Assembly: GCA_017503325.1 (NCBI GenBank)
Contig: JAFVTI010000006.1
Coordinates: 14,947-78,946 of the forward strand
DNA: 64,000 nucleotides
DNA from: Clostridia bacterium
GTDB lineage: Bacteria; Bacillota; Clostridia; Oscillospirales; CAG-272
Direction of reading: 5' to 3'
The position numbers were made by a program, and so were the translations under genes. This document shows, in pieces, positions 1-64,000 of the stretch. Within the stretch, counting starts at the first letter, position 1, and the number at the start of each line of letters is the position of its first letter. The notes beneath the pieces were generated by a model that did no database searches, had not been told where the DNA came from, and saw nothing but the letters and a program-made list of their open reading frames with translations.

Positions 1-999
1 ACGCAGGAGCTTAATCTTGACGCTTTCAACGAGGACAGCGTATTGGAGTTTGGCTATTGTACCGAGCTGCTTGTCCGCTTGCAGAACATCAAGACCGACA
101 TATCCGCCTTTGACGTAAAAGTCATCACCGATTATTTGCAGACCATAGGTGACTCTATCGTGACTGTTCGGAATGGCAGTATCGTCAAGCTTCACGTACA
201 TACAATGACTCCTCAGAAGGTGTTGGATTTCTGTCAGCAGTACGGTGAATTTCTCAAGGTCAAGATTGAGAATATGTCCTTGCAGCACAATAATACCGTT
301 ACCGAAGAAAAAGAAAGCACACCCCAACAGGAGCGTAAGAAATACGGCGTGGTTGCCGTTGCCTGCGGAGAGGGATTGAAAGAGACCTTCCGTGAACGAG
401 GGGCTGACGTGATCGTGGACGGAGGGCAAAGCATGAACCCGTCCGCAGAGGATTTTATTACGGCGTTCGATGAAGTTAACTCCGACGTGATCTTCGTGTT
501 CCCGAACAATGGAAACATCATACTGACCGCCGAGCAAGCGGCGCATTTATATGACAAATCCGACGTACGCGTGATCGAAAGCACAACTATCGGAGCGGGA
601 TACGCCTCTCTCGCTATGCTTGACACAAGCTCGGGTGATACCGATGCCATCGTGGAAGATCTCCGAATGGCAATGGATGGAGTAATCACCGCTGAGATCT
701 CTCACTGTGTCAGAGACGCCACCATTGACGGCAGGGAAATACACATGGGAGACTATATCGGCTTTGTCGGCAAGGAGATGCTTGCCGTAAACAAGAGCAG
801 ACTTGTAACCGTTTGCGAAAGCATTGATGCGTTAAACTTTTCAAGGTATGATTTCTGTATTCTGATCTGCGGTAAGGACGCGACCGACGAGGAAGCAGAA
901 AAGATCGAGGCATATATCAAAGCACGGTATAAAAACAAGGAGCTTTACATCATAAACGGCGGTCAGGACGTTTATGATTATATCCTGATCGTAGAATAA
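1..999 (+). CDS. fakA: Fatty-acid kinase subunit FakA / DAK2-domain protein YloV, C-terminal ~330 aa (5' end lies outside the window)
   Basis: Frame 1 is open from nt 1. Motifs FGYCTE, KLHVHT, KIENM..QH, GGQSMNPS and VFPNNGNI are typical of the YloV/FakA C-terminal half. The gene sits directly upstream of plsY. Confidence 0.75.
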   Translation, partial: TQELNLDAFNEDSVLEFGYCTELLVRLQNIKTDISAFDVKVITDYLQTIGDSIVTVRNGSIVKLHVHTMTPQKVLDFCQQYGEFLKVKIENMSLQHNNTVTEEKESTPQQERKKYGVVAVACGEGLKETFRERGADVIVDGGQSMNPSAEDFITAFDEVNSDVIFVFPNNGNIILTAEQAAHLYDKSDVRVIESTTIGAGYASLAMLDTSSGDTDAIVEDLRMAMDGVITAEISHCVRDATIDGREIHMGDYIGFVGKEMLAVNKSRLVTVCESIDALNFSRYDFCILICGKDATDEEAEKIEAYIKARYKNKELYIINGGQDVYDYILIVE

Positions 1000-1012
1000 A
1001 TGGGAGGTGCCT

Positions 1013-1633
1013 ATGAAGGTGATCCTTTACATATTAGCGGCGGTATGCGGTTACGTGATCGCAGGAATGAACCCCGCAATTGCCATATCAAAAGCTGTCT
1101 ATCACAAGGATATACGGGAGTGCGGAAGCGGAAATCCCGGCTTTACCAATTTCAAAAGGACGTTCGGCAACAAATGGGCGTGGTGGGTGCTTGTGCTTGA
1201 CCTCTCAAAAGCCGCCGTTGTCGTAGGACTTTTTGCGTGGCTTCTGTCCCGACAGGGCGTTGACTTTCAGCTTGGAGCAGCATACACGGGAATGTTCTGT
1301 ATGCTCGGTCATGCCTTTCCGATTCAATTCAAATTCAAGGGTGGCAAGGGATTTCTCGTTTGCCTTTCCACGATGTACGTCATCGATTGGCGTGTTGGAC
1401 TTATCGCAACGGGAATCATGGTCGTGTTGCTGTTGATCACTAAATATATGTCGCTTTCCACTACTCTTGCGATGCTTCTTTGCCCGATATTGCTGATCCT
1501 GTTCGATGCGTCTGTTCCTGTTATTTTGATGGCGACCTTCTGCACCGTATTTATGGCGGTCAGACATAAAGAAAACTTCAAAAGGCTGATCAAAGGAACA
1601 GAGTCTGAGTTTTCCCTAAAGGGTAAAAAATAA
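1013..1633 (+). CDS. plsY: Glycerol-3-phosphate acyltransferase PlsY (acyl-phosphate dependent)
   Basis: Polytopic ~200-aa protein with GSGNPGFTNFKR and KGGKG motifs. A GGGAGG RBS lies 5 nt before ATG 1013; the track ORF starts at GTG 1007. Confidence 0.9.
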   Translation: MKVILYILAAVCGYVIAGMNPAIAISKAVYHKDIRECGSGNPGFTNFKRTFGNKWAWWVLVLDLSKAAVVVGLFAWLLSRQGVDFQLGAAYTGMFCMLGHAFPIQFKFKGGKGFLVCLSTMYVIDWRVGLIATGIMVVLLLITKYMSLSTTLAMLLCPILLILFDASVPVILMATFCTVFMAVRHKENFKRLIKGTESEFSLKGKK

Positions 1634-2352
1634 TGAAGATCGTACTGTGGATTGTAAGCATCATTCTTGGACTTGCGCTGTTGTATTTCTTGATTCCCGG
1701 ATTTTTTGCACTGTTCGTCAATCCAAAGAAGAACTATACCAAGGACAGCAAGCTCTACCGCACGATTTTGAATGCGGCGAGCGTTATAGCTCTCAAGATT
1801 ATGAGAGTCAAGATACAAGTAAGCGGGGCAGAAAAGCTTACGCATGGTCAAAAGCTTTTGTTCGTGGGCAATCACCGCTCCAATTTTGATCCGATCATCA
1901 CGTGGTATGCACTTCGTGATTGGAAGATCTCTTATATTTCAAAATCGGGAAACTTCAAGATCCCGATTTTTGGACGTATTATCAGGCGGTGTTGCTTCAT
2001 GGCAATTGACCGCGAAAGTCCGAGAAAGGCAATCAACACCATCAATCAGGCGTCAGAGCTACTCAAGGAGCAAGAGGTCTCGGTTGGCGTATATCCCGAG
2101 GGAACAAGATCAAAGAACGGTGTGCTTTTGCCGTTTCATAATGGCGTTTTGAGGATTGCGCAAAAGGCAAACGCATCGATTGCCGTAGTTGTACTCAAGG
2201 GAACGGAGAAGATACATAAAAACTACCCATTTCATCGTACATGCGTTGAAATGATAATTGCCGAAGTAATTCCCGCAGAGCAGGTCTGTTCGACGAGATC
2301 GGCAGAGCTCGGGGATAAAATTCGTAATATTATCGAAAACAACTTAAAATAA
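1633..2352 (+). CDS. plsC: 1-acyl-sn-glycerol-3-phosphate acyltransferase
   Basis: N-terminal TM segment, H(X)4D motif NHRSNFDP and PEGTRS block. The start overlaps the plsY stop (TAATG). Confidence 0.85.
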   Translation: MKIVLWIVSIILGLALLYFLIPGFFALFVNPKKNYTKDSKLYRTILNAASVIALKIMRVKIQVSGAEKLTHGQKLLFVGNHRSNFDPIITWYALRDWKISYISKSGNFKIPIFGRIIRRCCFMAIDRESPRKAINTINQASELLKEQEVSVGVYPEGTRSKNGVLLPFHNGVLRIAQKANASIAVVVLKGTEKIHKNYPFHRTCVEMIIAEVIPAEQVCSTRSAELGDKIRNIIENNLK

Positions 2353-2367
2353 AAATACAGGTGAGCA

Positions 2368-3093
2368 ATGAAAAATGAAACAGAAAGGAAACGGCAAACA
2401 CAGGATAAAAGACACGATACACTAAATATAGTTGGAAAAGTGATCGGTATCGGTTTATGGGTGGCACTCATTGCTATTTGTATCGTCAACCGAGAGAAGA
2501 TAACGGCTGAAGGAATCGTCGGGCTCGTCCCGCAAAACTCGTGGCTGTCAGCTATTGTTTTGCTTGTGCTATTCGCCGTCAAGAGTGTTTCGGTAGTCAT
2601 TTACAGTGGCATTCTCTATGCAGCGAGCGGAATCCTGTTCTCCTTACCGATCGCAATTATCATCAATATCATCGGAACAGTGATCATGGTTACGATTCCA
2701 TATCTCATTGGACGAAAAGCGGGAACGCCCTTGCTTGAGCGCTTGGTGGCGAAAAACCCTAAGCTCGCTATTATCCGTGACTTTCCAAGTCAGAACGATT
2801 TGTTTGTGTCCTTCTTTGTGCGAATCGTCGGCTGTTTGCCCGGTGATCTTGTTTGTATGTATCTTGGTGCTGACCGTCTGAATTATCCTCGCTACCTTAT
2901 CGGCAGCGTTCTTGGCTCCATGTCCGCCGTCATTTCCTTTGCCGTTATGGGCATGAACGCCGATGACATTACATCACCCGGATTTTTGATTTCACTTGGA
3001 ATAGAGTTTCTTCTGATGGTCGGATCGATCGTATTCGGATTGGTGTGGAACAAGAGAAGAAAACGCAACTCGGAGAAATATGATAGAAAATGA
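2368..3093 (+). CDS. TVP38/TMEM64 (DedA-related, SNARE-associated) family membrane protein, copy 1
   Basis: Polytopic protein with the family-typical core IPYLIGRKAG...LFVSFFVRIVGCLPGDLVCMYLG. It is roughly half identical by eye to the next ORF. Confidence 0.8.
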   Translation: MKNETERKRQTQDKRHDTLNIVGKVIGIGLWVALIAICIVNREKITAEGIVGLVPQNSWLSAIVLLVLFAVKSVSVVIYSGILYAASGILFSLPIAIIINIIGTVIMVTIPYLIGRKAGTPLLERLVAKNPKLAIIRDFPSQNDLFVSFFVRIVGCLPGDLVCMYLGADRLNYPRYLIGSVLGSMSAVISFAVMGMNADDITSPGFLISLGIEFLLMVGSIVFGLVWNKRRKRNSEKYDRK

Positions 3094-3790
3094 AAAGAAC
3101 ACACCTCACAGAGCACTAAAAATATTCGGACGGATCTTCGTAATCCTGTTTTGGGGCGGATTGATTCTGGTCTGCTTTTTGAACAGAGAAAAAATATCGG
3201 TTGATGGCATTGTCGGACTTGTCCCCAAGGATTCGGTTTTGTCCGTAATCGTAATGCTGCTCCTTTTTGCCGTCAAAGGCGTTGCGGTCTTTATATACGG
3301 CAGTATCTTGTATGCGGCAAGCGGAATACTGTTTTCGCTTCCCGTGGCAATTATCGTGAACACGATTGGAACGGTCATTATGACGACCATTCCGTTTTAC
3401 ATAGGAAAGAAGGCGGGAAGCCGATTGCTCGGAGAGCTTGTCAAGAAAAACTCCAAGCTGGAGCTTTTGAGAGATACGCAAAACAAAAATGAATTTTTGG
3501 TCAGCTTCTTTCTTCGCATGGTCGGTCTTTTGCCTGCCGATCTTGTCGCAATGTATCTTGGCGCAAGCGGAATGCGCTATAAACCTTACTTCTTTGGAAC
3601 TGTCATAGGGCTTTTGCCCGCTATCATATGCTTTTCTGTTATGGGAATGAGCATTGATGACGTAGGCTCTCCGCAATTTTTGATATCCTTGATCGTAGAA
3701 GTGGGGCTCATGCTTCTGTCCCTCTTGATCTATTTCATTTGGAAACTAAAAAGTAAAAGGAAAAGAGATGACGAAACAAATGAAGCATAA
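3080..3790 (+). CDS. TVP38/TMEM64 family membrane protein, copy 2 (tandem paralogue)
   Basis: Same architecture and motifs as copy 1 (IPFYIGKKAG...FLVSFFLRMVGLLPADLVAMYLG). It overlaps the copy 1 stop by 14 nt. Confidence 0.8.
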   Translation: MIENEKNTPHRALKIFGRIFVILFWGGLILVCFLNREKISVDGIVGLVPKDSVLSVIVMLLLFAVKGVAVFIYGSILYAASGILFSLPVAIIVNTIGTVIMTTIPFYIGKKAGSRLLGELVKKNSKLELLRDTQNKNEFLVSFFLRMVGLLPADLVAMYLGASGMRYKPYFFGTVIGLLPAIICFSVMGMSIDDVGSPQFLISLIVEVGLMLLSLLIYFIWKLKSKRKRDDETNEA

Positions 3791-4625
3791 AATGAATCTT
3801 TTGGTGACGCTGAACGAAGCCTATCTGCCACACTTGAACACGCTTCTGTTCTCCGTGCTTTACCATAACCCCGATACGTATTTCACCGTGTATTTACTGC
3901 ACACATCAATTCGTGAAGAAATGACCGAGCAAACAAAGGTTATTTTAGGAACGAGCGGTGAGCTTGTTATGATTGAGGCGGAGGGGCACGGACTTGACGA
4001 TGCTCCTACGACAGATCGATTTCCCAAAGAAATGTATTACCGCATCTTTGCGGCAAAATATCTGCCGGAGGATGTGGACAGGGTTCTTTATCTTGATCCC
4101 GATATTATCGTCAACGACTCCTTGCTCGAGCTTTATGAAATGCCGCTTGGTGAAAACTACTTTGCCGCGGCATCGCACAACGGGAAGCTTGTGCGATTGA
4201 TTAACGGATTTCGCCTTGGACTCGAACGGGGAACACCTTATATCAATTCGGGAGTTCTGCTTATCAACGTGAAGCTTATGCGTAGTCAACAAAATTACGA
4301 GGAAGTTTTTGAATATATAAAAAGGAAAAAGAAAAAATTGTGTTTGCCCGATCAAGACGTGATCAGCGGTCTTTACGGCAAAAGAATAATAAAATTAGAT
4401 ACTTACGTTTACAATATGACCGATCGCCTTTATTACTATGACAAAATACTCGGACAGCATAGAGATGTTGAATGGTATCGGGAGCATTCCGTAATATTCC
4501 ATTACTGCGGCAAAAACAAGCCGTGGAAGGAGGACTACTCCGGCGTATTCGGAGTGTTCTATCAAGAAACCCTCGCCCGTATGGGACTCGTTTGTGAGAG
4601 TGAAAGGATAGCAGAAAATGCGTAG
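3768..4625 (+). CDS. Glycosyltransferase family 8 protein
   Basis: GT8 blocks YYRIFAAKYLP, DxD-type LYLDPDIIV, NSGVLLIN and PDQDVI. The gene is embedded in the lipid operon. The start could instead be ATG 3780 or 3792. Confidence 0.8.
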   Translation: MTKQMKHKMNLLVTLNEAYLPHLNTLLFSVLYHNPDTYFTVYLLHTSIREEMTEQTKVILGTSGELVMIEAEGHGLDDAPTTDRFPKEMYYRIFAAKYLPEDVDRVLYLDPDIIVNDSLLELYEMPLGENYFAAASHNGKLVRLINGFRLGLERGTPYINSGVLLINVKLMRSQQNYEEVFEYIKRKKKKLCLPDQDVISGLYGKRIIKLDTYVYNMTDRLYYYDKILGQHRDVEWYREHSVIFHYCGKNKPWKEDYSGVFGVFYQETLARMGLVCESERIAENA

Positions 4626-5181
4626 ATTTTTTAAGAAAAATCAAATACTTACGATTCCAAATTTACTTAGCGTTGTACGCCTTGCGCTGATTCCCGTGAT
4701 CGTATGGCTTTACAGTGTAGAGAAAAATTACTACGGTGCGATCGGTGTTATTGCTCTGTCGGCAGCGACAGATATCGTGGATGGTTGGATCGCAAGGCAT
4801 TTCAATATGATCTCGGATTTTGGCAAGGTGCTTGATCCTCTTGCGGACAAGCTGACACAGGCGGCACTGTTACTGTGTCTGCTTTCAAAGTACGAGCTGA
4901 TGTGGGGGCTTACTATAGTTTTCGGTGTTTGCGAGATTACAAAATTCACACTTGGCATCATCATTGCTAAAAAACACGATGAGGTAAACGGCGCAAAATG
5001 GTATGGCAAGGCAAACACCGTAATCATTTACGCAACGATGATGGCTTTGATCTTGTTCCCACAGATGAACGATATTCTTGCAAATGCTCTGTTGCTGTTT
5101 TGCGGAGCGGTTATGATAGCTGCACACGTACTTTACTTCATATCTTTAGGCAAGATACTGTATGAAAGGAGCAAGAAATGA
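4618..5181 (+). CDS. pgsA: CDP-alcohol phosphatidyltransferase family protein (PgsA-like)
   Basis: Signature D-G-x2-A-R-x8-G-x3-D-x3-D is present as DGWIARHFNMISDFGKVLDPLADK. The protein is 187 aa and polytopic. Confidence 0.7.
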   Translation: MRRFFKKNQILTIPNLLSVVRLALIPVIVWLYSVEKNYYGAIGVIALSAATDIVDGWIARHFNMISDFGKVLDPLADKLTQAALLLCLLSKYELMWGLTIVFGVCEITKFTLGIIIAKKHDEVNGAKWYGKANTVIIYATMMALILFPQMNDILANALLLFCGAVMIAAHVLYFISLGKILYERSKK

Positions 5182-5987
5182 TCAAACGAACACTTACGGG
5201 AGCAGTGGTCTTGGTGTTCGTCTACGCTTGGCTTTTCTTCTCACATATCCCACTTGTATTACATATCGGAACACTTGCGTTAGGTGTTTTAGCGATTTTT
5301 GAAATTTTGCGAATTTGCAAAACCGACAAACCGAAGAACTGCTATTACGTAATGACCGTATCGGTGTTGCTATTGATACTGCCGATTCCGCAGTATGAGT
5401 ATTGGATGATGCTGATCTTGCCCGTCGCCTTGTTCTTGTTTGGATTGATGATGGCAGGGAAGGAGCAAATAAAGGAGTTTAATTTCTCATTCGCCACCGC
5501 TGTAAGCATCGTAGCCGTGTTGCTTTTCAAGTCTGTACCGACTCTCAGAAATCTGGACAACGGTTTTTATTATTTAACTTTCGCAGTAACGGCTTGCTTT
5601 GTGACGGAGCATGCTGCACTTTTGTTTGGCAAGGCATTCGGTTCACGCAAGCTTTGTCCAAATATCAGCCCCAAGAAAACTGTTGAGGGCGCGATAGGTG
5701 GTCTTACGTGTACCGTCATTATAGCTTTGATCGCGGAAATCCTATTGCAAAAATACGCAGGGCTGCACTTTGATATCATAACGCTTGTGATATGGGCGGT
5801 ACTCGTATCGATCGTAGGGCAGTTTGGTGACCTTTGTATGTCGGTGGTCAAGCGCATAGCGGGAGTGAAGGATTTCGGCAAGCTTTTGCCCGGCCACGGA
5901 GGAATACTTGATCGCTTTGACAGTAATATGTTTGCGGTCGCGTTTACGTTGGTTTTTTGCGCCCTCGGAGGCGGATTTATTTATTGA
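5178..5987 (+). CDS. cdsA: Phosphatidate cytidylyltransferase (CDP-diglyceride synthase)
   Basis: C-terminal signature KRIAGVKDFGKLLPGHGGILDRFDS. The start overlaps the preceding gene (ATGA). Confidence 0.9.
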   Translation: MIKRTLTGAVVLVFVYAWLFFSHIPLVLHIGTLALGVLAIFEILRICKTDKPKNCYYVMTVSVLLLILPIPQYEYWMMLILPVALFLFGLMMAGKEQIKEFNFSFATAVSIVAVLLFKSVPTLRNLDNGFYYLTFAVTACFVTEHAALLFGKAFGSRKLCPNISPKKTVEGAIGGLTCTVIIALIAEILLQKYAGLHFDIITLVIWAVLVSIVGQFGDLCMSVVKRIAGVKDFGKLLPGHGGILDRFDSNMFAVAFTLVFCALGGGFIY

Positions 5988-5995
5988 TATAACTT

Positions 5996-8900
5996 ATGGG
6001 AGAAACAATTTTGAAGGAATACAGAGCAGGCATCGACATAGGCTCCACAACGGTCAAGCTCGTGGTGCTGGATGCCGAGGATCATATCATATACGGACAA
6101 TACAGACGCCACATGGCGAAAACGCAGGAAACGCTTGCCGCGCTTTTACGCGAAGCAACGGAAACGATTGGTGACTGTGCCTTGAAAGTAAAAATAACGG
6201 GATCGGGCTCGATCAATCTCGGTAAAGCCCTTGGCATTGATTTTGTTCAAGAGGTCGTGGCGGTCGCAACGGCACTCAAAAAGGTCGCGCCGCAGACTGA
6301 CGTTGCCATCGAGCTTGGCGGCGAGGATGCGAAGATCATCTACTTCACGGGCGGTCTTGAAGAACGTATGAACGGCGTTTGCGCAGGCGGTACGGGCTCG
6401 TTCATCGATCAGATGGCGGCACTCTTGCAGACCGATGCCGAAGGACTCAATAAAGCAGCCGAGAATTATAAAGAAATATATCCGATTGCCGCGCGTTGCG
6501 GTGTGTTTGCCAAAACCGATATTCAGCCGCTTATTAACGAGGGCGCGACAACGGCAGACCTTGCCGCCTCAATCTTTCAGGCGGTGGTCAATCAGACCAT
6601 TTCAGGACTTGCCTGCGGAAAGCCCATACGCGGATGCGTTGCCTTTCTCGGTGGTCCACTTCACTTTATGCCCGAGCTGAAAAAGGCGTTTGTCCGTACC
6701 TTGAAGCTGACGGAGGAAACCACCATTGATCCCGAAAATTCGCACTTGTTTGCGGCAATGGGCGCGGCACTTGAAGCCGAGGGAGAATGTGCCGTTTCCG
6801 CAAGTGAGCTTGTTGGTCGGCTCTCCGAGGGTGTAAAAGTCACCTATGAAATGCCTCGTCTTGAGCCCTTGTTTGCTACAAACGAGGAATACGAGGCATT
6901 CAAGACTCGTCATAAGACGGCAGTACTGCCCAAGGGCGACCTTTCTACATATAACGGAAATGCCTTTCTCGGTATTGACGCTGGATCTACCACAACCAAA
7001 ATGGTGCTGATCGGTGAACGGGGGGAATTGCTGTTCTCCTTCTATGCCAATAATAGAGGCGATCCCATCAAGACCGCCAAGGAAGCCTTTGACAAATTAA
7101 AAGCACAGATGCACAGCGGTGTGCGTATCGTTCGCTCCTGTTCCACGGGATATGGCGAGGCACTTCTCAAATCCGCCTTTTCGCTTGACGAGGGTGAAGT
7201 GGAAACCATTGCGCATACGACGGCGGCATCCTTCTTCGATAAAGACGTGGACTGTGTGCTTGATATTGGCGGTCAGGATATGAAGTGCATCAAGCTCAGA
7301 ACCGGAGCGGTAGATACCATATTGCTCAACGAGGCTTGCTCCTCGGGGTGCGGTTCGTTTATCGAAAACTTTGCAAACTCTCTTGGCTTTACCGCCGAGG
7401 ATTTTGCAAAAGAAGCGCTGTTCGCAGAAGCTCCTGTTGACCTCGGAACGAGGTGCACCGTTTTTATGAATTCCAATGTCAAGCAAGCGCAGAAGGAGGG
7501 CGCATCCGTTTCGGATATTTCGGCGGGACTTGCGTACTCCGTAATCAAGAACGCACTGTATAAGGTCATCAAGCTCGCCGATGCCAAGGATCTCGGAAAG
7601 CATATTGTGGTACAAGGCGGCACCTTTCATAATGAAGCGGTTCTACGTGCCTTTGAGAAGATCGCAGGCGTAGAAGCCACTTGTCCCGACATTGCGGGAC
7701 TTATGGGCGCATTTGGCGCGGCTCTGATTGCAAAGCAGAATTACCACGGCAAACCCACAGAAATGCTCTCTCTTGATGAAATAGCAGAGCTGACCTATAC
7801 GGCAACAAGCCGCCGTTGCGGCGGATGCTCCAACAACTGTATGCTTACCGTCAATCGCTTCTCAAACGGACAGAGCCATATCACCGGCAACCGTTGCGAG
7901 AAAGGAATCGGCAATATCGGCGGCAGAAGAAAAGCACCGAATATGATGGAATACAAGCGCAAGCGTATATTCGATTACGAGCCGCTTGATGAAAAGGACG
8001 CGCCTCGCGGTGTGATCGGTATTCCGAGAGTGCTGAATATGTACGAAAACTATCCCTTCTGGGCGACCTTCTTCCGTGAGCTTGGCTTCCGTGTCGTGCT
8101 CTCACCGTGGTCAAGCAGAAAAATATACGAGCTTGGTATGGAGTCGATTCCATCCGAGTCGGAGTGCTATCCGGCAAAGCTCTCTCATGGGCACGTAGAA
8201 TGGCTGATCGCGCAAGGAATCAAAACCATATTCCACCCGTGCATCTACTACGAGCATAAGGAGATCACCACGGCGCAGAACCAATATAACTGTCCTATCG
8301 TTGTGTCCTATGCTGAAAATCTAAAGAATAACGTGGAAGCCATCACGCGCGGGGACGTTCGTCTCGTTCGTCCGTTTATGGCGTTTACCTCGGAAAAGAT
8401 TGCCGCTGACCGATTGGTTACCATTTGCCGTGAGGAGTGGAACATTCCCGAAAAAGAGGTCAGAGCCGCAGTGCTTGCCGCTTGGCAAGAGCAACAGAGA
8501 GCAAGATTTGATATTCGCGCAGAAGGAAAAAGGTTGCTTTCCGATATGCAATTGAACGGTGGCAACGGCATCGTCCTTGCAGGTCGCCCGTACCATATCG
8601 ATCCCGAAATCAACCACGGCATTCCCGAGCTGATCGCATCCTACGGATTTACCGTATTTACGGAGGATAGCCTGCCCGTAGACATCTCTCCCGAGAGACC
8701 GTTGCGTGTGCTTGACCAATGGGTGTACCATTCAAGGCTTTATGCTGCTGCTGAATTCGTGAGAAGCCGTGACGATTTGGAGCTGATACAGCTCAATTCC
8801 TTCGGTTGTGGTCTGGATGCGGTGACCACCGATCAGGTAAATGAGATACTTGAGGGCAGTAACAAGCTCTATACGGTTCTGAAGATCGACGAGGTGAACA

Positions 8901-10234
8901 ATCTCGGTGCTGTGCGTATCCGTATTCGCAGCTTGATATCGGCTATGAGGATGCGCCGTAAGCAGAATATTAAAGCAGAGCCTAAGCCGACCGCATATCA
9001 CCGCACCGAATACACACAGAAGATGAAGGACGAGAACTATACCATTCTCGCGCCTCAAATGCTGCCGATTCACTTTGATATCATCGAACCTGTATTTCAT
9101 AAGTACGGATATAATCTTGAAATACTGAAAAACGATAACCGCAAGGCAATAGATACAGGGCTGAAATATGTAAATAATGACGCTTGTTTTCCGTCGATCA
9201 CCATTGTCGGTCAGTTTATGGAGGCAGTCACGTCGGGACGGTACGACACTGACAAGCTCGCTATATTTATGACGCAAACGGGCGGCTGTTGCCGTGCCTC
9301 CAATTACGTGGGACTTATCCGCCGAGCTCTTGACAAAGCGGGGTATTCGCATATTCCCGTGATCTCGCTGAGTATGGGCGGAATTGAGAAGAACGAGGGC
9401 TTTCAGATCAATTTCAATATGGTGAAAGATGCCGTATATGCGCTCCTTTACGGCGACCTTATTATGCGTTGCCTTTACAGAGTCAGACCTTACGAGCTGA
9501 CTAAAGGCTCTGCAAACGAGCTGAGAGATAAACTCATTAAGAGCTGTATTTCGTCCTTGACCGATAAGAATGACAGGACGAGCTATCAAAAAATGTGCAA
9601 CACGATCGTGCAGAGCTTTGATGCGCTTCCTATCAACGAGAATATGAAAAAGCCACGTGTCGGTATCGTTGGTGAGATACTTGTAAAATATATGCCGCTT
9701 GCCAATAATCACCTTGTAGAGCTTCTTGAAAGAGAGGGAGCAGAGGTTGTCGTTCCCGATTTTATCGATTTTGTTAATTACAGTATGTACAATGCCCGAT
9801 ACAAACGGAAATACTACGGAAGATCGAGGAAAAGTGTGGTTGCCTCCAATTCGGTTTTGAAGATCGTCAAAAAGCTTCGCAAGCCTGCCATTGACGCGCT
9901 GAAAAATAGCAAACGATTTGACGTTCCCGCGCCGATCGAAGAAATTGCCGAAATGACAAAGCCCATTCTGTCGCTCGGCAATCAGTACGGCGAGGGATGG
10001 TTCTTGACAGGTGAGATGGTAGAGCTGATCACACACGGAACGCCGAATATCGTATGTATTCAGCCCTTTGCGTGTCTGCCCAATCACGTGGTCGGCAAGG
10101 GCGTGATCAAAAAGCTCCGTGAGACCTATCCGCAGGCAAATATCGTTGCCGTAGATTACGATCCCGGAGCAAGTGAAGTAAACCAATTAAACAGAATAAA
10201 ACTCATGCTGTCCGCCGCGAAGGAGCGGATGTAA
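5996..10234 (+). CDS. Fusion of two BadF/BcrA/HgdC-type activase ATPase domains with a 2-hydroxyacyl-CoA dehydratase/benzoyl-CoA reductase-like domain; candidate plasmalogen synthase of the fused PlsA-PlsR type
   Basis: Two actin-fold ATPase starts are visible (GIDIGSTTVKLVV near aa 13 and GIDAGSTTTKMVL near aa 325). A Cys cluster RRCGGCSNNC follows, then a long dehydratase-like C-terminal part. The gene sits directly after cdsA. Confidence 0.8.
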   Translation: MGETILKEYRAGIDIGSTTVKLVVLDAEDHIIYGQYRRHMAKTQETLAALLREATETIGDCALKVKITGSGSINLGKALGIDFVQEVVAVATALKKVAPQTDVAIELGGEDAKIIYFTGGLEERMNGVCAGGTGSFIDQMAALLQTDAEGLNKAAENYKEIYPIAARCGVFAKTDIQPLINEGATTADLAASIFQAVVNQTISGLACGKPIRGCVAFLGGPLHFMPELKKAFVRTLKLTEETTIDPENSHLFAAMGAALEAEGECAVSASELVGRLSEGVKVTYEMPRLEPLFATNEEYEAFKTRHKTAVLPKGDLSTYNGNAFLGIDAGSTTTKMVLIGERGELLFSFYANNRGDPIKTAKEAFDKLKAQMHSGVRIVRSCSTGYGEALLKSAFSLDEGEVETIAHTTAASFFDKDVDCVLDIGGQDMKCIKLRTGAVDTILLNEACSSGCGSFIENFANSLGFTAEDFAKEALFAEAPVDLGTRCTVFMNSNVKQAQKEGASVSDISAGLAYSVIKNALYKVIKLADAKDLGKHIVVQGGTFHNEAVLRAFEKIAGVEATCPDIAGLMGAFGAALIAKQNYHGKPTEMLSLDEIAELTYTATSRRCGGCSNNCMLTVNRFSNGQSHITGNRCEKGIGNIGGRRKAPNMMEYKRKRIFDYEPLDEKDAPRGVIGIPRVLNMYENYPFWATFFRELGFRVVLSPWSSRKIYELGMESIPSESECYPAKLSHGHVEWLIAQGIKTIFHPCIYYEHKEITTAQNQYNCPIVVSYAENLKNNVEAITRGDVRLVRPFMAFTSEKIAADRLVTICREEWNIPEKEVRAAVLAAWQEQQRARFDIRAEGKRLLSDMQLNGGNGIVLAGRPYHIDPEINHGIPELIASYGFTVFTEDSLPVDISPERPLRVLDQWVYHSRLYAAAEFVRSRDDLELIQLNSFGCGLDAVTTDQVNEILEGSNKLYTVLKIDEVNNLGAVRIRIRSLISAMRMRRKQNIKAEPKPTAYHRTEYTQKMKDENYTILAPQMLPIHFDIIEPVFHKYGYNLEILKNDNRKAIDTGLKYVNNDACFPSITIVGQFMEAVTSGRYDTDKLAIFMTQTGGCCRASNYVGLIRRALDKAGYSHIPVISLSMGGIEKNEGFQINFNMVKDAVYALLYGDLIMRCLYRVRPYELTKGSANELRDKLIKSCISSLTDKNDRTSYQKMCNTIVQSFDALPINENMKKPRVGIVGEILVKYMPLANNHLVELLEREGAEVVVPDFIDFVNYSMYNARYKRKYYGRSRKSVVASNSVLKIVKKLRKPAIDALKNSKRFDVPAPIEEIAEMTKPILSLGNQYGEGWFLTGEMVELITHGTPNIVCIQPFACLPNHVVGKGVIKKLRETYPQANIVAVDYDPGASEVNQLNRIKLMLSAAKERM

Positions 10235-10253
10235 AGGAAAGGAGTATAAAAAA

Positions 10254-11219
10254 TTGAGCAAAAAGGGTGTATTGATTGGAACGGGTATTGCTGTCGCAGG
10301 TGTAGCTGCAGGTGTGGCTGTTTCACATATGATAACAAAGGGCTTGGTAAAATTCGCAATTGAGCGAGATATGCCAAAATCGCTTGAAAAGCAAAGACCC
10401 AAGCTCACACAAGGCGATCGCGTGAAGGCTTTTCAGGAGTGCATCACCGAAACGGGAAAAGCCCTTCTTGAGAAGGATATCGAGAAAGTTGAAATCAGAA
10501 GCCGTGACGGACTCCGCCTTGTCGGCCATTGGTATCCCTGTGAGAACGCAAAGCGCGTGATCATAGCAATGCACGGATGGCGTTCAGCGTGGTATATGGA
10601 CTTCGGAATGATTGCTGACTTTTGGCATAACGAGGGGTGCAGCATTCTATTTGCCGAGCAAAGAGCGCAGAATAACAGCGAGGGCGAGTATATGACCTTT
10701 GGATATATGGAGCGTTACGATTGCCTTGATTGGATATATTGGGTGAACGAGCGCACCGAAAGCCAATATTCCATCTATCTTGCGGGGGTATCTATGGGGG
10801 CATCTACCGTTTTAATGACAGCGGGATTTCCCCTGCCGTCAAACGTCCGGGGTGTCATGGCTGATTGCGGCTTTACCTGCGCTTACGACGAATGGCGCCA
10901 CGTAGTCAAAAACAACATGAAGCTTTCCTACGGCTTGCGCGGATATATGATAGACCGTAGCTGCCAAAAAAAACTACACGTAAGCTCCAAGGATATTACA
11001 ACGCTTACAGCAATGAAATATTCGCAAATTCCGATCCTGTTCATCCACGGCACGGATGATAAATTTGTTCCCGTAAGAATGACATATGAAAATTATCATG
11101 CCTGCACTTCGCCCAAAGAGCTTTTGATCATCCCCGGCGCTATCCACGGGGAGAGCTACTTTATTGAGAAAGAAAAGTACGAAGCGGTGACAAGATCGTT
11201 TTGGAGTAAATACGAATAA
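10254..11219 (+). CDS. Membrane-anchored alpha/beta hydrolase (serine hydrolase)
   Basis: TTG start with a GGAAAGGAG RBS and an N-terminal TM helix. Nucleophile elbow GVSMGAS, plus IHGTDDKFVP and GAIHGES for the Asp/His positions. Confidence 0.8.
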   Translation: MSKKGVLIGTGIAVAGVAAGVAVSHMITKGLVKFAIERDMPKSLEKQRPKLTQGDRVKAFQECITETGKALLEKDIEKVEIRSRDGLRLVGHWYPCENAKRVIIAMHGWRSAWYMDFGMIADFWHNEGCSILFAEQRAQNNSEGEYMTFGYMERYDCLDWIYWVNERTESQYSIYLAGVSMGASTVLMTAGFPLPSNVRGVMADCGFTCAYDEWRHVVKNNMKLSYGLRGYMIDRSCQKKLHVSSKDITTLTAMKYSQIPILFIHGTDDKFVPVRMTYENYHACTSPKELLIIPGAIHGESYFIEKEKYEAVTRSFWSKYE

Positions 11220-11284
11220 TATTTTAGCAAATCCATTACGAAAAAATGTTTCTTTATAGCCCCAAAACCCTTGTGGCACAAGGG

Positions 11285-11321
11285 AAGTGGTCTGTCCTAC
11301 ATTTTGGGACAGACCACTTTT
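11285..11321 (+). terminator. Rho-independent terminator of the lipid operon
   Basis: Stem aagtggtctgtcc / ggacagaccactt followed by a T run, about 65 nt after the hydrolase stop. Confidence 0.6.
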
Positions 11322-11402
11322 GCAGTATTCAAAAATTGCGTCACCAATCAAAGAAAAAGCGATTTTGAAATTCTGAAACAAAATATTTCACAAACCTCTT
11401 GA

Positions 11403-11620
11403 CAAATCCCTGAAAGTATTCTCGATGCTTCTATGTCGGCATTAGATGATCATAATATTCTAAAGGCTATATGCGCATCTAAAACAATGCCGATATTGGT
11501 GCTGTCTTTTCACGCGGATCATACCGAGCGTATTCACGCTTTTAATGCCTGAGCGCACGCCTACATTATCAATCCTTATCAACGAATTGAGTACGATTGG
11601 GAAAGAGATGATAATCTTCT
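11403..11620 (+). pseudogene. Remnant of a response-regulator receiver domain with an in-frame stop and no N-terminus
   Basis: The translation ILDASMSALDDHNILKAICASKTMPILVLSFHADHTERIHAFNA*AHAYIINPY matches the receiver consensus (..MPGMDG..L..IR....PVI.LSA........A...GA.DYI.KPF). TGA at 11550 sits where the Gly of AGADDY is expected. The first ~50 aa are absent. Confidence 0.5.
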
Positions 11621-11784
11621 TAAAAGCAAAAATTTCAGGGATCTTCTTCTGACAAGTGGCGATGTTTTAAAGGAATTTTTGGATGATGCAACAATAGGTT
11701 TAACTGATGCTAATCGCAATCTTGTTTCTTCGAAGTCTTCTTTTGATCAATGTAAACAAAGAAAAAGCCAACCGAAAAACTTAA

Positions 11785-11820
11785 ACGGCGGTTCTCAAAG
11801 CAGAGAACCGCCGTCATTTT
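11785..11820 (+). terminator. Rho-independent terminator-like hairpin
   Basis: Stem acggcggttctc / gagaaccgccgt followed by cattttgc. Confidence 0.5.
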
Positions 11821-11988
11821 GCATAAAATAAAAATCGCCAAGTGCCGAAAACCCTTATGGAATATAGCATTTTCGTGACAAATGTGGTCAAACATGTGGT
11901 CGTACCCGATTTTGAGCCGATTTTGGGCAAAAAAATAGCAGACGTTTTCGAGGCGGTGTAGATACCAAAAAACCCGAAAAAGCCCGTA

Positions 11989-12024
11989 AAATAAAGAAAA
12001 TCGGAGGTTCGATTGAACCTCCGA
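11989..12024 (-). terminator. Terminator of tRNA-Pro
   Basis: Stem tcggaggttc / gaacctccga lies immediately 3' of the tRNA CCA on the minus strand. A U-rich tail follows (plus-strand ataaagaaaa). Confidence 0.6.
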
Positions 12025-12027
12025 TTT

Positions 12028-12103
12028 TGGTCTGAGTGACAAGACTTGAACTTGCGGCCTCTACCACCCCAAGGTAGCGCGCTACCAGCTGCGCCACACC
12101 CAG
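12028..12103 (-). tRNA. tRNA-Pro (anticodon GGG)
   Basis: Hand-folded 76-nt cloverleaf: acceptor CTGGGTG/CACTCAG with the bacterial tRNA-Pro C1:G72 pair, D arm GCGC-AGCTGGTA-GCGC and anticodon arm CTACC-TTGGGGT-GGTAG. G37 is present, the T arm is GCAAG-TTCAAGT-CTTGT and CCA is encoded. Confidence 0.9.
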
Positions 12104-12141
12104 ATGCGCCATGGAAACGATTGCTTCCTGACGACCTGTAT

Positions 12142-12170
12142 ATTGTAGCACAAACAAAAGTAAAAGTCAA
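12142..12170 (-). promoter_or_regulatory. Sigma-A-type promoter for tRNA-Pro
   Basis: On the minus strand: TTGACT, 17 nt, TACAAT. It lies about 35 nt upstream of the tRNA 5' end. Confidence 0.6.
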
Positions 12171-12289
12171 TACCTTTTTCGAAATATTTTTACTTTTTTT
12201 TCGCTCAATTTTCGGCAATTTTTAGCTGCGAATTTGGTCATTTTGCAAGAGGCTCCTGAAAGTCCGGGAAAAGCATTGCCATAGCAGCG

Positions 12290-13213
12290 TTACTGCACGC
12301 GAATCAGCGCGTGAATGTTATCGATGATGAATTTTTGCGCGCCCGCGGTGTACAGCGCAATGGGATAGAGGCCGTTTTGTCCGTGTCGCTCTTCTATGAT
12401 AATGCCGATCTCGCTGCCGGCATTTGTGGGCAACTTATAGTTCTTACCGCCCCGTTCCACGACGTGCAGAAGCCCCAGGTGCACAAGCCAATCTGCAAGA
12501 TCGCCTGCCTTCAGTCCGTCGCTGGAATCCTGAAGATTGAGCGAGCTGATCCGACTTGCAATCTGCGAGATCGAAAGCGGCACCTCGGAAACAGGGCAGG
12601 ATGCAAGCTGCGCGTGCGTCAGCGTAAAATTGACGTGCGGCAATTGATCGGCAAGTTTGGGCGGGTTTTGCGAGAATGCAAGGATTTCTTGCAGGTGATC
12701 GCGGATAAACTGCTGCGCGAACAGGTTGAGTCTGATGGAGCTTGTGACTCTGCCGGTCTGAGTCGTGGACTGATGGACAAAAATGCCGATCTCAACGCCT
12801 TTTTGCGTGGGCCTTTTGACCGATTTGTCTCTGTAATCGATCAGCTTTTCCAAATATCCTTGGTGCATGAGCCAGGAGTTGATTTCATTTGCCGTGAATT
12901 TTCTGGTTGAGCGCAGAGCCTGATCGACTCTTTGCGCAAACGCGCTGACGCTGACGGGGTATTGCGAGCATTCGATCGAAGCCAGCACCTGTGCGGTCAG
13001 CTTGCGCTCGGGAACGCGGTAGAGATTGGCTACGGTATCGGGGGCGTTTGTCAGCTTTCCAAGCACCTCTGAAACGTAGGAAAAGCAGCCGACGATGCGG
13101 GCTTTGGCAGCCACGTCGCCCTCGGGGATAAGCGAGTCGTCTGTCGGGTCGATCCCTGCGGCAAGCTTGTCGATAAAGGACTTGGCGTACGCAATCTTTT
13201 CAAGGTCTGTCAT
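12290..13213 (-). CDS. Hypothetical cytoplasmic protein with two tandem ~100-aa internal repeats
   Basis: AAGAGGTG RBS. Repeat 1 (..NSWLMHQGYLEKL...KRPTQKGVEIGIFV...LFAQQFIRDHL) aligns with repeat 2 (..ADWLVHLGLLHVV...KLPTNAGSEIGIII...AGAQKFIIDNI). I do not recognise a family. Confidence 0.65.
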   Translation of the reverse strand: MTDLEKIAYAKSFIDKLAAGIDPTDDSLIPEGDVAAKARIVGCFSYVSEVLGKLTNAPDTVANLYRVPERKLTAQVLASIECSQYPVSVSAFAQRVDQALRSTRKFTANEINSWLMHQGYLEKLIDYRDKSVKRPTQKGVEIGIFVHQSTTQTGRVTSSIRLNLFAQQFIRDHLQEILAFSQNPPKLADQLPHVNFTLTHAQLASCPVSEVPLSISQIASRISSLNLQDSSDGLKAGDLADWLVHLGLLHVVERGGKNYKLPTNAGSEIGIIIEERHGQNGLYPIALYTAGAQKFIIDNIHALIRVQ

Positions 13214-13243
13214 GTCGCACCTCTTTTCTGCAAACCGGTGAAT

Positions 13244-14476
13244 TTATTCTGCGTATGTATCGGGTCTTAACTGTACGATATAGGAAACGCCTCTGTAAAT
13301 GGTTTCAAATTCGGATTCCAGCATTGCCTTGACCTCGGGGTGCGCGGGATCGTTGACCAAAAGCCAACCCTGTCCATCCTTTTCCTCGTAACCGATTACG
13401 CAAAGCAAATGCCCGTTTGTCGTATAGTTCGGGTGACCGCTGCCCGCCAGCTGTCCTGCCTTGACTCTGATCGAGGAAACGATCGGATGTCCCGTTGACA
13501 CTGCGTATTTGATGGCGTCGATATCGTAATAATCGATATATGCCTGATAACCGAGCTCACCTGCGTACGCTACGTTGAATGCCCAGTTGCCGAAAATTTG
13601 CTCTCCGTAGTCGCGCACGCCCCAGGCAACGTCTGCGATGTTATCGATCTGCTCGCCATGGTACAGCATGACCATGGAAAGGGAGGTTGCGGAGCAGATG
13701 CTGCCACCGATCTCGGGGACGTCCATCTGTCTTCTGTAGGGCACGTCCAGCTTTTTATAAGTATCCGCGGGAGCGGTCAGATTGCCGTTTTGCTTGTCGC
13801 ATGCAAGCGTGACGTTGTAAAGAATGGGGGATTGATCGCCTGTTTGTTTGATATCAACCCTGTATCTGACAATGCCTTGGCACTCTTTTTTGAGTGTGAG
13901 AATGTCAATGCCTACCTCACCGTGCGCATCCTTGTTGGAAACGCTGCCCGAGGTCTCGGGGATGGCACTCCATACACCCCAGGAATACCAAGCGGTATAA
14001 CTGCCGTCGTCCAGCTTGACGGATACGGACACCTCGACCGTGCCGCCTGCTGAGCTTGCATTCCAAGAGGCAAGCATATTTTTGAAGCTGCCGCCAAGGT
14101 CAATTTCTTCCGAGATGAAATAGCCTTCCGTAGCACCCTCGTCCAGCACAAGGCCATGATTTTCAAAGTGAACAGATTGAAATTCGCCCCGGAACTCGTT
14201 GGCGCAGAACATGATCGACTTGTTGAACAGCGAGACGCCGTTTTTATAGTGATTTGCGTCCTCGGGAATTACGGTGATCTCTTCGGTGGTCATTTCTTCC
14301 TCCTTGGTGGTTTCATGCGTTGTTTGTTCGGTGCCTTCCTGCGTGGCTTGGGCGGTGGGAGTTTCCGGGAGTTCGTTTTGCGGTGCGCTTTCGCATCCTG
14401 TAAGCAGCAGACCTGCAAGCAAAAGCGTTGTTGCGGTGCACAGAATGCTTTGATAAGAGATTTTGCCGTGATACAT
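13244..14476 (-). CDS. Lipoprotein with a C-terminal peptidase C39-like (papain-fold) domain
   Basis: Lipobox LLLTGC and a GGAGG RBS. C39-like blocks are VPYRRQ...GGSICSATSLSMVMLYHG (Cys), NGHLLCVIGYEE (His) and LVNDP (Asp). Confidence 0.7.
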   Translation of the reverse strand: MYHGKISYQSILCTATTLLLAGLLLTGCESAPQNELPETPTAQATQEGTEQTTHETTKEEEMTTEEITVIPEDANHYKNGVSLFNKSIMFCANEFRGEFQSVHFENHGLVLDEGATEGYFISEEIDLGGSFKNMLASWNASSAGGTVEVSVSVKLDDGSYTAWYSWGVWSAIPETSGSVSNKDAHGEVGIDILTLKKECQGIVRYRVDIKQTGDQSPILYNVTLACDKQNGNLTAPADTYKKLDVPYRRQMDVPEIGGSICSATSLSMVMLYHGEQIDNIADVAWGVRDYGEQIFGNWAFNVAYAGELGYQAYIDYYDIDAIKYAVSTGHPIVSSIRVKAGQLAGSGHPNYTTNGHLLCVIGYEEKDGQGWLLVNDPAHPEVKAMLESEFETIYRGVSYIVQLRPDTYAE

Positions 14477-14508
14477 AGGGAAACCTCCGATATTTTATTG
14501 ATATATTA

Positions 14509-14537
14509 ATATTACAACAATCTGCAAAAATTGTCAA
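14509..14537 (-). promoter_or_regulatory. Sigma-A-type promoter of the C39-like operon
   Basis: On the minus strand: TTGACA, 17 nt, TAATAT. Confidence 0.5.
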
Positions 14538-14556
14538 CACCGCGCCACAAATACAC

Positions 14557-14585
14557 TTGAAAAGCTGCATGGTGTGTGTTAAAAT
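14557..14585 (+). promoter_or_regulatory. Sigma-A-type promoter
   Basis: TTGAAA, 17 nt, TAAAAT. It lies inside the track ORF's 5' extension, which argues for the downstream TTG 14608 start. Confidence 0.45.
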
Positions 14586-14607
14586 AAAAGAAAAGGGGGG
14601 TGATGTC

Positions 14608-15528
14608 TTGAGTCATTTATGGATCTTGCGCAAGGATCGCGATCAGCATTGCGGCCGTGCTGCAGCGATGGGGCTTCGTGTACGTTATGCGGATGCCATT
14701 GACCGGGAGATCAGGACAAATCTGGACGGACTGATCCGTTATTTGCGCCGTTTGTATTTCTTTCCCGTGCGCTGTAACGTCTACATCACAAATCACGAAA
14801 GCTATCGATCCGAGCGTGACGGTCACGTGTACTACGGTGTGTTTTATGATAACGAGGGCGTCTACCCCAAGAAAAAGCTGTATCCCGAGATATACGTTGC
14901 CGGACAGGTGAGTGAGCGGTTTGAAATCGAGAATATCATGTTTTCGTTGTTGCATGAGCTGTCGCACTATTTTCAATGGATTGGCGACAGGGAAACAGGA
15001 CGCACCGACAGAAGTATAGAGGTCGAGGCGACAAGGTGGGCAAACCGCATCATGGAAGCATATAAGGCGTACAGTACCATTCAAACGCCTTTCGGGGAAC
15101 TGAATATTTACGTGGACGGACAGCTGATCAATTATCTCCCCGTCAGAATCGCATACGATCGTCCGCCATGTAAGGATAAGCCCTTGGCGGCTTGCTATCG
15201 CATTTACGGTTCGATCGAAGCGGGGCAGACGGTGCGCGCTGTCATAGAGCCGCTTGCCGATTGTCGGGTCAGCGATTGCTCGGGGGAGCGTTACGAATGC
15301 TGCGAATTTTACCGAGACAAGACACAAATGACGATCGGAACAGTGGATTATGAAGATGATCTTACGCAAGATTCAGGCCCCTATGTGGTAAGTCCTATTG
15401 CAAATGGCTTGGAATTTCGCGGGGGTGCAAAACGAACCGACGTCATTATAGGCCTTGCATGGGTAAACGATTATGGCGAATATGACAACCGCACTTGGTT
15501 TGCGGCTGATCCAACACTAAGGAGATAG
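14608..15528 (+). CDS. Hypothetical protein with an ImmA/IrrE-like HEXXH metallopeptidase motif plus an unknown C-terminal domain
   Basis: LLHELSHYFQW....SIEVEATRWANRIM resembles the HExxH...E.EAN.FA pattern of COG2856-type peptidases. The start is uncertain: TTG 14608 follows a GGGGGG RBS, while the track gives 14557. Confidence 0.55.
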   Translation: MSHLWILRKDRDQHCGRAAAMGLRVRYADAIDREIRTNLDGLIRYLRRLYFFPVRCNVYITNHESYRSERDGHVYYGVFYDNEGVYPKKKLYPEIYVAGQVSERFEIENIMFSLLHELSHYFQWIGDRETGRTDRSIEVEATRWANRIMEAYKAYSTIQTPFGELNIYVDGQLINYLPVRIAYDRPPCKDKPLAACYRIYGSIEAGQTVRAVIEPLADCRVSDCSGERYECCEFYRDKTQMTIGTVDYEDDLTQDSGPYVVSPIANGLEFRGGAKRTDVIIGLAWVNDYGEYDNRTWFAADPTLRR

Positions 15529-15945
15529 ATGATGAACAAAACCATCTGGCATGAATTATACGACGCTGCAAAGCAAAAACTGAACCCGCGCGTGCTGACG
15601 CCCTTTGTAGATGCGGGCGGGGTAGCTGCCGCAATCCTGACCGACAAGGGCAACGTGTACACGGGCGTGTGCATTGACACCTGCTCGGGGCTTGGCATGT
15701 GCGCCGAGCGTAACGCGATCGCTAATATGATCACAAATGGCGAGAGCCATATTGTGGGGCTGGTCTGCGTCATGACCGATGGGCGCGTCGGCTCCCCCTG
15801 CGGCGCGTGCAGGGAAATGCTGATGCAGATCGACCCAAACAGCCCCGAGATCGAGATTCTGACCGACCTTGAAACGCTTTCCACAGTCAGGCTTGGCGAT
15901 CTCGTGCCGGATTGGTGGGGAAACGAGCGCATGCAGAGAGGCTGA
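15529..15945 (+). CDS. cdd: Cytidine deaminase (small homotetrameric type)
   Basis: Zinc motifs CAERNAI and PCGACREML in a 138-aa protein. Confidence 0.9.
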   Translation: MMNKTIWHELYDAAKQKLNPRVLTPFVDAGGVAAAILTDKGNVYTGVCIDTCSGLGMCAERNAIANMITNGESHIVGLVCVMTDGRVGSPCGACREMLMQIDPNSPEIEILTDLETLSTVRLGDLVPDWWGNERMQRG

Positions 15946-15947
15946 AG

Positions 15948-16889
15948 ATGACACACTACATGAATCTCCATCCGCAACCGTTTTCCATGATCGCGTGCGG
16001 AGCGAAAACCATAGAGCTGCGGTTGTTGGACGAAAAGAGAAAGCTGATTTGCGTGGGTGATACGTTGGTTTTCAAGAACACCCAAAGCGCCGATACGTTG
16101 AGTTGCACCGTGAAAAAATTGCACGTATTTGCCGATTTCGAGCAGCTGTACAGATGCTTGCCGCTTGACCAATGCGGTTATTGGCCGCACGAGCTGAAAA
16201 CTGCCTCGGCCAAGGATATGATAGCCTATTATCCGCCCGAAAAGCAAATGTGCTTTGGCGTTGTGGGGATCGAAATTGAATTGATTCGCACGTCGACAGA
16301 TTTCAAAAAGCTGTTGATCACGGGCTTTGACCCGTTTGACGGCGCGAGCATCAATCCCTCGTGGGAGGCCGTTAAGCGCCTACCCGAGCAGATCGGGGCT
16401 TGGCGTCTGACCAAGCTGGAGATCCCGACCGTGTTCGGGCTTGCGGCGCAGACCGTACTGGATGCAGCGAATGATCTGCAGCCCGACGCCATTCTATGTG
16501 TGGGACAGGCGGGCGGCAGAGATGCCGTGACGCCCGAGACGTACGGTGTCAACCTGCGACACGCAAGAATTGCGGATAATGCAGGGAATAAGCCGCTTGC
16601 CGCGCCCATCGTACAGGGTGCGCCCGCTTCGTATCCTGCTACAGTACCCGTGCACGACATGGTTCGCGCCGTGCGTGCGCAGGGTTTGCCGTGCCGTGCC
16701 TCTTACAGCGCGGGTCGATTCGTATGCAACGACCTGCTTTATACGCTGCTGCATCATTATAATGGCACAAACACCAAGATCGGCTTTGTTCACATTCCAT
16801 ACCTGCCCGAGCAGGCGAAAGAGGGAACGCCTTCCTTGATGTTGGAAAGTGCGGCAGACGCATTGTATGCGGTAATCAAGGTATTGTAA
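15948..16889 (+). CDS. pcp: Fusion protein: N-terminal ASCH domain plus C-terminal pyroglutamyl-peptidase I
   Basis: The ASCH GxKxxExR motif is present as CGAKTIELR within aa 5-115. From KKLLITGFDPFDG..NPSWEAV the sequence is typical Pcp (GQAGGR.. and the Cys region SAGRFVCN). The frame is continuous and there is no internal start near the junction. Confidence 0.8.
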   Translation: MTHYMNLHPQPFSMIACGAKTIELRLLDEKRKLICVGDTLVFKNTQSADTLSCTVKKLHVFADFEQLYRCLPLDQCGYWPHELKTASAKDMIAYYPPEKQMCFGVVGIEIELIRTSTDFKKLLITGFDPFDGASINPSWEAVKRLPEQIGAWRLTKLEIPTVFGLAAQTVLDAANDLQPDAILCVGQAGGRDAVTPETYGVNLRHARIADNAGNKPLAAPIVQGAPASYPATVPVHDMVRAVRAQGLPCRASYSAGRFVCNDLLYTLLHHYNGTNTKIGFVHIPYLPEQAKEGTPSLMLESAADALYAVIKVL

Positions 16890-16934
16890 AAAGGGCGATG
16901 CACTTCAGCGTTAGTGCAATTTGATCAAAGAAAA

Positions 16935-16968
16935 ATCGCAGGATTGTCCCATCCTGCGATTCTCTTTT
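16935..16968. terminator. Bidirectional terminator between convergent genes
   Basis: Stem atcgcaggat / atcctgcgat, flanked by an A run on the left and a T run on the right. Confidence 0.6.
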
Positions 16969-18049
16969 AGTGAGCCTCCCCCAAAAGTTCTTTTACGCTA
17001 CTGCAAAACACCTCGGGGCGGTCGAAAAACACGGTGTGTGCCTGATCGGGGATACGCAAAAGCCGCTTTTGAGGCGCGGATACGCGGCGGAAATAGCCCT
17101 CGATCATGTCGGCAGGGCAGATGCGGTCATCGTCGGCACAGAGAAAATAGACCGGCACGCGAAAATCGGGCGGCAGGCGGCGCAGATCAAATTCCATGCT
17201 CAGATACTCGATCAAGGGGGATTCGTGCGCAAAATATGCGTGCCCCAACAGAATCTGTCGCAGCTTCCAGCGCAGATCGCGCAAGTGGCAATCGGGTGAG
17301 AGCAGTCCCGTGCGGAAATAGGCCGAGAGCGGCTTGCAGGAGCGGTTCTTTCTGTACGCGCAGGTTGCATCGCGCAAGGAGGCGTACGCAAAAAATCCGC
17401 GCTTTGAAAATTGCGTGTCGCTGTGCATAAATTTTTCGATCTCTTTTTCTAAGCTCTCGGCGCATGCGAGGTCACCGTGCGCTCTTGCATCGTCTGCCGT
17501 ATTTTTTGCCGCCAGCACCGCGCCCGAGAGGATGTGCACGCATTGGCAGACCGAGAGGTAGCAGACAAGCTTTTCGGGGTGCAGCTTTGCATACAGCACA
17601 CCGGGCACCGTGCCCCAGGAATAGCCCAGCAGTATGATGCGGGGCTGATCAAAACGCGCGCGCAAATAGTCTACCAGCCCGTCAAGATCAGATAGGATTT
17701 GCTGCGTGCTGACGGGCGAGTCCTTGCCGTGACTTTCGTAATAGGTGCGCCCACAGCCGCGCTGATCCCAGTTGACGATGGTGTAGTCCTGCTCCAGTCC
17801 CTTTTGATAGTGATAGGACAGGCAAGAGGTGGGATTTCCGGGGCCGCCGTGCAAAAACAGAATGATGGGATTGCGCACGTCCTGCCCGCGGATCTGAATA
17901 TACTGCTTGATGCCGCCAAGCGGCACGTAGATGCATTCCTCAATGCCGTGCTCGGATACGATGCTGTGCTTGTAGATCTGCCGCCCGCGCGTCAGAGCAA
18001 ACGCGCATGGCAGCGCCAGCGCAGGTAAAACCATGGATAAAACGCTCAT
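16967..18049 (-). CDS. Alpha/beta hydrolase, proline iminopeptidase-like (S33 family)
   Basis: Blocks FLHGGPGNP, NWDQRGCGRT and nucleophile elbow GYSWG, with an N-terminal hydrophobic segment. Confidence 0.75.
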   Translation of the reverse strand: MSVLSMVLPALALPCAFALTRGRQIYKHSIVSEHGIEECIYVPLGGIKQYIQIRGQDVRNPIILFLHGGPGNPTSCLSYHYQKGLEQDYTIVNWDQRGCGRTYYESHGKDSPVSTQQILSDLDGLVDYLRARFDQPRIILLGYSWGTVPGVLYAKLHPEKLVCYLSVCQCVHILSGAVLAAKNTADDARAHGDLACAESLEKEIEKFMHSDTQFSKRGFFAYASLRDATCAYRKNRSCKPLSAYFRTGLLSPDCHLRDLRWKLRQILLGHAYFAHESPLIEYLSMEFDLRRLPPDFRVPVYFLCADDDRICPADMIEGYFRRVSAPQKRLLRIPDQAHTVFFDRPEVFCSSVKELLGEAH

Positions 18050-18123
18050 AATATTCCCCCGATTTGAGTAATATTCTTATTGTTTTACAGAACAGGGAAT
18101 TTATGCTTGTTGCAGGTGTTTTT

Positions 18124-18221
18124 CTGCGGGAGCAAGCCCCCGCCCTACAATATTTCTCAAGTTCCTTTGTAATCATGTGAGAGCGGGGTGTTATACGTAG
18201 GGCGGGGGCTTGCTCCCGCAG
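18124..18221. repeat. Perfect 25-bp GC-rich inverted repeat with a 48-nt spacer
   Basis: ctgcgggagcaagcccccgccctac (18124-18148) is the exact reverse complement of 18197-18221. The element lies in a divergent intergenic region. Confidence 0.95.
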
Positions 18222-18264
18222 CTAATATCAAATGTTGGTTGACCCGTCAACAACCATTTGATAA

Positions 18265-18292
18265 TTGACGAATTTTCAGAATGTGTTATAAT
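18265..18292 (+). promoter_or_regulatory. Extended -10 sigma-A-type promoter of the XRE regulator gene
   Basis: TTGACG, 16 nt, TGtTATAAT. The palindrome gttgac-cc-gtcaac at 18238-18251 lies just upstream. Confidence 0.5.
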
Positions 18293-18329
18293 GGAATTAC
18301 ACCGGTGATAACATGTTTGGAGGAACGAT

Positions 18330-19505
18330 ATGCAACTTAATTTAGGAACCAAAATCAGAGAATTACGCCGACGCGACGGACGCACGCAAGATAATCTTGC
18401 AGAAGCTCTTGGTGTAACCGCGCAGGCGGTGTCGCGCTGGGAGTCTGGAGGCAGTTATCCCGATATGGAGATGATCCCGGCTATTGCAAATTATTTTCAT
18501 ATTTCTATCGATGAGCTGTTTGGATATCAGGATGACAGAGACAAAAAGATTCAATCTATTCTTGATTCTGCTGACAAGATACTGACAAAGCAAGGCTTTA
18601 TCATATCAAACGGTAGTCTGACCGATGACGTATATGATTGTATCAATATGCTAAGAGAGGCATCCGAGGAGTTTCCCAATGAACCCAAGATCCTTTCGAA
18701 GCTTGCCAATGCACTCCACATGTGGGGATGGCACGTACACGGTGCACACGCGCATGCGCTGGATGATTCGGGTGTGTATCATGATGATATCGCGTATAAC
18801 GCAAAGAATGAATATTGGCAGGAAGCAGTGCGCGTGTATGAAAGAATATTGAAGTGCGATCCTACACCGGATGAAAGAGAAAGTACCATAATTGCGGTGG
18901 TAAATCTTTACAGTCAAATGGGGGAATACGAAAAGGCAAAGGCGATTGTGATGCAGCAGAATCCGCTGCGAATCAGCAAGGAAGTCTTGTTGCCCAAGGC
19001 AACCACAGGAGAGGAGAAGGAAAAGGCAGAGGCATACCGTATCATGAATCTGTTGCATTGCCTTGGTAATGCAATTATCAACACGCTTGCCATGCGACCC
19101 GCATTGTCCTTGTCGGAATATGGAAAAGATTTGTATTTAGCTGTCATAAAGGTGTATGAATCCATTTTTGCTGACGGTAGATGCGGAGACTGGCACGTGC
19201 AAATTTGCCTATTATATTTGCAGCTGGCACATCGCGAAGCACATGGCGGTGGCAGCATGGAAAAGATTATGGAGTATTTCGACATGGCGTTTGAGCATTA
19301 CAAGGAATATGATTGCATTTATCATCAACTTGAAAAAGGAGAGGAATATGCGTATTCTGCCCCTTTGGTCAGCACCTTGAAGGAAGGAAAGGGCGACCTT
19401 TCAACTTTTTCCGAAAACTTTTGGGAGTATGAGTTAAAGGCTTACACAAAAGAGGTTTTGGACGAAATCCGCAAAAACCCCAAATATGCCGAGTGCTTTG
19501 CATAA
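18330..19505 (+). CDS. XRE-family HTH transcriptional regulator with a long helical (TPR-like) C-terminal domain
   Basis: N-terminal HTH LRRRDGRTQDNLAEALGVTAQAVSRWESG, followed by ~320 aa of helical repeat-like sequence. Confidence 0.8.
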   Translation: MQLNLGTKIRELRRRDGRTQDNLAEALGVTAQAVSRWESGGSYPDMEMIPAIANYFHISIDELFGYQDDRDKKIQSILDSADKILTKQGFIISNGSLTDDVYDCINMLREASEEFPNEPKILSKLANALHMWGWHVHGAHAHALDDSGVYHDDIAYNAKNEYWQEAVRVYERILKCDPTPDERESTIIAVVNLYSQMGEYEKAKAIVMQQNPLRISKEVLLPKATTGEEKEKAEAYRIMNLLHCLGNAIINTLAMRPALSLSEYGKDLYLAVIKVYESIFADGRCGDWHVQICLLYLQLAHREAHGGGSMEKIMEYFDMAFEHYKEYDCIYHQLEKGEEYAYSAPLVSTLKEGKGDLSTFSENFWEYELKAYTKEVLDEIRKNPKYAECFA

Positions 19506-19510
19506 GTTCA

Positions 19511-19536
19511 AGCCCCGCCTTGCGCGGGGCTTTTTT
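19511..19536 (+). terminator. Rho-independent terminator
   Basis: Stem gccccgc / gcggggc followed by TTTTTT. Confidence 0.7.
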
Positions 19537-19604
19537 GCGTATGACAGTTGTGCAAGAGCGTCCGTATGAGCATCACGCGGACGATCCTTCACGTCAATGA
19601 ACAT

Positions 19605-19632
19605 AAAAAAGCGACCTTTAGCAAAGGTCGCT
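19605..19632 (-). terminator. Rho-independent terminator overlapping the PPTase stop codon
   Basis: Stem gcgaccttt / aaaggtcgc, with a T run on the minus strand. Confidence 0.5.
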
Positions 19633-20238
19633 TTCTATAATGCTTGCCACGTATCCGTCGGGGGCGTCAGGGGTCAGAAGGGGAATGGCACACACCGTGT
19701 GCGCTGCGGGGTCAAACGCGACCGCGCTAAGATCGGTCGAGATGCCCGTGCCGGTCATTTTGACGTAAGATTCCTTGGCCGTCCAGGTGCGATAAAAGCG
19801 CGTGCAGATCTCGGGATCGATCACGGTCTCGGTTGCGGGTGTTGTGCCGCCCCAAATGTATGCCGCCTCGTCCTTGGTAAAATACCGAGCCACCATCCCC
19901 GCGCGAAACGGTTTTATCTGCTCAATATCCACGCCGATGGGCTTGTCAGACACGGCACACAGCACGTAGAGGCCGCTGTGACTGACGTTGAAATACAAGG
20001 GCACGTTGGCACTCGGCTTGCCCTTGTACCCGATCGTAAACGCGATTTCCTCGGGTGCTTTACCGCTTGCATCAGCAAGCATCCTGCGCGCCAGCATATC
20101 GGCGCAAAGGCAGCGGCGGCGGTCGTCCTCGTGCCGAAAACGATCGGCACGCGCGCGTCGCTCTTCGTTTGCGGCGCGGTACATTTCGGCATACTGCTGC
20201 TCGTCAAAGTCGTTTATGTTGCAGATTTCGTACTTCAT
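19618..20238 (-). CDS. 4'-phosphopantetheinyl transferase (Sfp type)
   Basis: Motifs PIGVDIE and FTAKESYVKMTG. ATG 20238 follows a GGGAGGTG RBS; the track ORF extends spuriously to 20370. Confidence 0.85.
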   Translation of the reverse strand: MKYEICNINDFDEQQYAEMYRAANEERRARADRFRHEDDRRRCLCADMLARRMLADASGKAPEEIAFTIGYKGKPSANVPLYFNVSHSGLYVLCAVSDKPIGVDIEQIKPFRAGMVARYFTKDEAAYIWGGTTPATETVIDPEICTRFYRTWTAKESYVKMTGTGISTDLSAVAFDPAAHTVCAIPLLTPDAPDGYVASIIESDLC

Positions 20239-20302
20239 ACCGCACCTCCCGTTCGTTATAAAGCTATTATACCAAAGACTACCCCGACAGTCAAGCAAAA
20301 TC

Positions 20303-20331
20303 TTGACATGCAGGGCAATTTGGGGTATAAT
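20303..20331 (+). promoter_or_regulatory. Consensus sigma-A-type promoter
   Basis: TTGACA, 17 nt, TATAAT. It lies 29 nt upstream of ATG 20360. Confidence 0.6.
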
Positions 20332-20359
20332 ATTGATAATACATTGTAAGGAAAACGGA

Positions 20360-21139
20360 ATGAAGATCAAGAATTACTCGTTTGAAACAGAAAAGCTTGG
20401 CCGCAGCCTGCGCATCGCGCTTGTGTCCGATCTGCACAGCCGTGAGCCGCTTGCCGTGATCGAAGCGGTGGGCAAGATCCGACCCGATCTTATATGCATT
20501 GCGGGCGATTTGACCGAGGCTCTGGACGGCAGCATGGACGACAAGAATACCTACGGCTTTGCCGCGCTTGGCGCGCTTTGTGCCATCGCGCCCACGTTTT
20601 ATGCACCCGGCAATCACGAGATCGCGGCCTATCACCGCCATCACGTAGTCACGCCCAACCCTCAGCCGGGCACAGATCGCATCAGCGCGGCAAACAGAGA
20701 GCGCATCAGAGCCGCGGGCGCACATTTTCTGGAAAACACCTATGAAGAATGGCAGGGCATTGCCATAGGCGGCCTTGGCTCGGGGATGCTGGAGCCCGAC
20801 CGCAGGCCGCGCGTGGACGATCTTGGCGGATTTTTCGCCTATGACGGCGTTAAGATCCTGATCTGCCATCACCCCGAGTATTACGCAAAATATCTGCGCG
20901 ACCGCGACGTGGATCTGGTGCTTTCGGGGCACGCGCACGGCGGCCAGTGGCGACTGTTTGGCCTTGGACTTTACGCGCCGGATCAAGGACTTTTCCCAAA
21001 ATACACCTCGGGCGTGCATGAGGATACGCTGGTCATTTCCAGAGGAACTGCCAACACGGGCGGCATCATTCCGCGCTTGTTCAATCCGCGCGAGGTGGTC
21101 TGCATCCGTATCAATGAAACTAAGGAGAGAAAATCATGA
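20360..21139 (+). CDS. Calcineurin-like metallophosphoesterase
   Basis: Blocks DLHS, GDLTE, GNHE, HHP and GHAHGG. The start is at MKIKNY; the track ORF's upstream part is antisense to the PPTase gene. Confidence 0.85.
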   Translation: MKIKNYSFETEKLGRSLRIALVSDLHSREPLAVIEAVGKIRPDLICIAGDLTEALDGSMDDKNTYGFAALGALCAIAPTFYAPGNHEIAAYHRHHVVTPNPQPGTDRISAANRERIRAAGAHFLENTYEEWQGIAIGGLGSGMLEPDRRPRVDDLGGFFAYDGVKILICHHPEYYAKYLRDRDVDLVLSGHAHGGQWRLFGLGLYAPDQGLFPKYTSGVHEDTLVISRGTANTGGIIPRLFNPREVVCIRINETKERKS

Positions 21140-21642
21140 AAATTTTGGTTGTCGTAGATATGCAAAACGATTTTATTGACGGTGCGCTGGGCACGGCCAA
21201 GGCCGTTACCATCGTGCCTGCAGTCAAGGCGCTGATCGAGGGCTTTGACGGTAAGGTGCTTTTCACGCGCGACACGCATTTTGAAAATTATATGCAAACC
21301 GAGGAGGGCAAGCATCTGCCCGTGCCGCATTGCATCAAAGATACCGACGGCTGGCAGATCCGCCCCGAGCTGGACGCGCTGCGCACTACGGATGCGATCG
21401 ACAAGTTGACCTTTGGCTCCAAGGAGCTGATCGCGCTGCTGGCATCCGAGCAGAATATCGAGAGCATCACGCTGTGCGGCCTTTGTACCGATATCTGCGT
21501 CATTTCCAACGCCCTCTTGATCAAGGCTAATTATCCCGAAATTCCGCTTTACGTGGTCGAGTCCGCCTGCGCGGGCGTGACCCCGGAAAGCCACAAGAAC
21601 GCACTTGACGCTATGCGTATGTGTCAGGTGGAGATCATTTGA
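21136..21642 (+). CDS. Isochorismatase-family cysteine hydrolase (nicotinamidase/pyrazinamidase-like)
   Basis: VVVDMQNDF (Asp) and CGLCTDICV (Cys nucleophile). The start overlaps the previous stop (ATGA). Confidence 0.85.
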   Translation: MKILVVVDMQNDFIDGALGTAKAVTIVPAVKALIEGFDGKVLFTRDTHFENYMQTEEGKHLPVPHCIKDTDGWQIRPELDALRTTDAIDKLTFGSKELIALLASEQNIESITLCGLCTDICVISNALLIKANYPEIPLYVVESACAGVTPESHKNALDAMRMCQVEII

Positions 21643-21646
21643 CAAT

Positions 21647-23347
21647 ATGAATGACCGTGAACTGATAGAGTTATTCACCGCGCGCCATCTGCAGGCCGTC
21701 GAGCAAACCGAGGCCGCGTACAAGGCGTACTGCACGGGGATCGCGCAAAGCCTCCTGCAGGACGCGCAGGATGTCGAGTCTTGCGTTAGCGAGGTATGGA
21801 TGCTTGCCTGGGATCTCGTCCCCGTGCAAAAGCCCCAAAATCTCAAGCTCTTCGTGGGAAAACTGACTCGCAAGACTTGCTTTGCGCATCTTGAAAACGT
21901 GCCCGAGAGTGCCTCTACCGAGCTTACAGCGGTGCTTTATGAGCTTGGTGAGCTCGCGTCCGACGAGGCAGACCCCAGCGCGCAGATCCCGGACGAGAAA
22001 TTCTGCAGAATCCTGCATACCTATCTGCAAGGACTTTCCGAGCGGGAGTGCTGCATGTTTGTGCGCCGCTACTATTTTGCGGAAAGCATTGAGCGCATCG
22101 CGCTGCGCTACGATCTGACTAAAGCCGACACGGTGCAGATTCTGGGCATTGTCAGAAACGGGCTGCGAGCGGTGCTTGGTCGCAAGGTTTGCATGCACGA
22201 GCTTTCGGTTCTTGCGCTGATGGGCGAGATCGATCCCGTGATGATCGAGAGCTCGGAGCATTACAAGCCCGCAAGAAACCAGCGTCGTAAGCGTAAAAAG
22301 CTCAAAAAATCGCATAAGGTATTGATCATTCTTGCCGCGCTGCTGCTGTTGCTTGTCATTGTGCCTGCGATTACCGCATGGCTGATCGACGGCTACGTGC
22401 AGCGCGAGTGGAATGAATACGACGGCACCGCGCTTGGCGTGCTGGATTATTTTCTGACGCAGGACGATAACCTTGTCTCCAATCTGATCGGAGAGGACGG
22501 CAGGGAAAGGCTGCACCAAAGCATTGACGCTGCAGGTGCTTCCACGCAAATCGTGCTGCACGGCTCGGAGGGGCTGATTTACACATCCTTGGACAACGGC
22601 ACCTGCATGGTCACGGGCATGGTTTGGAAAGGGGATAAGCACGTGCTCATTCCCATGATCTCTCCCGAGGGCGAAATTGTCGTGGCGATCGATGCGCACG
22701 CCTTTGATCAGAATCGGGCCATTACCGAGGTGACCGTCCCGATCACCGTTTTGCAGATCGAAAGATTTGCATTCCAGGGCTGCGAGAGCCTGCAGGCGGT
22801 GCACCTTCCCGCGTCGCTGCAGCGCATCAGTGTGGGCGTGTTCAACAATTGCAAAAATCTGACCTCGCTGCATATTCCCGCCGGCGTCTCTCAAATCGGC
22901 TCGGGAATCCTGAGCGGCTGCACGTCTCTTGAGAGCATTACGGTCGATCCCTTGAATATTTTTTATCACAGCAAGAACAATTGCCTGATCAGCACCTTGG
23001 ACGGTATGCTGCTCGCAGGCGCTGGCAGCAGTATCGTCGTACCGGATAATGTCAAGGGCATTGCAATCAGCGCGTTTGAAAATCAAACCAAGCTCAACGA
23101 GATCTATATTCCCGAGGGTGTGACAAGCATTGGCGAGTATGCATTTTTCAATTGCTATTCTCTTGAACGCATCACGCTGCCCAAGAGCCTTGATGAGGTT
23201 GGCTACCGCGCATTCGCGGGCTGCACAAGACTTGCCGAGGTGTCCTACGCAGGATCTGCGCAGGATTTTGGCAAAATTGACTTCAAGGCAGAGAACACCT
23301 GTCTGCAAAACGCGGATATTCAGTACGATTATCAACCGGAATCATAA
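21647..23347 (+). CDS. Single-polypeptide fusion of an ECF-like sigma-70 domain, a TM helix and an extracytoplasmic BspA-type leucine-rich-repeat domain
   Basis: The N-terminal ~190 aa look like sigma regions 2 and 4 (..VSEVWMLAW.., LSERECCMFVRRYYF..SIERIA). A basic stretch and TM helix follow (RRKRKKLKKSHKVLIILAALLLLLVIV). About 300 aa of ~23-aa repeats come next (I.IP..V..IG..AF..C..L). Confidence 0.7.
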   Translation: MNDRELIELFTARHLQAVEQTEAAYKAYCTGIAQSLLQDAQDVESCVSEVWMLAWDLVPVQKPQNLKLFVGKLTRKTCFAHLENVPESASTELTAVLYELGELASDEADPSAQIPDEKFCRILHTYLQGLSERECCMFVRRYYFAESIERIALRYDLTKADTVQILGIVRNGLRAVLGRKVCMHELSVLALMGEIDPVMIESSEHYKPARNQRRKRKKLKKSHKVLIILAALLLLLVIVPAITAWLIDGYVQREWNEYDGTALGVLDYFLTQDDNLVSNLIGEDGRERLHQSIDAAGASTQIVLHGSEGLIYTSLDNGTCMVTGMVWKGDKHVLIPMISPEGEIVVAIDAHAFDQNRAITEVTVPITVLQIERFAFQGCESLQAVHLPASLQRISVGVFNNCKNLTSLHIPAGVSQIGSGILSGCTSLESITVDPLNIFYHSKNNCLISTLDGMLLAGAGSSIVVPDNVKGIAISAFENQTKLNEIYIPEGVTSIGEYAFFNCYSLERITLPKSLDEVGYRAFAGCTRLAEVSYAGSAQDFGKIDFKAENTCLQNADIQYDYQPES

Positions 23348-23356
23348 ATAGAATGA

Positions 23357-23389
23357 CCCGCCAACGGCCAAGCCGTTGGCGGGGTTTTG
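23357..23389. terminator. Bidirectional terminator between convergent genes
   Basis: Stem cccgccaacggc / gccgttggcggg followed by TTTT. Confidence 0.7.
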
Positions 23390-23396
23390 TTTCTGA

Positions 23397-25112
23397 TTAT
23401 GCCTCTAAGGTCTTCTTGTATCCTTCCAGCTTTGCAAGCACCTCGTCCTTGTCCTTGCCAAGCAGCAGGAAGTAGAACTTGATCTTGGGCTCGGTGCCCG
23501 AAGGACGAACCACGATCACGTCGCCGTTTGTCAGCTTGAAGTACAGCACGTTGGACTTGGGCAGACCCGTGGGGGTCTTTTTGCCGGTTGCAAGCTCGGT
23601 AAAGGTCTCGGTCTTGTAGTCACCGAACAGCTCTACGGGTACGTCACCAAAGGTTGCGGGGGGATCGTTGCGCAGCGTGTCCATCATGGCGGCCATGCGT
23701 GCAGCACCGTCTAAGCCCTCCATATAGATCTCCACGTTGGTCTCGTAGCAATAGCCGTAGCGTGCGTACAATCCTTGGAGCGCATCGCCCAGTGTCATGT
23801 TCTTTGCCTTGTAGTATGCGGTCATCTCGCAGATCAGCATGGACGCCACCACAGCGTCCTTGTCGCGCGCGTACGTGCCCTTGAGGTAGCCGTAGCTTTC
23901 CTCAAAACCAAGGATGAACGAGCCATAGCCCTTTGCCTCGTAGTTCTTGATGACCTCACCGATGAACTTAAATCCTGTCAGCACGTTGTGCATGGTCACG
24001 TTGTGCGCTGCGCAGATGGCAGCTGCCAGCTCGGTGGAAACGATGGTCTTGACAGCGTAAGGATGTGCGGGCATGCTGCCGGTCTCCTCGTAAGCGGTCA
24101 GAATGTAGTCAAGCAGCAAAGCACCCATCTGGTTGCCCGTAATGGTCATAAACGAACCGTCAGCCGTTCTGGTCATAACGCCCACGCGGTCAGCGTCGGG
24201 GTCGGTTGCTACGATCAGATCGCTACCAACGCGGTTTGCGATCTCAATACCCAGCTCAAATACCTGCGGATACTCGGGATTGGGCTTGGGAACGGTGGGG
24301 AAGTTGCCGTCAATGATCATCTGCTCGGGTACGGTGTACAGATTCTTCAGACCGATGCGTCTCATGACCTCGGGTACGAGCTTATGACCCGTGCCGTGCA
24401 GAGGGGTGTAAACGATGGCAAGATCATCAGAGACAGCCTTGACCGCGTCGGGATTGACTGCCTGTGCGACAACCTGTGCAAGATACTTTTCATCGGTTTC
24501 TGCACCCAGCATGACAATCAGACCGTCGGAGAGTGCTTTGTCAAAATCGGCCAGCTTGACGTCAGCAAAGATATCAAGTGCCTCCATTTCGGCGCTGACC
24601 GTATCGGCGTGCTCGGGGGGCAGCTGTGCGCCGTCCTCCCAGTATGCCTTGTAGCCGTTATACTGCTTGGGGTTATGGGATGCGGTGATGTTGATGCCCG
24701 CCACGCAGCCGTATTCGCGCAGGGCGAAGGAAAGCTCAGGGGTGGGGCGCAGATCGTCAAACAGGTAGGACTTGATGCCTGCAGCAGCCAGCACCTGCGC
24801 AGAGGTCTTTGCAAAGAGTGCGGAGTTGTTGCGGCTGTCGTAGGCAATGGCAACGCCGTCGGCAGCGCGGCCCTCCTTGATGATCAGATTGGCAAGACCC
24901 TGCGTCGCATATGCCACGGTATGTACGTTCATGGCGTTCATGCCCGTTTTCATAATGCCGCGCAAGCCGGCCGTGCCGAAAGAGAGATACGAGGTAAAGC
25001 GCAGACGGATCTCACCGTCATCGTCACGGATGCTTGCAAGCTCGGCCTTTTCTGCGTCACTGAGCTTGTCGCTCTCCAACCAACGAAGATAATTCTTCAT
25101 ATACTGTTCCAT
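23397..25112 (-). CDS. Phosphoglucomutase / phosphomannomutase family protein
   Basis: Active-site loop GINITASHNP in a 571-aa four-domain alpha-D-phosphohexomutase layout. Confidence 0.9.
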   Translation of the reverse strand: MEQYMKNYLRWLESDKLSDAEKAELASIRDDDGEIRLRFTSYLSFGTAGLRGIMKTGMNAMNVHTVAYATQGLANLIIKEGRAADGVAIAYDSRNNSALFAKTSAQVLAAAGIKSYLFDDLRPTPELSFALREYGCVAGINITASHNPKQYNGYKAYWEDGAQLPPEHADTVSAEMEALDIFADVKLADFDKALSDGLIVMLGAETDEKYLAQVVAQAVNPDAVKAVSDDLAIVYTPLHGTGHKLVPEVMRRIGLKNLYTVPEQMIIDGNFPTVPKPNPEYPQVFELGIEIANRVGSDLIVATDPDADRVGVMTRTADGSFMTITGNQMGALLLDYILTAYEETGSMPAHPYAVKTIVSTELAAAICAAHNVTMHNVLTGFKFIGEVIKNYEAKGYGSFILGFEESYGYLKGTYARDKDAVVASMLICEMTAYYKAKNMTLGDALQGLYARYGYCYETNVEIYMEGLDGAARMAAMMDTLRNDPPATFGDVPVELFGDYKTETFTELATGKKTPTGLPKSNVLYFKLTNGDVIVVRPSGTEPKIKFYFLLLGKDKDEVLAKLEGYKKTLEA

Positions 25113-25148
25113 GATCGCGTTCTCCTTTATTTGTATAATAATTTTTAA

Positions 25149-25409
25149 TTACTGAAGATTCTGCTCCAGAGCCTGTGCAAGCTGATCGGGGCAGGAGGTG
25201 GGCTTGAAGCCGCATTTGATGCCGCGCAGACGGCGAATGGCTTCCTCTGCGCTCATGCCGATCACCAGCGCAGCGACACCCTGGGTGTTGCCGTGGCAGC
25301 CGCCAACGAAAGCAGCTTCGGTGATAATGCCGTCCTCAACGACGAGGTTGATCTGTCGGGAGCAAACGCCCGAGGTCTTGTAATTGATGGTTTGTTTCAT
25401 GGTATTCAT
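25149..25409 (-). CDS. TSCPD-domain protein (TIGR03905-like small protein)
   Basis: 86-aa protein with GGCHGNTQG and CGFKPTSCPDQ motifs. Confidence 0.75.
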   Translation of the reverse strand: MNTMKQTINYKTSGVCSRQINLVVEDGIITEAAFVGGCHGNTQGVAALVIGMSAEEAIRRLRGIKCGFKPTSCPDQLAQALEQNLQ

Positions 25410-25423
25410 TCCTTTTTATGTAA

Positions 25424-26332
25424 TTATTTGATCAAATAGAATCCGATGGGAGTGATATCCGCGCAAAATAGCGAAAGGTAGATCAGAAAGGGGTAAAGGG
25501 TGTCGGGAGAGATTGCAAGGCGCAGGCGGAAGGTATCGCTGTCCTGCCCCTTGTAGGTTGCCGTGTGCAGTACGCTGTGGCCGCAAAGTGCAGCGATGCC
25601 GATCACCTCGCCGATCTCACCCTCGTTGGCAGGCGTGCACAGAAAATCCAGGCAATACGCCTCTTGCGGGCGCACGGGTATGAGTGATTTGCGTACCAAT
25701 GCAAAGGCAGTATAGCCGTCGTTGGCACCCGGCACGCGACAGAGCGCGCAAATGCGCAGATCATAAAGCTCGATCAGACGGAACAGTCCTGCAAGCAAGC
25801 CCTCTGCCGCGGATTCCACGGGCAGAATACCGTATTCACAACGCCCTCCGCGCACCTCCTGACAAACGTCGTCAAAATGGTGATAGTACGCGACGCGACG
25901 GTGCTTGATAAAGCCCGTCAGCTCCATAAAGGCCTGCTCGGTATAGCTGTTTTGCACGTACGCCACGCGTCCCTCGGCATCGGCTGTCGGGGGCGTGTCA
26001 CGACCGAAAAGATCGTTAAACAAAGCATCATAAGCGTTCGGGTAGACTGTTGCGATCTCCGTGCACAGCGTGATCAGATCGGCATGTCGCATGGCGATTG
26101 TGTAAGGATCGGCTTGTCTGTTCTCCGGGAAAAGTCGCTCGTAAAGCGTCAGAAGCGTATCGCGATCCGGGATCTCGGACAAGGAAAGCTCACCCACCAG
26201 CTCACCAAAATGAAAGGCGCGCGCGAGGTGCAGCGGCTTCTGCCGATCAGCGATCTCCAAAAGATTCTGCTGTACGATCTCGGTAAAATCATGGGCGCTT
26301 GGCAGCGCGTACGCGCGGTAATCGTTGCTCAT
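25424..26332 (-). CDS. Prephenate-dehydratase-like protein with a degenerate catalytic motif and an ~110-aa N-terminal extension
   Basis: RVAYVQNSYTEQAF...CEYGILPVESAAEGLL resembles the PDT N-lobe. The expected TRF motif reads TAF (GYTAFALV). An ACT-like tail follows. Confidence 0.45.
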   Translation of the reverse strand: MSNDYRAYALPSAHDFTEIVQQNLLEIADRQKPLHLARAFHFGELVGELSLSEIPDRDTLLTLYERLFPENRQADPYTIAMRHADLITLCTEIATVYPNAYDALFNDLFGRDTPPTADAEGRVAYVQNSYTEQAFMELTGFIKHRRVAYYHHFDDVCQEVRGGRCEYGILPVESAAEGLLAGLFRLIELYDLRICALCRVPGANDGYTAFALVRKSLIPVRPQEAYCLDFLCTPANEGEIGEVIGIAALCGHSVLHTATYKGQDSDTFRLRLAISPDTLYPFLIYLSLFCADITPIGFYLIK

Positions 26333-28165
26333 TTACAAAAGCTCCAGCAAAGAGAAGCTGTCGGACAGGAACCTTTGCAGCTCCTCGGCAGTCAGCTTGC
26401 GCTGTGCCAGCAGGGAGAGAGAATAGATATGACCTGCGATCAGCGCGGCCTTTTCGGGATCCTGTGCATGCAGCGTCAACAGCTTTGCATACAGGGGCGA
26501 GGCCGTATTGACGACCAGCGAATACTCGGTGGGGAAGTCCATGGGGGCAGCACCTGTGCTCATGGCGTACATGCGCATCATTTCGGCCATACGCGAGGAT
26601 TCCTCGGTGACGTTGAGCAGCGCGGGAACGGAAGCATCCTTGAGCGGCTGATAGGTTACGCTCATCTGCTCGCTGCCGCTGACGCGACGGAACAGCTCGG
26701 TCAGCTCGGGCTGCTCGCTCACCTCGCCGTCGCCCTTGATCGCCTCGGCCACGTCTGCGTCAATTCTCTTGAACTTGACGTCGTCGCGATAGCTCTCCAA
26801 GGCAGAAATAAATTGCGTATCCAGCGTTTTTTCAAGCACGGCGACCGAAATGCCTTGAGAAGCAAACAGGGAAATATACTGTGCCTGCAGTGCGCGGTCG
26901 GTGGTGTAGTAAACCACGCCCTCGTTTGTCACCTTTGCTTTTTCGAGATATTCGTCCACGGTCACGTGCGTGCCGTCGGTCAGAGAAAGCAGCAGGCTGC
27001 CCTTAACGCGCTCGTAGAACTTGCGGTCACGGATCGAGGCGTACTCCACGAAAATGCGGATGTCGTTCCAGATCTTCTCGTATTGCTCGCGTTCGAGATT
27101 GCAAAGAGAGTTGAGCTTGTCTGCCACCTTTTTGACAATGTGCGCGCTGACCTTTGTGACGTAGGTGTTGTTTTGCAGGTAGCTGCGCGAGACGTTGAGC
27201 GGCAGCTCGGGGCAATCCAGCACACCGCGCAGCATCAGCAGATAGTCGGGAATGACCTCCTTGATGTTATCTGCTACAAAGACCTGATTGTAGTACAGCT
27301 TGACCTGGCCCTCGATCGACTCGTATTCCGAGCTGATGCGGGGGAAGTAGAGAATACCCTTGAAATTGAGCGGGTAATCTGCGTTGATGTGAATATGGAA
27401 CAGGGGCTCCTTGAAATCGGAGAAGACCTTATTGTAGAAATCCTTGTACTGCTCGTCGGTGCAATCCGAGGGATTGGACTGCCAGAGCGGGGCGGTGTCG
27501 TTGATGGGAGCAGACTCGGCCTTTTCCTCATCGCCATCCTCAAAGTAGATCTCGACCGGCATAAACGCACAGTATTTGCGCAGCATTCCGATCAGTCTTG
27601 TGCGGTCCAAGTACTCCCGCTCCTCGTCCGTGACGTGCATAATCACGGTCGTGCCGCGATCTGCTTTGTCGCAAGCCTCGGTGCTGTAGCTGCCGCTTTC
27701 GTCACAAACCCAATGCACGCCGGGCGCATCGGTAAAGGATTTGGTGTAGATCTCAACGCTGTCGGACACCATAAAGGCCGAGTAAAAGCCAAGACCGAAA
27801 TGTCCGATGATGCCGTTCGCACCGCCCTCGCCCTCGTATTTCTGAATGAATTCAAAAGCACCCGAGAGCGCAATATTGCAGATATAGGTCTCCAGCTCCT
27901 CGGCACTCATGCCGATGCCATTATCAGAGACGCTGATGGTACCCGCATCCTTGTCAAGCGTGACAGTGATGCGGTATGCGCAATCATCACTCGGAATCTG
28001 ACCAAGAGATTGCAGTCGCTTGTATTTGGTAATTGCGTCGGTCGCGTTGGAAACGATCTCGCGCAAAAAGATATCCTTTTCGGAGTAAAGCCATTTTTTG
28101 ATAATGGGGAAGATGTGTTCGGTATCAACAGAGATACCGCCTTTTTTGATGTTTTCAGAGTTCAT
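26333..28165 (-). CDS. htpG: Molecular chaperone HtpG (Hsp90)
   Basis: GHKL ATPase N-terminus (FLREIVSNATDA, GHFGLGFYS) in a 610-aa protein. Confidence 0.95.
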   Translation of the reverse strand: MNSENIKKGGISVDTEHIFPIIKKWLYSEKDIFLREIVSNATDAITKYKRLQSLGQIPSDDCAYRITVTLDKDAGTISVSDNGIGMSAEELETYICNIALSGAFEFIQKYEGEGGANGIIGHFGLGFYSAFMVSDSVEIYTKSFTDAPGVHWVCDESGSYSTEACDKADRGTTVIMHVTDEEREYLDRTRLIGMLRKYCAFMPVEIYFEDGDEEKAESAPINDTAPLWQSNPSDCTDEQYKDFYNKVFSDFKEPLFHIHINADYPLNFKGILYFPRISSEYESIEGQVKLYYNQVFVADNIKEVIPDYLLMLRGVLDCPELPLNVSRSYLQNNTYVTKVSAHIVKKVADKLNSLCNLEREQYEKIWNDIRIFVEYASIRDRKFYERVKGSLLLSLTDGTHVTVDEYLEKAKVTNEGVVYYTTDRALQAQYISLFASQGISVAVLEKTLDTQFISALESYRDDVKFKRIDADVAEAIKGDGEVSEQPELTELFRRVSGSEQMSVTYQPLKDASVPALLNVTEESSRMAEMMRMYAMSTGAAPMDFPTEYSLVVNTASPLYAKLLTLHAQDPEKAALIAGHIYSLSLLAQRKLTAEELQRFLSDSFSLLELL

Positions 28166-28171
28166 GGGGGG

Positions 28172-29683
28172 TTATTCCTTATCTTGGTTTTCTTGTGTAT
28201 TATCTTGATTGTCCTGTGTCTGCTCGGCCGATTCACTCTGTGTGCGCTCAGCTTGCTCGGCGGCCTTTTGTGCAGCCTTGGCCTGTGCCTTTTGTTGCTT
28301 GTGCAGCTTCTTTTCCTCGCGGCGCTTGTCCGCCCACGCCTTGATCCTTGAGTGTTCGTAATAGTAGGCTAAGCGTCTGTTCTGGTAGTGCACGGCAAGA
28401 TCGATCTCGTCCTCGGTCGCCTCACCGCGGTAGTATTCTGCCGTGTCGGTGGGCAGCCCCTTTTTCTGCAGTCTTGCTTCAATAAACATCTTGCCAAGCT
28501 CGACCATGACAGCGAACAGGGGAACCGAAACGATCAGCGCGATGGGGTTGCCGCCAAAGATGGTGCCCATGACGACGATCGAGATCAGCACGCAAAGTGC
28601 GCTGACGCCCATGTGCTGGCCAAGGATCTTGGGGCTGATGATATTACCCTCAAGCTGCTGGATGAGCAGCACGAGAATGACGTAAAGCAAAAACTTGGAG
28701 GGATTGGTGATCAGCACGATAAATCCGCCGGGGATCGCACCGATAAAGGGACCGACGATGGGGATGATATCGGTGATACCGATCAGGGCCGCGATCAACA
28801 GGTTATAGTCCGAAATGCCGAAGATCGCAAAGGAGATCCAGCAAAGGAAGAAAATGATCATGGCATCCAGCAGCTTACCCTCAAGGTAGCTACCAAAGGA
28901 TTCGTTGATGATCTTGAGTACGCGATTGATAAACTTGTTTTGCTCGTAGGTAAAGACGGCCTTGCGCATTTTTTTGACCTGCGCAAGTCTGGTCTCCTTG
29001 GTAGCCAGCAGGTGAATCGCGATCAGGATGCTGAAGAATGCATCGATGATGAATACGTACACCTTGCTGATCAGCGTGCCCGTGTAGGGGAACAGCTTTT
29101 CAAACAGCTTTTTGAGCATGGAGGTCGAGTTTTCGTCAAAGATCTCGGTGATCTGCTGCAGGATGCTCTTGGAGGAGTCGAATACCGAGTTGACCGCGTT
29201 GGTGATAAAGATCTTCAGTTCCTCAACGCTTATGTACTGCATGTTATCGGCAGGGGAGTTTCCGATCACCTTTTCCAGCCAGATGATGGTGTTATTGACG
29301 ATCGAAATGATCTCCTCAAGATATGCGTCGTAATTGGCAAAGAGGTGCTGGATGCTGCGAACGATCTCAGGTACAAGCAGGCCGATGAATACCGCAATGC
29401 CCGCCAGCACCACAAGCGCGGTCATGGTCAGCGAAAGGGCACGGCGAATGGAGACCGACTTGATCTTTTTGAAGATGTGGTTGTCAAACACCCTCATAAT
29501 GGGATTGCACAGATATGCAATACAAAAGCCGTAGATCACAGGGCCGAAGATCAGCATCAGACGGCTGATAAATGCATTGATGCTGTCGATATTGATGATC
29601 GCATAAAGCGAGATCCCCACGATTGCCACGGCGATCGCAGCAAAGAAATATGCTTTGTATCCCTTATTCTTTTGCAGCTCCAT
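28172..29683 (-). CDS. AI-2E family transporter (PerM-like) with a Lys/Gln/Ala-rich C-terminal tail
   Basis: Polytopic protein. ATG 29683 follows a GAGGAG RBS; the track ORF's extra 67 aa are unsupported. Confidence 0.85.
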   Translation of the reverse strand: MELQKNKGYKAYFFAAIAVAIVGISLYAIINIDSINAFISRLMLIFGPVIYGFCIAYLCNPIMRVFDNHIFKKIKSVSIRRALSLTMTALVVLAGIAVFIGLLVPEIVRSIQHLFANYDAYLEEIISIVNNTIIWLEKVIGNSPADNMQYISVEELKIFITNAVNSVFDSSKSILQQITEIFDENSTSMLKKLFEKLFPYTGTLISKVYVFIIDAFFSILIAIHLLATKETRLAQVKKMRKAVFTYEQNKFINRVLKIINESFGSYLEGKLLDAMIIFFLCWISFAIFGISDYNLLIAALIGITDIIPIVGPFIGAIPGGFIVLITNPSKFLLYVILVLLIQQLEGNIISPKILGQHMGVSALCVLISIVVMGTIFGGNPIALIVSVPLFAVMVELGKMFIEARLQKKGLPTDTAEYYRGEATEDEIDLAVHYQNRRLAYYYEHSRIKAWADKRREEKKLHKQQKAQAKAAQKAAEQAERTQSESAEQTQDNQDNTQENQDKE

Positions 29684-29822
29684 AAAAGGTCTCCTCGATT
29701 CTCGGTCTGTCTGTCGGATTAAAATAATTCCGCACGTTAAATTATATACTAATTTTTCGTTTGCGTCAAGGGTTTTACGCGCGCGTGCGTGAAATTTTAT
29801 ATTCCGTACACATTTTTCGTAC

Positions 29823-29851
29823 TTGTCAAACCGAAGGATCTGTGATATACT
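29823..29851 (+). promoter_or_regulatory. Extended -10 sigma-A-type promoter of ispE
   Basis: TTGTCA, 17 nt (ending in TGa), TATACT. Confidence 0.5.
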
Positions 29852-29883
29852 TTTAGCAGATAGAAGCGAGGGGGGATCAGGCA

Positions 29884-30747
29884 ATGGAGCTGCAGGCGTA
29901 TGCCAAGATCAATCTGTATTTAGACGTGACTGCCAGGCGCACGGACGGCTATCACGATATCGTCAGCATCATGCAAACGGTCGACCTGTATGACACGGTC
30001 ATCATCAGATGCAAGGAAGGGCATAACGGCATTACGCTTCGCTGTGGTGCGGGATTGCCTTGCGACGAGCGAAATCTTGCCTATAAGGCGGCCTTGGCGT
30101 ATTTTGAAAACGACCCGCCTTGCGGCATTGAAATTGATATAGAAAAGCGTATTCCCATGCAAGCGGGGCTTGCGGGCGGAAGCACGGATTGCGCTGCGGT
30201 GTTGCGTGGGCTTAACTTGCAATTTGCCAAGTACACAGAGCAAGAGCTACTGGCCTTGGGCGCAAGTCTTGGTGCAGACGTGCCGTTTTGCCTTGTCGGA
30301 AAAACGCAGATCACGCGCGGCATCGGTGAGGTGCTGCAGCCCTGTTCTCCCATGCCGGACTGCTTTTTGGTGATCGCCCGCGGCGGAGAGGGCATCAGTA
30401 CCCCTTGGGCGTACCGCGCGCTGGATCAAGCTTACGGTGATTTTGCCACACAAAAGGAGCAGAGCGAGCAAAGGCTTGCCCGCATCCTGGACGCCATGCA
30501 AAAGAACGATCTGCAGGGGATGAGCGACGCGATGTACAACGTGTTTGAATCGGTGGTGCTGCCCGTGCACGAGGTGGCAAGAGCGCTTGGGCAAAATATG
30601 CTTGCGGGCGGCGCGATCGGCGCTATGATGAGCGGCAGCGGCCCGAGCATCGTGGGCATTTTCGATCTCGAGGATAAGGCACGCGACACCTGCCAACGCA
30701 TTTGCGAAAAGGGAATTGCCGCATTCGTTTGTAAACCGGTGAATTGA
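29884..30747 (+). CDS. ispE: 4-diphosphocytidyl-2-C-methyl-D-erythritol kinase
   Basis: AKINLYLDV start and GHMP kinase motif PMQAGLAGGSTDCAA. Confidence 0.9.
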   Translation: MELQAYAKINLYLDVTARRTDGYHDIVSIMQTVDLYDTVIIRCKEGHNGITLRCGAGLPCDERNLAYKAALAYFENDPPCGIEIDIEKRIPMQAGLAGGSTDCAAVLRGLNLQFAKYTEQELLALGASLGADVPFCLVGKTQITRGIGEVLQPCSPMPDCFLVIARGGEGISTPWAYRALDQAYGDFATQKEQSEQRLARILDAMQKNDLQGMSDAMYNVFESVVLPVHEVARALGQNMLAGGAIGAMMSGSGPSIVGIFDLEDKARDTCQRICEKGIAAFVCKPVN

Positions 30748-30753
30748 AAAATT

Positions 30754-30786
30754 GCAAAAAAAAACGCTCGGAAGAGCGTTTTTTTG
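30754..30786. terminator. Bidirectional terminator
   Basis: An A run, stem aaacgctc / gagcgttt, then a T run. It lies between convergent genes. Confidence 0.7.
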
Positions 30787-30794
30787 ATATATTT

Positions 30795-31292
30795 TTATTT
30801 GCCGAGCGCTGTCTTGACCGCGTTGGTCGCTGCGGTGGTGTCCTCGGGGGTCAGGATGGTGTAAACTACGTAATTGCCGTAAACCTCGATCTGTGCGTTT
30901 TCCAGCTTGGTCTTCTCGGCGGGCTCGTACATGTCAAGGAATACCTCCAATTTGACCTGCGTTGCCTGTACGTAATCCCATACCTCTGCCTTGACGGCCT
31001 CCACGTCGCCGCCTTCCTTGACGTGGAAAATGCCGAATTCGTCTACCGTGGACTGAGAATTGGAGGCACAGATCATCCACTCGGAAACGTCCGACTCAAT
31101 CAGGGAAGGATTTGCAAATTCCAACGAAAGAAACAGCTCGTCCATAGCGGTGTAGCCGCCCTGCGTGCTGACCGAATTGAGGATCTCGGAGGTCAGGTCA
31201 TTGACATCAACGTCATCGCGGTAAGAGGAGCAGGCGTTCAGGGTCATCATCAGACAAAGCAGTAAGGTTGTTATCAAAGTGATCTTTTTCAT
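30795..31292 (-). CDS. Small lipoprotein (DUF4358-like)
   Basis: Lipobox TLNACSS in a 165-aa protein. The EFGIFHVKEGGD pattern resembles DUF4358 proteins; this is recalled from memory. Confidence 0.55.
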   Translation of the reverse strand: MKKITLITTLLLCLMMTLNACSSYRDDVDVNDLTSEILNSVSTQGGYTAMDELFLSLEFANPSLIESDVSEWMICASNSQSTVDEFGIFHVKEGGDVEAVKAEVWDYVQATQVKLEVFLDMYEPAEKTKLENAQIEVYGNYVVYTILTPEDTTAATNAVKTALGK

Positions 31293-31323
31293 AATTGTTT
31301 TATACTCCTTTTATTTCGTTTGA

Positions 31324-32205
31324 TCAGTCGGTGTATCCGTGCGTGCGGATATATTGCAAAACAGCACGGTAGGCGTCTGCGGTCAGGTGATAGCCGTCAC
31401 CGTTGTCATAGATGTCGGAAAGCGCACCGCTGCCGTTTTTGAGCACGCTTGCCGAATCCAGGTATTTGCAGCCGGTATCCTTGGCAAGCTGCAGGATCCA
31501 GGTGTTTGCGGCGTCGATCTTCTCGTTGGTAATGCCGTTGCCGTTTTGGCTGTAGGCCTCGGTCACGGGGAAGATGGATTGCAGGATGATCTTTGTGTCG
31601 GGGCTTGCCTTGCGTGCGGCGTTGATCAATGCCTTGTAGCAGCTGATGAAATTGTTGACCGATTTAGTATCGTTAAGGTTGACGTAAGAAATACCGTTGA
31701 CACCCAGCGTAATGACCAGATATGCGGGCTTTTCCTTTTCCAGTGCCTGCGCAATGGTCAGCGATTCACCCGTTCTTGGGTAATAGATGTGCGCGGAGGT
31801 GATCCTGCCGTCCAGCGTCAGCGTGCCTGCGGGGATGACCTTGCCGTTCTCGTCCACGTCAGACCCCGACCACACCTGCTTGGTGTCCTTGCCGCCCGTC
31901 AGCACGCCGCGGCTTTTGAGGTGATAGGTGGTGGAGTCACCAAGGAAAATGATGCTGTCAATATATTCCTGACCCCTGTCCGCGCTCTCTCCAAGCATCG
32001 CGGAAGCGTCGGGGCTGCCGATCACGGGAAGATCTTCGGCATCCGTTTGCGTTTCGCCCGACGGTTGAGCGGGGCGGGAGGGAGCATCGTCGCGATTGCC
32101 TGTCACAAGTGCGACCACGCCCCATGCGGCCAGCAAGAGAACGTTGATCAACAGCAGCACGATGATGACGACGATTAAAACTTTAATGATCGAGTCTTTA
32201 TTCAT
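31324..32205 (-). CDS. Membrane-anchored SGNH/GDSL hydrolase
   Basis: N-terminal TM helix, block I IFLGDSTT, block II TLGVNG and block V DGYHL. Confidence 0.75.
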   Translation of the reverse strand: MNKDSIIKVLIVVIIVLLLINVLLLAAWGVVALVTGNRDDAPSRPAQPSGETQTDAEDLPVIGSPDASAMLGESADRGQEYIDSIIFLGDSTTYHLKSRGVLTGGKDTKQVWSGSDVDENGKVIPAGTLTLDGRITSAHIYYPRTGESLTIAQALEKEKPAYLVITLGVNGISYVNLNDTKSVNNFISCYKALINAARKASPDTKIILQSIFPVTEAYSQNGNGITNEKIDAANTWILQLAKDTGCKYLDSASVLKNGSGALSDIYDNGDGYHLTADAYRAVLQYIRTHGYTD

Positions 32206-32214
32206 GATTCGGGT

Positions 32215-32658
32215 TTATCTCCATTTCCGGTCTTTGTCTTTGTTTTGATACACGTTCTCGTATGCCTTTTGCTCCTTTTTACGCAATCTCGCATAGCGAA
32301 CGGCAAGGAAGGTGCCAAAGGCGGCGGCGTACAAAAGCGTCATGAGCGCTGCGAACAGCAAAAGGGAATCGGAGCTCATGCCGATATCCGCATATCGCGA
32401 ATAAATGCAAAGGTAAAAGCCGCCAAGCGTCAGACATGCGTGAAGGATCGAGCGCCACCAGATCGAAAGCCCCGCATGCATAAACAGGGCATTGGCCAGC
32501 GCAAAGCAGGCGCAGAAGGCAAGGATAAGAAAATACGCGGCGGTGGCAAACGAGGTCATGCCGCAGGCTGCGATAAACAGCATGGCGGCACCGAAAGCAA
32601 CCGTTGTATAAATGCAGGTATGTATCAGAAAAGCTTTGATCAGGGCTTTGAATTTCAT
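32215..32658 (-). CDS. Small polytopic membrane protein, unknown function
   Basis: 147-aa protein with about four hydrophobic helices and a basic C-terminal tail. It heads a three-gene minus-strand cluster. Confidence 0.6.
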   Translation of the reverse strand: MKFKALIKAFLIHTCIYTTVAFGAAMLFIAACGMTSFATAAYFLILAFCACFALANALFMHAGLSIWWRSILHACLTLGGFYLCIYSRYADIGMSSDSLLLFAALMTLLYAAAFGTFLAVRYARLRKKEQKAYENVYQNKDKDRKWR

Positions 32659-32809
32659 TGTGAGCGTCCTCTCGTCTACAGTTATATATACTTTACCATA
32701 CTAACGCGAAAAATGCAAGAGCATGCGCAAAATTTTAACGAATCCTTTACAGGGGATTGTGCGAAAAACAAAAGCAGTGAATATATGCAAACAAATATGC
32801 ATTTTTGTG

Positions 32810-32838
32810 TTGACTTTTAGCGCGGTATTGTGTATAAT
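32810..32838 (+). promoter_or_regulatory. Extended -10 sigma-A-type promoter of the nusB operon
   Basis: TTGACT, 17 nt (ending in TG), TATAAT. Confidence 0.55.
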
Positions 32839-32891
32839 AAAGTATTATATAATGACTATATATGCCCAAATTCGTGCGAAAGGAAACAGCT

Positions 32892-33311
32892 ATGGCACAA
32901 ATGAGTAGAAAAATGCAAAGAGAGGCAGTGTTCGGCCTGCTTTTTGAGAGTGATTTCAGAAGAGACGAGACCCCCGAAGAGGTCTATGCGACCTGGTGCG
33001 AGCAGAATGGCGAGCCCGAGGGGACTTACGTAAAGGACGCGTATTTCGGCGTTTGCGAGAAAATGGACGAGATCGATGCCACCATCGAGCGTCATTCCAA
33101 CGGCTGGAAGGTCTCGCGTCTGACCCGCGTATCCCGCGCCGTTATCCGCCTTTGCGTATATGAAATGGCGTACGTCAAGGACGTACCCTGCGCGGTTGCC
33201 ATCAATGAGGCGATCGAGCTTTCCAAGAAATATGACGACGATAAGGCGCGCGGCTTTGTCAACGGCGTGCTGAACGGCATCAAGACCGAGCTGGAAGCCC
33301 ATGCAGAATAA
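32892..33311 (+). CDS. nusB: Transcription antitermination factor NusB
   Basis: QREAVFGLLFE...RLCVYEM...INEAIELSKKY..GFVNGVLNGI. ATG 32892 has a GAAAGGAAA RBS; the track start is 32862. Confidence 0.9.
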   Translation: MAQMSRKMQREAVFGLLFESDFRRDETPEEVYATWCEQNGEPEGTYVKDAYFGVCEKMDEIDATIERHSNGWKVSRLTRVSRAVIRLCVYEMAYVKDVPCAVAINEAIELSKKYDDDKARGFVNGVLNGIKTELEAHAE

Positions 33312-34263
33312 GCCCGTATGCTTTGTCGGCTTTGATACCAGCAATTATACCACCTCCGCCGCGGTTTGCACCGAGGACGGGAAGGTGATTGCCAATATCA
33401 AAAGCCCTTTGCCGGTCGAGGCAGGTGCTTGCGGACTTCGTCAGAGTGACGCGGTGTTTGCGCACTTGAAAAATCTGCCCGACGTCTGCGAGGTGCTGCG
33501 TGCGGTCACGGCCGACTACCGCGTAGCAGCCGTTGGCTATTCCGCGTATCCACGTGATGCCGAGGGCTCTTATATGCCTTGCTTTTTGGCGGGAAAGACG
33601 GCAGCGACCTCGTTTGCTGCCGCGCTTGGCGTGCCGCTTTATGCCTTCTCGCATCAGAACGGCCATATCATGGCCGCGGCCTATGCGTCGGGACAGTTAG
33701 AGAGATTGATGCAGGGACCCTTTGTGGCGTTCCACGTGTCGGGCGGCACCACCGAGGCTGTGCTTGTCACGCCCGAAAAGGGCAGCATCGGCAAGGTCAC
33801 GCTGGTGGGTGAGACCGCAGACCTCAACGCAGGGCAGGCCATTGACCGTATCGGCGTTGCCATGGGGCTTTCGTTCCCATGCGGCAGAGCCATTGAGCTG
33901 CTGGCGGCAAACGCCACGGGCAAGATTCCCAAGCCCCGCGTGTCGGTCAAGGGAAGCGTTTGCAATTTGTCCGGGCTTGAAAACCTGGCTCTCAAGCTGT
34001 ATACCATGACGGGCAATAAGGAGCTTGTCAGCGCGTACACGTTGGATTTCGTGGCAGAGACGCTGTCGCAGATGACCGAGAACATTTTGACCGAATACGG
34101 CAGAATGCCCGTGCTTTACGCGGGCGGCGTCATGAGCAACTGCCGCATTCGCGAAAGGCTGGAACGTAAGTTCCACGCGTATTTCGGCGCACCCGCATTC
34201 TCTGCGGATAACGCCGCAGGCACAAGCCTTTTGTGCCGTAATCAATTCTTGAAAGGGGAGTAA
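33301..34263 (+). CDS. Kae1/TsaD (peptidase M22, ASKHA fold) family paralogue
   Basis: FVGFDTSNYTTS start, SHQNGH (HxxxH metal-ligand pattern) and a GGV.SN C-terminal block. Confidence 0.65.
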   Translation: MQNKPVCFVGFDTSNYTTSAAVCTEDGKVIANIKSPLPVEAGACGLRQSDAVFAHLKNLPDVCEVLRAVTADYRVAAVGYSAYPRDAEGSYMPCFLAGKTAATSFAAALGVPLYAFSHQNGHIMAAAYASGQLERLMQGPFVAFHVSGGTTEAVLVTPEKGSIGKVTLVGETADLNAGQAIDRIGVAMGLSFPCGRAIELLAANATGKIPKPRVSVKGSVCNLSGLENLALKLYTMTGNKELVSAYTLDFVAETLSQMTENILTEYGRMPVLYAGGVMSNCRIRERLERKFHAYFGAPAFSADNAAGTSLLCRNQFLKGE

Positions 34264-34265
34264 AA

Positions 34266-35498
34266 ATGCAAGACGCTCGGCAGTATTTTTCCGTGACACA
34301 GCTCAACGAATACGTACGAATGCTGCTGGACGGTAACGCTGTACTCTCGGATATCTGGATCAAGGGTGAGATCTCGAATTTCACCAACCAATACAGAACA
34401 GGCCACATGTACTTTTCGGTCAAGGACGCAGGCGCGACCTTGCGCGTAGTCATGTTCAGGTCAAATGCGGCAAGGCTGAGATTTGAGCCGCGCGACGGCA
34501 TGAAGGTGCTGCTACACGGCAGAGTTTCGGCTTACGTGGCGGGCGGTCAGTATCAGTTTTACGCCGACATGATGGAGGCGGACGGCCTTGGCAGCCTGTA
34601 CCTTGCCTTTGAACAATGCAAGGCGCGCCTTGCCGCCGAGGGGCTTTTCGATCAAAGCCGCAAAAAGCCCATCCCGAGCCTGCCGCGACGCGTGGGAGTC
34701 ATTACCTCACCTACGGGCGCGGCCATCCGTGATATCATCAATATCACGGGCAGAAGATACCCGCAGGGCGAGCTTCTCATCTTCCCGTCGCTGGTGCAGG
34801 GCGAGCAGGCCGCCGCATATCTTGCGGGCGGTATCCGCTATTTTAACCGTGCCGCAAACGTAGATGTGATCATTATCGGACGCGGTGGCGGATCGATCGA
34901 GGACTTGTGGGCATTCAACGACGAGCGACTGGCAAGAGAGATCGCGGCATCGGAGATCCCGGTCATTTCTGCAGTCGGACACGAAACCGACTTTACCATT
35001 TGTGATTTTGTGGCAGATCTGCGCGCGCCTACGCCGAGTGCGGCGGCAGAGCTGGTCTTCCCGGATCGTTTTGCGCTCAAAGCCGAGCTTGATGCAAGAC
35101 TTGCAAAGATCGGTGCGCTGGTGCGCGCAGATATTGCAGCCAAAAGGGATCAGCTGCGTGTGCTGGCAGCCTCGCGTGCCATGCGCTCTCCCGCTGCCGT
35201 CACCGCTGAAAAGCAGATGCGACTGGACGAGCTTGCAGTGCGCATGCACACGGCGGGACAGGTGCTGTTGGATCGCAAAAGACAGGGGCTTGCAGCCTCG
35301 GTCGGCAAGCTGGAGGCACTCAGCCCGCTGGCTGTTTTGCAAAGAGGCTATGCCGTGGCACAGAACGCCAACGGCGAGGTGAGTACGAGTGCTGACGCGT
35401 TTGAAGCGGGCGAGAAGATCACGGTCAGATTTGCGGACGGAGCGGTGGATGCAACCGTTGACTCTATCAAAAAGGAGCAATTATGGAACAGAAATTGA
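34266..35498 (+). CDS. xseA: Exodeoxyribonuclease VII large subunit
   Basis: N-terminal OB fold (FSVTQLNEYVRMLL), GRGGGSIEDLWAFN and a long coiled C-terminal part. Confidence 0.9.
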   Translation: MQDARQYFSVTQLNEYVRMLLDGNAVLSDIWIKGEISNFTNQYRTGHMYFSVKDAGATLRVVMFRSNAARLRFEPRDGMKVLLHGRVSAYVAGGQYQFYADMMEADGLGSLYLAFEQCKARLAAEGLFDQSRKKPIPSLPRRVGVITSPTGAAIRDIINITGRRYPQGELLIFPSLVQGEQAAAYLAGGIRYFNRAANVDVIIIGRGGGSIEDLWAFNDERLAREIAASEIPVISAVGHETDFTICDFVADLRAPTPSAAAELVFPDRFALKAELDARLAKIGALVRADIAAKRDQLRVLAASRAMRSPAAVTAEKQMRLDELAVRMHTAGQVLLDRKRQGLAASVGKLEALSPLAVLQRGYAVAQNANGEVSTSADAFEAGEKITVRFADGAVDATVDSIKKEQLWNRN

Positions 35499-35722
35499 GT
35501 TATGAGCAGGCACTGGTAAGACTGGAGCAGATCATCCGTGCCATGGAAAGCGATAAGATCCCCTTGGAGGACTCCCTTCGTATGTATGAGGAGGGCGTTG
35601 CCATCGTGCGCCGCCTTTCTGCTGAGCTTGACGAGGCCGAGAGAAAGATCAAGATCCTGCAGCAGAATGCGCAGGGCGAGATCGTAGCCGTCGATTTTAT
35701 TACGAACGACGCAGAGGAGTAA
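35483..35722 (+). CDS. xseB: Exodeoxyribonuclease VII small subunit
   Basis: 79-aa protein with SYEQALVRLEQII..ME...PLE.SL..YEEG. It overlaps xseA. Confidence 0.9.
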   Translation: MEQKLSYEQALVRLEQIIRAMESDKIPLEDSLRMYEEGVAIVRRLSAELDEAERKIKILQQNAQGEIVAVDFITNDAEE

Positions 35723-35732
35723 GGGGACAGTC

Positions 35733-36614
35733 ATGATTCCTGCTTTTATAGAACAGGACGCAGCCCTTGTGGGCGAGCGTCTTGCAAGAATATATCCCGA
35801 GGGCAGCCGCACAACCAAGGTGCTTTACGATGCCCAGAAATACAGCTTGCTTGCGGGGGGCAAGCGTATCCGCCCCGTGCTGGTGCTTGAGACCTGCAGC
35901 ATGCTTGGCGGAGACCAAAGAGTCGCGCTTGACTATGCGGCAGCCGTGGAGATGGTGCACACCTATTCGCTCATCCACGACGATCTGCCTTGCATGGACG
36001 ACGACGATCTGCGCCGCGGCAGACCCACCAATCACAAAGTGTTCGGCGAGGATATTGCCACCCTGGCAGGTGACGGACTTGTGACCGACGCATTCGGCGT
36101 CATTCTGTCCTGTCCCTATGCATCCGCACAAAGCCGTGCGGATGCCGCGCTTGCGCTCTCACTGGGTGCCGGCAGCTTTGGTATGGTCAAGGGGCAGGTC
36201 ATTGATATGTTCGGCGAGAGCAACGAACTTTCGCAAGACGAGCTGCTTGAGCTGCACCGCGGAAAAACGGGCGCTTTGATCGAGGCAGCAGTCAGACTTG
36301 GCTGCCATGCCGCAGGCCTTACTTCGGATGACCAAAGAGTTGAAGTGCTTGCAGATTACGCGCGCAATATCGGCCTTGCGTTCCAGGTCATCGACGATAT
36401 CCTGGATTGTACCCAGAGTGCCGAGACGCTTGGAAAGAGCGTGGGCAGCGACCAAAAGGACGGCAAGACCACGTTTATGCGTTTTTATGACGTGGACGGT
36501 GCGCGCGCTTACGCAAAGCAGCTGACGTGCGATGCGATTGCGTCGGTCAAGACAATAGAGAATAGCCAAAATCTTGTGACCTTGGCAAAATACCTTGCGC
36601 AACGAAACTATTGA
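35733..36614 (+). CDS. ispA: Polyprenyl (farnesyl/geranylgeranyl) diphosphate synthase
   Basis: First DDxxD in LIHDDLPCMDDDDLRRGRP and second in FQVIDDILD. Confidence 0.9.
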   Translation: MIPAFIEQDAALVGERLARIYPEGSRTTKVLYDAQKYSLLAGGKRIRPVLVLETCSMLGGDQRVALDYAAAVEMVHTYSLIHDDLPCMDDDDLRRGRPTNHKVFGEDIATLAGDGLVTDAFGVILSCPYASAQSRADAALALSLGAGSFGMVKGQVIDMFGESNELSQDELLELHRGKTGALIEAAVRLGCHAAGLTSDDQRVEVLADYARNIGLAFQVIDDILDCTQSAETLGKSVGSDQKDGKTTFMRFYDVDGARAYAKQLTCDAIASVKTIENSQNLVTLAKYLAQRNY

Positions 36615-36637
36615 CAGATAAAACAAAGGATGACAAT

Positions 36638-37135
36638 ATGCAAGCAGTTAAGGATTTTTTTACCAACTACATAGTCATGTCCGCGCTGGTCGGGTGGTTT
36701 ACGGCACAGATCCTGAAAATGTTCACCCGCGGCTTCAAGCAAAAGAAGCTGGATATTCCCAATATCCTGTTCGGCACGGGAGGTATGCCCAGCTCGCACA
36801 CCGCGGCCGTGATTTCCATGGCTGTGGCTACCGCCATCGTATTCTCCCCGGCATCCTTTGAGTTTGCCATTGCGGGCGTGCTTTCCATGATTGTCATGCG
36901 TGACGCCATGGGCGTGCGCCGTGAGGTCAGCAAGCAGGCAGCCATTATCAACAAGCTGGTCATTGACGTGATCAATGCAGAAAACGAAGAGAACAGAGAA
37001 AAGCGCCTCAAGGAGCTGGTGGGTCATACCCCCTTGCAGGTGTGGGCGGGATGTGCCGTCGGCATCGTCGTGCCGCTGCTTTTGCAGTTTATCCCGTTCT
37101 TCCGCGAAAGTATTCTGTATCTTCAGGGCGCGTGA
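36638..37135 (+). CDS. Divergent PAP2 family membrane protein (DUF212, acid phosphatase/haloperoxidase-related)
   Basis: Motifs GGMPSSHTA and MRDAMGVRR. ATG 36638 has an AAAGGA RBS; the track start is TTG 36611. Confidence 0.75.
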   Translation: MQAVKDFFTNYIVMSALVGWFTAQILKMFTRGFKQKKLDIPNILFGTGGMPSSHTAAVISMAVATAIVFSPASFEFAIAGVLSMIVMRDAMGVRREVSKQAAIINKLVIDVINAENEENREKRLKELVGHTPLQVWAGCAVGIVVPLLLQFIPFFRESILYLQGA

Positions 37136-37923
37136 TGAGAGCGGATCTTTACCTTGTGGAGTACGGATACGTCAAAAGCCGTACCGCTGCAAGAAAATAC
37201 ATTGAACAAGAGCATGCCGTCATTGACGGTGCGGTGATCAAAAAGCCCTCGCAGGAAATAGACGAGCAAGCAGAGCACACGGTTGAAATATTGGAGCGCG
37301 AGCGGTACGTCAGCCGCGGCGGCCAAAAGCTGGAGGGCGCGTTACAGGCCTTCGGGATCGACGTGCGCGGTCTGCGCGCGGCCGATATCGGTGCATCCAC
37401 GGGAGGCTTTACCGATTGCCTTTTGCAGGCGGGTGCTGAGCACGTGTACGCGATCGACTCGGGCAGGGATCAGCTGGATCCCGATCTGATGCTTGATGAG
37501 CGCGTGACCAATATGGAGGGCGTGAACGCCAGAAATCTGACGGCAGACGAGATCGGCGGCTGCGTGGATATCGTGGTCATGGACGTCTCGTTTATCTCGC
37601 AAACCCTGATTTTGCCCGCAGTTGTCAATCTTTTGAAGGACGATGGTATTTACGTCGGGCTGATCAAGCCGCAGTTTGAGGCGGGAAGAGCCGCACTTAA
37701 TAAAAGCGGTATCGTCAAGCAAGCCAAGGACCGCCGTGCAGCGGTTGAGCGCGTGCTGGACTTTGCGCAGTCGCTGGGGCTTTGCCTTTGCGGACTGATC
37801 GAATCTCCCATTCAAGGCGGGGACGGCAACGTGGAATACCTTGCATATTATATCAAAAACGGACAGAGCAGCAATGTGAGACACACGGCTGTGCAGGCGT
37901 TGTTTACGCGTCCGGGAAAGTAG
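37135..37923 (+). CDS. tlyA: TlyA-family rRNA 2'-O-methyltransferase (hemolysin A-like)
   Basis: S4-like N-terminus MRADLYLV and SAM motif DIGASTGGFTD. The start overlaps the previous stop (ATGA). Confidence 0.85.
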   Translation: MRADLYLVEYGYVKSRTAARKYIEQEHAVIDGAVIKKPSQEIDEQAEHTVEILERERYVSRGGQKLEGALQAFGIDVRGLRAADIGASTGGFTDCLLQAGAEHVYAIDSGRDQLDPDLMLDERVTNMEGVNARNLTADEIGGCVDIVVMDVSFISQTLILPAVVNLLKDDGIYVGLIKPQFEAGRAALNKSGIVKQAKDRRAAVERVLDFAQSLGLCLCGLIESPIQGGDGNVEYLAYYIKNGQSSNVRHTAVQALFTRPGK

Positions 37924-37931
37924 GCACACGC

Positions 37932-38810
37932 ATGAAAAGAGTTGCGATCATTACGAATTTTAATATCACTGAAAAGGCGTATGCTGCCATTACCGTAGCG
38001 CAAAGACTGATATCGCACGGCTGCGAGGTGGTGGCTGCCGTTTATAACCGCGAGCGTTTTCTCAAAATGGCGCAGGGAAAGGCGGAATTTTTGCTGCTGC
38101 CCATTGACGAGGTGTATGCAACGGCAGAAATGATCGTGGTGCTGGGCGGTGACGGCTCGATTTTGGAGGCGGCAAGACGCTCCGCCTCGCGTGCAACGCC
38201 CATTCTGGGCATCAATCTCGGCAGACTCGGCTTTATGGCAGAGCTTGAGATGCGGGACGTGGCGGATATTGACAAGCTGTTTGAGCCGGACGGATACACG
38301 CTTGAAAAGCGTTCGATGCTGAATGTGGAGCTGATCGGCTCCAAGGGAAATCTGCGTTCCTCGTGCTACGCGCTCAACGATGCCTCGATCTCCAACGGCT
38401 CGATCGCACGTATCGTGGATCTTGAGCTTTCCGAGGGCGGGATTCCGGTGACCTCATACCGCGCAGACGGCCTGATTGTGGCAACTCCCACGGGCTCCAC
38501 CGCATATTCCATGTCGGCAGGCGGCTCGATCGTGGATCCTCGTGTGTCCTGCTTCTGCGTTACCCCCATCTGTCCGCATTCGCTGGCGGCAAGACCCATG
38601 ATCTTCCCGGACAGCGCGATCCTTGAGATCAAAAATATCTGCCAGCGCGAAAAGATGCTGTATCTGACCGTGGACGGCAGAACCAATTACGAAATGTATA
38701 AGGGCGACGTCGTTCGCATCAGCAAATCTCCCCTGAAGACCAACCTTGTGCGCATCAAGAACTGCGGCTTTTACAAAAAGCTGCGTCAGAAGATGACCGA
38801 GAACGAATAA
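37932..38810 (+). CDS. nadK: NAD kinase
   Basis: VVLGGDGSILEA, NDASISNG and ATPTGSTAYSMSAGG. The start is at MKRVAII. Confidence 0.9.
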   Translation: MKRVAIITNFNITEKAYAAITVAQRLISHGCEVVAAVYNRERFLKMAQGKAEFLLLPIDEVYATAEMIVVLGGDGSILEAARRSASRATPILGINLGRLGFMAELEMRDVADIDKLFEPDGYTLEKRSMLNVELIGSKGNLRSSCYALNDASISNGSIARIVDLELSEGGIPVTSYRADGLIVATPTGSTAYSMSAGGSIVDPRVSCFCVTPICPHSLAARPMIFPDSAILEIKNICQREKMLYLTVDGRTNYEMYKGDVVRISKSPLKTNLVRIKNCGFYKKLRQKMTENE

Positions 38811-38831
38811 ACGAAAACGGAGTTATTTCTA

Positions 38832-39287
38832 ATGAAGAAAAACAGACATGAGAAGATCATAGAGATCGTGGAACGATATGACGTTGAGACACAGGACGAG
38901 CTGATTGAGCATCTGCGAAAAATGGGCTATGACGTGACGCAGGCGACTGTGTCGCGTGATATCCGTGAGCTCAAGCTGACCAAGGTGATGAGCGAGAAGG
39001 GCTCTTATCGCTATGAGCTGCCCAAGACCAGCGAGCCACTTGGCAATTTCAAGTTCAATCACGCGCTGGCAGAATCCATTACCTCGGTGGACTGCGCACA
39101 GCACACAGTTGTGATCAAAACCTTCCCGGGCATGGCGCAGGCCGTTGCCGTGGGCATTGACAGTCTCAAGCTGCCGGTCATTCTGGGCTGCGTAGCGGGG
39201 GATGATACCATCATCGTGATCTCGCGCTCCGTCGAGGCAGCGGCAGATTTGAACACCAAAATCAAGGAAATTATCAGAGGCCAGTAA
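38832..39287 (+). CDS. argR: Arginine repressor
   Basis: Winged-helix region QDELIEHLRKMGYDVTQATVSRDIREL and C-terminal GCVAGDDTI. Confidence 0.9.
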   Translation: MKKNRHEKIIEIVERYDVETQDELIEHLRKMGYDVTQATVSRDIRELKLTKVMSEKGSYRYELPKTSEPLGNFKFNHALAESITSVDCAQHTVVIKTFPGMAQAVAVGIDSLKLPVILGCVAGDDTIIVISRSVEAAADLNTKIKEIIRGQ

Positions 39288-40963
39288 TGTTAAAGGGGCT
39301 GCATATTGAAAATATCGCGGTCATCTCGCAAGCAGAGATCGATTTTTCGTCCGGCTTTTGCGTTATGACGGGCCAGACCGGCGCGGGCAAGAGCGTGATC
39401 GTGGATAGCATCATGCTGATCTGCGGCGTCAAGGGCGACCGGGAGCTTGTGCGCTCGGGCGAGAGCAGCGCGAGCGTCACCGCACATTTTTGCGATCTGA
39501 CCGAGGGTGCGATCCAAGGCCTTTTGCAAATGGGGATTGCTTGTGACGAGGGCGAGGTCGTGTTGCAAAGAACGCTGGGCGCGGACGGAAAGAGCCAAGC
39601 GCGCATCAACGGCAAGGCGGCAACGCTTGGCATGCTGCGTCAGGCGAGCACGTATCTGATCTCGATCCACGGGCAGGACGATAACCGCTTGCTGGCGGAT
39701 CTGCGCTACCACACGGATATGCTGGACGCGTATGCTGGGCTGGATGCTCTCAGAGCCGAATACGGCGCTGCGTACGACGAGTGGCGGTCGCTTTGCGAAA
39801 AGCGCGACGCGCTGACGCGTGACGCGGGCGAGAGATTGCGTACCATAGAAATGTTGAACTATCAGATAGCCGATATCGCTGCCTTGAAGCTCAAGGCGGG
39901 CGAGGAGGAGCTGCTGATCGAAAAAAGAAATAAGCTGCAAAACACCGAAAAGGTGCAAAAGCAGGTCAAATTTTCCACCAAGGTGCTCACGGGCGCGGGC
40001 TCAAATGGTGCCGTTTCCTATATGTTGGAGCGCTGCGCGGCATCCATGAATGCGCTGGCGGCCTACGTGCCGGACGCTGCAGAGGTTGGCGAGGAGCTGA
40101 TCGATCTTTCCTATCGCGTGCGGGACTTATCCGATCGTATCGAAGGTTATGCCGAGGATCTTGACGACGATCCCGTGGCAATGCTTGACAAGATCGAGGA
40201 CAGACTCGAGGCCATTTCCAAGCTCAAGCGCAAGTACGGCGGCTCGGTTGAGGCGGTGCTGGAATTCTTGGAAAACGCCAAGTCGCGCCTGGACGAGATC
40301 GAGCACTCGGACGTGCTCTCTGAGCAATACGACGCTGAGATTGCCAAGCAGCACGCGCGTGCGCTTGCGCTTGCGATGCAAATGTCCGAGATGCGTACAA
40401 AAGCGGCCGCGGACGCAGCCGAGCAGATTGCAGGGCAGCTTTCGTATCTTGACATGGCGGGCGTGCGCTTCCGCATCGCCGTAACCAAAGAAAGGGAGTT
40501 GAATCCCGTAGGCATTGACCGCGTGGAATTCATGATCGCCACCAACCCCGGCGAGCCGCTTTCCTCCATGATCCGCATTGCGTCCGGCGGTGAGCTGTCA
40601 CGCATCATGCTGGCTATCAAATGCGTCATGAACCAAAAGGACGGCGTGCCCACCACTATCTTTGACGAGGTGGATACCGGTATTTCGGGCAAGACCTCGC
40701 GCAAGATCGGCATCAGACTTGCCGATATGGCAAAGAATCGGCAGATCATCTGCATCACGCACTCGGCGCAGGTTGCATCTCTTGGCGAGCAGCATCTGCA
40801 TATCTCCAAGCAGGAGCGAGGGGGCAGGGCCTTTACCTCGGTGGATGCGCTTGAAGGAGAGGCGCGTGTTTGCGAGATCGCCCGCATTCTGGGCGGTATC
40901 CATATCACCGAGGCACAAATGCAGGCCGCTCGCGATATGCTTTGCGCAAAGGATCGCGAATAA
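39287..40963 (+). CDS. recN: DNA repair protein RecN
   Basis: Walker A GQTGAGKS, a coiled middle region, signature SGGELSR and Walker B IFDEVDTG. Confidence 0.95.
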   Translation: MLKGLHIENIAVISQAEIDFSSGFCVMTGQTGAGKSVIVDSIMLICGVKGDRELVRSGESSASVTAHFCDLTEGAIQGLLQMGIACDEGEVVLQRTLGADGKSQARINGKAATLGMLRQASTYLISIHGQDDNRLLADLRYHTDMLDAYAGLDALRAEYGAAYDEWRSLCEKRDALTRDAGERLRTIEMLNYQIADIAALKLKAGEEELLIEKRNKLQNTEKVQKQVKFSTKVLTGAGSNGAVSYMLERCAASMNALAAYVPDAAEVGEELIDLSYRVRDLSDRIEGYAEDLDDDPVAMLDKIEDRLEAISKLKRKYGGSVEAVLEFLENAKSRLDEIEHSDVLSEQYDAEIAKQHARALALAMQMSEMRTKAAADAAEQIAGQLSYLDMAGVRFRIAVTKERELNPVGIDRVEFMIATNPGEPLSSMIRIASGGELSRIMLAIKCVMNQKDGVPTTIFDEVDTGISGKTSRKIGIRLADMAKNRQIICITHSAQVASLGEQHLHISKQERGGRAFTSVDALEGEARVCEIARILGGIHITEAQMQAARDMLCAKDRE

Positions 40964-40977
40964 TTCGCAAAATGCTG

Positions 40978-41006
40978 TTGCATTCGCGCAAAAGATGTGT
41001 TATAAT
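40978..41006 (+). promoter_or_regulatory. Sigma-A-type promoter of argS
   Basis: TTGCAT, 17 nt, TATAAT. The leader is only ~35 nt, leaving no room for a T-box. Confidence 0.55.
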
Positions 41007-41042
41007 ACGAAATTGTGAAAATCATCATATAAGGAATCAATT

Positions 41043-42767
41043 ATGCTGAAAATCAAACAGAACATTGCAAGTAACATTCAAAAGGGCATTCTTGCCATCA
41101 ATCCCGCAGCAGAGCTGACGGTGGATGAGCTGGCAGGCATGCTGGAATACCCCCCTGATGCGGGCATGGGTGACCTTGCGCTGCCTTGCTTCAAGCTGTC
41201 CAAAACGCTGCGTCGCGCACCCGTTATGATCGCGCAGACGCTGGCAGAGCACTTGGACTGCGATTGCATCGAGAGCGCAGAGGCAGTCAACGGATACCTC
41301 AATATCCGTTTGAGTCCCGCGTATCTGACGGACCACGTGCTTTGCTCCGTGCTTGAGAAAAAGGAAAAGTACGGCGCACCCGACGTGGGTAAGGGCAAGA
41401 AGGTCGTGCTGGACTATTCCTCGCCCAACGTCGCAAAGCCCTTCCACATCGGACACCTGGGCACCACGGTCATCGGCCATTCGCTTAAGAAGATGCATGA
41501 GTTTGCGGGCTATGATTGCTACGGCATCAACTACCTTGGCGACTGGGGCACACAGTTCGGCAAGCTGATCTTGGCTTATAATACCTGGGGCAGCAAGGAG
41601 ATGGTCGAGCAGGGCGGCATTGACACGCTGGTTGAGCTTTACGTCAAGATCAATAACGCCATCACCGAGGAAAAGGAGCAGGGCAAGACCGAGCTTGCGG
41701 ACGCAGCACGTGCCGAGTTCCATAAGATGGAGACGGGCGACGAGCAAAATCTCGCGCTGTGGAAGTGGTTCATTCAGATCTCCCTGGAGGAATACGAAAA
41801 GACCTACGCACAGCTTGGCATTACCTTTGACAGCTATCTTGGCGAGTCCTTCTATACCGACAAGATGCCCGCGCAGGTGCAAAAGCTGCGCGACGCGGGA
41901 CTGCTCAAGCTGGACGACGGCGCATCCATTGTCGACTTGGACGAATACGGCATGCCTCCTTGCCTGATCCTCAAGAGAGACGGCAGCACGCTGTATCCCA
42001 CGCGTGACATCGCAGCTGCGGTCTACCGTAAGGAAAACTACCATTTTGATAAATGCATCTACGTGACCAGCACGCAGCAGATCCTGCACTTCAAGCAGTG
42101 GTTCAAAGTTGTGGAGCTGATGGGCTATGACTGGCACGATCAGCTGGTGCACGTGCCCTACGGCACGGTCAGCATCGGCGGTGCAAAGCTGGCAACCAGA
42201 ACCGGTAACGTGGTGCTTTTGCGTGACTTGTTCGGCGCGGCTATTGAGAAGGTCACCGAGATCATGGAGGAAAAGAATCCCGAGATGAAGGGCAGAACCG
42301 ACGTCGCCGAGGCCGTGGGCGTTGGCGCGATCGTGTTCTACTATCTGACCAACAACCGCATCAAGGACATCGACTTCAACATGGATGAAGCGCTGTCCTT
42401 TGACGGCAATACAGGTCCTTACGTGCAGTATACCTACGCGCGTGCTTGCTCGGTGCTTGAAAAGGCAGGCGAGCCTGCGGCGATCGATTATAAGATCACA
42501 GCCCCCGAGGAGCAGGCACTCTTAAAGGTGCTGGCTACCTACGAGGAAAAGGTGCTCATGGCGCTGCGCGACTACGAGCCCTCGGTTATCACCAGATTCA
42601 TTCTGGACGTTGCCGTTGCGTTCAACCGCTTCTATCATAACTGCCGTATCCTGTCGGAGACCGACGAGCGCGTCAAGCAGACCAGAATCGCACTCACGCT
42701 TGCCACCAAGCACGTGCTTGGCAGCGCGTTTGAAATGATCTGTCTGAAAAAGACCGAGAAGATTTAA
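41043..42767 (+). CDS. argS: Arginine--tRNA ligase
   Basis: Class I HIGH motif (PFHIGHLGTT) and an anticodon-binding C-terminus in a 574-aa protein. Confidence 0.95.
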   Translation: MLKIKQNIASNIQKGILAINPAAELTVDELAGMLEYPPDAGMGDLALPCFKLSKTLRRAPVMIAQTLAEHLDCDCIESAEAVNGYLNIRLSPAYLTDHVLCSVLEKKEKYGAPDVGKGKKVVLDYSSPNVAKPFHIGHLGTTVIGHSLKKMHEFAGYDCYGINYLGDWGTQFGKLILAYNTWGSKEMVEQGGIDTLVELYVKINNAITEEKEQGKTELADAARAEFHKMETGDEQNLALWKWFIQISLEEYEKTYAQLGITFDSYLGESFYTDKMPAQVQKLRDAGLLKLDDGASIVDLDEYGMPPCLILKRDGSTLYPTRDIAAAVYRKENYHFDKCIYVTSTQQILHFKQWFKVVELMGYDWHDQLVHVPYGTVSIGGAKLATRTGNVVLLRDLFGAAIEKVTEIMEEKNPEMKGRTDVAEAVGVGAIVFYYLTNNRIKDIDFNMDEALSFDGNTGPYVQYTYARACSVLEKAGEPAAIDYKITAPEEQALLKVLATYEEKVLMALRDYEPSVITRFILDVAVAFNRFYHNCRILSETDERVKQTRIALTLATKHVLGSAFEMICLKKTEKI

Positions 42768-42803
42768 CTTTTGAAAAATTTAATTGTAGTGAGGTAATAT
42801 ATC

Positions 42804-43538
42804 ATGTCCGGACATAGCAAATGGGCCAACATCAAGCACAAGAAGGAAAAGACCGACGCCGCTAAGGGTAAGATCTTTACCCAGATCGGTAAGGAAATCG
42901 CCGTAGCCGTCAAGGCAGGCGGCGGCGACCCCAACAACAACTCCAAGCTCAGAGATCTGATCGCAAAGGCAAAGGCAAACAACGTGCCCAACGATAACAT
43001 CAAGAGAAGTATCGAAAAGGCACTTGGCGCAGGCGGCGACAATTTTGAAGAGATCACCTACGAGGGCTACGGTCCCGCAGGTGTGGCAGTCATTGTCAGA
43101 GCTGCTACCGATAACAGAAACAGAACCGCAGGCAACGTGCGTGCCGCTTTCTCCAAGTACCACGGCAACCTTGGTACCTCGGGCAGCGTCAGCTTCATGT
43201 TCTCCGAAAAAGGTCTGATCGTCATTGACAATGAGGACGGTGATATCGACGAGGATAAGCTGATGGAGGATGCTATGGAGGCAGGTGCTGAGGACTTTGC
43301 AGCCGAGGGCGAGGTATTCGAGGTTTACACCGAGACTGCCGACGTTTTCGCAGTCGCAGAGGACATCAAGGCTAAGGGCTATAACGTGCTTTCCGCAGAG
43401 CAGACCATGATCCCTTCCACCTACGTCGAGCTGACCACCGACGACGATAAGAAGTTCATGAACCTGCTGCTTGAAAAGCTGGAGGAGGACGACGACGTTC
43501 TCTCCGTATTCCACAACTGGGAAAACCAGGACGAATGA
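42804..43538 (+). CDS. yebC: YebC/PmpR family DNA-binding regulator
   Basis: N-terminus MSGHSKWANIKHKK in a 244-aa protein. Confidence 0.9.
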   Translation: MSGHSKWANIKHKKEKTDAAKGKIFTQIGKEIAVAVKAGGGDPNNNSKLRDLIAKAKANNVPNDNIKRSIEKALGAGGDNFEEITYEGYGPAGVAVIVRAATDNRNRTAGNVRAAFSKYHGNLGTSGSVSFMFSEKGLIVIDNEDGDIDEDKLMEDAMEAGAEDFAAEGEVFEVYTETADVFAVAEDIKAKGYNVLSAEQTMIPSTYVELTTDDDKKFMNLLLEKLEEDDDVLSVFHNWENQDE

Positions 43539-43547
43539 TCCTGACAG

Positions 43548-43589
43548 ATAGGATGGCTTGAAAAATCAAGCTGTCCTATTTACTTTTAT
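43548..43589 (+). terminator. Rho-independent terminator after yebC
   Basis: 14-bp stem agataggatggcttga / tcaagctgtcctat with two G-U pairs, followed by a T-rich tail. Confidence 0.55.
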
Positions 43590-43642
43590 GCCTTTCTATG
43601 GTATAATAAAGCCGTTTATAAATATGATTTTTGGGGGTAATT

Positions 43643-44134
43643 ATGTCTGAAAAAGCACTATATGTACTGGCTGGTTATGATGAAAGCACGGATATGCATT
43701 TGTCAAATATTCAAAACATATTGTATGAAAACGGTTTTACGGGTACCCATACAAAAAATATACCACAGCATATAACACTGGGCTCTTTTCCGACAGAAAA
43801 AGAAACAGAGTTGATAGATCTACTCCAAAGATTATCAATAGAAGTTCCTTCATTTGAGATCACATTTAATCACATTGGTGTTTTTGGAGGGGCGCGTGTT
43901 TTGTTTGTTGCACCGGATTCCAATGAGCAATTATTGAGCTTGAAAGAAATGTTTGGCGATAGTTACAACTGGACACCGCATACAACTATGCTCATTGATA
44001 ATCCTGACACAATATACAAAGCAATCCCTTTTGTAATGGAAAAGTTTTCAGCCTTTAAGGGCAGGATTACGTCGTTGCATCTCTATGAGTTCTTTCCAAC
44101 AAGACACATTGTGTCGATATGGTTTAAGAAATGA
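43643..44134 (+). CDS. 2H phosphoesterase superfamily protein (LigT / 2'-5' RNA ligase-like)
   Basis: Two H-x-T/S-x motifs are present (HITLGSF and PHTTML). ATG 43643 follows a GGGGG RBS. The gene is visibly AT-richer than its surroundings. Confidence 0.65.
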   Translation: MSEKALYVLAGYDESTDMHLSNIQNILYENGFTGTHTKNIPQHITLGSFPTEKETELIDLLQRLSIEVPSFEITFNHIGVFGGARVLFVAPDSNEQLLSLKEMFGDSYNWTPHTTMLIDNPDTIYKAIPFVMEKFSAFKGRITSLHLYEFFPTRHIVSIWFKK

Positions 44135-44247
44135 ATGTTTAGGCTTCATGAATGTATGGCTGAGAAAGCAAAGTTTTTTGAGACAATAGTGCTTCAACTT
44201 AAGGAAGTTGATAGTAAAAGCACCCTCGAAAGATACGTGAACGATGC

Positions 44248-44323
44248 GGACGCGCGCAGAAAGCCGTCCCCACAGGGGAAGGGGTTCCTCGCAGCGTAGC
44301 GTAGCGAGGGGAAGGGGTTGTGC
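44248..44323. repeat. Left arm of a ~76-bp GC-rich inverted repeat flanking the DUF559 gene
   Basis: ggacgcgcgcagaaagccgtccccacaggggaaggggttcctcgcagcgtagcgtagcgaggggaaggggttgtgc. It matches the reverse complement of 44812-44888 except for about five positions, including one indel. Confidence 0.9.
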
Positions 44324-44407
44324 GAAGAGATCGAGACAGCACTATCTTTGCGGATTCCTTGAAAAGCATCGAATTATTCTTAGTAATGAACATGCAAGGA
44401 GCCTGTC

Positions 44408-44779
44408 ATGCCATTGCCATATAACAAGAAAAACAAACCGTTAGCCCAGCGTATGCGCAATCATGCCAATGCCACGAAACAAGAAAACCACTTATGGTAT
44501 GATTTTTTAAGTAAATATCCCGTGAAATTTCGCAGACAAGCTATGATCGGTGACTTTATTGCTGATTTCTATTGTTGTCGGGCTAAATTGATCATCGAAA
44601 TAGACGGCAGGCAACATGAAACGGAAAAAGGTATGCAAAAGGACGAATTGAGAACCGAAAAATTAGAAGCATACGGAATTCAAGTAATCAGAATCCCGAA
44701 TCGATGTATTGATAAAGAGTTCTTTATGGTTTGTGACTATATAGATCAAACTGTAAAAAGCATTATAGGAGATGCATAA
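44408..44779 (+). CDS. DUF559 domain protein (Vsr-like PD-(D/E)xK endonuclease fold)
   Basis: 123-aa protein with LWYDFL....FRRQ..IG.FIADFYC...KLIIEIDG.QH. This pattern is typical of DUF559. Confidence 0.85.
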   Translation: MPLPYNKKNKPLAQRMRNHANATKQENHLWYDFLSKYPVKFRRQAMIGDFIADFYCCRAKLIIEIDGRQHETEKGMQKDELRTEKLEAYGIQVIRIPNRCIDKEFFMVCDYIDQTVKSIIGDA

Positions 44780-44811
44780 TTGCGTATCCTTTTTTCTGTC
44801 CCAATCTCTTT

Positions 44812-44888
44812 GCACGGCCCCTTCCCCTCGCTACGCTACGCTGCGAGGAACCCCTTCCCCTGCGGGGACGGCTTTGCAGCGCGCGTCC
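44812..44888. repeat. Right arm of the inverted repeat flanking the DUF559 gene
   Basis: Reverse complement of the left arm. It starts 33 nt after the DUF559 stop. Confidence 0.9.
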
Positions 44889-44925
44889 TATTTCGGGTAT
44901 GTGGTATGAACGGCTTATCTTTGTG

Positions 44926-44981
44926 AAAAAAACCTCCGTTTACGGGCAATACTGTAAAGTATTACCGCACGGAGGTTTTTT
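44926..44981 (+). promoter_or_regulatory. Hairpin that sequesters the glgB-like Shine-Dalgarno sequence, or alternatively a terminator abutting the start codon
   Basis: aaaaaacctccgt (44926-44938) pairs with acggaggtttttt (44969-44981). The GGAGG at 44971-44975 is the only SD for ATG 44982 and lies in the 3' arm. Confidence 0.45.
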
Positions 44982-46793
44982 ATGATCTATGAAACGCAAG
45001 CGGCAAGCGGCTCAGCCTCTCTTGCCGATTATTATCTGCAAAACGGAAAGGGAACGCATGCCTATCGCTATTTCGGCGTGCACAGGCTGCTTGATCGCCC
45101 CGAATGGAGCTATGTTTTCCGCGTCGCTGCGCCCGGAGCGGACAGGGTCAGCCTGGTTGGCGAGTGGGATGGCTGGGAGCCGACACCAATGCAACGTATC
45201 CCCAATAGTGGTGTCTGGGAGCTTTGCATGCGCGCAGGGATCTGCCCGGAGGGCTTGCGGTATAAATACCTTGTAGAAACGGGAGAGGGCAGGCATTATA
45301 AGGCCGATCCCTATGCCCGCGCAAGTGAGAGTGGCGGCGAGGGAGCGTCGGTTATCTGTACGGAGACGCATTACGTCTGGCATGATCGCGCTTATCTGGA
45401 GGCGCGTGAGCAGCTGTACGGTGGGAACGGGCGATATGATTTGCCTATGAATATTTATGAGGTGGAGCTTTCGGGGTGGCAGGATCACGAACGCATGGGA
45501 CCGGATGGCAATTTCCGCCAGATCGCCGACCTGCTTTCTCAATATTTGGCCGATATGGGATACACGCACGTGCTGATCCACAGCGTTTGCCGTCAGAACG
45601 CAGGCAAAGAGGGAATCGTGTCGTATTTTGCTCCGGACAGCGCACTTGGCACGCAGGATGATTTCGCGTACTTCGTGGACCGCATGCACAAGGAGCAGAT
45701 CGGCGTGATCATGGAGCTGGAATGCCGTATGGCAGGTACGCACGTGGGTGGGCTTGTTGACTTTGACGGAGCGGGCGCGTTTGCCACCATGCACGACGGC
45801 AGGGCATGCTTTGACCATGCTGACCCTTACGCGACCACACTGCTGTATTCCGCGGCCATGTTCTGGCTGCGTGAGCTTCATTTGGACGGACTGTATATCA
45901 ACACCGAGGGCATGCAGGCAGGGCGGCAGACGGGGGAGCTGATCCGGAGTATGGCCGAGAACGTGCACCGCAGCATACCGGACGCGCTGCTGATCCTGCG
46001 TGCCTTTGGCTATCACGGACTCAGCGTCGAGCCCACGCTTGGCGGCCTTGGGTATGATCTGATCATAGATCCGAACACCGAGCGCGCGCTGCTTGATCTC
46101 TTTGCTACCTCAAGCGAGCTGCGAATCGGCAGACAATCCTGGCGTGAGCCTGCGAAAGGCTTGTATGCAGAGCACAGCATTCTCGCGCTTTCCTCGGAGC
46201 TGATTCTGGAACGTGCAAGCTCGATCTTCGGTGCTTTGGACGGCACGCACGCGCAAAAATTTGCCGCCATGCGGCTGCTTTATTTGTTTATGACCTGCTT
46301 ACCGGGTAAAAAGATGAGCTTTATGGGCAACGAATTTTGCCAGATGAGTGCATGGAAGCCGCGCGAGAGCGTGGAGTGGTTTGAACGCGAGCTGGACTCA
46401 CATAAGGAATTTCACAATTACGTCAAATCACTCAATTCGTTGTATCTGCATACCGCGGCATTTTGGGAGTGTGACAGCACCCGCCACGGCCTGGAGGCTG
46501 TGCCATTGGAAAACGCATCCGAGGGGGTCATCGCCTTCAGACGCTTCGATCGCGCGGGCAGGGAGGTGTGCGTGCTGATCAACTTTGGCGACAAAGAGGC
46601 CTTGAGTGTGCGCGCACGTGTTGGCGGGCGGTATCCGTATTATGAGCAGATCTTTTCAACCGGCGAGCAGGCAGAGTCTCTGCACTTGCAAACCGATGCA
46701 GACGGATGCGTCAATACCGACCTGCCGGGGCTTTTCGGCATGCTGCTCTCACCAAAGGCTCCGCAGAGTGGGTTTTGGATGGAAAATGCGTAA
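44982..46793 (+). CDS. 1,4-alpha-glucan branching enzyme (GH13 GlgB) homologue with substituted catalytic residues
   Basis: CBM48-like N-terminus and clear GlgB colinearity (ADPYA, IYE, IGVI.., LHLDG, FMGNEF). The four GH13 conserved regions read ELECRMAGTH, LDGLYINTE, LLILRAFG and ALSSELIL in place of DWVPGHF, DGFRVDAV, IAE(E/D)ST and FSHDEVV. Confidence 0.8.
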   Translation: MIYETQAASGSASLADYYLQNGKGTHAYRYFGVHRLLDRPEWSYVFRVAAPGADRVSLVGEWDGWEPTPMQRIPNSGVWELCMRAGICPEGLRYKYLVETGEGRHYKADPYARASESGGEGASVICTETHYVWHDRAYLEAREQLYGGNGRYDLPMNIYEVELSGWQDHERMGPDGNFRQIADLLSQYLADMGYTHVLIHSVCRQNAGKEGIVSYFAPDSALGTQDDFAYFVDRMHKEQIGVIMELECRMAGTHVGGLVDFDGAGAFATMHDGRACFDHADPYATTLLYSAAMFWLRELHLDGLYINTEGMQAGRQTGELIRSMAENVHRSIPDALLILRAFGYHGLSVEPTLGGLGYDLIIDPNTERALLDLFATSSELRIGRQSWREPAKGLYAEHSILALSSELILERASSIFGALDGTHAQKFAAMRLLYLFMTCLPGKKMSFMGNEFCQMSAWKPRESVEWFERELDSHKEFHNYVKSLNSLYLHTAAFWECDSTRHGLEAVPLENASEGVIAFRRFDRAGREVCVLINFGDKEALSVRARVGGRYPYYEQIFSTGEQAESLHLQTDADGCVNTDLPGLFGMLLSPKAPQSGFWMENA

Positions 46794-46810
46794 AATTGCA
46801 CCAACCCGCC

Positions 46811-46839
46811 TTGACACCCACGCGGCAAAGTGATAAAAT
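46811..46839 (+). promoter_or_regulatory. Sigma-A-type promoter
   Basis: TTGACA, 17 nt, TAAAAT, upstream of a GGGGAGGTG RBS and GTG 46873. Confidence 0.55.
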
Positions 46840-46872
46840 ATAGATTAGTCGGCAAAAAGGGGAGGTGAGCGC

Positions 46873-48288
46873 GTGGACGCCAGGATCAAGCGGCTGTTTG
46901 GAAATACCGTGATCTTTACGGTAGGGAAATTCGTATCCAAAATGCTGGTCTTTTTCATGATGCCGCTGTATACCGCGTGTCTGTCCGAGGCGCAGTATTC
47001 CACCGCGGATCTGATCACGCAGCTTGCCAATCTGCTCATCCCGCTTGCCTGTCTCGGCATTGCCGATGGGCTGTTCCGCAACGCGGCCGCCAAGGAAGGG
47101 GACAAAGAGGCCTTTTTCTCCAGCGGCATGGCCATTTTGGCCATCAGCTCGGCGGGCTTTTTGCTGCTCTCTCCGCTGCTTTTGCTGCTGGAATACTTCG
47201 CGTCTTACGTCTGGCTGATCGTTATCTTCGTGCTGTGCTCCAATTTCCATTCGGTTTGCGCGCAGTACGTTTGCGCCATCGGACGCACCAAAACCTTTGC
47301 GGTGCAGGGAATTGTCAACACCGCGCTCAACATCGGCTTCAATCTTTTGTTCCTTCTTGGCTTTGACATGAAGATCGAGGGGTACGTACTCAGCGTCGTG
47401 TGTGCCGATTTTGTCACCACGCTGCTGCTGATTGTGTATTGCAGGCTGTGGCGCGCCTTTTCGGTCAAAAAGATCTCACGCAAGATCATGGGCGAGATGC
47501 TCCGCTTCTCGCTGCCGCTTATCCCCACCACGGTATTCTGGTGGATCACGGGCGTTTCGGATCGCTATCTGGTCGCACGCATGCGCTCGGATGCCGAAAA
47601 CGGCCTCTACGCGGCAGCCTATAAGATCCCTACGCTGCTGACCTACGTGGTGTCTGTATTCAATGAGGCATGGCGTCTGTCCGCAGTCAAGGAGTCGGAC
47701 GATCCCGACGCCTGCGCCGAATTTTTCGGCAAGGTGTTCCGCTATTATGCGGCCATCGTGTTCGTGGGCGGTGCTGCCTTGATCGCGTTTGCTAAGGTTG
47801 CCTCGGTGGTTTTGTTTGCAGATTCCTATTTTGAGGCCTGGTTGTACGTGCCGGTTCTGGTGCTTGCCACCGTGTTCACCTCGTTTGACTCGTTCCTTGC
47901 TACCGCGTATTTCACCAAGAAAAAGACCATGGTGTCGTTCTATACCTCCATGCTGGGTGCGGTGCTCAACGTCGTGCTCAATCTGATCTGGATTCCGTCG
48001 TGGGGCGCAGTCGGCGCGTCGGTTGCCACGCTGATCAGCTATTTTGCGGTGTTTGTGCTGCGCGCGGCCACCATGCATCGCTATATCCGCTTCAATCTGC
48101 AGATTCCTCGCATCGCCATCAATACCGTGCTGCTTGGCGGCATGACGCTCATTATGATGACCGAGCCGCACCTCTGGCAGCTGTACGTCGGCCTTTTGGC
48201 CGCTGCGGTGGCATGCTTGAACGCACCCGCGCTGCTCTCCATGCTCAAAATGCTGCCCGAGATGCTGAAGGGAAGAATGAAACGCTGA
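46873..48288 (+). CDS. Polysaccharide/oligosaccharide flippase (MOP superfamily, Wzx/SpoVB-like)
   Basis: 471-aa protein with about 12-14 TM helices. N-terminus RLFGNTVIFTVGKFVSKML.FFMMPLYT is typical of the family. GTG start. Confidence 0.8.
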   Translation: MDARIKRLFGNTVIFTVGKFVSKMLVFFMMPLYTACLSEAQYSTADLITQLANLLIPLACLGIADGLFRNAAAKEGDKEAFFSSGMAILAISSAGFLLLSPLLLLLEYFASYVWLIVIFVLCSNFHSVCAQYVCAIGRTKTFAVQGIVNTALNIGFNLLFLLGFDMKIEGYVLSVVCADFVTTLLLIVYCRLWRAFSVKKISRKIMGEMLRFSLPLIPTTVFWWITGVSDRYLVARMRSDAENGLYAAAYKIPTLLTYVVSVFNEAWRLSAVKESDDPDACAEFFGKVFRYYAAIVFVGGAALIAFAKVASVVLFADSYFEAWLYVPVLVLATVFTSFDSFLATAYFTKKKTMVSFYTSMLGAVLNVVLNLIWIPSWGAVGASVATLISYFAVFVLRAATMHRYIRFNLQIPRIAINTVLLGGMTLIMMTEPHLWQLYVGLLAAAVACLNAPALLSMLKMLPEMLKGRMKR

Positions 48289-48336
48289 AGCAGCGAAAAA
48301 ATATGAGAAAAATGTAAAATATTTTTCAAAAAACTC

Positions 48337-48365
48337 TTGCATTTTGAAAAAAGATATGTTATAAT
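48337..48365 (+). promoter_or_regulatory. Sigma-A-type promoter of rplS
   Basis: TTGCAT, 17 nt, TATAAT. Confidence 0.6.
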
Positions 48366-48454
48366 AACCGATGCGTGCCATGAGCACGGCATTAGAACGG
48401 GTGGTCCGCTGCATGCTCGCAAGAACATCCGATAATATAAGGAGGGCCATCAAA
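48366..48454 (+). promoter_or_regulatory. Structured ~85-nt rplS leader (possible L19 autoregulatory leader)
   Basis: Hairpin atgcgtgc-catga-gcacggcat and further pairing precede the AGGAGGG RBS. Firmicute rplS genes are known to carry an L19 leader motif. Identity was not verified. Confidence 0.3.
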
Positions 48455-48796
48455 ATGAATCTGATCGAGGCTTTTACAAACGAGCAATTGAAGGCAGAAA
48501 TTCCTTCTGTCAACGTTGGTGACACTGTACGTGTTCACAACAAGATCAAAGAGGGTTCCAGAGAGAGAATCCAGCTTTTCGAGGGTACCGTAATCGCTAA
48601 GCACGGTGCAGGTATCTCTGCTACCTTTACTGTAAGAAGAATTTCTTACGGCTGCGGTGTTGAAAAGACTTTCCCCATCCACTCTCCCAACGTAGTAGCT
48701 GTTGACACTATCCGTCGTGGTAAGGTCAGACGTGCAAAGCTGTACTACCTGCGTGGCAGAGTTGGTAAGGCTTCTAAGGTTAAGGAAAAAATCTAA
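48455..48796 (+). CDS. rplS: 50S ribosomal protein L19
   Basis: MNLIEAF....[26 protein letters not shown] in a 113-aa protein. Confidence 0.95.
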
Positions 48797-48811
48797 TCTT
48801 AGAGAAATAGA

Positions 48812-48846
48812 AAAGGCGAACGCGATTATGCGCTCGCCTTTTCTAT
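48812..48846 (+). terminator. Rho-independent terminator after rplS
   Basis: Stem aaggcga..cgc / gcg..tcgcctt followed by a T run. Confidence 0.65.
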
Positions 48847-48872
48847 ATTCGTGGGTTTTCTCGCGCAATCTC

Positions 48873-48901
48873 TTGCAATTCTTTCGGTGGTATGCTACAA
48901 T
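48873..48901 (+). promoter_or_regulatory. Sigma-A-type promoter
   Basis: TTGCAA, 17 nt, TACAAT. It lies 32 nt upstream of ATG 48934. Confidence 0.55.
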
Positions 48902-48933
48902 ATACGTAATGATAAAAAAGGGGAGAGATACCG

Positions 48934-50136
48934 ATGAAATACGATTTTACGAGCATTATGGACAGACACGGCAAGGACGCCATTGCCGTGGACGCGCTGG
49001 GGCATGGTTGGGCACCTGCAGCACCGGCCGAGGGATTTGACGCCATCCCCATGTGGGTCGCGGACATGAATTTCCCGACAGCCCCTACGGTTATTGCGGC
49101 CATGCAAGAGCGCGTGCAGCATCCCGCATTCGGGTATTTTGATCCTCGCGAGGAGTATTATGCCTCCATCATTCGCTGGCAGAGCGAGCGCAACGGCGCC
49201 ATGGGTCTTGAACCCAAGCACATCGGCTATGAAAACGGCGTGCTGGGCGGTGTTTTGTCCGCGCTGAACACCTTCTGCTCGCGCGGCGACAACGTGCTGG
49301 TGCTCAGTCCCTTGTACGTGGGCTTCCGTGGCTCGCTGCATAATAACGGCTACAATATCGTGGAAAGCCGCCTTGTGCAGGACGAAGCGGGAAAATGGCG
49401 CATTGATTTTGAGGACGTGGAGCAAAAGATTTTGCAAAATCACATCCATGCAGCCATTTTCTGCTCGCCGCACAATCCTACGGGGCGCGTTTGGGAGAGA
49501 TGGGAGATCGAGCGCATCATGGAGCTTTACCGCAAGCATGACGTATACGTCATCTCGGACGAGATCTGGTCGGATATCATTCTGGACGGCCACAAGCATA
49601 TCCCCACGCAATCGGTCAGCGAGGACGCGCGACAGAGAACGGTTGCGCTGTATGCCCCCTCCAAGACCTTTAATTTGGCGGGTCTGATCGGTGCTTACCA
49701 TATCATTTATAACGACCGCATCCGCGACCGCGTGGAAAAGGAATCCTCGCTCTCGCACTACAATTCCATGAACGTGCTGTCCATGTACGCGCTGATCGGT
49801 GCATATCAGGACGAGGGACAGGTATGGGTAAACGAGCTTTGCGAGGTACTGTCCGGCAACGTGGATTTTGCCTGCAAGTATATCGCCGAGCATTTCGAGG
49901 GGGTTAAGGTATTCCACCCCGAGGGCACGTACATGCTGTTCATCGATTGCGCCGAGTATATGCAAAAGCACGGCAAGACGCTGGACGAGATCGTGGCTGC
50001 AGGCTGCGCGGTGGGCGTGACCTGGCAGGACGGCCGCGTGCATGGCGGCACGACGCACATCCGTCTCAATCTCGCATTGCCGCTCTCGCGCGTGCAAGAG
50101 GCCTTTGACCGCCTGCGCAAATACGTATTTATATAA
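48934..50136 (+). CDS. PLP-dependent C-S lyase, MalY/PatB family (cystathionine beta-lyase-like aminotransferase fold)
   Basis: N-terminus MKYDFTSIMDRHG and PLP-lysine block APSKTFNLAG in a 400-aa protein. Confidence 0.85.
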   Translation: MKYDFTSIMDRHGKDAIAVDALGHGWAPAAPAEGFDAIPMWVADMNFPTAPTVIAAMQERVQHPAFGYFDPREEYYASIIRWQSERNGAMGLEPKHIGYENGVLGGVLSALNTFCSRGDNVLVLSPLYVGFRGSLHNNGYNIVESRLVQDEAGKWRIDFEDVEQKILQNHIHAAIFCSPHNPTGRVWERWEIERIMELYRKHDVYVISDEIWSDIILDGHKHIPTQSVSEDARQRTVALYAPSKTFNLAGLIGAYHIIYNDRIRDRVEKESSLSHYNSMNVLSMYALIGAYQDEGQVWVNELCEVLSGNVDFACKYIAEHFEGVKVFHPEGTYMLFIDCAEYMQKHGKTLDEIVAAGCAVGVTWQDGRVHGGTTHIRLNLALPLSRVQEAFDRLRKYVFI

Positions 50137-50152
50137 AAGGTAATTAACAAAT

Positions 50153-50189
50153 AACAGGGGCTGCTTTGGCAGCTCCTGTTTGCTTTTTT
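50153..50189 (+). terminator. Rho-independent terminator
   Basis: Stem aacaggggctgc / gcagctcctgtt followed by tgcTTTTTT. Confidence 0.7.
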
Positions 50190-50256
50190 CTAACAGAACG
50201 GACGCGAAAAAAAGCCTTGCCTCAAGGGAAGAGCGAAGGGAATGGATTCGCGCAAA

Positions 50257-50577
50257 AAGCCTTCCCCGCTGGGGTAAGGTGGCGCCGTAGGCGACGGATG
50301 AGGTCCCCATAAAACCGCTCAAAACAATCTTGGGCGTCTTTCACATAGGAAGAGAGAACACTTGCTCCCTTCAGGGAGTAGGAGCAAAGCGACGGAGCGT
50401 GTTTTGCTATATTGATCGAATATCTGATAGCTTAAAGCTTTTTGCCCTCTGTATCTCCCAAAGGGAGAAAGGGATCAGTTGCCCTATGGGGTAGATCGCC
50501 TAAAGATGGTTCAGAGCGGTTTTATGGGGACCTCATCCGTCGCCTACGGCGCCACCTTACCCCAGCGGGGAAGGCTT
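50257..50577. repeat. Perfect 64-bp GC-rich inverted repeat with a 193-nt structured spacer
   Basis: 50257-50320 (aagccttccccgctggggtaaggtggcgccgtaggcgacggatgaggtccccataaaaccgctc) is the exact reverse complement of 50514-50577. The arms extend imperfectly to about 50249 and 50590. Confidence 0.95.
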
Positions 50578-50665
50578 GTTTCGCGTTTCCGCATCACCGT
50601 ATCGGCTCCGCTATAACCCTCTGTTACAAATGCAAAAAATGTGTCAAAGATTTTATGAAAATCTC

Positions 50666-50694
50666 TTGATTTTTACGTAAATTTATGATAATAT
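50666..50694 (+). promoter_or_regulatory. Extended -10 sigma-A-type promoter of the SipW-associated operon
   Basis: TTGATT, 17 nt (ending in TGa), TAATAT. It leaves a ~140-nt purine-rich leader before ATG 50838. Confidence 0.5.
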
Positions 50695-50837
50695 TACCGT
50701 AGGACTTTGTTTCACTTTATGAAAAAAGAATGGGTAGCAGGGAAGCGCTCGTTCGTATTTTCATATCAATAGGTCAAAAGCCTTGATATATAAAGGAAAA
50801 ACAAAAGCTGAAAATACAAGAAAGGAAAAACAAAAAA

Positions 50838-51380
50838 ATGAAAAACAGAAAAACAATTATTGTAGGCTTTATTCTTGTAGCTTGCATGATCATGGGTGTT
50901 GGTTATGCGGTACTTACTGACTCTCTCGAGGTTGGCGGTACTGCAGAGATTAAGAAGGATGCAGCAGAGGATGCATTCGACTTTGATGTTCGTTTTACTA
51001 ATGCTACAGCGGTAACTCCGGGAAATACAACAAGCATTAATGCAGATAACGACGATAAGGTTTCCTTCACCGCATCTTCACTCGCGGAAAAGGATGACGT
51101 TGCTACGTTTGAGTACGAGGTAACAAACAGTAGTGATCTTATTGCTAAGATTGCGTCTACAGATATTGATGCTAATGTAACCACTTTAACAGCAGATGAT
51201 GGTACTGTTACTACTCCCTCAGAGAGTATTTTTGAAGTTACCTACTCGTGGAATACAGAAACTATTGCCGCAAATGGCGGTACGGCAATACTTACAGTTC
51301 ATGTAAAACTTAAGGAAACGCCCACTGTTTACGCAAAGGGAACATTTACTCTTACCATTAGTGTAATTTCCGAGGAGTAA
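50838..51380 (+). CDS. Small secreted acidic Thr/Ala-rich protein with a SipW-class-like signal peptide; candidate major fibre or matrix subunit
   Basis: The signal and mature N-terminus MKNRKTIIVGFILVACMIMGVGYA|VLTDSLEVGGTAEI share a motif with the 54157 ORF. There are no Cys residues and the sequence looks beta-rich. The block SSLAEKDDVATFEYEVTNSSDLIAKI recalls TasA/camelysin-type sandwiches. Confidence 0.7.
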   Translation: MKNRKTIIVGFILVACMIMGVGYAVLTDSLEVGGTAEIKKDAAEDAFDFDVRFTNATAVTPGNTTSINADNDDKVSFTASSLAEKDDVATFEYEVTNSSDLIAKIASTDIDANVTTLTADDGTVTTPSESIFEVTYSWNTETIAANGGTAILTVHVKLKETPTVYAKGTFTLTISVISEE

Positions 51381-51452
51381 CAGTTAGCTTAGACTCATTG
51401 TTTTGAGCGACCAAATACCAATCTATCATATGAGTAATCAAGGAGGTCAGCA

Positions 51453-52574
51453 ATGTCAGACAAAAGAATATTGCACGCAATATCTGCGTCGACCCTTGCT
51501 GTCCTCCTTCTTGCATTTTTCCTTCCGGGTGAATACAGCGGCAAGGTAACCGCCGCTGTATTGCTCCTGCCCGTTGCGTTGCTTTGTCGGTTTGCCATCA
51601 AAAAGAGAAGCATTCCGTCCATCAACAAAGGGCAGGTTCTTATGATCATGTCGATCATTAGCGTGGTGCTTCTGACACTTTTATATATGACCGGTCTTGA
51701 GTTCGGATTTGTCAGAAATCCGTACGCGCTGCATGCCAGATTTTTGCTTGGGTATGCGCTTCCCACCTCGGTCATTATCGTAGCGTCCGAGTATGCCCGT
51801 TACGTCATGCGCGCACAGAACGACAAGGCCGCAGACGTTTTGTCCTATCTGTTCTGCGTGGTTGCCGAGATTCTGATCTTCGGTAACTTTGCATACATGA
51901 ACACCTTCAACAGATTCATGGATTTCGTGGGAGTCACGCTGTTTCCCGCAATCATTGCAAATCTGCTTTACCATTATCTTTCCAAGCGTTACGGGGCAAC
52001 GCCCAATATCGTGTACCGCGCCGTGCTTGCGCTGTATACGTACTTTATCCCCGTTGTGTCGGGAATCCCCGATTCGCTCATGGCTTTCGCCAAGCTTTTT
52101 ATCCCAATTCTCATTTATCTTTTCATTGACGCGCTGTTTGAAAAGAAGAGAAAATACGCACTTGTCAAAACCAGCAAGCTGTCCGTGGTCATCACGGCGG
52201 TCGCTGTCGTGATCATGGCAGGTGTGGTCATGCTGATCTCCAACCAGTTCCGCTTTGGCGTGTTGGTGATCGCAACCCCCAGTATGACGGGCGAGCTCAA
52301 CAAGGGTGACGCCGCCATATTTGAAAAATACGAGGACCAGCCCCTTGTGGAGGGTCAAGTCATTGTGTTCGAAAAAGACGGCTCTATGATCATTCACAGA
52401 GTCGTGGACATACAAACGGTCAACGGTACGACCAGATATTTCACCAAGGGTGATGCCAACGAGGATCTCGATGCGGGCTTCATCTATCGCTCCGACATCG
52501 TGGGCGTGGTGAACTACAAGGTGCCGTATATTGGCTATCCGACCATCTGGTTGCGTAGCTTATTCCAACGATAA
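51453..52574 (+). CDS. sipW: Signal peptidase I of the SipW/Sec11 (S26B) type, fused to an N-terminal ~265-aa 8-TM domain
   Basis: AAGGAGG RBS. The C-terminal 105 aa carry TPSMTGELNKGD (Ser), MIIHRVV (His) and FTKGDANEDLD, the ER/archaeal-type Ser-His pattern. About eight additional hydrophobic helices precede it. Confidence 0.8.
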   Translation: MSDKRILHAISASTLAVLLLAFFLPGEYSGKVTAAVLLLPVALLCRFAIKKRSIPSINKGQVLMIMSIISVVLLTLLYMTGLEFGFVRNPYALHARFLLGYALPTSVIIVASEYARYVMRAQNDKAADVLSYLFCVVAEILIFGNFAYMNTFNRFMDFVGVTLFPAIIANLLYHYLSKRYGATPNIVYRAVLALYTYFIPVVSGIPDSLMAFAKLFIPILIYLFIDALFEKKRKYALVKTSKLSVVITAVAVVIMAGVVMLISNQFRFGVLVIATPSMTGELNKGDAAIFEKYEDQPLVEGQVIVFEKDGSMIIHRVVDIQTVNGTTRYFTKGDANEDLDAGFIYRSDIVGVVNYKVPYIGYPTIWLRSLFQR

Positions 52575-52585
52575 GGAGGTAAACC

Positions 52586-54130
52586 ATGTCCGAAGCCGAA
52601 AGATTACGACGACAGGAATATAAGCGTAACAGAAAAAAATGGATCATCATTCAATCTGTTGCATTGGCCGTGGTTTTGGCAATTGCGCTTGCTTCTTTTG
52701 TCATTTATGACAGAATGAACCGCACCTACTATATTGAATACACCGAGAACGGCGGCGTGGATTACAAGGTATTCTTGAAGGACAACCCCTTCTACGATGA
52801 TGCCTACCTTGAAAAGGATCAATCCTACGTTGCAAGCCTGATCAAGGAGATCACGGCCGAGTTTACTTACGATCTGACTATGGACGCCGAAAGCGTAGGC
52901 TTTGACTATACCTACAAGATCGACGCACAGGTTATCGTTGCCAACAAGGACACGGGAGATCCTATCTACGATCCCACCTTTGAGCTGATTCCCGAAACCA
53001 AAGAAAGTGCAGAGAACGGCAACCTTTTGGGCATTGACAAGAGCGTTGTGATCGATTATAACAAATATAACAAGCTTGCAACCGATTTTATCAAGGCGTA
53101 CGACCTCAAGAGCACCACGAGCACCCTGGTGGTCACCATGACCGTGGACGTGCTCAGCCGCTGTGAGGAATTTGAGGATAACAATCAGAATTCCTATTTC
53201 GTGTCTCTGAACATCCCGCTGACAGAGGAGAACTTCAGTATCTTTTCCACCTCCAGCACGCCCGAGGCACAGAACAAGGTGCTGGCTTGCAGCGGTGCAG
53301 TCAACCAGAACGTATTTATGATCGTGGGCATCGTGCTTTTGTCGATCGACGTGCTGCTGGCAGCGCTTCTGACCGCGTTTATCTACATTACCAGAAACGA
53401 AGACGTTACCTATGCAAACAAGGTTCGCAAGCTGGTGTCCTCCTATCGCTCCTTCATTCAGCAAATGGAGGGCGAGTTTGACACCGAGGGATATCAGATC
53501 GTGCCCATCAAGACCTTTGGTGAAATGCTGGGTATCCGAGACACCATTCAGTCTCCGATTCTGATGTTTGAAAACCTTGACCAGACCATGACCGAATTCG
53601 TCATCCCCACCAACACCAAGATCCTTTACAGCTTTGTGATCAAGGTGGACAACTACGACGAGATCTACAATACACCCGAGCCCGAGCCTGAGCCCGAGCC
53701 CGAACCCGAGGAAGAGGTCGTCATTCATGACGAGAGCATTCCCGAGGAGGAAATCGCAGAGGCGATGGAAACTCCGGACGTGGTGCTTGAGGAGATCAAC
53801 TACGTAGAGGACAACGACGAGGAGCTGGAAGAGGGCGTTGAGGTCATCGGCGTTGTATGGCCCGAAAAGGCAAACAGAAATAAGGTTTACCGCTACGACC
53901 CGGACGGCGAAAAGCTGGAGAAGGGCGATATGGTTCTCGTTCCCACAAGGGACGTGCACAAGAATAAAGAGGTGATCAGAAAAGCCGCCGTTGCACACGA
54001 GAATCACAGAATTGACCCCGCATTGCATCCCCATGCGATCAAAAAGATCATAGGCGTTATCAGACGCCATGCTGACGCAGTTCTTGCGCCTGCGCCCAAG
54101 GATGCTGAGCAAAACAACAACCAAGAATAA
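52586..54130 (+). CDS. Bitopic membrane protein with a DUF5305-like layout, a (Pro-Glu)n linker and a small C-terminal beta-rich domain
   Basis: Basic N-terminus and TM1 (aa 19-41), a ~200-aa outside domain, TM2 (~aa 243-268) and a cytoplasmic domain. PEPEPEPEPEPEEE follows, then VIGVVWPEK.NRNKVYRYDPDGEKLEKGDMVLVPT. The DUF5305 assignment is from memory. Confidence 0.6.
   Translation: MSEAERLRRQEYKRNRKKWIIIQSVALAVVLAIALASFVIYDRMNRTYYIEYTENGGVDYKVFLKDNPFYDDAYLEKDQSYVASLIKEITAEFTYDLTMDAESVGFDYTYKIDAQVIVANKDTGDPIYDPTFELIPETKESAENGNLLGIDKSVVIDYNKYNKLATDFIKAYDLKSTTSTLVVTMTVDVLSRCEEFEDNNQNSYFVSLNIPLTEENFSIFSTSSTPEAQNKVLACSGAVNQNVFMIVGIVLLSIDVLLAALLTAFIYITRNEDVTYANKVRKLVSSYRSFIQQMEGEFDTEGYQIVPIKTFGEMLGIRDTIQSPILMFENLDQTMTEFVIPTNTKILYSFVIKVDNYDEIYNTPEPEPEPEPEPEEEVVIHDESIPEEEIAEAMETPDVVLEEINYVEDNDEELEEGVEVIGVVWPEKANRNKVYRYDPDGEKLEKGDMVLVPTRDVHKNKEVIRKAAVAHENHRIDPALHPHAIKKIIGVIRRHADAVLAPAPKDAEQNNNQE
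53675..53710 (+). repeat. In-frame hexanucleotide tandem repeat (CCNGAR)x6 encoding (Pro-Glu)6
   Basis: cccgag cccgag cctgag cccgag cccgaa cccgag, inside the 52586 ORF. Confidence 0.9.
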
Positions 54131-54156
54131 TTTCATAAAGAAGGGAGAGTGTGACT

Positions 54157-55596
54157 ATGACAAAGAGAATGCTGATTGTGCTTTGTGTCGCACTCTCCTT
54201 TATGTGTGCCTTTATCTCAGTGGGCTATGCCGCCCTGACCGATACCTTCAATATCATGGGACACGCGGAAATTGAAATTCCGTACGGCTTGTTTATTACG
54301 AGTATCGAGCCGCTTTCCGATTCAAATCTGGATGTCATGGACGTCAGCCACGTGCAGCATTCCACAACGGTGGAGTGCTCTTTGAGTAAAGTGTATTCCT
54401 ATTACGGCACCAACGGCTCGGTTACCTATGAAATTACCGTGTTCAATAACACCACGCGCGAGTATGCATTCCGAGCACTGTATTATCAGGACGGCACGTA
54501 CAACAACAATATGATTGAGAACTATAACGGAAGCAATTCCATCGGTGTTATCACGCATTTTCCGGACGGCAAAAAGGTTGCCCCCGGCAAGTCCTTGACC
54601 TTCCACGTAACCTACAACCTCGGCACGGGACTTTATCCTTACAACACCTATAAAACGCTGATCAACTATCAGTTTGGTATTAACGTTGACTCCGAAACCG
54701 AGGCCGTGGACGTCGTACACGATAAGTTCCTGGATATTCTGAATACCACCTCGACCTATGAAACGCTGGTTGACGTATTGGATAACAAGTACGACGGCTC
54801 GCAGGAATGGACCTCCAACTACGTCGGTAACGTTGGTAATGCAACCTCTGACGACGCACTCGCGGTCAACACGCTGTTCGCAGGCCAGCTGCAGCTGGTC
54901 ATTGACGGCCAAACCAAGCCCGCAACCGTACTGATCAAGCACGAAAACCTGGATAATAACCGAAACACCGGTGACGACTACGTTGCAGTCAACAAAAACA
55001 ATCAAGGCAGCCCGTTCTACGGCTACGGATGTGAAATGACGCTGTATCTGACTACGGATGATCTGGATCAGAAGAATGGCTGGGCACCGGTCTACGTTTC
55101 CGTCTTTACCTGTGACCGCGATGAAAACGGCAATATCGTAGGCGACTGGTATCTGATCGGTGAGACGTATAAGGGCAGAGCCAATATCGTCGGATATAAC
55201 GGTGAAGCCGGTGGAACAGGCTCGTTCGTTACGGACAACTGGGTTGCGGATGCGGCAACCTACCAGGTCACCGACCATTATTCCTACTACGTAGCGGATG
55301 GCACCACCATCAAAACGCTGACGCAGACGGTAGATCCGGGCTTGACCAACGAGTTCCAAAGCCTGCTCAATCGCGCCAAGGCTATGATCGACGATACCAC
55401 CTATGCAGGCACGGGTATCACCGTGGTCGAGGAGGCCTACGAAAGAGCAGCGCCGTATTTCACCGTGGATGCAAACGGTAACCCCGTAGCAGACCCAACC
55501 ATCACAAGAGCGCAGCTTTGTCCCATCGTCAAGTTCCTGGAAACCAAGCTGAACGAAGCCCAGGACAAGATTGACCAAATCGTAGGTCAGCAATAA
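54157..55596 (+). CDS. Large secreted protein with the same SipW-class-like signal and N-terminal motif; candidate minor subunit or adhesin
   Basis: MTKRMLIVLCVALSFMCAFISVGYA|ALTDTFNIMGHAEI. ATG 54157 lies 7 nt after a GGGAGAG RBS; the track start is GTG 54151. The body is beta-rich with a helical C-terminal ~90 aa. Confidence 0.7.
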   Translation: MTKRMLIVLCVALSFMCAFISVGYAALTDTFNIMGHAEIEIPYGLFITSIEPLSDSNLDVMDVSHVQHSTTVECSLSKVYSYYGTNGSVTYEITVFNNTTREYAFRALYYQDGTYNNNMIENYNGSNSIGVITHFPDGKKVAPGKSLTFHVTYNLGTGLYPYNTYKTLINYQFGINVDSETEAVDVVHDKFLDILNTTSTYETLVDVLDNKYDGSQEWTSNYVGNVGNATSDDALAVNTLFAGQLQLVIDGQTKPATVLIKHENLDNNRNTGDDYVAVNKNNQGSPFYGYGCEMTLYLTTDDLDQKNGWAPVYVSVFTCDRDENGNIVGDWYLIGETYKGRANIVGYNGEAGGTGSFVTDNWVADAATYQVTDHYSYYVADGTTIKTLTQTVDPGLTNEFQSLLNRAKAMIDDTTYAGTGITVVEEAYERAAPYFTVDANGNPVADPTITRAQLCPIVKFLETKLNEAQDKIDQIVGQQ

Positions 55597-55600
55597 AATC

Positions 55601-55634
55601 AAAAGGCATTATCGCAAGGATAATGCCTTTTTTG
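55601..55634. terminator. Bidirectional terminator closing the SipW-associated operon
   Basis: Stem aaggcattatc / gataatgcctt followed by TTTTT. The convergent gene ends at 55649. Confidence 0.7.
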
Positions 55635-55648
55635 TATGGAATTGTATT

Positions 55649-56716
55649 TTACCACTCCAGCTTGATTTCCTCGTTCTGCTCGGAGGAATCGTAGATGGCC
55701 TGCATCATACGCGCGGTGATGATGACCTGGTCGATGTGAGAGGGAAGCTTTTCACCCGTCTTGATGCAGCGGATGAAGGAATCGATCTCGTTCTGGAACA
55801 TGTGCACGCTTTCATATTCGGGCACTTCCTTGGTCAGCTTGCCGTCCTTGGTGCCGAATACCGTAAAGTTGCCGCCGTAGTTGAGGCGCACGCCTGCCTT
55901 GTCGCCCAGGAAGTCGATGTAAGCCTCGCCAATGCCGATGTTCTGCGCCCATGCGCCGTTGAAGGTGATGGTCGGACCCTCGGTGCGGATAAAGCCGGTT
56001 ACGCTGTCGTCCACGTCGTAGGTGCCGTTCAGATCCTTGGTGTCCTCGGCCCACATGCCCTCGTAAACGTAGTTCGGCATATCAACGCCCAGCTTGGAGA
56101 ATGCCTTGCCCGAAACGGTCAGAGGCTTGGGGTCGCCCGTGCAGTACATGACGATATCAAGATAGTGCACGCCCCAGTCGATCAGAGAACCACCGCCTGC
56201 GATCTCCTTGGTGGTAAATGCGCCGCCAAGTCCGGGGATGGAACGCCATGCGCGGAAGGAAACGTATACGTGATAAACCTCGCCAAGCTCGCCTGCCTCA
56301 ATCAGCTTTCTGATCTCATTGACGGCCGTGTTGAAGCGGTTGACCACACCGATGTTGAGCACCTTGCCCGATTTGTGCTGCGCTTCTTGCATCAGCTTTG
56401 CTTCTGCATAAGTGCGAGCTGCGGGCTTTTCGCAAAGCACGTGCTTGCCATGCTCCAAAAAGTCAATGGCAATGGTGGTGTGCATGCGGTTGGGTGTGCA
56501 GACCGAAACCGCCTCGATCTCCGGGTCGTCCAGAATTTCACGGTAGTCTACGATGGCAGTGCCGCAACCGTACTTTTCAACGGCAGCCTGCGCCTTTTCG
56601 GGAATGATGTCGCAGAAATACTTGATCTCCACCTCGGGGTTGTTCATGTATGCGGGAATATGCGCGCTGTTTGCGATCGTACCGCAGCCGATCACGGCAA
56701 CCTTGATTTTGCTCAT
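55649..56716 (-). CDS. Gfo/Idh/MocA family NAD(P)-dependent oxidoreductase
   Basis: Rossmann N-terminus KVAVIGCGTIANSAH and EKP motif LCEKPAA. ATG 56716 follows an AGGAGG RBS. Confidence 0.85.
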   Translation of the reverse strand: MSKIKVAVIGCGTIANSAHIPAYMNNPEVEIKYFCDIIPEKAQAAVEKYGCGTAIVDYREILDDPEIEAVSVCTPNRMHTTIAIDFLEHGKHVLCEKPAARTYAEAKLMQEAQHKSGKVLNIGVVNRFNTAVNEIRKLIEAGELGEVYHVYVSFRAWRSIPGLGGAFTTKEIAGGGSLIDWGVHYLDIVMYCTGDPKPLTVSGKAFSKLGVDMPNYVYEGMWAEDTKDLNGTYDVDDSVTGFIRTEGPTITFNGAWAQNIGIGEAYIDFLGDKAGVRLNYGGNFTVFGTKDGKLTKEVPEYESVHMFQNEIDSFIRCIKTGEKLPSHIDQVIITARMMQAIYDSSEQNEEIKLEW

Positions 56717-56856
56717 GGGGCAGTCCTCCTTGATAAAACTATTACCATGATTATACTCCTTTTTGATCAATTCGTCAAGAATAATTGCAGATGTTCACAC
56801 CGTGTTAAAAAATATTTGCTACACTATCTGTATATCACCCAATCCGGAGGAAAGCA

Positions 56857-57294
56857 GTGACAGTCAAGATCGTAAAGCTGCAACAAAATGCACACATTCC
56901 CACCTATGGAAGCGCCGACGCAGCAGGCGCGGATCTGTATGCATGCATTGACGAGGCGGTGACCATACAGCCAAGTCAGACCGTGCTGATCCCCACGGGA
57001 CTTTCAATGGAGATCGAGCAGGGCTTTGCGGGATTTATCTATGCGCGCAGCGGCCTTGCCACCAAGCGCGGACTTGCACCTGCCAATAAGGTCGGCGTGA
57101 TCGACAGCGATTATCGCGGTCAGGTCATGGTCTCCTTGCACAATCACACAGACCGGCCGCAGACGGTTGAGCCGGGCGAGCGAGTGGCGCAGATGGTGTT
57201 TGCGCCCGTATACCAAGCGCAATTTTGCGAGGTGGATGCGCTGCAGGACACCGAGAGAGGCACGGGCGGATTCGGATCCACCGGAACAAAATAA
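56857..57294 (+). CDS. dut: dUTP diphosphatase
   Basis: AAGADLYA, GVIDSDYRGQV and C-terminal RGTGGFGSTG. GTG start after GGAGG. Confidence 0.9.
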   Translation: MTVKIVKLQQNAHIPTYGSADAAGADLYACIDEAVTIQPSQTVLIPTGLSMEIEQGFAGFIYARSGLATKRGLAPANKVGVIDSDYRGQVMVSLHNHTDRPQTVEPGERVAQMVFAPVYQAQFCEVDALQDTERGTGGFGSTGTK

Positions 57295-57333
57295 GAAACG
57301 ATCATGAGAATAATTACTATTTTGGAGGAAATT

Positions 57334-58686
57334 ATGAAAACCATTAAGATTCTTTGTCTGATGCTGGCTGCGCTGATGCTCGGCGTTTGCTTTGTCGGTT
57401 GCGAGGGTGGGCAGGAAGAAACCACGACTCCCGAAGACACCACAGCTCCCGAGGGCACCGCAACACCCGAGCAGACCACAGAAGAGCAGACCACCGAGCC
57501 CGAGCCCGAAAAGCCCGAGGAGCTGCTTGCATACGACACCTACTATCTGGACACCTACATGAAGCCTATCTGGAAGGGTAAGTACATGTACAACGAGACC
57601 ATCATGTTCGTCGGCATGGACGACAAGGCTTCCTTGCTGTATACGCCCGACGAGATCCTTTCCGTCACCTCCTATGACCTGAAAACGGTTTACGAGCAGG
57701 GTAAGGACTATGACCTTGTAGACGGACAGCTGGTGCTGCTTGAGGGCACGCGCATTCCCGTCATCACGTTTGAGGAATACTATCACGAAACCGAGATCCC
57801 CGGCATGCCCGCACAGCTTGTCACCAAGTATGACGGAAAGCAATATTTTACCTATTGGGGTGAGGGCGTGGTCATGACTCAGTGGCAGATTGCCGTGACC
57901 TACACGCACAGCCAGACATGGGAGGGCTTTGTACCCGAGACCTCGAATCAGTTTGCAAAGCTGATCGCAAAGCTGGAGGCAGGTCAGGACGCTACCATGA
58001 TCTTCTATGGCGACAGCATCACCTTCGGCGCATCCTCGTCGGGACTCTCCGGCACCAATCCTTACGCACCCTCCTATACCCAGCTGTTCACGCAGTACCT
58101 GGCGCAGAAGTATGGCTATACCGTCAAGTACGTCAACACCGGTCTTACAGGTGCTGCAGTTCCTCCCGCAGAGGACACCGTGTTCGGCACAAACGGTACC
58201 ATTACCTATATCAATCCCGCCGTGGGTGGCTGGACCAGTGCTGACGGCTTTAACAAGTTTGACGAATACGTCAAGCCCTTCGTAGAGCAGTACGGCTGTG
58301 ATTTCTTCCTGCTGGCGTTCGGTATGAACGATGCAGGAAATTCCCCCAAGAACGAGCAGAAGGCAATCAAGAAGATCTCGGATAAGCTGTATGAGATCGC
58401 ACCCGAGGCTGAGATGCTGCTTGTAGCGACCATGATCCCCAATCCCGAGGCTACCAACGGCTGGTACGGCAATCAGCACCGCTTTGAAAACGTGTTTGAA
58501 ACGCTTGCTGCTGACTACGTAGCAGACGGTAAGTCCTGTGCCGTCGCAAAGATGACCACCATGAGCCAGAGAATTCTGGAGAACAAGCGCTTCCGCGACC
58601 ACACCGGTAACAATATCAACCATCCCAACGACTTCCTGAGCAGAATTTACGCGCAGGTCGTTTATCAGACCGTGATCGGTTATTAA
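57334..58686 (+). CDS. Lipoprotein with a C-terminal SGNH/GDSL hydrolase domain
   Basis: Lipobox CFVGC and a Thr/Glu/Pro-rich linker. Blocks FYGDSITFG, FGMNDA and NHPND are present. Confidence 0.75.
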   Translation: MKTIKILCLMLAALMLGVCFVGCEGGQEETTTPEDTTAPEGTATPEQTTEEQTTEPEPEKPEELLAYDTYYLDTYMKPIWKGKYMYNETIMFVGMDDKASLLYTPDEILSVTSYDLKTVYEQGKDYDLVDGQLVLLEGTRIPVITFEEYYHETEIPGMPAQLVTKYDGKQYFTYWGEGVVMTQWQIAVTYTHSQTWEGFVPETSNQFAKLIAKLEAGQDATMIFYGDSITFGASSSGLSGTNPYAPSYTQLFTQYLAQKYGYTVKYVNTGLTGAAVPPAEDTVFGTNGTITYINPAVGGWTSADGFNKFDEYVKPFVEQYGCDFFLLAFGMNDAGNSPKNEQKAIKKISDKLYEIAPEAEMLLVATMIPNPEATNGWYGNQHRFENVFETLAADYVADGKSCAVAKMTTMSQRILENKRFRDHTGNNINHPNDFLSRIYAQVVYQTVIGY

Positions 58687-58697
58687 GAAAAGCAAAT

Positions 58698-58727
58698 AAG
58701 CCTCGCATGTAAATGCGGGGCTTTTCT
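58698..58727 (+). terminator. Rho-independent terminator
   Basis: Stem aagcctcgcat / atgcggggctt followed by a T run. Confidence 0.7.
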
Positions 58728-58755
58728 TGACAATGCTTGCAAAGCATGATAAAAT
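58727..58755 (+). promoter_or_regulatory. Sigma-A-type promoter
   Basis: TTGACA, 17 nt, TAAAAT. Confidence 0.55.
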
Positions 58756-58787
58756 AAAGGCAAAGAAAGACCAAGGAGGTATGACTG

Positions 58788-59471
58788 ATGATCAAATATG
58801 AAATTCAAGGAGATTCGCTTCCCGTTGTGATCTGTTATCCCGAGGCAGGGCAAACGCTTTGCACGGAGAGAGGGGCAATGAGCTGGATGAGCCCCAATAT
58901 GAGAATGGAAACCAACGCAGGCGGCTTTGGCAAAGCCATGGGCAGACTGTTTTCGGGCGAATCCGTATTTCTCAACGAATATACAGCAGAAGGACGCCCC
59001 GGCATGATTGCGTTTTCGTCCTCCTTCCCGGGCTCGATCCTGCCTTTTCACGTCACGCCCGGCAACGGCATCATCGTGCAGAAAAAGGGCTTTTTGGCCA
59101 TGGAAAAGGGACTGGATCTGTCCATTCATTTCCGCAAAAAGATCGGCCAAGGGTTGTTTGGCGGTGAAGGCTTTATCATGCAGAAGATCACGGGTGACGG
59201 CCTTGTGTTTGTTGAGATCGACGGCTACTGCAAGGAATATGAGCTTGCCGCAGGGCAGAGCATCATCCTGGGCACAGGCTATCTTGCAGCCATGACCGAG
59301 ACCTGCACCATGGATCTGGAAAGCGTCAAGGGAGCGAAAAACGTGCTGTTTGGCGGTGAGGGATTCTTTAACACGCGTGTGACCGGCCCGGGTAAGATCT
59401 GGGTACAGTCCATGCCCATCGTAGCAACCGCGGCAGCCATTGCGCCGTATATTCCCACAAGCAACGATTGA
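58788..59471 (+). CDS. AIM24 / TIGR00266 family protein
   Basis: 227-aa protein with MIKYEI.G...PVV.......Q.L..E.GAM..M and GGEGFF repeats, typical of the family. Confidence 0.75.
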   Translation: MIKYEIQGDSLPVVICYPEAGQTLCTERGAMSWMSPNMRMETNAGGFGKAMGRLFSGESVFLNEYTAEGRPGMIAFSSSFPGSILPFHVTPGNGIIVQKKGFLAMEKGLDLSIHFRKKIGQGLFGGEGFIMQKITGDGLVFVEIDGYCKEYELAAGQSIILGTGYLAAMTETCTMDLESVKGAKNVLFGGEGFFNTRVTGPGKIWVQSMPIVATAAAIAPYIPTSND

Positions 59472-59474
59472 GAT

Positions 59475-61238
59475 ATGGATATGAAGCACAAATTTGCATA
59501 CGAAAACGCACAATTTCTTTATGACGGTCAGCCCGTGACCATTCTGTCGGGTGCTGTGCATTATTTTCGCACCCTGCCCGAGCAATGGGAGGACAGACTA
59601 CTCAAGCTCAAGGCATGCGGGCTCAATACGGTTGAGACCTATACCTGCTGGAATCTGCACGAACGCAAGGAAGGGCAGTTTGACTTCTCGGGGCTGCTTG
59701 ACATTGAGAGATTTATTGAAACAGCAGAAAAGCTGGGACTTTTCGTCATCCTTCGTCCGGGTCCTTACATTTGTGCCGAATGGGATTTCGGAGGACTGCC
59801 TTCCTGGCTGCTCTCCTATCCCGATATTGCGCTGCGCTGTGACGATCCCATGTACCTTGAAAAGGTCAAGCCGTATTATCGCGAGCTGCTCTCGCGCATC
59901 CGTCCGCATCTGTGCACCAACGGCGGCAACGTCATCATGGTACAGGTCGAGAATGAGTACGGCAGCTATGGCGACGATAAGGTCTATTTGCAAAAGATCG
60001 TGGATATCTACCGCGAAAACGGCATTGATTGTCTGCTGTTCACCTCGGACGGCACGGCTAAGTGGATGCTGAGTGGCGGTACGCTGCCCGAGGTGCTGGC
60101 CGTGGCCAATTTTGGCAGCTATACCGAGCAGATTCTGACCTTGAACGAATTCCAAAAGGATCGCCCTCTGATGTGCGGTGAGTTCTGGGACGGCTGGTTT
60201 GACCATTGGTACGAATCGGGCACGCAGCTGCGACCCATCGAGGACATCGTGCGCGAGATAGAAAAGTTCTTTGACTTTGGCGCGTCCTTTAATTTGTATA
60301 TGTTCCACGGCGGCACCAATTTTGCCTTCTGGAACGGCGCAAATCACCCCGGTGATTATCAGCCAACCATTACAAGCTACGACTACCGCGCGCTGTTGAC
60401 CGAAGCAGGGGATACCACCCCGCTTTACGAGGCGGTCAAGGATCTGATCGCGCGCAGAACAGGCAAGCCCGCGCCCGAAATCGAGATCAGAAACTCCGAA
60501 AAGGCAGCATACGGCAACCTTACGCTGACCGAGCAGGCAGAGCTGTTTGAAAATCTTGACAAGCTGTCTTCTCCCGTCAGGGCTGCATTCCCCAAGACTA
60601 TGGAGCAGCTGGGGCAGGACTTCGGCTTTACGCTGTATCGCACCACCGTTCAAGGTCCGATTGAGCCGCTGCCGCTTTGCTTTGGCGAGCTGCACGACCG
60701 CGCTCTTGTGTTTGTCAACGGTCAATTTGCAGGCATCAAGGAGCGTGATCGCCGAAACGATGAAATCACCGTCTCGCTTGATTTCGGTGAATCCACCGTG
60801 GTGGATATTCTGGTCGAGAACATGGGCAGAGTCAATTACGGCATCAATTTGCTGGATAAGAAGGGGATTTTGGGCGGCGTGCGCCTGGGGCAGCGTTACC
60901 ACTTTGGCTGGGAGATGTACCCCATGACCATGGATGATCTGTCGGATCTCTCCTATGCACCCGAGCACGGATTTGCCGGGCCCGCATTCCTCCGCGGCAA
61001 TCTGCATCTTGAGGATGCTCCCAAGGATACCTTTATCCGCCTTGACGGCTTTAACAAGGGCTTTGTCACGGTCAACGGCTTCAATATCGGCCGCTATTAC
61101 AATCCCGCAGGTCCGCAGAAAACGCTGTACCTGCCTGCGCCACTCTTGCACACGGGCGACAACGAGATCGTGGTCTTTGAATCGGACGGCTACACCGATC
61201 CCGTGATCACGTTCACGGATACACCGGAGTTGGTATAA
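59475..61238 (+). CDS. Beta-galactosidase, glycoside hydrolase family 35
   Basis: GPYICAEWDFGGLPSWL and QVENEYGSYG (acid/base Glu). No signal peptide is visible. Confidence 0.9.
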   Translation: MDMKHKFAYENAQFLYDGQPVTILSGAVHYFRTLPEQWEDRLLKLKACGLNTVETYTCWNLHERKEGQFDFSGLLDIERFIETAEKLGLFVILRPGPYICAEWDFGGLPSWLLSYPDIALRCDDPMYLEKVKPYYRELLSRIRPHLCTNGGNVIMVQVENEYGSYGDDKVYLQKIVDIYRENGIDCLLFTSDGTAKWMLSGGTLPEVLAVANFGSYTEQILTLNEFQKDRPLMCGEFWDGWFDHWYESGTQLRPIEDIVREIEKFFDFGASFNLYMFHGGTNFAFWNGANHPGDYQPTITSYDYRALLTEAGDTTPLYEAVKDLIARRTGKPAPEIEIRNSEKAAYGNLTLTEQAELFENLDKLSSPVRAAFPKTMEQLGQDFGFTLYRTTVQGPIEPLPLCFGELHDRALVFVNGQFAGIKERDRRNDEITVSLDFGESTVVDILVENMGRVNYGINLLDKKGILGGVRLGQRYHFGWEMYPMTMDDLSDLSYAPEHGFAGPAFLRGNLHLEDAPKDTFIRLDGFNKGFVTVNGFNIGRYYNPAGPQKTLYLPAPLLHTGDNEIVVFESDGYTDPVITFTDTPELV

Positions 61239-61250
61239 AGGAATCACATC

Positions 61251-62108
61251 ATGATCAAAATAATTGACACGTATTCGATAATCGATAGTCTGTACGAAAA
61301 CGGATCGTTTTGCATTGAAAAATGGGAGCGATATATCAATGAGATATATGAGGATTCAGCCCCGATCTTTATCAATGATATGAACGACTGTCTCGGTGCG
61401 GGAACTTATTCATATGAGAAGGATATCCTGCCGATTATCAATGCTGTTCACGGAAATGTCAACTTGAAGGAATTACATACTTCGTTTTGTGCTGTTACGT
61501 CCGACTTGAATGAAAAGATTTGCAATCGTTTCGACCATGAATTGGACATTGATATTGTTTTGTACGTTGGTCTTTGCAATGCTGCAGGCTGGGTAACTAC
61601 CGTAAACGGCCGCGACGTCATTCTTTTGGGCATTGAGAAAATACTCGAGCTAAACTGGAAGGACATAGACTCTATGCATGGACTTATATACCATGAATTT
61701 GGTCATGTATATCATAAACAGCACGGAGTCTTTGAGCAGCATATTCAATCCAATAGCCAACATTATATCTGGCAATTGTTTACCGAGGGAGTTGCTATGT
61801 ATTTCGAGCAATTACTTGTAAATGATCTGCATTACTTTCACCAGGACAGAAACGGCTGGCTTGCATGGTGTGATAACCACTTTGATCAAATATTGACCGA
61901 TTTCCATATCGATCTGCAAACCATGAATCAGTCGAATCAGCGGTATTTTGGAGATTGGGTGAGCTATTGCGGCAAAGGTGATGTTGGCTATTATTTGGGA
62001 GCAAGGTTTGTGCAACGGTTATGCGAAAAGCATGCATTTGAGCATGTCATCAACATGAGTATCAATGACGTTTGCAAAGCGTACCAAATCTTTGCAAATT
62101 CAATTTGA
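61251..62108 (+). CDS. Hypothetical protein with an HEXXH motif (DUF2268-like predicted Zn protease)
   Basis: LIYHEFGHVYH and downstream FTEGVAMYFE. The region is AT-richer than its neighbours. Confidence 0.55.
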   Translation: MIKIIDTYSIIDSLYENGSFCIEKWERYINEIYEDSAPIFINDMNDCLGAGTYSYEKDILPIINAVHGNVNLKELHTSFCAVTSDLNEKICNRFDHELDIDIVLYVGLCNAAGWVTTVNGRDVILLGIEKILELNWKDIDSMHGLIYHEFGHVYHKQHGVFEQHIQSNSQHYIWQLFTEGVAMYFEQLLVNDLHYFHQDRNGWLAWCDNHFDQILTDFHIDLQTMNQSNQRYFGDWVSYCGKGDVGYYLGARFVQRLCEKHAFEHVINMSINDVCKAYQIFANSI

Positions 62109-62162
62109 GTCTAATAAATAACGATATTCCGACAGAGTGTGAATTCTATCGGGACAAAACAA

Positions 62163-62198
62163 GGGCTGTATCCACCTGGATACAGTCCTTGATGTTTT
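62163..62198. terminator. Bidirectional terminator-like hairpin
   Basis: Stem gggctgtatcca / tggatacagtcc followed by ttgatgtttt. It lies between convergent genes. Confidence 0.5.
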
Positions 62199-62208
62199 AT
62201 CGCTTTGT

Positions 62209-62835
62209 TTATTGTTCTCGTTTTTTATAAAATACAATGGACAGATACCAGGAGAGCACATATATTCCGATACCTACAAGGCAAGCAATAGGCCAAACGG
62301 CGTTCAATTGAATTTCATTTTGAATACTTTCCTTGAAGATGGTAGTTGCGATAAGACTGCCTGCACACACCACGCCTATCATCACATAATAGGCTCCGCG
62401 CCCTTTTTCTACTCCGTATTTGAATATAAACGGGAGAGTCAGCGATGAGGAAACACTCGCCATGATCAGCAAAAGCATCATCAGTAACAAAAACTCTTTG
62501 AAAACGAAAGTGCCTTCAATTCCCATTTTCACAGCCTGTGCGATGCAAATGAGTATCAGCACAGCAACTTGTGTCAACAAGCCGATCAGATACTTTGCGG
62601 ATACGATTTGCGCTTTTGTATACGGCAACGTGCCGACGTATTCCGTCCATCGACTGCGTTCATCATATCCAAGGAGGTTGACGGGAATCATACCGCAGAG
62701 CAAACAAGGGTAAAAAACGAAGAACATATTGCTGCTACTGATCAGAGAGAGAAGGATAAATCCGATACAAACGAAAAAATAATACCTGCAATATTTTTTC
62801 ATCATATACCAGTCCTTTAGTATTAGTCCCTTCAT
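62209..62835 (-). CDS. ABC-2 type transporter permease
   Basis: 208-aa protein with six hydrophobic helices. Its start lies 1 nt after the stop of the upstream ATPase gene. Confidence 0.7.
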   Translation of the reverse strand: MKGLILKDWYMMKKYCRYYFFVCIGFILLSLISSSNMFFVFYPCLLCGMIPVNLLGYDERSRWTEYVGTLPYTKAQIVSAKYLIGLLTQVAVLILICIAQAVKMGIEGTFVFKEFLLLMMLLLIMASVSSSLTLPFIFKYGVEKGRGAYYVMIGVVCAGSLIATTIFKESIQNEIQLNAVWPIACLVGIGIYVLSWYLSIVFYKKREQ

Positions 62836-62836
62836 A

Positions 62837-63679
62837 TCATTTCGCCTCCTTTACCATAAATACAAACAGCTCCTCTATGCTGATGGGGCTTAGCTTGAAG
62901 CCATCCTGCGCGTCCTTTCGCGACACAATGACCTCAGCGCCGTAGGGCGTTTCTTTTTTGTATTTTACAATATTCCTGTCAAGCTCGGAAAGCTGTTCAA
63001 CAGTACAGTGAATGATGCCGTATTCGGATAAAAGTACATCCTTTTCCTCGCAAAGCAAGAGCTTGCCCTTATGCAAAAACGCCACGTAATCGCAGAGCTT
63101 TTCAAGGTCGCTGACAATGTGGGAGGATATAAGGATGGAGTGGTTTTCATCTCTTGTAAAATCGTAGAACATATCCACCACCTCGTCACGTACGACGGGA
63201 TCCAGTCCGCTTGTCGGCTCGTCAAGAAGCAGGAGCTTCGCGCCGTGTGACATCGCAACGGTAATCCCAAGCTTCATTTTCATACCGCGTGAAAAGTTCT
63301 TAAACTGCTTGTTATCGGGTAGAGATAATTTTTGCAAAAGTCTGGCATATTCAGTCTCATTCCAATTACGAAACGTATGCTTCATGACATTGCCGATCTG
63401 CTTTGCCGTCAAGCATTCAGGCATACCAACCTCGTCCATTACGACACCGATATCTTCTTTTGTAAGGGAAATGTCCTTTTCGTTGTTCTTGCCGAGTATT
63501 GTGATTGTTCCGCTATCCTTATGAAGCATATCCAAGATGAGCTTAATGGTGGTGCTTTTGCCTGCACCGTTTTCACCGATCAGCCCCATAATACAACCGC
63601 TTTGCAAAGTAAGGCTTATATTATCCAAACAAAATCCCGAAAAGGATTTGCATACGTTTTTTAATTCAAGTGCATTCAT
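62837..63679 (-). CDS. ABC transporter ATP-binding protein
   Basis: Walker A GENGAGKST, signature-like FSRGMKMK and Walker B LLLLDEPTSGLD. Confidence 0.9.
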   Translation of the reverse strand: MNALELKNVCKSFSGFCLDNISLTLQSGCIMGLIGENGAGKSTTIKLILDMLHKDSGTITILGKNNEKDISLTKEDIGVVMDEVGMPECLTAKQIGNVMKHTFRNWNETEYARLLQKLSLPDNKQFKNFSRGMKMKLGITVAMSHGAKLLLLDEPTSGLDPVVRDEVVDMFYDFTRDENHSILISSHIVSDLEKLCDYVAFLHKGKLLLCEEKDVLLSEYGIIHCTVEQLSELDRNIVKYKKETPYGAEVIVSRKDAQDGFKLSPISIEELFVFMVKEAK

Positions 63680-64000
63680 TCTTGTTCCTCCATACCGAAC
63701 GTAATCATTTCCATAATATCGTCACGGCTTAAATTGCACGAGACAGCGAGCTTTGCTATCTGCTCGATGTGTTCCTCGATCTTTTTCAGATTCTCCTCAC
63801 GTAAAAGCTCTACGTTCTTGGGCGCAACGTAACATCCCTTTGCCGGAAGGGTGTAAATAAAGCCTTCCTTTTCAAGCTCTTCATACGCGCGCTTGGTCGT
63901 AATAAAGCTGATGCGCAGATCCTTTGCAAGCCCTCGTATAGATGGCAGCATCTCGTCTTCTTTCAACTCACCGCTTATGATTTGATTCTTGATTTGAGAA
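63676..64000 (-). CDS. GntR-family transcriptional regulator (YtrA-like), N-terminus beyond the window edge
   Basis: LPSIRGLAKDLRISFITTKRAYEELEKEGFIY. The frame stays open to nt 64000, and the gene overlaps the ABC ATPase start. Confidence 0.85.
   Translation of the reverse strand, partial: SQIKNQIISGELKEDEMLPSIRGLAKDLRISFITTKRAYEELEKEGFIYTLPAKGCYVAPKNVELLREENLKKIEEHIEQIAKLAVSCNLSRDDIMEMITFGMEEQE

Follow-up and report, generated by a model that had tools for sequence, protein, structure and literature searches.

Described filament systems with dedicated signal peptidases

The systems closest to the locus examined here were described in Bacillota and archaea, and couple extracellular filament or matrix proteins to a linked signal peptidase. 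In the tapA-sipW-tasA operon of Bacillus subtilis, a dedicated ER-type peptidase processes two proteins, the major subunit of the fibre and an accessory one, which shares that subunit's donor-strand-like N-terminus and acts to nucleate or anchor the fibre, and polymerisation uses a donor strand at the N-terminus (PMC9674648). A clostridial counterpart, the SipW-linked matrix protein operon sipW-bsaA of Clostridium perfringens, has also been described (PMC7395162, bioRxiv 10.1101/2024.11.04.621531); BsaA reportedly forms intermolecular isopeptide bonds, and its secretion is reported to be linked to type IV pilus genes. The Tat-fimbriae (Tafi) of haloarchaea, which have Sec-dependent relatives in Thermococcales/Archaeoglobales, are encoded by clusters in which TafD is the dedicated signal peptidase I and TafG the DUF5305 protein, alongside pilins of 150-200 aa and a larger protein, TafC, whose N-terminal domain resembles the pilins and which has been modelled as a tip initiator; deletion of the linked peptidase in Haloarcula left unprocessed pilin and no fimbriae (PMC11821415, PMC12337348). 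AbpX-type biomatrix loci of the TasA superfamily have been described in archaea and Bacillota (PDB 9SJ2, 9RHP), with a dedicated signal peptidase I (SPase I) of roughly 10 TM spans adjoining abpX, a DUF5305 accessory protein and an additional subunit-like minor/tip protein, and AbpX and TasA share a conserved aromatic clamp at mature position +2 (bioRxiv 10.64898/2026.01.04.697558). A role of DUF5305 as an SPase accessory in the Tafi and AbpX loci is a proposal only (PMC11821415, PMC12337348, bioRxiv 10.64898/2026.01.04.697558).

We found a four-gene operon in a 64-kb stretch of DNA from a Clostridia bacterium (64,000 nucleotides, hereafter the window) whose architecture, a peptidase, a DUF5305 protein, a putative small pilin and a larger pilin-like protein, matches that of the Tafi and AbpX loci reported in 2025-2026.

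A conserved four-gene operon

The operon that the sequence-only reading had placed between a promoter and a terminator was recovered with all ORFs as described: g1 (50838..51380, 180 aa), g2 (51453..52574, 373 aa), g3 (52586..54130, 514 aa) and g4 (54157..55596, 479 aa), co-directional on the + strand and separated by 72 nt (g1-g2), 11 nt (g2-g3) and about 20 nt (g3-g4). An in-frame GTG at 54151 is a possible alternative start of g4, while its homologues begin at the ATG. The g1-g2 spacer showed no significant structure (z +1.15), so that no internal terminator was found, as had been claimed. The operon ends at a strong bidirectional intrinsic terminator (55601..55634, assigned to neither strand) common to a convergent Gfo/Idh/MocA gene, with a 13-bp stem (-17.9 kcal/mol, z -4.1) that precedes UUUUUU on the + strand.

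Upstream, a promoter-like TTGATT-N17-TAATAT with a TG before it (50666..50695, +) was read from the sequence as a putative sigma-A promoter. It scores 8/12, which is under the threshold of the promoter scan and explains why it is missing from the scan's list. It lies within a block almost invariant across four conspecific strains. At the equivalent distance, 110-235 nt upstream of g1, sites of 11-12/12 were found in 14 of 45 orthologous loci, and many orthologous loci carry the perfect consensus TTGACA-17-TATAAT. The 5' leader (50700..50837, +) has a predicted stem-loop, an A/purine-rich 3' end, a duplicated AAAGGAAAAAC Shine-Dalgarno-like motif and a 29-nt direct repeat; it folds at -27.9 kcal/mol (z -3.3) and is 82-97% identical to that of conspecific L004. 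The long purine-rich leader noted earlier was borne out by a purine fraction of 0.67 over its last 100 nt (A fraction 0.49). Good ribosome-binding sites had been claimed for all genes, which holds for g2 and g3, both preceded by GGAGG, but was too generous for g1, where AAAGGA with an 11-nt spacer, although kept across loci, falls short of a perfect GGAGG.

Co-conservation of the four genes in related genomes, which the sequence-only reading had made one of its refutation tests, was observed: g1-g4 are all adjacent in 41 of 43 informative loci, drawn from uncultured gut Clostridia of about 50 species. Because the flanking genes are unrelated between loci of different species, this adjacency goes far beyond chance, and the sequence comparison indicates that the cassette is real and widely conserved in these organisms. 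The immediate neighbours here are housekeeping genes (rplS, an aminotransferase, dut). SLH anchors, kinases and c-di-GMP genes occur in bacterial abpX loci (bioRxiv 10.64898/2026.01.04.697558).

The signal peptidase and its DUF5305 partner

The peptidase fused to a polytopic domain that had been proposed for g2 was upheld, with the polytopic part N-terminal and the peptidase C-terminal. Hydropathy analysis placed about 8-10 hydrophobic spans in the N-terminal domain (51453..52268, +), a number close to that of the peptidase adjoining abpX; a family search gave no match for this domain, in which K51, R52, S56, P104, E113, R116, Y175, G181 and P184 are invariant in 108 homologues. The C-terminal domain (52269..52574, +) is of the ER/archaeal (SipW-class) signal peptidase I type, matching TIGR02228 at 67.8 bits (cutoff 51.85) and Peptidase_S26 at 23.3 bits (cutoff 22.9), and Ser277 (SMTGE), His315 (HRV) and Asp334 (GDAN) are invariant in the 108 homologues. 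These profile matches identify g2 as a signal peptidase I of ER/archaeal type, its Ser/His/Asp set intact, which follows a conserved polytopic domain. TafD differs in having its peptidase N-terminal and four spans. When scored as a SipW equivalog, g2 failed the model (49.9 bits vs a cutoff of 190), and it differs from the Bacillus enzyme in this and in its extra polytopic domain.

The membrane protein g3 had been described as bitopic; it was found to have two hydrophobic spans (17-45 and 232-272) rather than one. The suggestion that it might be a DUF5305 protein was confirmed (PF17231, 38.5 bits, cutoff 29, aa 131-337), and we regard it as a putative accessory of the signal peptidase, similar to TafG; it has an acidic PEPEPE linker, and its C-terminal domain is cytoplasmic. 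The Bacillus operon lacks DUF5305 and differs in gene order, and the partners here, the DUF5305 protein and g4, differ from those in sipW-bsaA. The operon also differs from Tafi in lacking the TafB regulator and the TafF terminator.

A small acidic subunit that varies between strains

As proposed, g1, the precursor of the putative major fibre subunit, is a small, acidic, putatively secreted protein (pI 4.2) with a hydrophobic helix at its N-terminus; AbpX is likewise small and acidic (pI about 4). Its family comprises 5,572 cluster representatives. Searches of g1 and g4 against Pfam and NCBIfam gave nothing over threshold, and g1 belongs to no curated family there; the claim that the substrates lack a known named family therefore stands, no enzyme or characterised non-polymerising family having been matched. 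The AlphaFold2 (AF2) monomer model of g1 (pLDDT 80.7) shows an all-beta sandwich behind the signal helix, with its N-terminal strand predicted at residues 30-40. Its best PDB matches in Foldseek were self-complemented donor-strand pilins of FimA, the chaperone-usher type 1 pilin (PDB 6ERJ, 5LP9; E 2.5e-4), and the archaeal type IV pilus subunit 8q30 was also matched (E 0.015), all TM-scores being low (0.40 or less). An Ig-like or TasA-like sandwich with an N-terminal strand had been expected: the sandwich, the strand and the pilin matches were found, while TasA-superfamily structures (TasA, AbpA etc.) were absent among the top 50 Foldseek matches. The predicted fold thus resembles Ig-like pilins more than TasA or the TasA-like jelly roll of AbpX. 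It also resembles generic Ig-like domains such as adaptin ears, the Fn3-like domains of C5a peptidase and CARDB-like families, and PDB profile searches returned generic Fn3/Ig-like domains only (E 0.004 at best). With a TM-score of only about 0.4 and 11-13% identity, and with no chaperone or usher here in place of FimA's Gram-negative periplasmic pathway, we consider the relation to this donor-strand-completed pilin one of mechanistic analogy rather than membership.

The g1 mature domain and the g1-g2 spacer form a hypervariable allelic cassette (50894..51431, +), which is only 33-58% identical in nucleotides to conspecific L004, while its flanks are 89-100% identical per 100-nt window (about 97% on average). 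At the protein level the mature domain shares about 29% identity with its counterpart in the conspecific strain, compared with 96-99% for g2-g4, and one species was found to carry four g1 allele sizes, with mature domains 28-59% identical between classes. The GC content is 41% in the cassette vs 50% in g2-g4. On these alignments, conspecific strains differ by wholesale replacement of the g1 mature domain as a cassette. Conserved machinery with varying structural genes is likewise a feature of Tafi; an allelically hypervariable major subunit sets the locus apart from AbpX.

A signal peptide and putative donor strand shared by g1 and g4

The class-specific signal peptide of g1 (aa 1-24; 50838..50909, +) consists of MKNRK, an h-region and VGYA, with predicted cleavage after Ala24, and is far more conserved than ordinary signal peptides. 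Among 139 family members, G occupies position -3 in 99%, and Y/F at -2 and A at -1 were found in all (100%), Ala24 being the sole fully invariant column of g1. The signal is Sec-type (KNRK) and, in contrast to Tafi, has no twin arginine. Mature residues 1-16 (VLTDSLEVGGTAEIKK; 50910..50957, +) form the putative donor strand, which in the same relatives is hydrophobic at +2, +6, +8 and +14 (94-99%), acidic at +4 (84%) and G at +10 (97%). The g4 family shows the same pattern. Within the window, the G-[YF]-A signal peptide with an alternating hydrophobic/polar strand occurs in g1 and g4 only; at every related locus it is likewise limited to these genes, with never more than two carrying it.

Counted from the cleavage site, the strand has a register identical to that of the solved AbpX donor strand (W2 E4 L6 L8 A10 I12), in which TYA precedes the site and QWSETLSLSATI follows it; both proteins thus have an SPase I site ending in Y-A, an amphipathic strand, an acidic +4 and hydrophobic +2/+6/+8. 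The position +2 is aliphatic (L/V) in g1, compared with aromatic in AbpX. No homology to AbpX was found at BLAST or HMM level, and hhalign of the g1 profile gave a probability of only 50.5% (E 1.6e-4) in the same register, including the F-x-[LI]-x-N-x-G strand, in an alignment that spans just the N-terminal 60% of g1 and to whose score the signal peptide contributes. Sequence homology between g1 and AbpX is only suggestive.

In g4, the signal peptide and donor-strand signature are followed by a g1-like beta domain (54157..54726, +), and hhalign aligned g1 6-178 with g4 12-190 (probability 95.2%, E 2.8e-8). In its AF2 monomer model, residues 28-43 form an undocked coil ahead of the beta domain (44-177). 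The C-terminal extension of about 290 aa (54727..55596, +), comprising helices, a beta domain and a helical tail, matched neither sequence nor fold in PDB or BFVD; it is very conserved, with H262, C292 and C319 invariant, and more than 614 full-length g4 homologues were found at 55-100% identity. By sequence, g4 is a g1-like module with an orphan, highly conserved extension, and this single minor protein of a novel 479-aa type distinguishes the locus from AbpX. An LPXTG cell-wall anchor was found in 0 of 43 g4 homologues, a further difference from AbpX loci and one that, for cell attachment, counts against a fibre.

A probable donor-strand fibre and its alternatives

We consider it reasonably probable that the operon encodes a self-contained system, dependent on Sec and signal peptidase I, by which an extracellular fibre, either a pilus or a matrix filament, is assembled through donor-strand complementation. 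The structural side of this reading comes from monomer models of g1 and g4. Sec would export both proteins, and the unusually conserved signal peptide would hold them in the membrane until a g2/g3 complex cleaves g1 after Ala24 and g4 after the equivalent GYA. Cleavage would free a strand of roughly 16 residues at the N-terminus (x-L-T-D-x-L-x-I-x-G-x-A-x-V), which would enter the open beta-sandwich of the next subunit, and g1 would thereby polymerise into the fibre shaft. With a free donor-like strand and a conserved extra domain, g4, which would be made in smaller amounts from the operon end, may serve as initiator, tip or anchor, a part like that suggested for TafC in Tafi and for TapA alongside TasA. 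High g1 expression would be driven by strong promoters and the long structured leader, and the exposed g1 surface would vary under phage or host-immunity selection, with the machinery, the donor strand and the core of the groove kept unchanged. Pfam and NCBIfam models for TasA/camelysin (Peptidase_M73) and DUF1102 found no match here, which counts against the fibre and separates the locus from tapA-sipW-tasA and, together with the lack of TafA homology, from Tafi. The low Foldseek TM-scores, the absence of TasA-superfamily structures among the top 50 matches, the generic Fn3/Ig-like profile matches, the aliphatic +2, the partial AbpX alignment and the status of the DUF5305 role as a proposal also count against it.

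Fibre formation is something that we infer, and the exported proteins might instead be non-polymerising: g1 a variable monomeric antigen, coat or decoy, g4 a conserved binding protein or enzyme, and the peptidase/DUF5305 pair a means of maturation or membrane release. The g1 fold matches generic Ig-like domains as well as pilins, hypervariability suits any exposed antigen, and the C-terminal region of g4, with its invariant His and Cys, is conserved like an enzyme or specific binder. We nevertheless hold this to be rather unlikely. An anchorless small acidic protein would be expected to diffuse off, and filament loci are where the pairing of peptidase and DUF5305 has been reported to date. A monomer is also hard to reconcile with the alternating pattern of the first 14 mature residues, which is more conserved than the domain itself, is common to two otherwise different proteins and matches a solved donor strand.

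Many Clostridia sporulate, and instead of a vegetative pilus or a biofilm matrix the same machinery could build something associated with the spore, namely an appendage or a fibre of the coat or exosporium. TasA was first characterised as spore-coat-associated (PMC9674648). The promoters of many orthologous loci are sigma-A-type rather than sporulation-sigma-like and the neighbours are not sporulation genes, neither point being decisive, and we judge a spore role improbable. Least probable is that g1 and g4 stay uncleaved, the retained N-terminal helix anchoring them in the membrane or working in assembly like that of type IV pilins, with g2 acting on another substrate or as a regulator. The exceptional conservation of the N-terminal 24 residues and the 8q30 match would suit such a helix. 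However, the h-region ends in an invariant, canonical -3/-1 site (G-x-A), a prepilin-peptidase motif (G↓FxxxE or the archaeal equivalent) is absent, neither the operon nor any of the syntenic cassettes encodes an assembly ATPase, a platform protein or a prepilin peptidase, and the adjoining signal peptidase I is intact and co-conserved. Unlike sipW-bsaA, the cassette has no type IV pilus genes, and no BsaA-family match was found.

The donor-strand fibre is thus the reading we retain. The refutation tests set by the sequence-only reading were all carried out and left its proposal standing. The sequence-only reading had proposed a fibre-assembly system unlike known operons; the pairing of peptidase, DUF5305 protein and pilin has since been described in Tafi and AbpX, those of haloarchaea being archaeal where the present system is bacterial, while the specific subunit families, g1 and g4, remain undescribed. 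We read the cassette as a bacterial form of the TasA/AbpX/Tafi-type filament systems that were recently described in archaea and bacteria. Its product is most likely a surface fibre, whose polymerisation we infer, built from a small hypervariable subunit that would be cut by a dedicated peptidase.

Operon organization and expression signals

The four + strand open reading frames claimed in the sequence-only reading were all found: g1, the putative fibre subunit (50838-51380; 180 aa), g2, a polytopic signal peptidase I (51453-52574; 373 aa), g3, a DUF5305 protein (52586-54130; 514 aa), and g4, a larger g1-like protein (54157-55596; 479 aa, with an alternative GTG start at 54151). The gaps between them measured 72, 11, and approximately 20 nt, respectively. 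Good ribosome-binding sites had been described for every gene; GGAGG does precede g2 and g3, while the site of g1 is to be corrected to AAAGGA with an 11-nt spacer. The strong terminator at 55601-55634 was borne out as a hairpin of -17.9 kcal/mol (z -4.1) followed by a U-run, and it also serves the convergent Gfo/Idh/MocA gene. No internal terminator was seen, as had been claimed, with the g1-g2 spacer lacking significant structure (z +1.15), and folding of this spacer gave no attenuator hairpin.

The promoter-like site was present as TTGATT-N17-TAATAT with an upstream TG, but its consensus score was just 8/12, for which reason the promoter scan did not list it. This site sits in a block that is almost invariant across four conspecific strains. 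Of 45 orthologous loci, 14 had a sigma-A promoter matching the consensus at 11-12/12, at a distance of 110-235 nt before g1; by our own estimate ((1/4)^12 multiplied by approximately 900 position/spacer combinations), the chance of a 12/12 match in 300 nt is approximately 5 per 100,000. The predicted promoter signals of the operon are strong. The g1 leader was confirmed as A/purine-rich and folded better than shuffled controls (z -3.3; 50700-50849), and its structure may be an mRNA-stabilising element. It was also noted that the leader ends in a 29-nt direct repeat (50792-50820 and 50821-50849) duplicating the Shine-Dalgarno-like motif AAAGGAAAAAC, and that a small hairpin precedes the g1 start codon by 35-60 nt in many orthologous loci.

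The neighbours of the operon (46873-50136 and 55649-58686) are housekeeping or metabolic genes, encoding a Wzx/MurJ-like polysaccharide flippase, rplS, a class I/II aminotransferase, a Gfo/Idh/MocA oxidoreductase, a dUTPase, and a secreted GDSL-family lipase/esterase; no regulator or sortase was found among them. Between the aminotransferase terminator and the operon promoter lies an inverted repeat (50244-50590) with 88-nt arms (50244-50331 and 50503-50590) that are 92% complementary and separated by 171 nt, which resembles a small inserted element of foldback or MITE-like type. An invertible phase switch was considered and rejected: the repeat has one orientation in all 10 conspecific assemblies carrying it (the window and nine others), is missing in the conspecific locus L004, where unrelated sequence occupies the site (both elements occur in L067), does not overlap the predicted promoter, matches nothing in Rfam, and is without a further copy in the window. 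In several conspecific strains, though not in the window, an IS200/IS605-type Y1 transposase gene (PF01797) directly follows the g4 terminator hairpin, inserted between g4 and the Gfo/Idh/MocA gene (approximately 7082-7558 in L059-L066, corresponding to window position ~55640).

A dedicated signal peptidase with a DUF5305 partner

The C-terminal 100 residues of g2 were identified as an ER/archaeal-type signal peptidase I (TIGR02228, 67.8 bits; cutoff 51.85), with a score just over the cutoff for Peptidase_S26. Since the SipW equivalog model NF046067 failed (49.9 bits; cutoff 190), g2 was placed in the SipW class yet not as a SipW orthologue. Catalytic Ser277 (SMTGE), His315 (HRV), and Asp334 (GDAN) were invariant in 108 g2 homologues. 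Approximately 8-10 hydrophobic spans were counted by hydropathy ahead of the catalytic domain, and this polytopic part was conserved as well, with K51, R52, S56, E113, R116, and Y175 invariant in the same homologues. The description of g2 as a SipW-type peptidase fused to a polytopic domain therefore held for the class and the fusion, with the correction that the polytopic part is N-terminal.

The suggested search for DUF5305 returned a match to g3 (PF17231, 38.5 bits; cutoff 29), and a DUF5305 protein was recorded in orthologous loci as well. g3 had been taken for a bitopic protein with one span; it instead has two (residues 17-45 and 232-272), the first preceded by a short basic N-terminus, the two separated by an extracytoplasmic segment, and the second followed by a cytoplasmic part with a PEPEPE linker. 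This acidic linker, PEPEPEPEPEPE (53660-53710; residues ~358-375), is encoded by a GC-rich codon repeat, and the minus-strand terminator called by the scan over the same coordinates was an artefact of that repeat. The length of g3 orthologues ranged from approximately 380 to 1,150 aa. As read from the domain models and catalytic residues, the dedicated signal peptidase I g2 is intact, and g3 is its DUF5305 partner.

Two predicted substrates with a shared signal and strand signature

g1 and g4 were found to share one motif around their predicted cleavage sites, with junctions of …MIMGVGYA|VLTDSLEVGGTAEI in g1 and …AFISVGYA|ALTDTFNIMGHAEI in g4. Both N-termini (MKNRKT in g1, MTKRM in g4) lead into a strongly hydrophobic h-region, and some g1 relatives carry KKRR in an equally short n-region. 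Among 139 g1 relatives, the residues before the cleavage site were nearly fixed (G at -3 in 99%, Y or F at -2 and A at -1 in 100%), and those after it followed a regular pattern: hydrophobic at +2, +6, +8, and +14 (94-99%), acidic at +4 (84%), G at +10 (97%), and small or hydrophobic at +12 (89%). Position +2 was mostly L (64%) or V (24%) in these relatives, with I (5%) and F (2%) rarer. The g4 family keeps the same register. The signature reads as a canonical signal-peptidase-I site followed by a predicted amphipathic beta-strand; it was confined to g1 and g4 among the open reading frames of the 64-kb window, and never more than two genes bore it in any related locus. In profile-profile comparison, g1 6-178 aligned to g4 12-190 (probability 95.2%, E 2.8e-8), and g4 was therefore described as a g1-like module with an extension of approximately 290 aa.

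Neither protein matched Pfam or NCBIfam above threshold, in agreement with the earlier remark that no substrate was recognised as a named family, and Peptidase_M73 (TasA/camelysin) matched neither at E <=1. Generic Ig/Fn3-like matches, or none, came from searching PDB sequences with two g1 profiles (19 and 139 sequences), a g4 profile, and the C-terminal region of g4. A class F sortase NCBIfam match to g1 (21 bits; cutoff 166) and sub-threshold HtaA and Pertactin matches were set aside as noise. P0292, a 3,313-aa protein with 17 g1-profile matches, was rejected as a Calx-beta repeat protein with generic beta-sandwich and compositional similarity.

The g1 model (pLDDT 80.7) starts with the signal helix; a hinge of low confidence at the cleavage site connects it to an all-beta domain, in which residues 30-40 form the first strand. 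Among PDB structures, self-complemented type 1 pilins (FimA) matched the model best (E 2.5e-4, probability 1.0, TM about 0.4) and adaptin-ear Ig-like domains came next, with TM <=0.40 throughout; no TasA-superfamily entry was among the best 50 Foldseek matches. The predicted fold is a beta-sandwich similar in size to the TasA-like jelly roll. In the g4 model (pLDDT 83.6), the signal helix leads into an undocked, donor-like coil (28-43); two beta domains follow (44-177 and 246-380), with helices between them (180-240) and a helical tail after the second. Foldseek against PDB and BFVD matched only the N-terminal helix and Ig-like part, and the C-terminal part had no analogue there by sequence or fold. 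Residues ~190-479 (54727-55596) are extremely conserved, with H262, C292, C319, R321, and W362 invariant. The VFTCDR motif and His262 superficially resemble a sortase (TLxTC) or L,D-transpeptidase (C-x-R) active site; neither identity is proposed, because none of the searches turned up a sortase or YkuD fold or family.

Distribution and conservation of the four-gene cassette

More than 614 full-length g4 relatives (55-100% identity) and more than 1,341 g2 relatives were recovered, all unnamed, hypothetical, or labelled signal peptidase I, and all from uncultured Clostridia. The g1 family, by exhaustive profile search, comprised 5,572 cluster representatives at E <=1e-3, a set whose weak tail may match the signal and donor region only, and 1,681 at E <=1e-10. 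Nearly all listed members were 157-223 aa long with the same N-terminus. The genome scan yielded 53 loci, all in MAGs labelled Eubacteriales, Clostridia, Oscillospiraceae, Christensenellaceae, or Faecousia, and the named sources were the gut of yak, sheep, goat, cattle, or deer.

Where enough sequence was available to judge gene order, g1-g2-g3-g4 was found in 35 loci and the circular permutation g4-g1-g2-g3 in five (L015, L032, L041, L045, and L050; the cut loci L019 and L042 show it as well). g4 was divergent from the other three genes in one locus (L020) and stood alone in two (L025 and L031), with no g1-g3 within 7 kb on either side. The neighbourhood check thus showed the four genes kept together while their flanks vary. 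Flanking genes were wholly different between distant loci, and only these four genes made up the cassette in all loci examined. Co-conservation with differing flanks identifies them as a self-contained module, in which g1 and g4 appear as a co-conserved substrate pair, marked by a single signal and strand signature specific to their class.

A hypervariable gene for the putative subunit

We compared the window with L004 (GCA_965122925.1) and found approximately 97% identity over 9 kb outside two exceptions. One was the unrelated insertion/deletion island upstream; the other was 50894-51431, which corresponds exactly to the mature part of g1 plus the spacer and was 33-58% identical. At the protein level, the g1 mature domain was 29% identical, compared to 97%, 99%, and 96% for g2, g3, and g4. 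Further conspecific assemblies carried g1 alleles of 198, 199, and 208 aa, whose mature domains were 28-38% identical to the window allele and 56-83% among themselves. The 5' break-point of the cassette falls at the signal-peptide/donor-strand junction and the 3' break-point just ahead of the g2 ribosome-binding site. g1 is also AT-richer (41% vs 50% GC). Between species, its mature domain was approximately 33% identical regardless of g2-g4 divergence. As judged from these alignments, the variation has the pattern of an exposed, abundant surface component under apparent diversifying selection, with conserved assembly elements.

Comparison with known filament systems

The Tafi cluster of Haloarcula hispanica includes the pilin TafA, the signal peptidase TafD, and the DUF5305 protein TafG; deletion of tafD leaves TafA unprocessed and fimbriae absent, and heterologous assembly requires the full gene set (PMC11821415, PMC12337348). 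In Thermococcales and Archaeoglobales, Sec-dependent relatives combine the peptidase and DUF5305 with two or three pilins (150-200 aa) and with a larger protein of two domains, placed by modelling at the tip as initiator (PMC11821415, PMC12337348). The AbpX fibril, solved in a January 2026 preprint, is a chaperone-free, Ca2+-assisted donor-strand polymer, and the preprint reports a ~10-TM signal peptidase I as typical of abpX loci in both archaea and Bacillota, together with a DUF5305 "accessory" protein, minor subunits, and a tip protein (bioRxiv 10.64898/2026.01.04.697558). In Bacillus, SipW cuts both TasA and TapA, and the TapA N-terminus resembles the TasA donor strand and nucleates fibres (PMC9674648).

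The machinery of the cassette is that of Tafi/AbpX-type loci. As in those loci, a dedicated ER/archaeal-type signal peptidase I with intact catalytic residues adjoins the subunit gene and a DUF5305 membrane protein lies in the cluster; as in AbpX-type loci, the subunit is small and acidic (g1 pI 4.2), with an SPase I site and an amphipathic strand with acidic +4. The number of spans predicted for g2 by hydropathy (approximately 8-10) may resemble that of the reported ~10-TM peptidase. A metagenome-contig scan with the published AbpX sequence, sought as a source of abpX loci for comparing their peptidase with g2, found no relatives.

The AbpX precursor reads …AIGLTYA|QWSETLSLSATIS, with W2, E4, L6, L8, A10, and I12 in the donor strand, and the g1/g4 consensus GYA|ALTDTLDITGSADV agrees position by position, except that +2 is aliphatic in g1/g4, whereas AbpX has an aromatic clamp (W2). 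Against AbpX, hhalign gave the 19-sequence g1 profile a probability of 8.6% and the 139-sequence profile 50.5% (E 1.6e-4), both alignments keeping the same donor-strand register and including the F-x-[LI]-x-N-x-G strand. Weak signals between subfamilies are expected, because AbpX itself barely reaches the TasA model Peptidase_M73 (E 0.072) and finds no other superfamily member in PDB by sequence. These alignments are suggestive of g1-AbpX homology but do not prove it.

The tapA-sipW-tasA operon of Bacillus has a Peptidase_M73 subunit and a SipW orthologue, neither of which is present here (no M73 match; 49.9 vs 190 bits), and haloarchaeal Tafi pilins carry a twin-arginine (Tat) signal that is not in window g1 or g4. 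Sortase-assembled Gram-positive pili depend on LPXTG and a pilus sortase, whereas LPXT[GAS] occurred near the C-terminus in 0/43 g4 homologues, g1 ends in ...VISEE, and no sortase was found in the cassette. The subunit family, the orphan g4, the minimal four-gene form, the abundance in gut Clostridia, and the within-species cassette variation had no description in the literature searched.

Proposed assembly and significance

The extracellular fibre-assembly reading was supported by the peptidase and DUF5305 pair, the shared substrate signature, and co-conservation, and the feature is real. In the proposed mechanism, the conserved signal peptide would be recognised in the membrane by a polytopic peptidase/DUF5305 complex; g1 would be cut after Ala24, which would free a donor strand, and would then polymerise by strand complementation. 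g4 may be a sub-stoichiometric initiator, tip, or anchor, by analogy with TapA or TafC.

Alternatively, g1 and g4 could be monomeric surface or secreted proteins, which we regard as unlikely, and a spore-associated version of the same fibre appears quite improbable. Type IV pili have a prepilin-peptidase motif and PilB/PilC/PilD-type machinery, whereas no G|F(T/S)LxE-type motif was found here and each cassette examined has only four genes; that g1 and g4 are uncleaved membrane-anchored or type-IV-like proteins is highly improbable.

For the donor-strand-complemented fibre, a less likely reading is a distinct Gram-positive surface-fibre class and not a divergent TasA/AbpX relative. A polytopic signal peptidase/DUF5305 machine would then assemble an Ig-like (FimA-like) pilin, with no chaperone, usher, or sortase involved. 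Its exposed shaft subunit would be swapped between strains as a recombination cassette, giving antigenic or phage-receptor variation, and an invariant orphan protein would initiate the fibre or form its tip, the conserved C-terminal domain of this protein, with its invariant His/Cys, serving a novel role in binding or catalysis. Given thousands of subunit clusters, such a fibre could rank among the commonest surface organelles still unrecognised in Oscillospirales of the animal gut.

Animal gut and rumen communities count uncultured Oscillospirales and other Clostridia among their dominant members, and to our knowledge almost nothing is known of the surface structures of these bacteria. The cassette is compact (four genes) and widespread (>600 g4, >1,300 g2, and ~5,500 g1 clusters), and its annotation is entirely hypothetical except for "signal peptidase I". 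If it builds a fibre, the recently recognised filament systems with a peptidase and DUF5305, so far from extremophilic archaea and a few Bacillota, would also take in mainstream gut commensals, and the cassette would offer a minimal, tractable model for the roles of DUF5305 and the polytopic peptidase domain. It would also provide a strain-variable surface antigen, with mature domains approximately 30% identical within one species, that might determine phage sensitivity, IgA recognition, aggregation, or adhesion, besides being useful as a strain marker in metagenomes.

Follow-up and report, generated by a model that had tools for sequence, protein, structure and literature searches.

A four-gene cassette in the 64,000-nucleotide stretch of Clostridia DNA analyzed here (the window) probably makes a donor-strand-complemented fibre, with the product of gene 1 as the major subunit and that of gene 4 as an initiator or tip of the TapA/TafC kind. 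The two proteins share the N-terminal motif VGYAxLTDxxxxxGxAEI, which is most likely a G-Y-A cleavage site (-3 to -1) and, directly after it, an amphipathic strand of 14 residues, and the genes that lie between them encode a dedicated signal peptidase I and a DUF5305 protein. We infer polymerization, the fibre end occupied by gene 4 and the binding of a metal. The interpretation given in the original prediction is supported in silico, in each of its elements that could be tested.

A shared N-terminal motif in two proteins

Translation of the window confirms that two proteins share an 18-residue motif, as had been predicted, and gives VGYAVLTDSLEVGGTAEI at 50898-50951 (gene 1 residues 21-38) and VGYAALTDTFNIMGHAEI at 54220-54273 (gene 4 residues 22-39). 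Both open reading frames are real, each with a ribosome-binding site, and a regular-expression scan of six frames and a profile search of all window ORFs place the motif at just these 2 sites in 64 kb. Homologs of gene 4 start with MTKR, which makes the ATG at 54157 its most likely start codon, in preference to the GTG at 54151. The features of the two subunit genes are the following.

50838-51380, forward strand: gene 1, proposed major fibre subunit, short class, 180 aa (ORF, profile matches, model)
50838-50909, forward strand: gene 1 signal peptide, residues 1-24 (MKNRK...VGYA), predicted cleavage between 50909 and 50910
50910-50951, forward strand: gene 1 proposed donor strand, mature +1 to +14, VLTDSLEVGGTAEI (period-2 conservation, AF2 strand, AbpX alignment)
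54157-55596, forward strand: gene 4, long-class subunit, 479 aa, proposed initiator or tip (571 homologs, AF2 model, hhalign)
54157-54231, forward strand: gene 4 signal peptide, residues 1-25, presumed cleavage between 54231 and 54232
54232-54273, forward strand: gene 4 proposed donor strand, +1 to +14, ALTDTFNIMGHAEI (alignment, conservation, co-variation)

BLASTP aligns residues 1-39 of gene 1 with residues 3-42 of gene 4 (16/40 identical, E 1e-5) and returns no alignment outside these residues. Recent duplication or gene conversion is ruled out as the source of the motif because 9 of the 11 identical residues use different codons (nucleotide identity 30/54), and on this codon evidence the similarity is held at the protein level. 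The two proteins had been described as otherwise unrelated, which stands as far as BLASTP aligns the N-termini only, but profile-profile comparison points to remote homology between the entire domain of gene 1 and the first of the gene 4 domains, a beta-sandwich (residues about 45-178). For this pair hhalign gives 98.7% with the N-terminus included and 69% (E 4e-5) with the first 42-44 residues cut; the last 300 residues of gene 4 are without counterpart in gene 1.

Conservation of the motif and character of the strand

An N-terminal profile search returned 1788 cluster representatives with the match always within residues 1-40, and the motif-bearing clusters (~1,800) split by length into two classes, a short one of ~180 aa and a long one of 270-640 aa. 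The gene 1 family is small by word search, yet it is the larger class among the N-terminal profile matches. The long class is modular, with one N-terminus and sandwich carrying varied heads, including Listeria-Bacteroides repeats (E 3e-60). The G-Y-A triplet (-3 to -1) had been read as a plausible signal peptidase I site, and short and long proteins alike keep it nearly invariant, with G in 100%, Y in about 90% and A in 88-100% of sequences, from which we infer cleavage after GYA in both proteins. In gene 1 an n-region with K2, R4 and K5 precedes the hydrophobic core, G(-3) and A(-1) are invariant in the family, and the site is in register with the TYA↓Q site of AbpX.

Conservation runs past the cleavage site, as had been proposed, over 14 residues with strict period-2 hydrophobicity and in register with the AbpX donor strand. 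A hydrophobic residue occupies +2, +6, +8, +12 and +14 in at least 90% of sequences; +4 is Asp in 83-87% and +10 is Gly in 96-97%. The odd positions are variable and polar. The pattern is identical in the short and long classes. At +2 the residue is Leu (66-73%), Val (17%), Ile (6-11%) or, in at most 2%, Phe/Tyr.

Neither gene 1 nor gene 4 matched the SipW-cognate signal peptide family TIGR04088 at E<=1, and 4 of 90 short-class members touched it (best E 0.0032); the motif works like a SipW-cognate signal but is a distinct, shorter variant. Genes 1 and 4 and the 90 short-class members were likewise without a match at E<=1 to Pfam Peptidase_M73 (TasA/camelysin) or DUF1102, and the recurring weak Pfam matches of the subunits and short-class members are to Ig-like families at noise level (fn3_5, CARDB and DUF11). 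The N-termini MKNRK (gene 1) and MTKR (gene 4) hold no RR motif of a twin-arginine signal, and LPXTG, SLH and membrane anchors are absent from both proteins, which counts against a cell-bound fibre.

It is unlikely that the motif is a recognition tag only, i.e., a peptidase recognition element joined to the ordinary first strand of an Ig-like domain, in proteins that stay monomeric and form no polymer. The signal-peptide core is also unusually conserved in the family alignments, which points to recognition, and, given the probable homology between gene 1 and the first gene 4 domain, the shared first strand could reflect plain ancestry. Against this, the period-2 pattern to +14 exceeds by a wide margin the contacts known for the active site of signal peptidase I in substrate binding.

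The peptidase cassette

The genes that accompany the two subunits, and the boundaries of the transcription unit, are the following.

50153-50180, forward strand: terminator-like hairpin ending the upstream aminotransferase gene, left boundary of the transcription unit
51453-52574, forward strand: gene 2, dedicated signal peptidase I, 373 aa (TIGR02228, Peptidase_S26, catalytic residues)
52586-54130, forward strand: gene 3, DUF5305 protein, 514 aa (PF17231, hydropathy)
55601-55631, no strand assigned: palindromic hairpin separating gene 4 from the convergent gene at 55649-56770, probable terminator and right boundary

The intergenic gaps are 72 nt (genes 1-2), 11 nt (genes 2-3) and 26 nt (genes 3-4). 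No known RNA or riboswitch was found in the ~650-nt leader upstream of gene 1, and a scan for sigma-70-like promoters did not rise above shuffled expectation, with none convincing upstream of gene 1.

The adjacent gene had been called a peptidase, and gene 2 bears this out with 67.8 bits on TIGR02228 (archaeal/ER-type, SipW-type signal peptidase I; cut-off 51.85), 23.3 on Peptidase_S26 (cut-off 22.9) and the catalytic residues S277 (xSM), H315 (HRV) and D334/D340 (GDANEDxD) invariant in 24 homologs. The Ser/His catalytic domain is fused to a polytopic membrane domain (residues 1-262, about 7-9 hydrophobic segments by hydropathy) with the invariant polar residues E113, R116, Q122, R179, N185 and R189. 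At least 1341 clusters are homologous to gene 2, and the 120 listed are 368-380 aa long. By profile score gene 2 is SipW-like in type and not a SipW ortholog, with 49.9 bits on NF046067, the equivalog model for SipW of Bacillus (cut-off 190). SipW itself is a small two-TM enzyme. Gene 3 (38.5 bits on PF17231, cut-off 29) combines two TM segments (about 20-38 and 243-261) with a PE-repeat linker and a domain at the C-terminus; by hydropathy it has the topology expected of DUF5305 proteins, in which two such segments flank an extracytoplasmic domain. It is proposed to be a TafG-like accessory subunit of the peptidase, the role proposed for DUF5305 elsewhere (PMC11821415; PMC12337348; 10.64898/2026.01.04.697558).

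If the motif belongs with the peptidase, its matches should cluster beside SipW-like genes, and this check was run on genome loci gathered with the gene 4 alignment and on metagenome loci gathered with the short-class (gene 1 N-terminus) alignment. The cassette occurs in the order g1-g2-g3-g4 or g4-g1-g2-g3 in 44 Clostridia MAG loci and in the window, each of which holds exactly two motif ORFs, both inside the peptidase cassette. In the metagenome loci with downstream room, the peptidase lies directly downstream of gene 1 in 20 of 20. Two genomes (L023 and L029) are exceptions and carry a gene 4 homolog without a cassette within 8-10 kb. The linkage also counts against a mere recognition tag, in that all characterized systems with a dedicated signal peptidase I, with or without DUF5305, make donor-strand fibres.

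Variation and co-variation of the subunits

Compared with a near-identical relative (L001), genes 2, 3 and 4 of the window are 96-99% identical and gene 1 is 38% identical, and at the DNA level the identity drops abruptly at 50889 and is regained at 51448. This divergence of gene 1 suggests, at the level of sequence, that its product is exposed at the surface. Within gene 1 the N-terminus is 76% identical and the rest 28%, so that the strand is far better kept than the rest of the domain, which does not favor an ordinary first strand.

The gene 1 and gene 4 strands also vary together. Within a genome their mean BLOSUM score is 33.4, against 26.6 +/- 0.86 for shuffled pairs (p<2e-4, kinship ignored), and where Asp+4 is exchanged for T/S, N, R, K or E, the swap occurs in both strands. 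Additionally, Asp+4 co-occurs with an acidic residue at gene 1 position 73 (odds ratio 20.6, p 5e-8, kinship ignored), which is its sole strong partner among the core positions and fits docking in cis and in trans alike. The co-variation suggests that the two strands are under joint constraint, though proteins that are recognition substrates only would be expected to show it as well, through co-evolution with one peptidase.

Structural models

The AF2 monomer of gene 1 (pLDDT 81.9) has a helix at 4-25, a strand at 30-40 and a beta-sandwich on which that strand is docked in cis. In a Foldseek search its best PDB matches were self-complemented FimA (6erj, E 3e-4), FimG and CfaB, with 5nkt, 5iqm and 4y2l also returned; the TM score to FimA is weak (0.34-0.38) and the TasA fibre 8aur stands at rank 48 (E 0.11). 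On this model the fold of gene 1 is FimA-like; a search for sequence relatives with a solved structure found none. Gene 4 consists of the signal peptide, the donor strand, a pilin-like beta-sandwich (45-177) and a conserved head (180-478), and its AF2 monomer (pLDDT 88.2) leaves residues 28-44 as an undocked coil beside the confident sandwich. Against the PDB, the gene 4 model gave no significant Foldseek match, just generic beta-sandwich appendage domains. Mature gene 1 has a pI of 4.05 with 17.3% Asp+Glu, and mature gene 4 a pI of 4.33 with 12.8%.

The closed gene 1 and open gene 4 monomers are, as modelled, a pair of the kind described for TafA and TafC. Docked in cis, the gene 1 strand could also be an ordinary first strand, as it would be in a protein that forms no polymer, but the gene 4 model leaves the same strand outside the fold.

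Comparison with known fibre systems

The motif was proposed to resemble the N-terminal strands of TasA-type subunits, and the comparison holds, including an accessory protein that carries the strand of the major subunit. TapA carries a donor-strand-like sequence of TasA and has been modelled to give the first donor strand (PMC9674648), and TafC is modelled as an accessory sharing the donor strand of the major subunit TafA (PMC11821415). As in the cassette, the TasA/TapA/SipW operon of Bacillus subtilis contains a dedicated Ser/His signal peptidase I, and TasA polymerizes via its N-terminal strand by donor-strand exchange, as is proposed for gene 1. In the mature N-terminus of TasA, AFND, position +2 is hydrophobic and +4 is Asp, as in the motif. 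Unlike the cassette with its gene 3, the TasA system has no DUF5305 partner; the Pfam family of TasA and camelysin gave no match to gene 1 or gene 4, the TasA fibre is a weak structural match and the head of gene 4 is unrelated to TapA.

The archaeal Tafi pili (pilins TafA/C/E, peptidase TafD and DUF5305 protein TafG) and the DUF1102 clusters of Thermococcales and Archaeoglobales have the gene set found here: a dedicated signal peptidase I with a DUF5305 protein, a pilin of FimA-like type about 150-200 aa long, and a tip or initiator of two domains. In AlphaFold monomers of Tafi the major pilin is closed and the open initiator donates its N-terminal strand (PMC11821415; PMC12337348). The differences are that Tafi is Tat-dependent in haloarchaea, while the cassette lacks a twin-arginine motif, and that TafD combines 4 TM segments with an Ig-like domain at its C-terminus where gene 2 has its large N-terminal polytopic domain. 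The regulator TafB, adaptor TafE and membrane anchor TafF are absent here, and DUF1102 has no detectable sequence similarity to genes 1 and 4.

AbpX of Pyrodictium abyssi, the subunit of biomatrix fibrils with bacterial homologs in Bacillota and Chloroflexota, has the cleavage site and strand TYA↓QWSETLSLSATIS in register with GYA↓ALTDTLTITGTAS here. In the cryoEM structure of its donor strand (preceded by ...GLTYA), the groove encloses W2, L6, L8, A10 and I12, with E4 placed on Ca2+. The gene 1 strand aligns with AbpX W2-I12, and the register shared with a donor strand proven by cryoEM weighs against a tag without a polymer. With the full-length short-class HMM, AbpX reaches 20.9 bits (E 2e-8 for this single comparison), a score that comes from the N-terminus, where cleavage site and strand are in register; the core without the N-terminus scores 9-10 bits in another register with an hhalign probability of 0.5%, and homology of the core is not demonstrable with either HMMER or hhalign. 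Both have an acidic residue at +4 (Glu in AbpX, Asp here) and acidic subunits, with a pI of about 4 and about 15% Asp/Glu in AbpX (10.64898/2026.01.04.697558) against 4.05 and 17% in gene 1. AbpX loci also hold a many-TM signal peptidase I (10 TM reported, compared with about 8-9 by hydropathy in gene 2), DUF5305 and minor or tip proteins (10.64898/2026.01.04.697558). At +2, AbpX and TasA have an aromatic clamp where the residue here is aliphatic (Leu/Val/Ile), and, unlike the AbpX loci, the cassette has no SLH/LPXTG anchor, sortase or c-di-GMP/histidine-kinase genes.

The best structural matches of gene 1 (FimA, FimG and CfaB) are subunits of chaperone-usher type 1 pili, and FimA-type subunits have an N-terminal extension with alternating hydrophobics and a conserved Gly, as here. 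In the type 1 pilus extension this Gly is at P4. The cassette differs from type 1 pili in having no chaperone, usher or outer membrane; the TM scores are 0.3-0.4, there is no sequence relationship, and the initiator proposed here donates a strand while FimH accepts one.

Proposed assembly and remaining alternatives

In the proposed fibre, V-G-Y-A would supply the c-region of a Sec signal peptide together with its cleavage site, cut by gene 2 probably together with gene 3, and the next 14 residues (x-L-T-D-x-L-x-I-x-G-x-A-x-I) would form the extreme N-terminus of both mature proteins as an amphipathic beta-strand. Gene 1, as the acidic and fast-evolving major subunit, would fill its own groove with its own strand before assembly (the closed form) and donate that strand to the next subunit in the fibre. 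The strand of gene 4, free on a pilin-like domain (the open form), would be inserted into the groove of a gene 1 subunit, so that gene 4 starts or caps the fibre and displays its head, as TapA may do for TasA and TafC for Tafi. Asp+4 probably pairs with an acidic acceptor site in the region of Asp73, possibly via a cation as in AbpX.

A more ambitious version, which we regard as quite unlikely, has cleavage and polymerization mechanically coupled on an usher-like, enzyme-gated platform of gene 2 and the DUF5305 protein in the cytoplasmic membrane. Within the membrane, the polytopic domain of gene 2 with its invariant polar residues would bind the conserved core of the signal peptide (MKNRKTIIVAFLLVA...). 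The closed subunit would be retained on the platform, and cleavage at GYA would take place only when its cis strand is pushed out by a free donor strand, supplied at first by gene 4 and afterwards by the preceding gene 1, with an Asp(+4)-Asp73 cation site locking the strand.

Two further alternatives concern the fate of the hydrophobic segment. It is very improbable that this helix is kept, either as an uncleaved N-terminal membrane anchor or, once the short MKNRK leader has been removed, as the pilus core of a type IV pilin-like subunit, with the motif as a linker to the globular domain. The MKNRK leader and hydrophobic core are conserved beyond a usual Sec signal peptide, and the models with the helix weakly match the archaeal type IV pilin 8q30 (rank 21, E 0.017 for gene 1; rank 29 for gene 4), but a Gly/Ala at -1 of the leader and Glu+5 are both missing, G-Y-A with its small residues at -3 and -1 directly follows the hydrophobic core, the invariably linked enzyme is a signal peptidase I and the 20-kb loci hold no homologs of genes 1-4 beyond the cassette itself. 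A type IV pilin was rejected on the lack of class III cleavage features and on the type I peptidase. That the proteins are lipid-anchored through a lipobox at ...LVAC(16)M... of gene 1 is barely conceivable and was rejected: L-V-A-C fits the pattern by eye, but the Cys is not conserved across the family alignments (many members have VAVM, VAAL or VAAM), F-M-C of gene 4 is no lipobox and the linked peptidase is of type I, not type II.

Implications

Donor-strand fibres that are free of chaperone and usher (TasA, archaeal bundling pili and threads, Tafi and AbpX) have been recognized only since 2022 and are characterized almost entirely in Bacillus and extremophile archaea. The fibre type of the preferred reading is already known from TasA, Tafi and AbpX, to which the cassette would add a compact four-gene version, and it would bring such fibres into a large uncultured group of ruminant-gut Clostridia, with the tag on ~1,800 clusters. 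Both subunit families are unannotated, with no Pfam or NCBIfam family, and the motif provides a sequence handle for subunits, a predicted cleavage site and a strand to mutate. A system of a single major subunit plus a single initiator or tip looks tractable. Should the coupled version be true, the cassette would represent a chaperone- and usher-free, enzyme-gated pilus assembly machine in Gram-positive gut bacteria, and its swappable major-subunit alleles and adhesin heads would constitute a variation system. Strains that are near-identical differ by allelic replacement of the major subunit, and long-class proteins have exchangeable heads; both features suggest a surface structure under selection, in adhesion or in phage/host recognition in the gut.

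A shared N-terminal segment in genes 1 and 4

The motif VGYAxLTDxxxxxGxAEI near the N-termini of genes 1 and 4 is a signal-peptidase I cleavage site, at which the peptidase would cut after GYA, combined with a proposed shared N-terminal donor strand. The two genes are the outer pair of a tight co-directional cassette (intergenic gaps of 72, 11, and 26 nt).

Features of the cassette
50153-50180, terminator-like hairpin, cassette boundary on the gene 1 side
50838-51380, gene 1 (short subunit), 180 aa, ORF with a ribosome-binding site and the motif near its start
50898-50951, motif-coding stretch of gene 1, translated as VGYAVLTDSLEVGGTAEI
51453-52574, gene 2, 373 aa, archaeal/ER-type signal peptidase I
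52586-54130, gene 3, 514 aa, DUF5305 protein with two membrane segments (38.5 bits, cut-off 29)
54157-55596, gene 4 (long subunit), 479 aa, ORF with a ribosome-binding site and the motif near its start
54220-54273, motif-coding stretch of gene 4, translated as VGYAALTDTFNIMGHAEI
55601-55631, palindromic hairpin, cassette boundary on the gene 4 side

Translation, BLASTP, and a six-frame scan bear out the original observation that two secreted proteins share this 18-residue motif. The scan found no further copies in the 64-kb window, and when every ORF of the window was searched with a profile, genes 1 and 4 alone matched. The start of gene 4 is placed at ATG 54157 in preference to GTG 54151 because its homologs start MTKR. 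Different codons encode nine of the 11 identical motif residues in the two genes, which rules out recent DNA exchange as the source of the likeness and indicates that selection at the peptide level maintains it.

Distribution of the motif and the cassette

A 42-position profile built from the N-termini of both families had 1788 matches (E ≤ 1e-3) among 1.84 billion cluster representatives, every one at residues 1–40 of the protein. When the best 150 of these matches were clustered by their mature parts, they formed a short class of gene 1-like proteins (152–223 aa, starting MKNRK), a long class of gene 4-like proteins (151–644 aa, with P-x-G-L-F-I-T after the motif), and a few singletons. The gene 4 family was used to scan GTDB species genomes, which identified 53 loci, all in MAGs of uncultured Clostridia, Eubacteriales, Oscillospiraceae, or Christensenellaceae, and the host is a ruminant wherever one is named. 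The complete cassette is present at 44 of the 53, ordered 1-2-3-4 or 4-1-2-3 with one divergent case, and each of the 44 has exactly two motif ORFs. A search with the gene 1 N-terminus recovered 26 metagenome contigs, and the peptidase lies directly downstream in all 20 with room for it. Motif matches therefore cluster beside SipW-like genes, as had been anticipated. At two loci (L023, 9968-11461; L029, 8310-9746) a lone gene 4 homolog sits amid unrelated genes (ABC transporters, response regulator), with no homolog of genes 1, 2, or 3 within 8–10 kb; the cassette is presumably located elsewhere in these genomes.

Predicted cleavage site and proposed donor strand

With G-[YF]-[AS] as the reference point and +1 as the residue after GYA, conservation was counted in 116 sequences of the short class and 165 of the long class. 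In these sets, whose selection by profile inflates absolute conservation, Gly occupies −3 in 100%, Tyr −2 in ~90%, and Ala −1 in 88–100%, consistent with the proposal that G-Y-A is a signal peptidase I site; positions +2 (L/V/I), +6 (L/F/M), +8 (I/V), +12 (A/V), and +14 (V/I) are each hydrophobic in ≥90%, Asp occupies +4 in 83–87%, and Gly +10 in 96–97%. Odd positions from +5 to +13 are variable and polar. The period-2 alternation between variable and conserved positions does not arise from the profile selection. The pattern is identical in the two classes and reaches +14, and the conserved part does run past the predicted cleavage site, as first suggested. The motif is thus predicted to be a signal-peptidase I site, with its small residues at −3 and −1, that leads into an amphipathic beta-strand of 14 residues. 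The signal peptide (MKNRKTIIVAFLLVA..., 50838-50897, and short-class relatives) is itself conserved well beyond usual Sec signal peptides, with M1, K2, N3, R4, F11, L13, and A15 at ≥90% in 90 short-class sequences and ~24% identity per column elsewhere.

The AbpX precursor of Pyrodictium abyssi reads TAIGLTYA up to its cleavage site and QWSETLSLSATISTGS beyond it (supplement of 10.64898/2026.01.04.697558), and it is matched position by position by the consensus, GVGYA followed by ALTDTLTITGTAS. The cryoEM fibril of AbpX shows mature residues W2, L6, L8, A10, and I12 buried inside the next subunit's groove and E4 as a Ca2+ ligand where the subunits meet (10.64898/2026.01.04.697558). One planned comparison of the short-class HMM with AbpX gave 20.9 bits (E 2e-8), with cleavage site and strand in register. 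The short-class core domains alone had no reliable similarity to AbpX, and homology to its core is unproven at the sequence level. Mature gene 1 (pI 4.05, 17% Asp+Glu) is acidic like the AbpX-like subunits (pI ~4, ~15% Asp/Glu; 10.64898/2026.01.04.697558).

Within a genome, the strands (+1 to +14) of genes 1 and 4 resemble each other more than randomly paired strands do (mean BLOSUM62 33.4 vs 26.6 ± 0.86, p < 2e-4; 43 distinct loci, phylogeny ignored), at even and odd positions alike, and the rare replacements of Asp+4 (T/S, N, R, K, E) occur together in both genes of the genome concerned. Across 153 short-class sequences, +4 co-varies most strongly with gene 1 position 73, the D of a conserved D-K-A-x-F (acid/acid 122, acid/non-acid 11, non-acid/acid 7, non-acid/non-acid 13; odds ratio 20.6, p 5e-8, phylogeny ignored), which fits a candidate acidic pair at a strand–groove interface, as in AbpX. 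Both statistics are compatible with docking in cis or in trans and with constraint from the groove or the peptidase. The last of these would also suit the main rival explanation, in which the segment does no more than serve peptidase recognition and form an ordinary first strand; this is considered unlikely, and a shared donor strand is the preferred reading.

Domain architecture and predicted structures

The two proteins had been called otherwise unrelated. BLASTP agrees, aligning the N-terminal 40 residues (16 of them identical; E 1e-5) and nothing more, but hhalign of the family alignments places the whole of gene 1 on gene 4 residues 4–178 (98.7% probability). Without the first 42–44 residues the match remains at 69% (E 4e-5, 88 columns) and takes in a common V-T-x-x-I-x-V-x-N motif and the last strands. 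These profiles suggest that the genes are not entirely unrelated. The most fitting description of gene 4 is therefore a donor strand leading into a pilin-like domain, with a head after it.

In the gene 1 model (pLDDT 81.9), a signal helix (4–25) precedes a strand (30–40) docked on a beta-sandwich. The best PDB match is self-complemented FimA (6erj, E 3e-4, TM 0.34–0.38), followed by other FimA entries, FimG, and CfaB, with the TasA fibre 48th; these weak scores reflect in part the signal helix, which was included in the query. The gene 4 model (pLDDT 88.2), which has no significant PDB match, consists of a helix (3–27), an undocked coil (28–44, pLDDT ~65), a confident sandwich (45–177), a mixed domain (180–380), and a helical C-terminus. 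As modelled, this closed and open pair resembles TafA and TafC of haloarchaeal Tafi, where the two-domain TafC is modelled as supplying the first donor strand from the fibre end and TafA, too, was compared to FimA (PMC11821415). In Bacillus subtilis, the TapA N-terminus is similar to the donor strand of TasA and has been modelled as complementing that protein (PMC9674648), the same observation as the motif common to genes 1 and 4.

The signal peptidase and the DUF5305 protein

Gene 2 scores 67.8 bits on TIGR02228 (cut-off 51.85) and far under the cut-off of the Bacillus SipW equivalog model. Ser277, His315, and Asp334/Asp340 are invariant in 24 homologs, and the predicted catalysis is the Ser/His chemistry of SipW. 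Homologs fall in at least 1341 protein clusters, and all 120 listed are 368–380 aa. Hydropathy places 7–9 hydrophobic segments in the ~260 residues ahead of the catalytic domain. This polytopic domain (residues 1–262, 51453-52240) matches no Pfam family, has invariant K50, K51, R52, S56, E113, R116, Q122, C135, R179, N185, and R189, and may be where the signal-peptide core of the substrates, conserved to an unusual degree, docks.

A Pro-Glu repeat linker in gene 3 (PEPEPEPEPEPE, 53675-53710) joins the DUF5305/TM part to a ~115-aa C-terminal domain, and homologs at different loci are 364 to 1150 aa long. The antisense 510-aa ORF opposite gene 3 (52604-54136) is unsupported and purely mechanical. 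The window's sole Rfam match at the gathering threshold is a tRNA gene (12031-12103, reverse strand).

The pairing of a dedicated signal peptidase I with a DUF5305 protein matches Tafi and AbpX-type loci. Tafi and related DUF1102 clusters have TafD with TafG, and TafD has been genetically shown to process TafA (PMC11821415). AbpX-like loci, Bacillota included, encode a many-TM signal peptidase I, a DUF5305 protein, minor subunits, and tip proteins (10.64898/2026.01.04.697558).

Gene 1 replacement and gene 4 heads

The window and the near-identical locus L001 (GCA_965122925.1) share 97%, 99%, and 96% identity in genes 2, 3, and 4 and 38% in gene 1, where the N-terminus is 76% and the remainder 28% identical. 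DNA identity is 92–100% up to 50888, ~40–50% to 51447, and 100% from 51448, with breakpoints inside the motif-coding segment on the left and at the start of gene 2 on the right. Recombination has therefore replaced the mature part of the major subunit (50889-51447; about 10050-10640 in L001), the signal-peptide coding region having been the left recombination arm. Major pilins and flagellins, exposed at the surface, typically behave in this way. Compared with the window proteins, genes 1 to 4 have median identities of 37%, 50.5%, 47.5%, and 53% over the full set of loci. A second block unrelated to L001 (50197-50588, ~390 nt) lies in the ~650-nt non-coding leader 5′ of gene 1, in which no Rfam family or convincing sigma-70 promoter was found; the 250 nt adjoining gene 1 (50589-50837) are 72–96% identical in 50-nt windows.

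At locus L073, the protein in the gene 4 position (10869-12362) matches gene 4 over its first 200 residues alone, at 24% identity, and its head has weak Listeria-Bacteroides-repeat and BspA-LRR matches. The head of another long-class protein, P0225, has four Listeria-Bacteroides repeats (E 3e-60). These two and P0270, also of the long class, keep the tag and sandwich and differ in their heads, a modular build in keeping with a role as tip or adhesin. The head of gene 4 itself (residues 180–479, 54694-55596) has >100 invariant columns in 30 sequences of 55–88% identity, including EWTSNY.GNV, IKHENLD, GYGCEMT, FTCDRD, and two invariant Cys, and has no Pfam match or significant PDB fold match. 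An adhesin would be expected to be less conserved, which leaves room for an enzymatic or fixed-ligand function.

The proposed fibre system

The proteins fall outside the TasA/camelysin, DUF1102, and TIGR04088 sequence families as currently modelled. From its genes and models, the cassette is taken to work like TasA/TapA/SipW: the subunits would polymerise into a fibre in which gene 4 would act as initiator or tip, and the fibre may be cation-dependent. The four genes would make up a Sec-dependent fibre system, assembled without a chaperone, in uncultured gut Clostridia, with polymerisation the presumed fate of its subunits.
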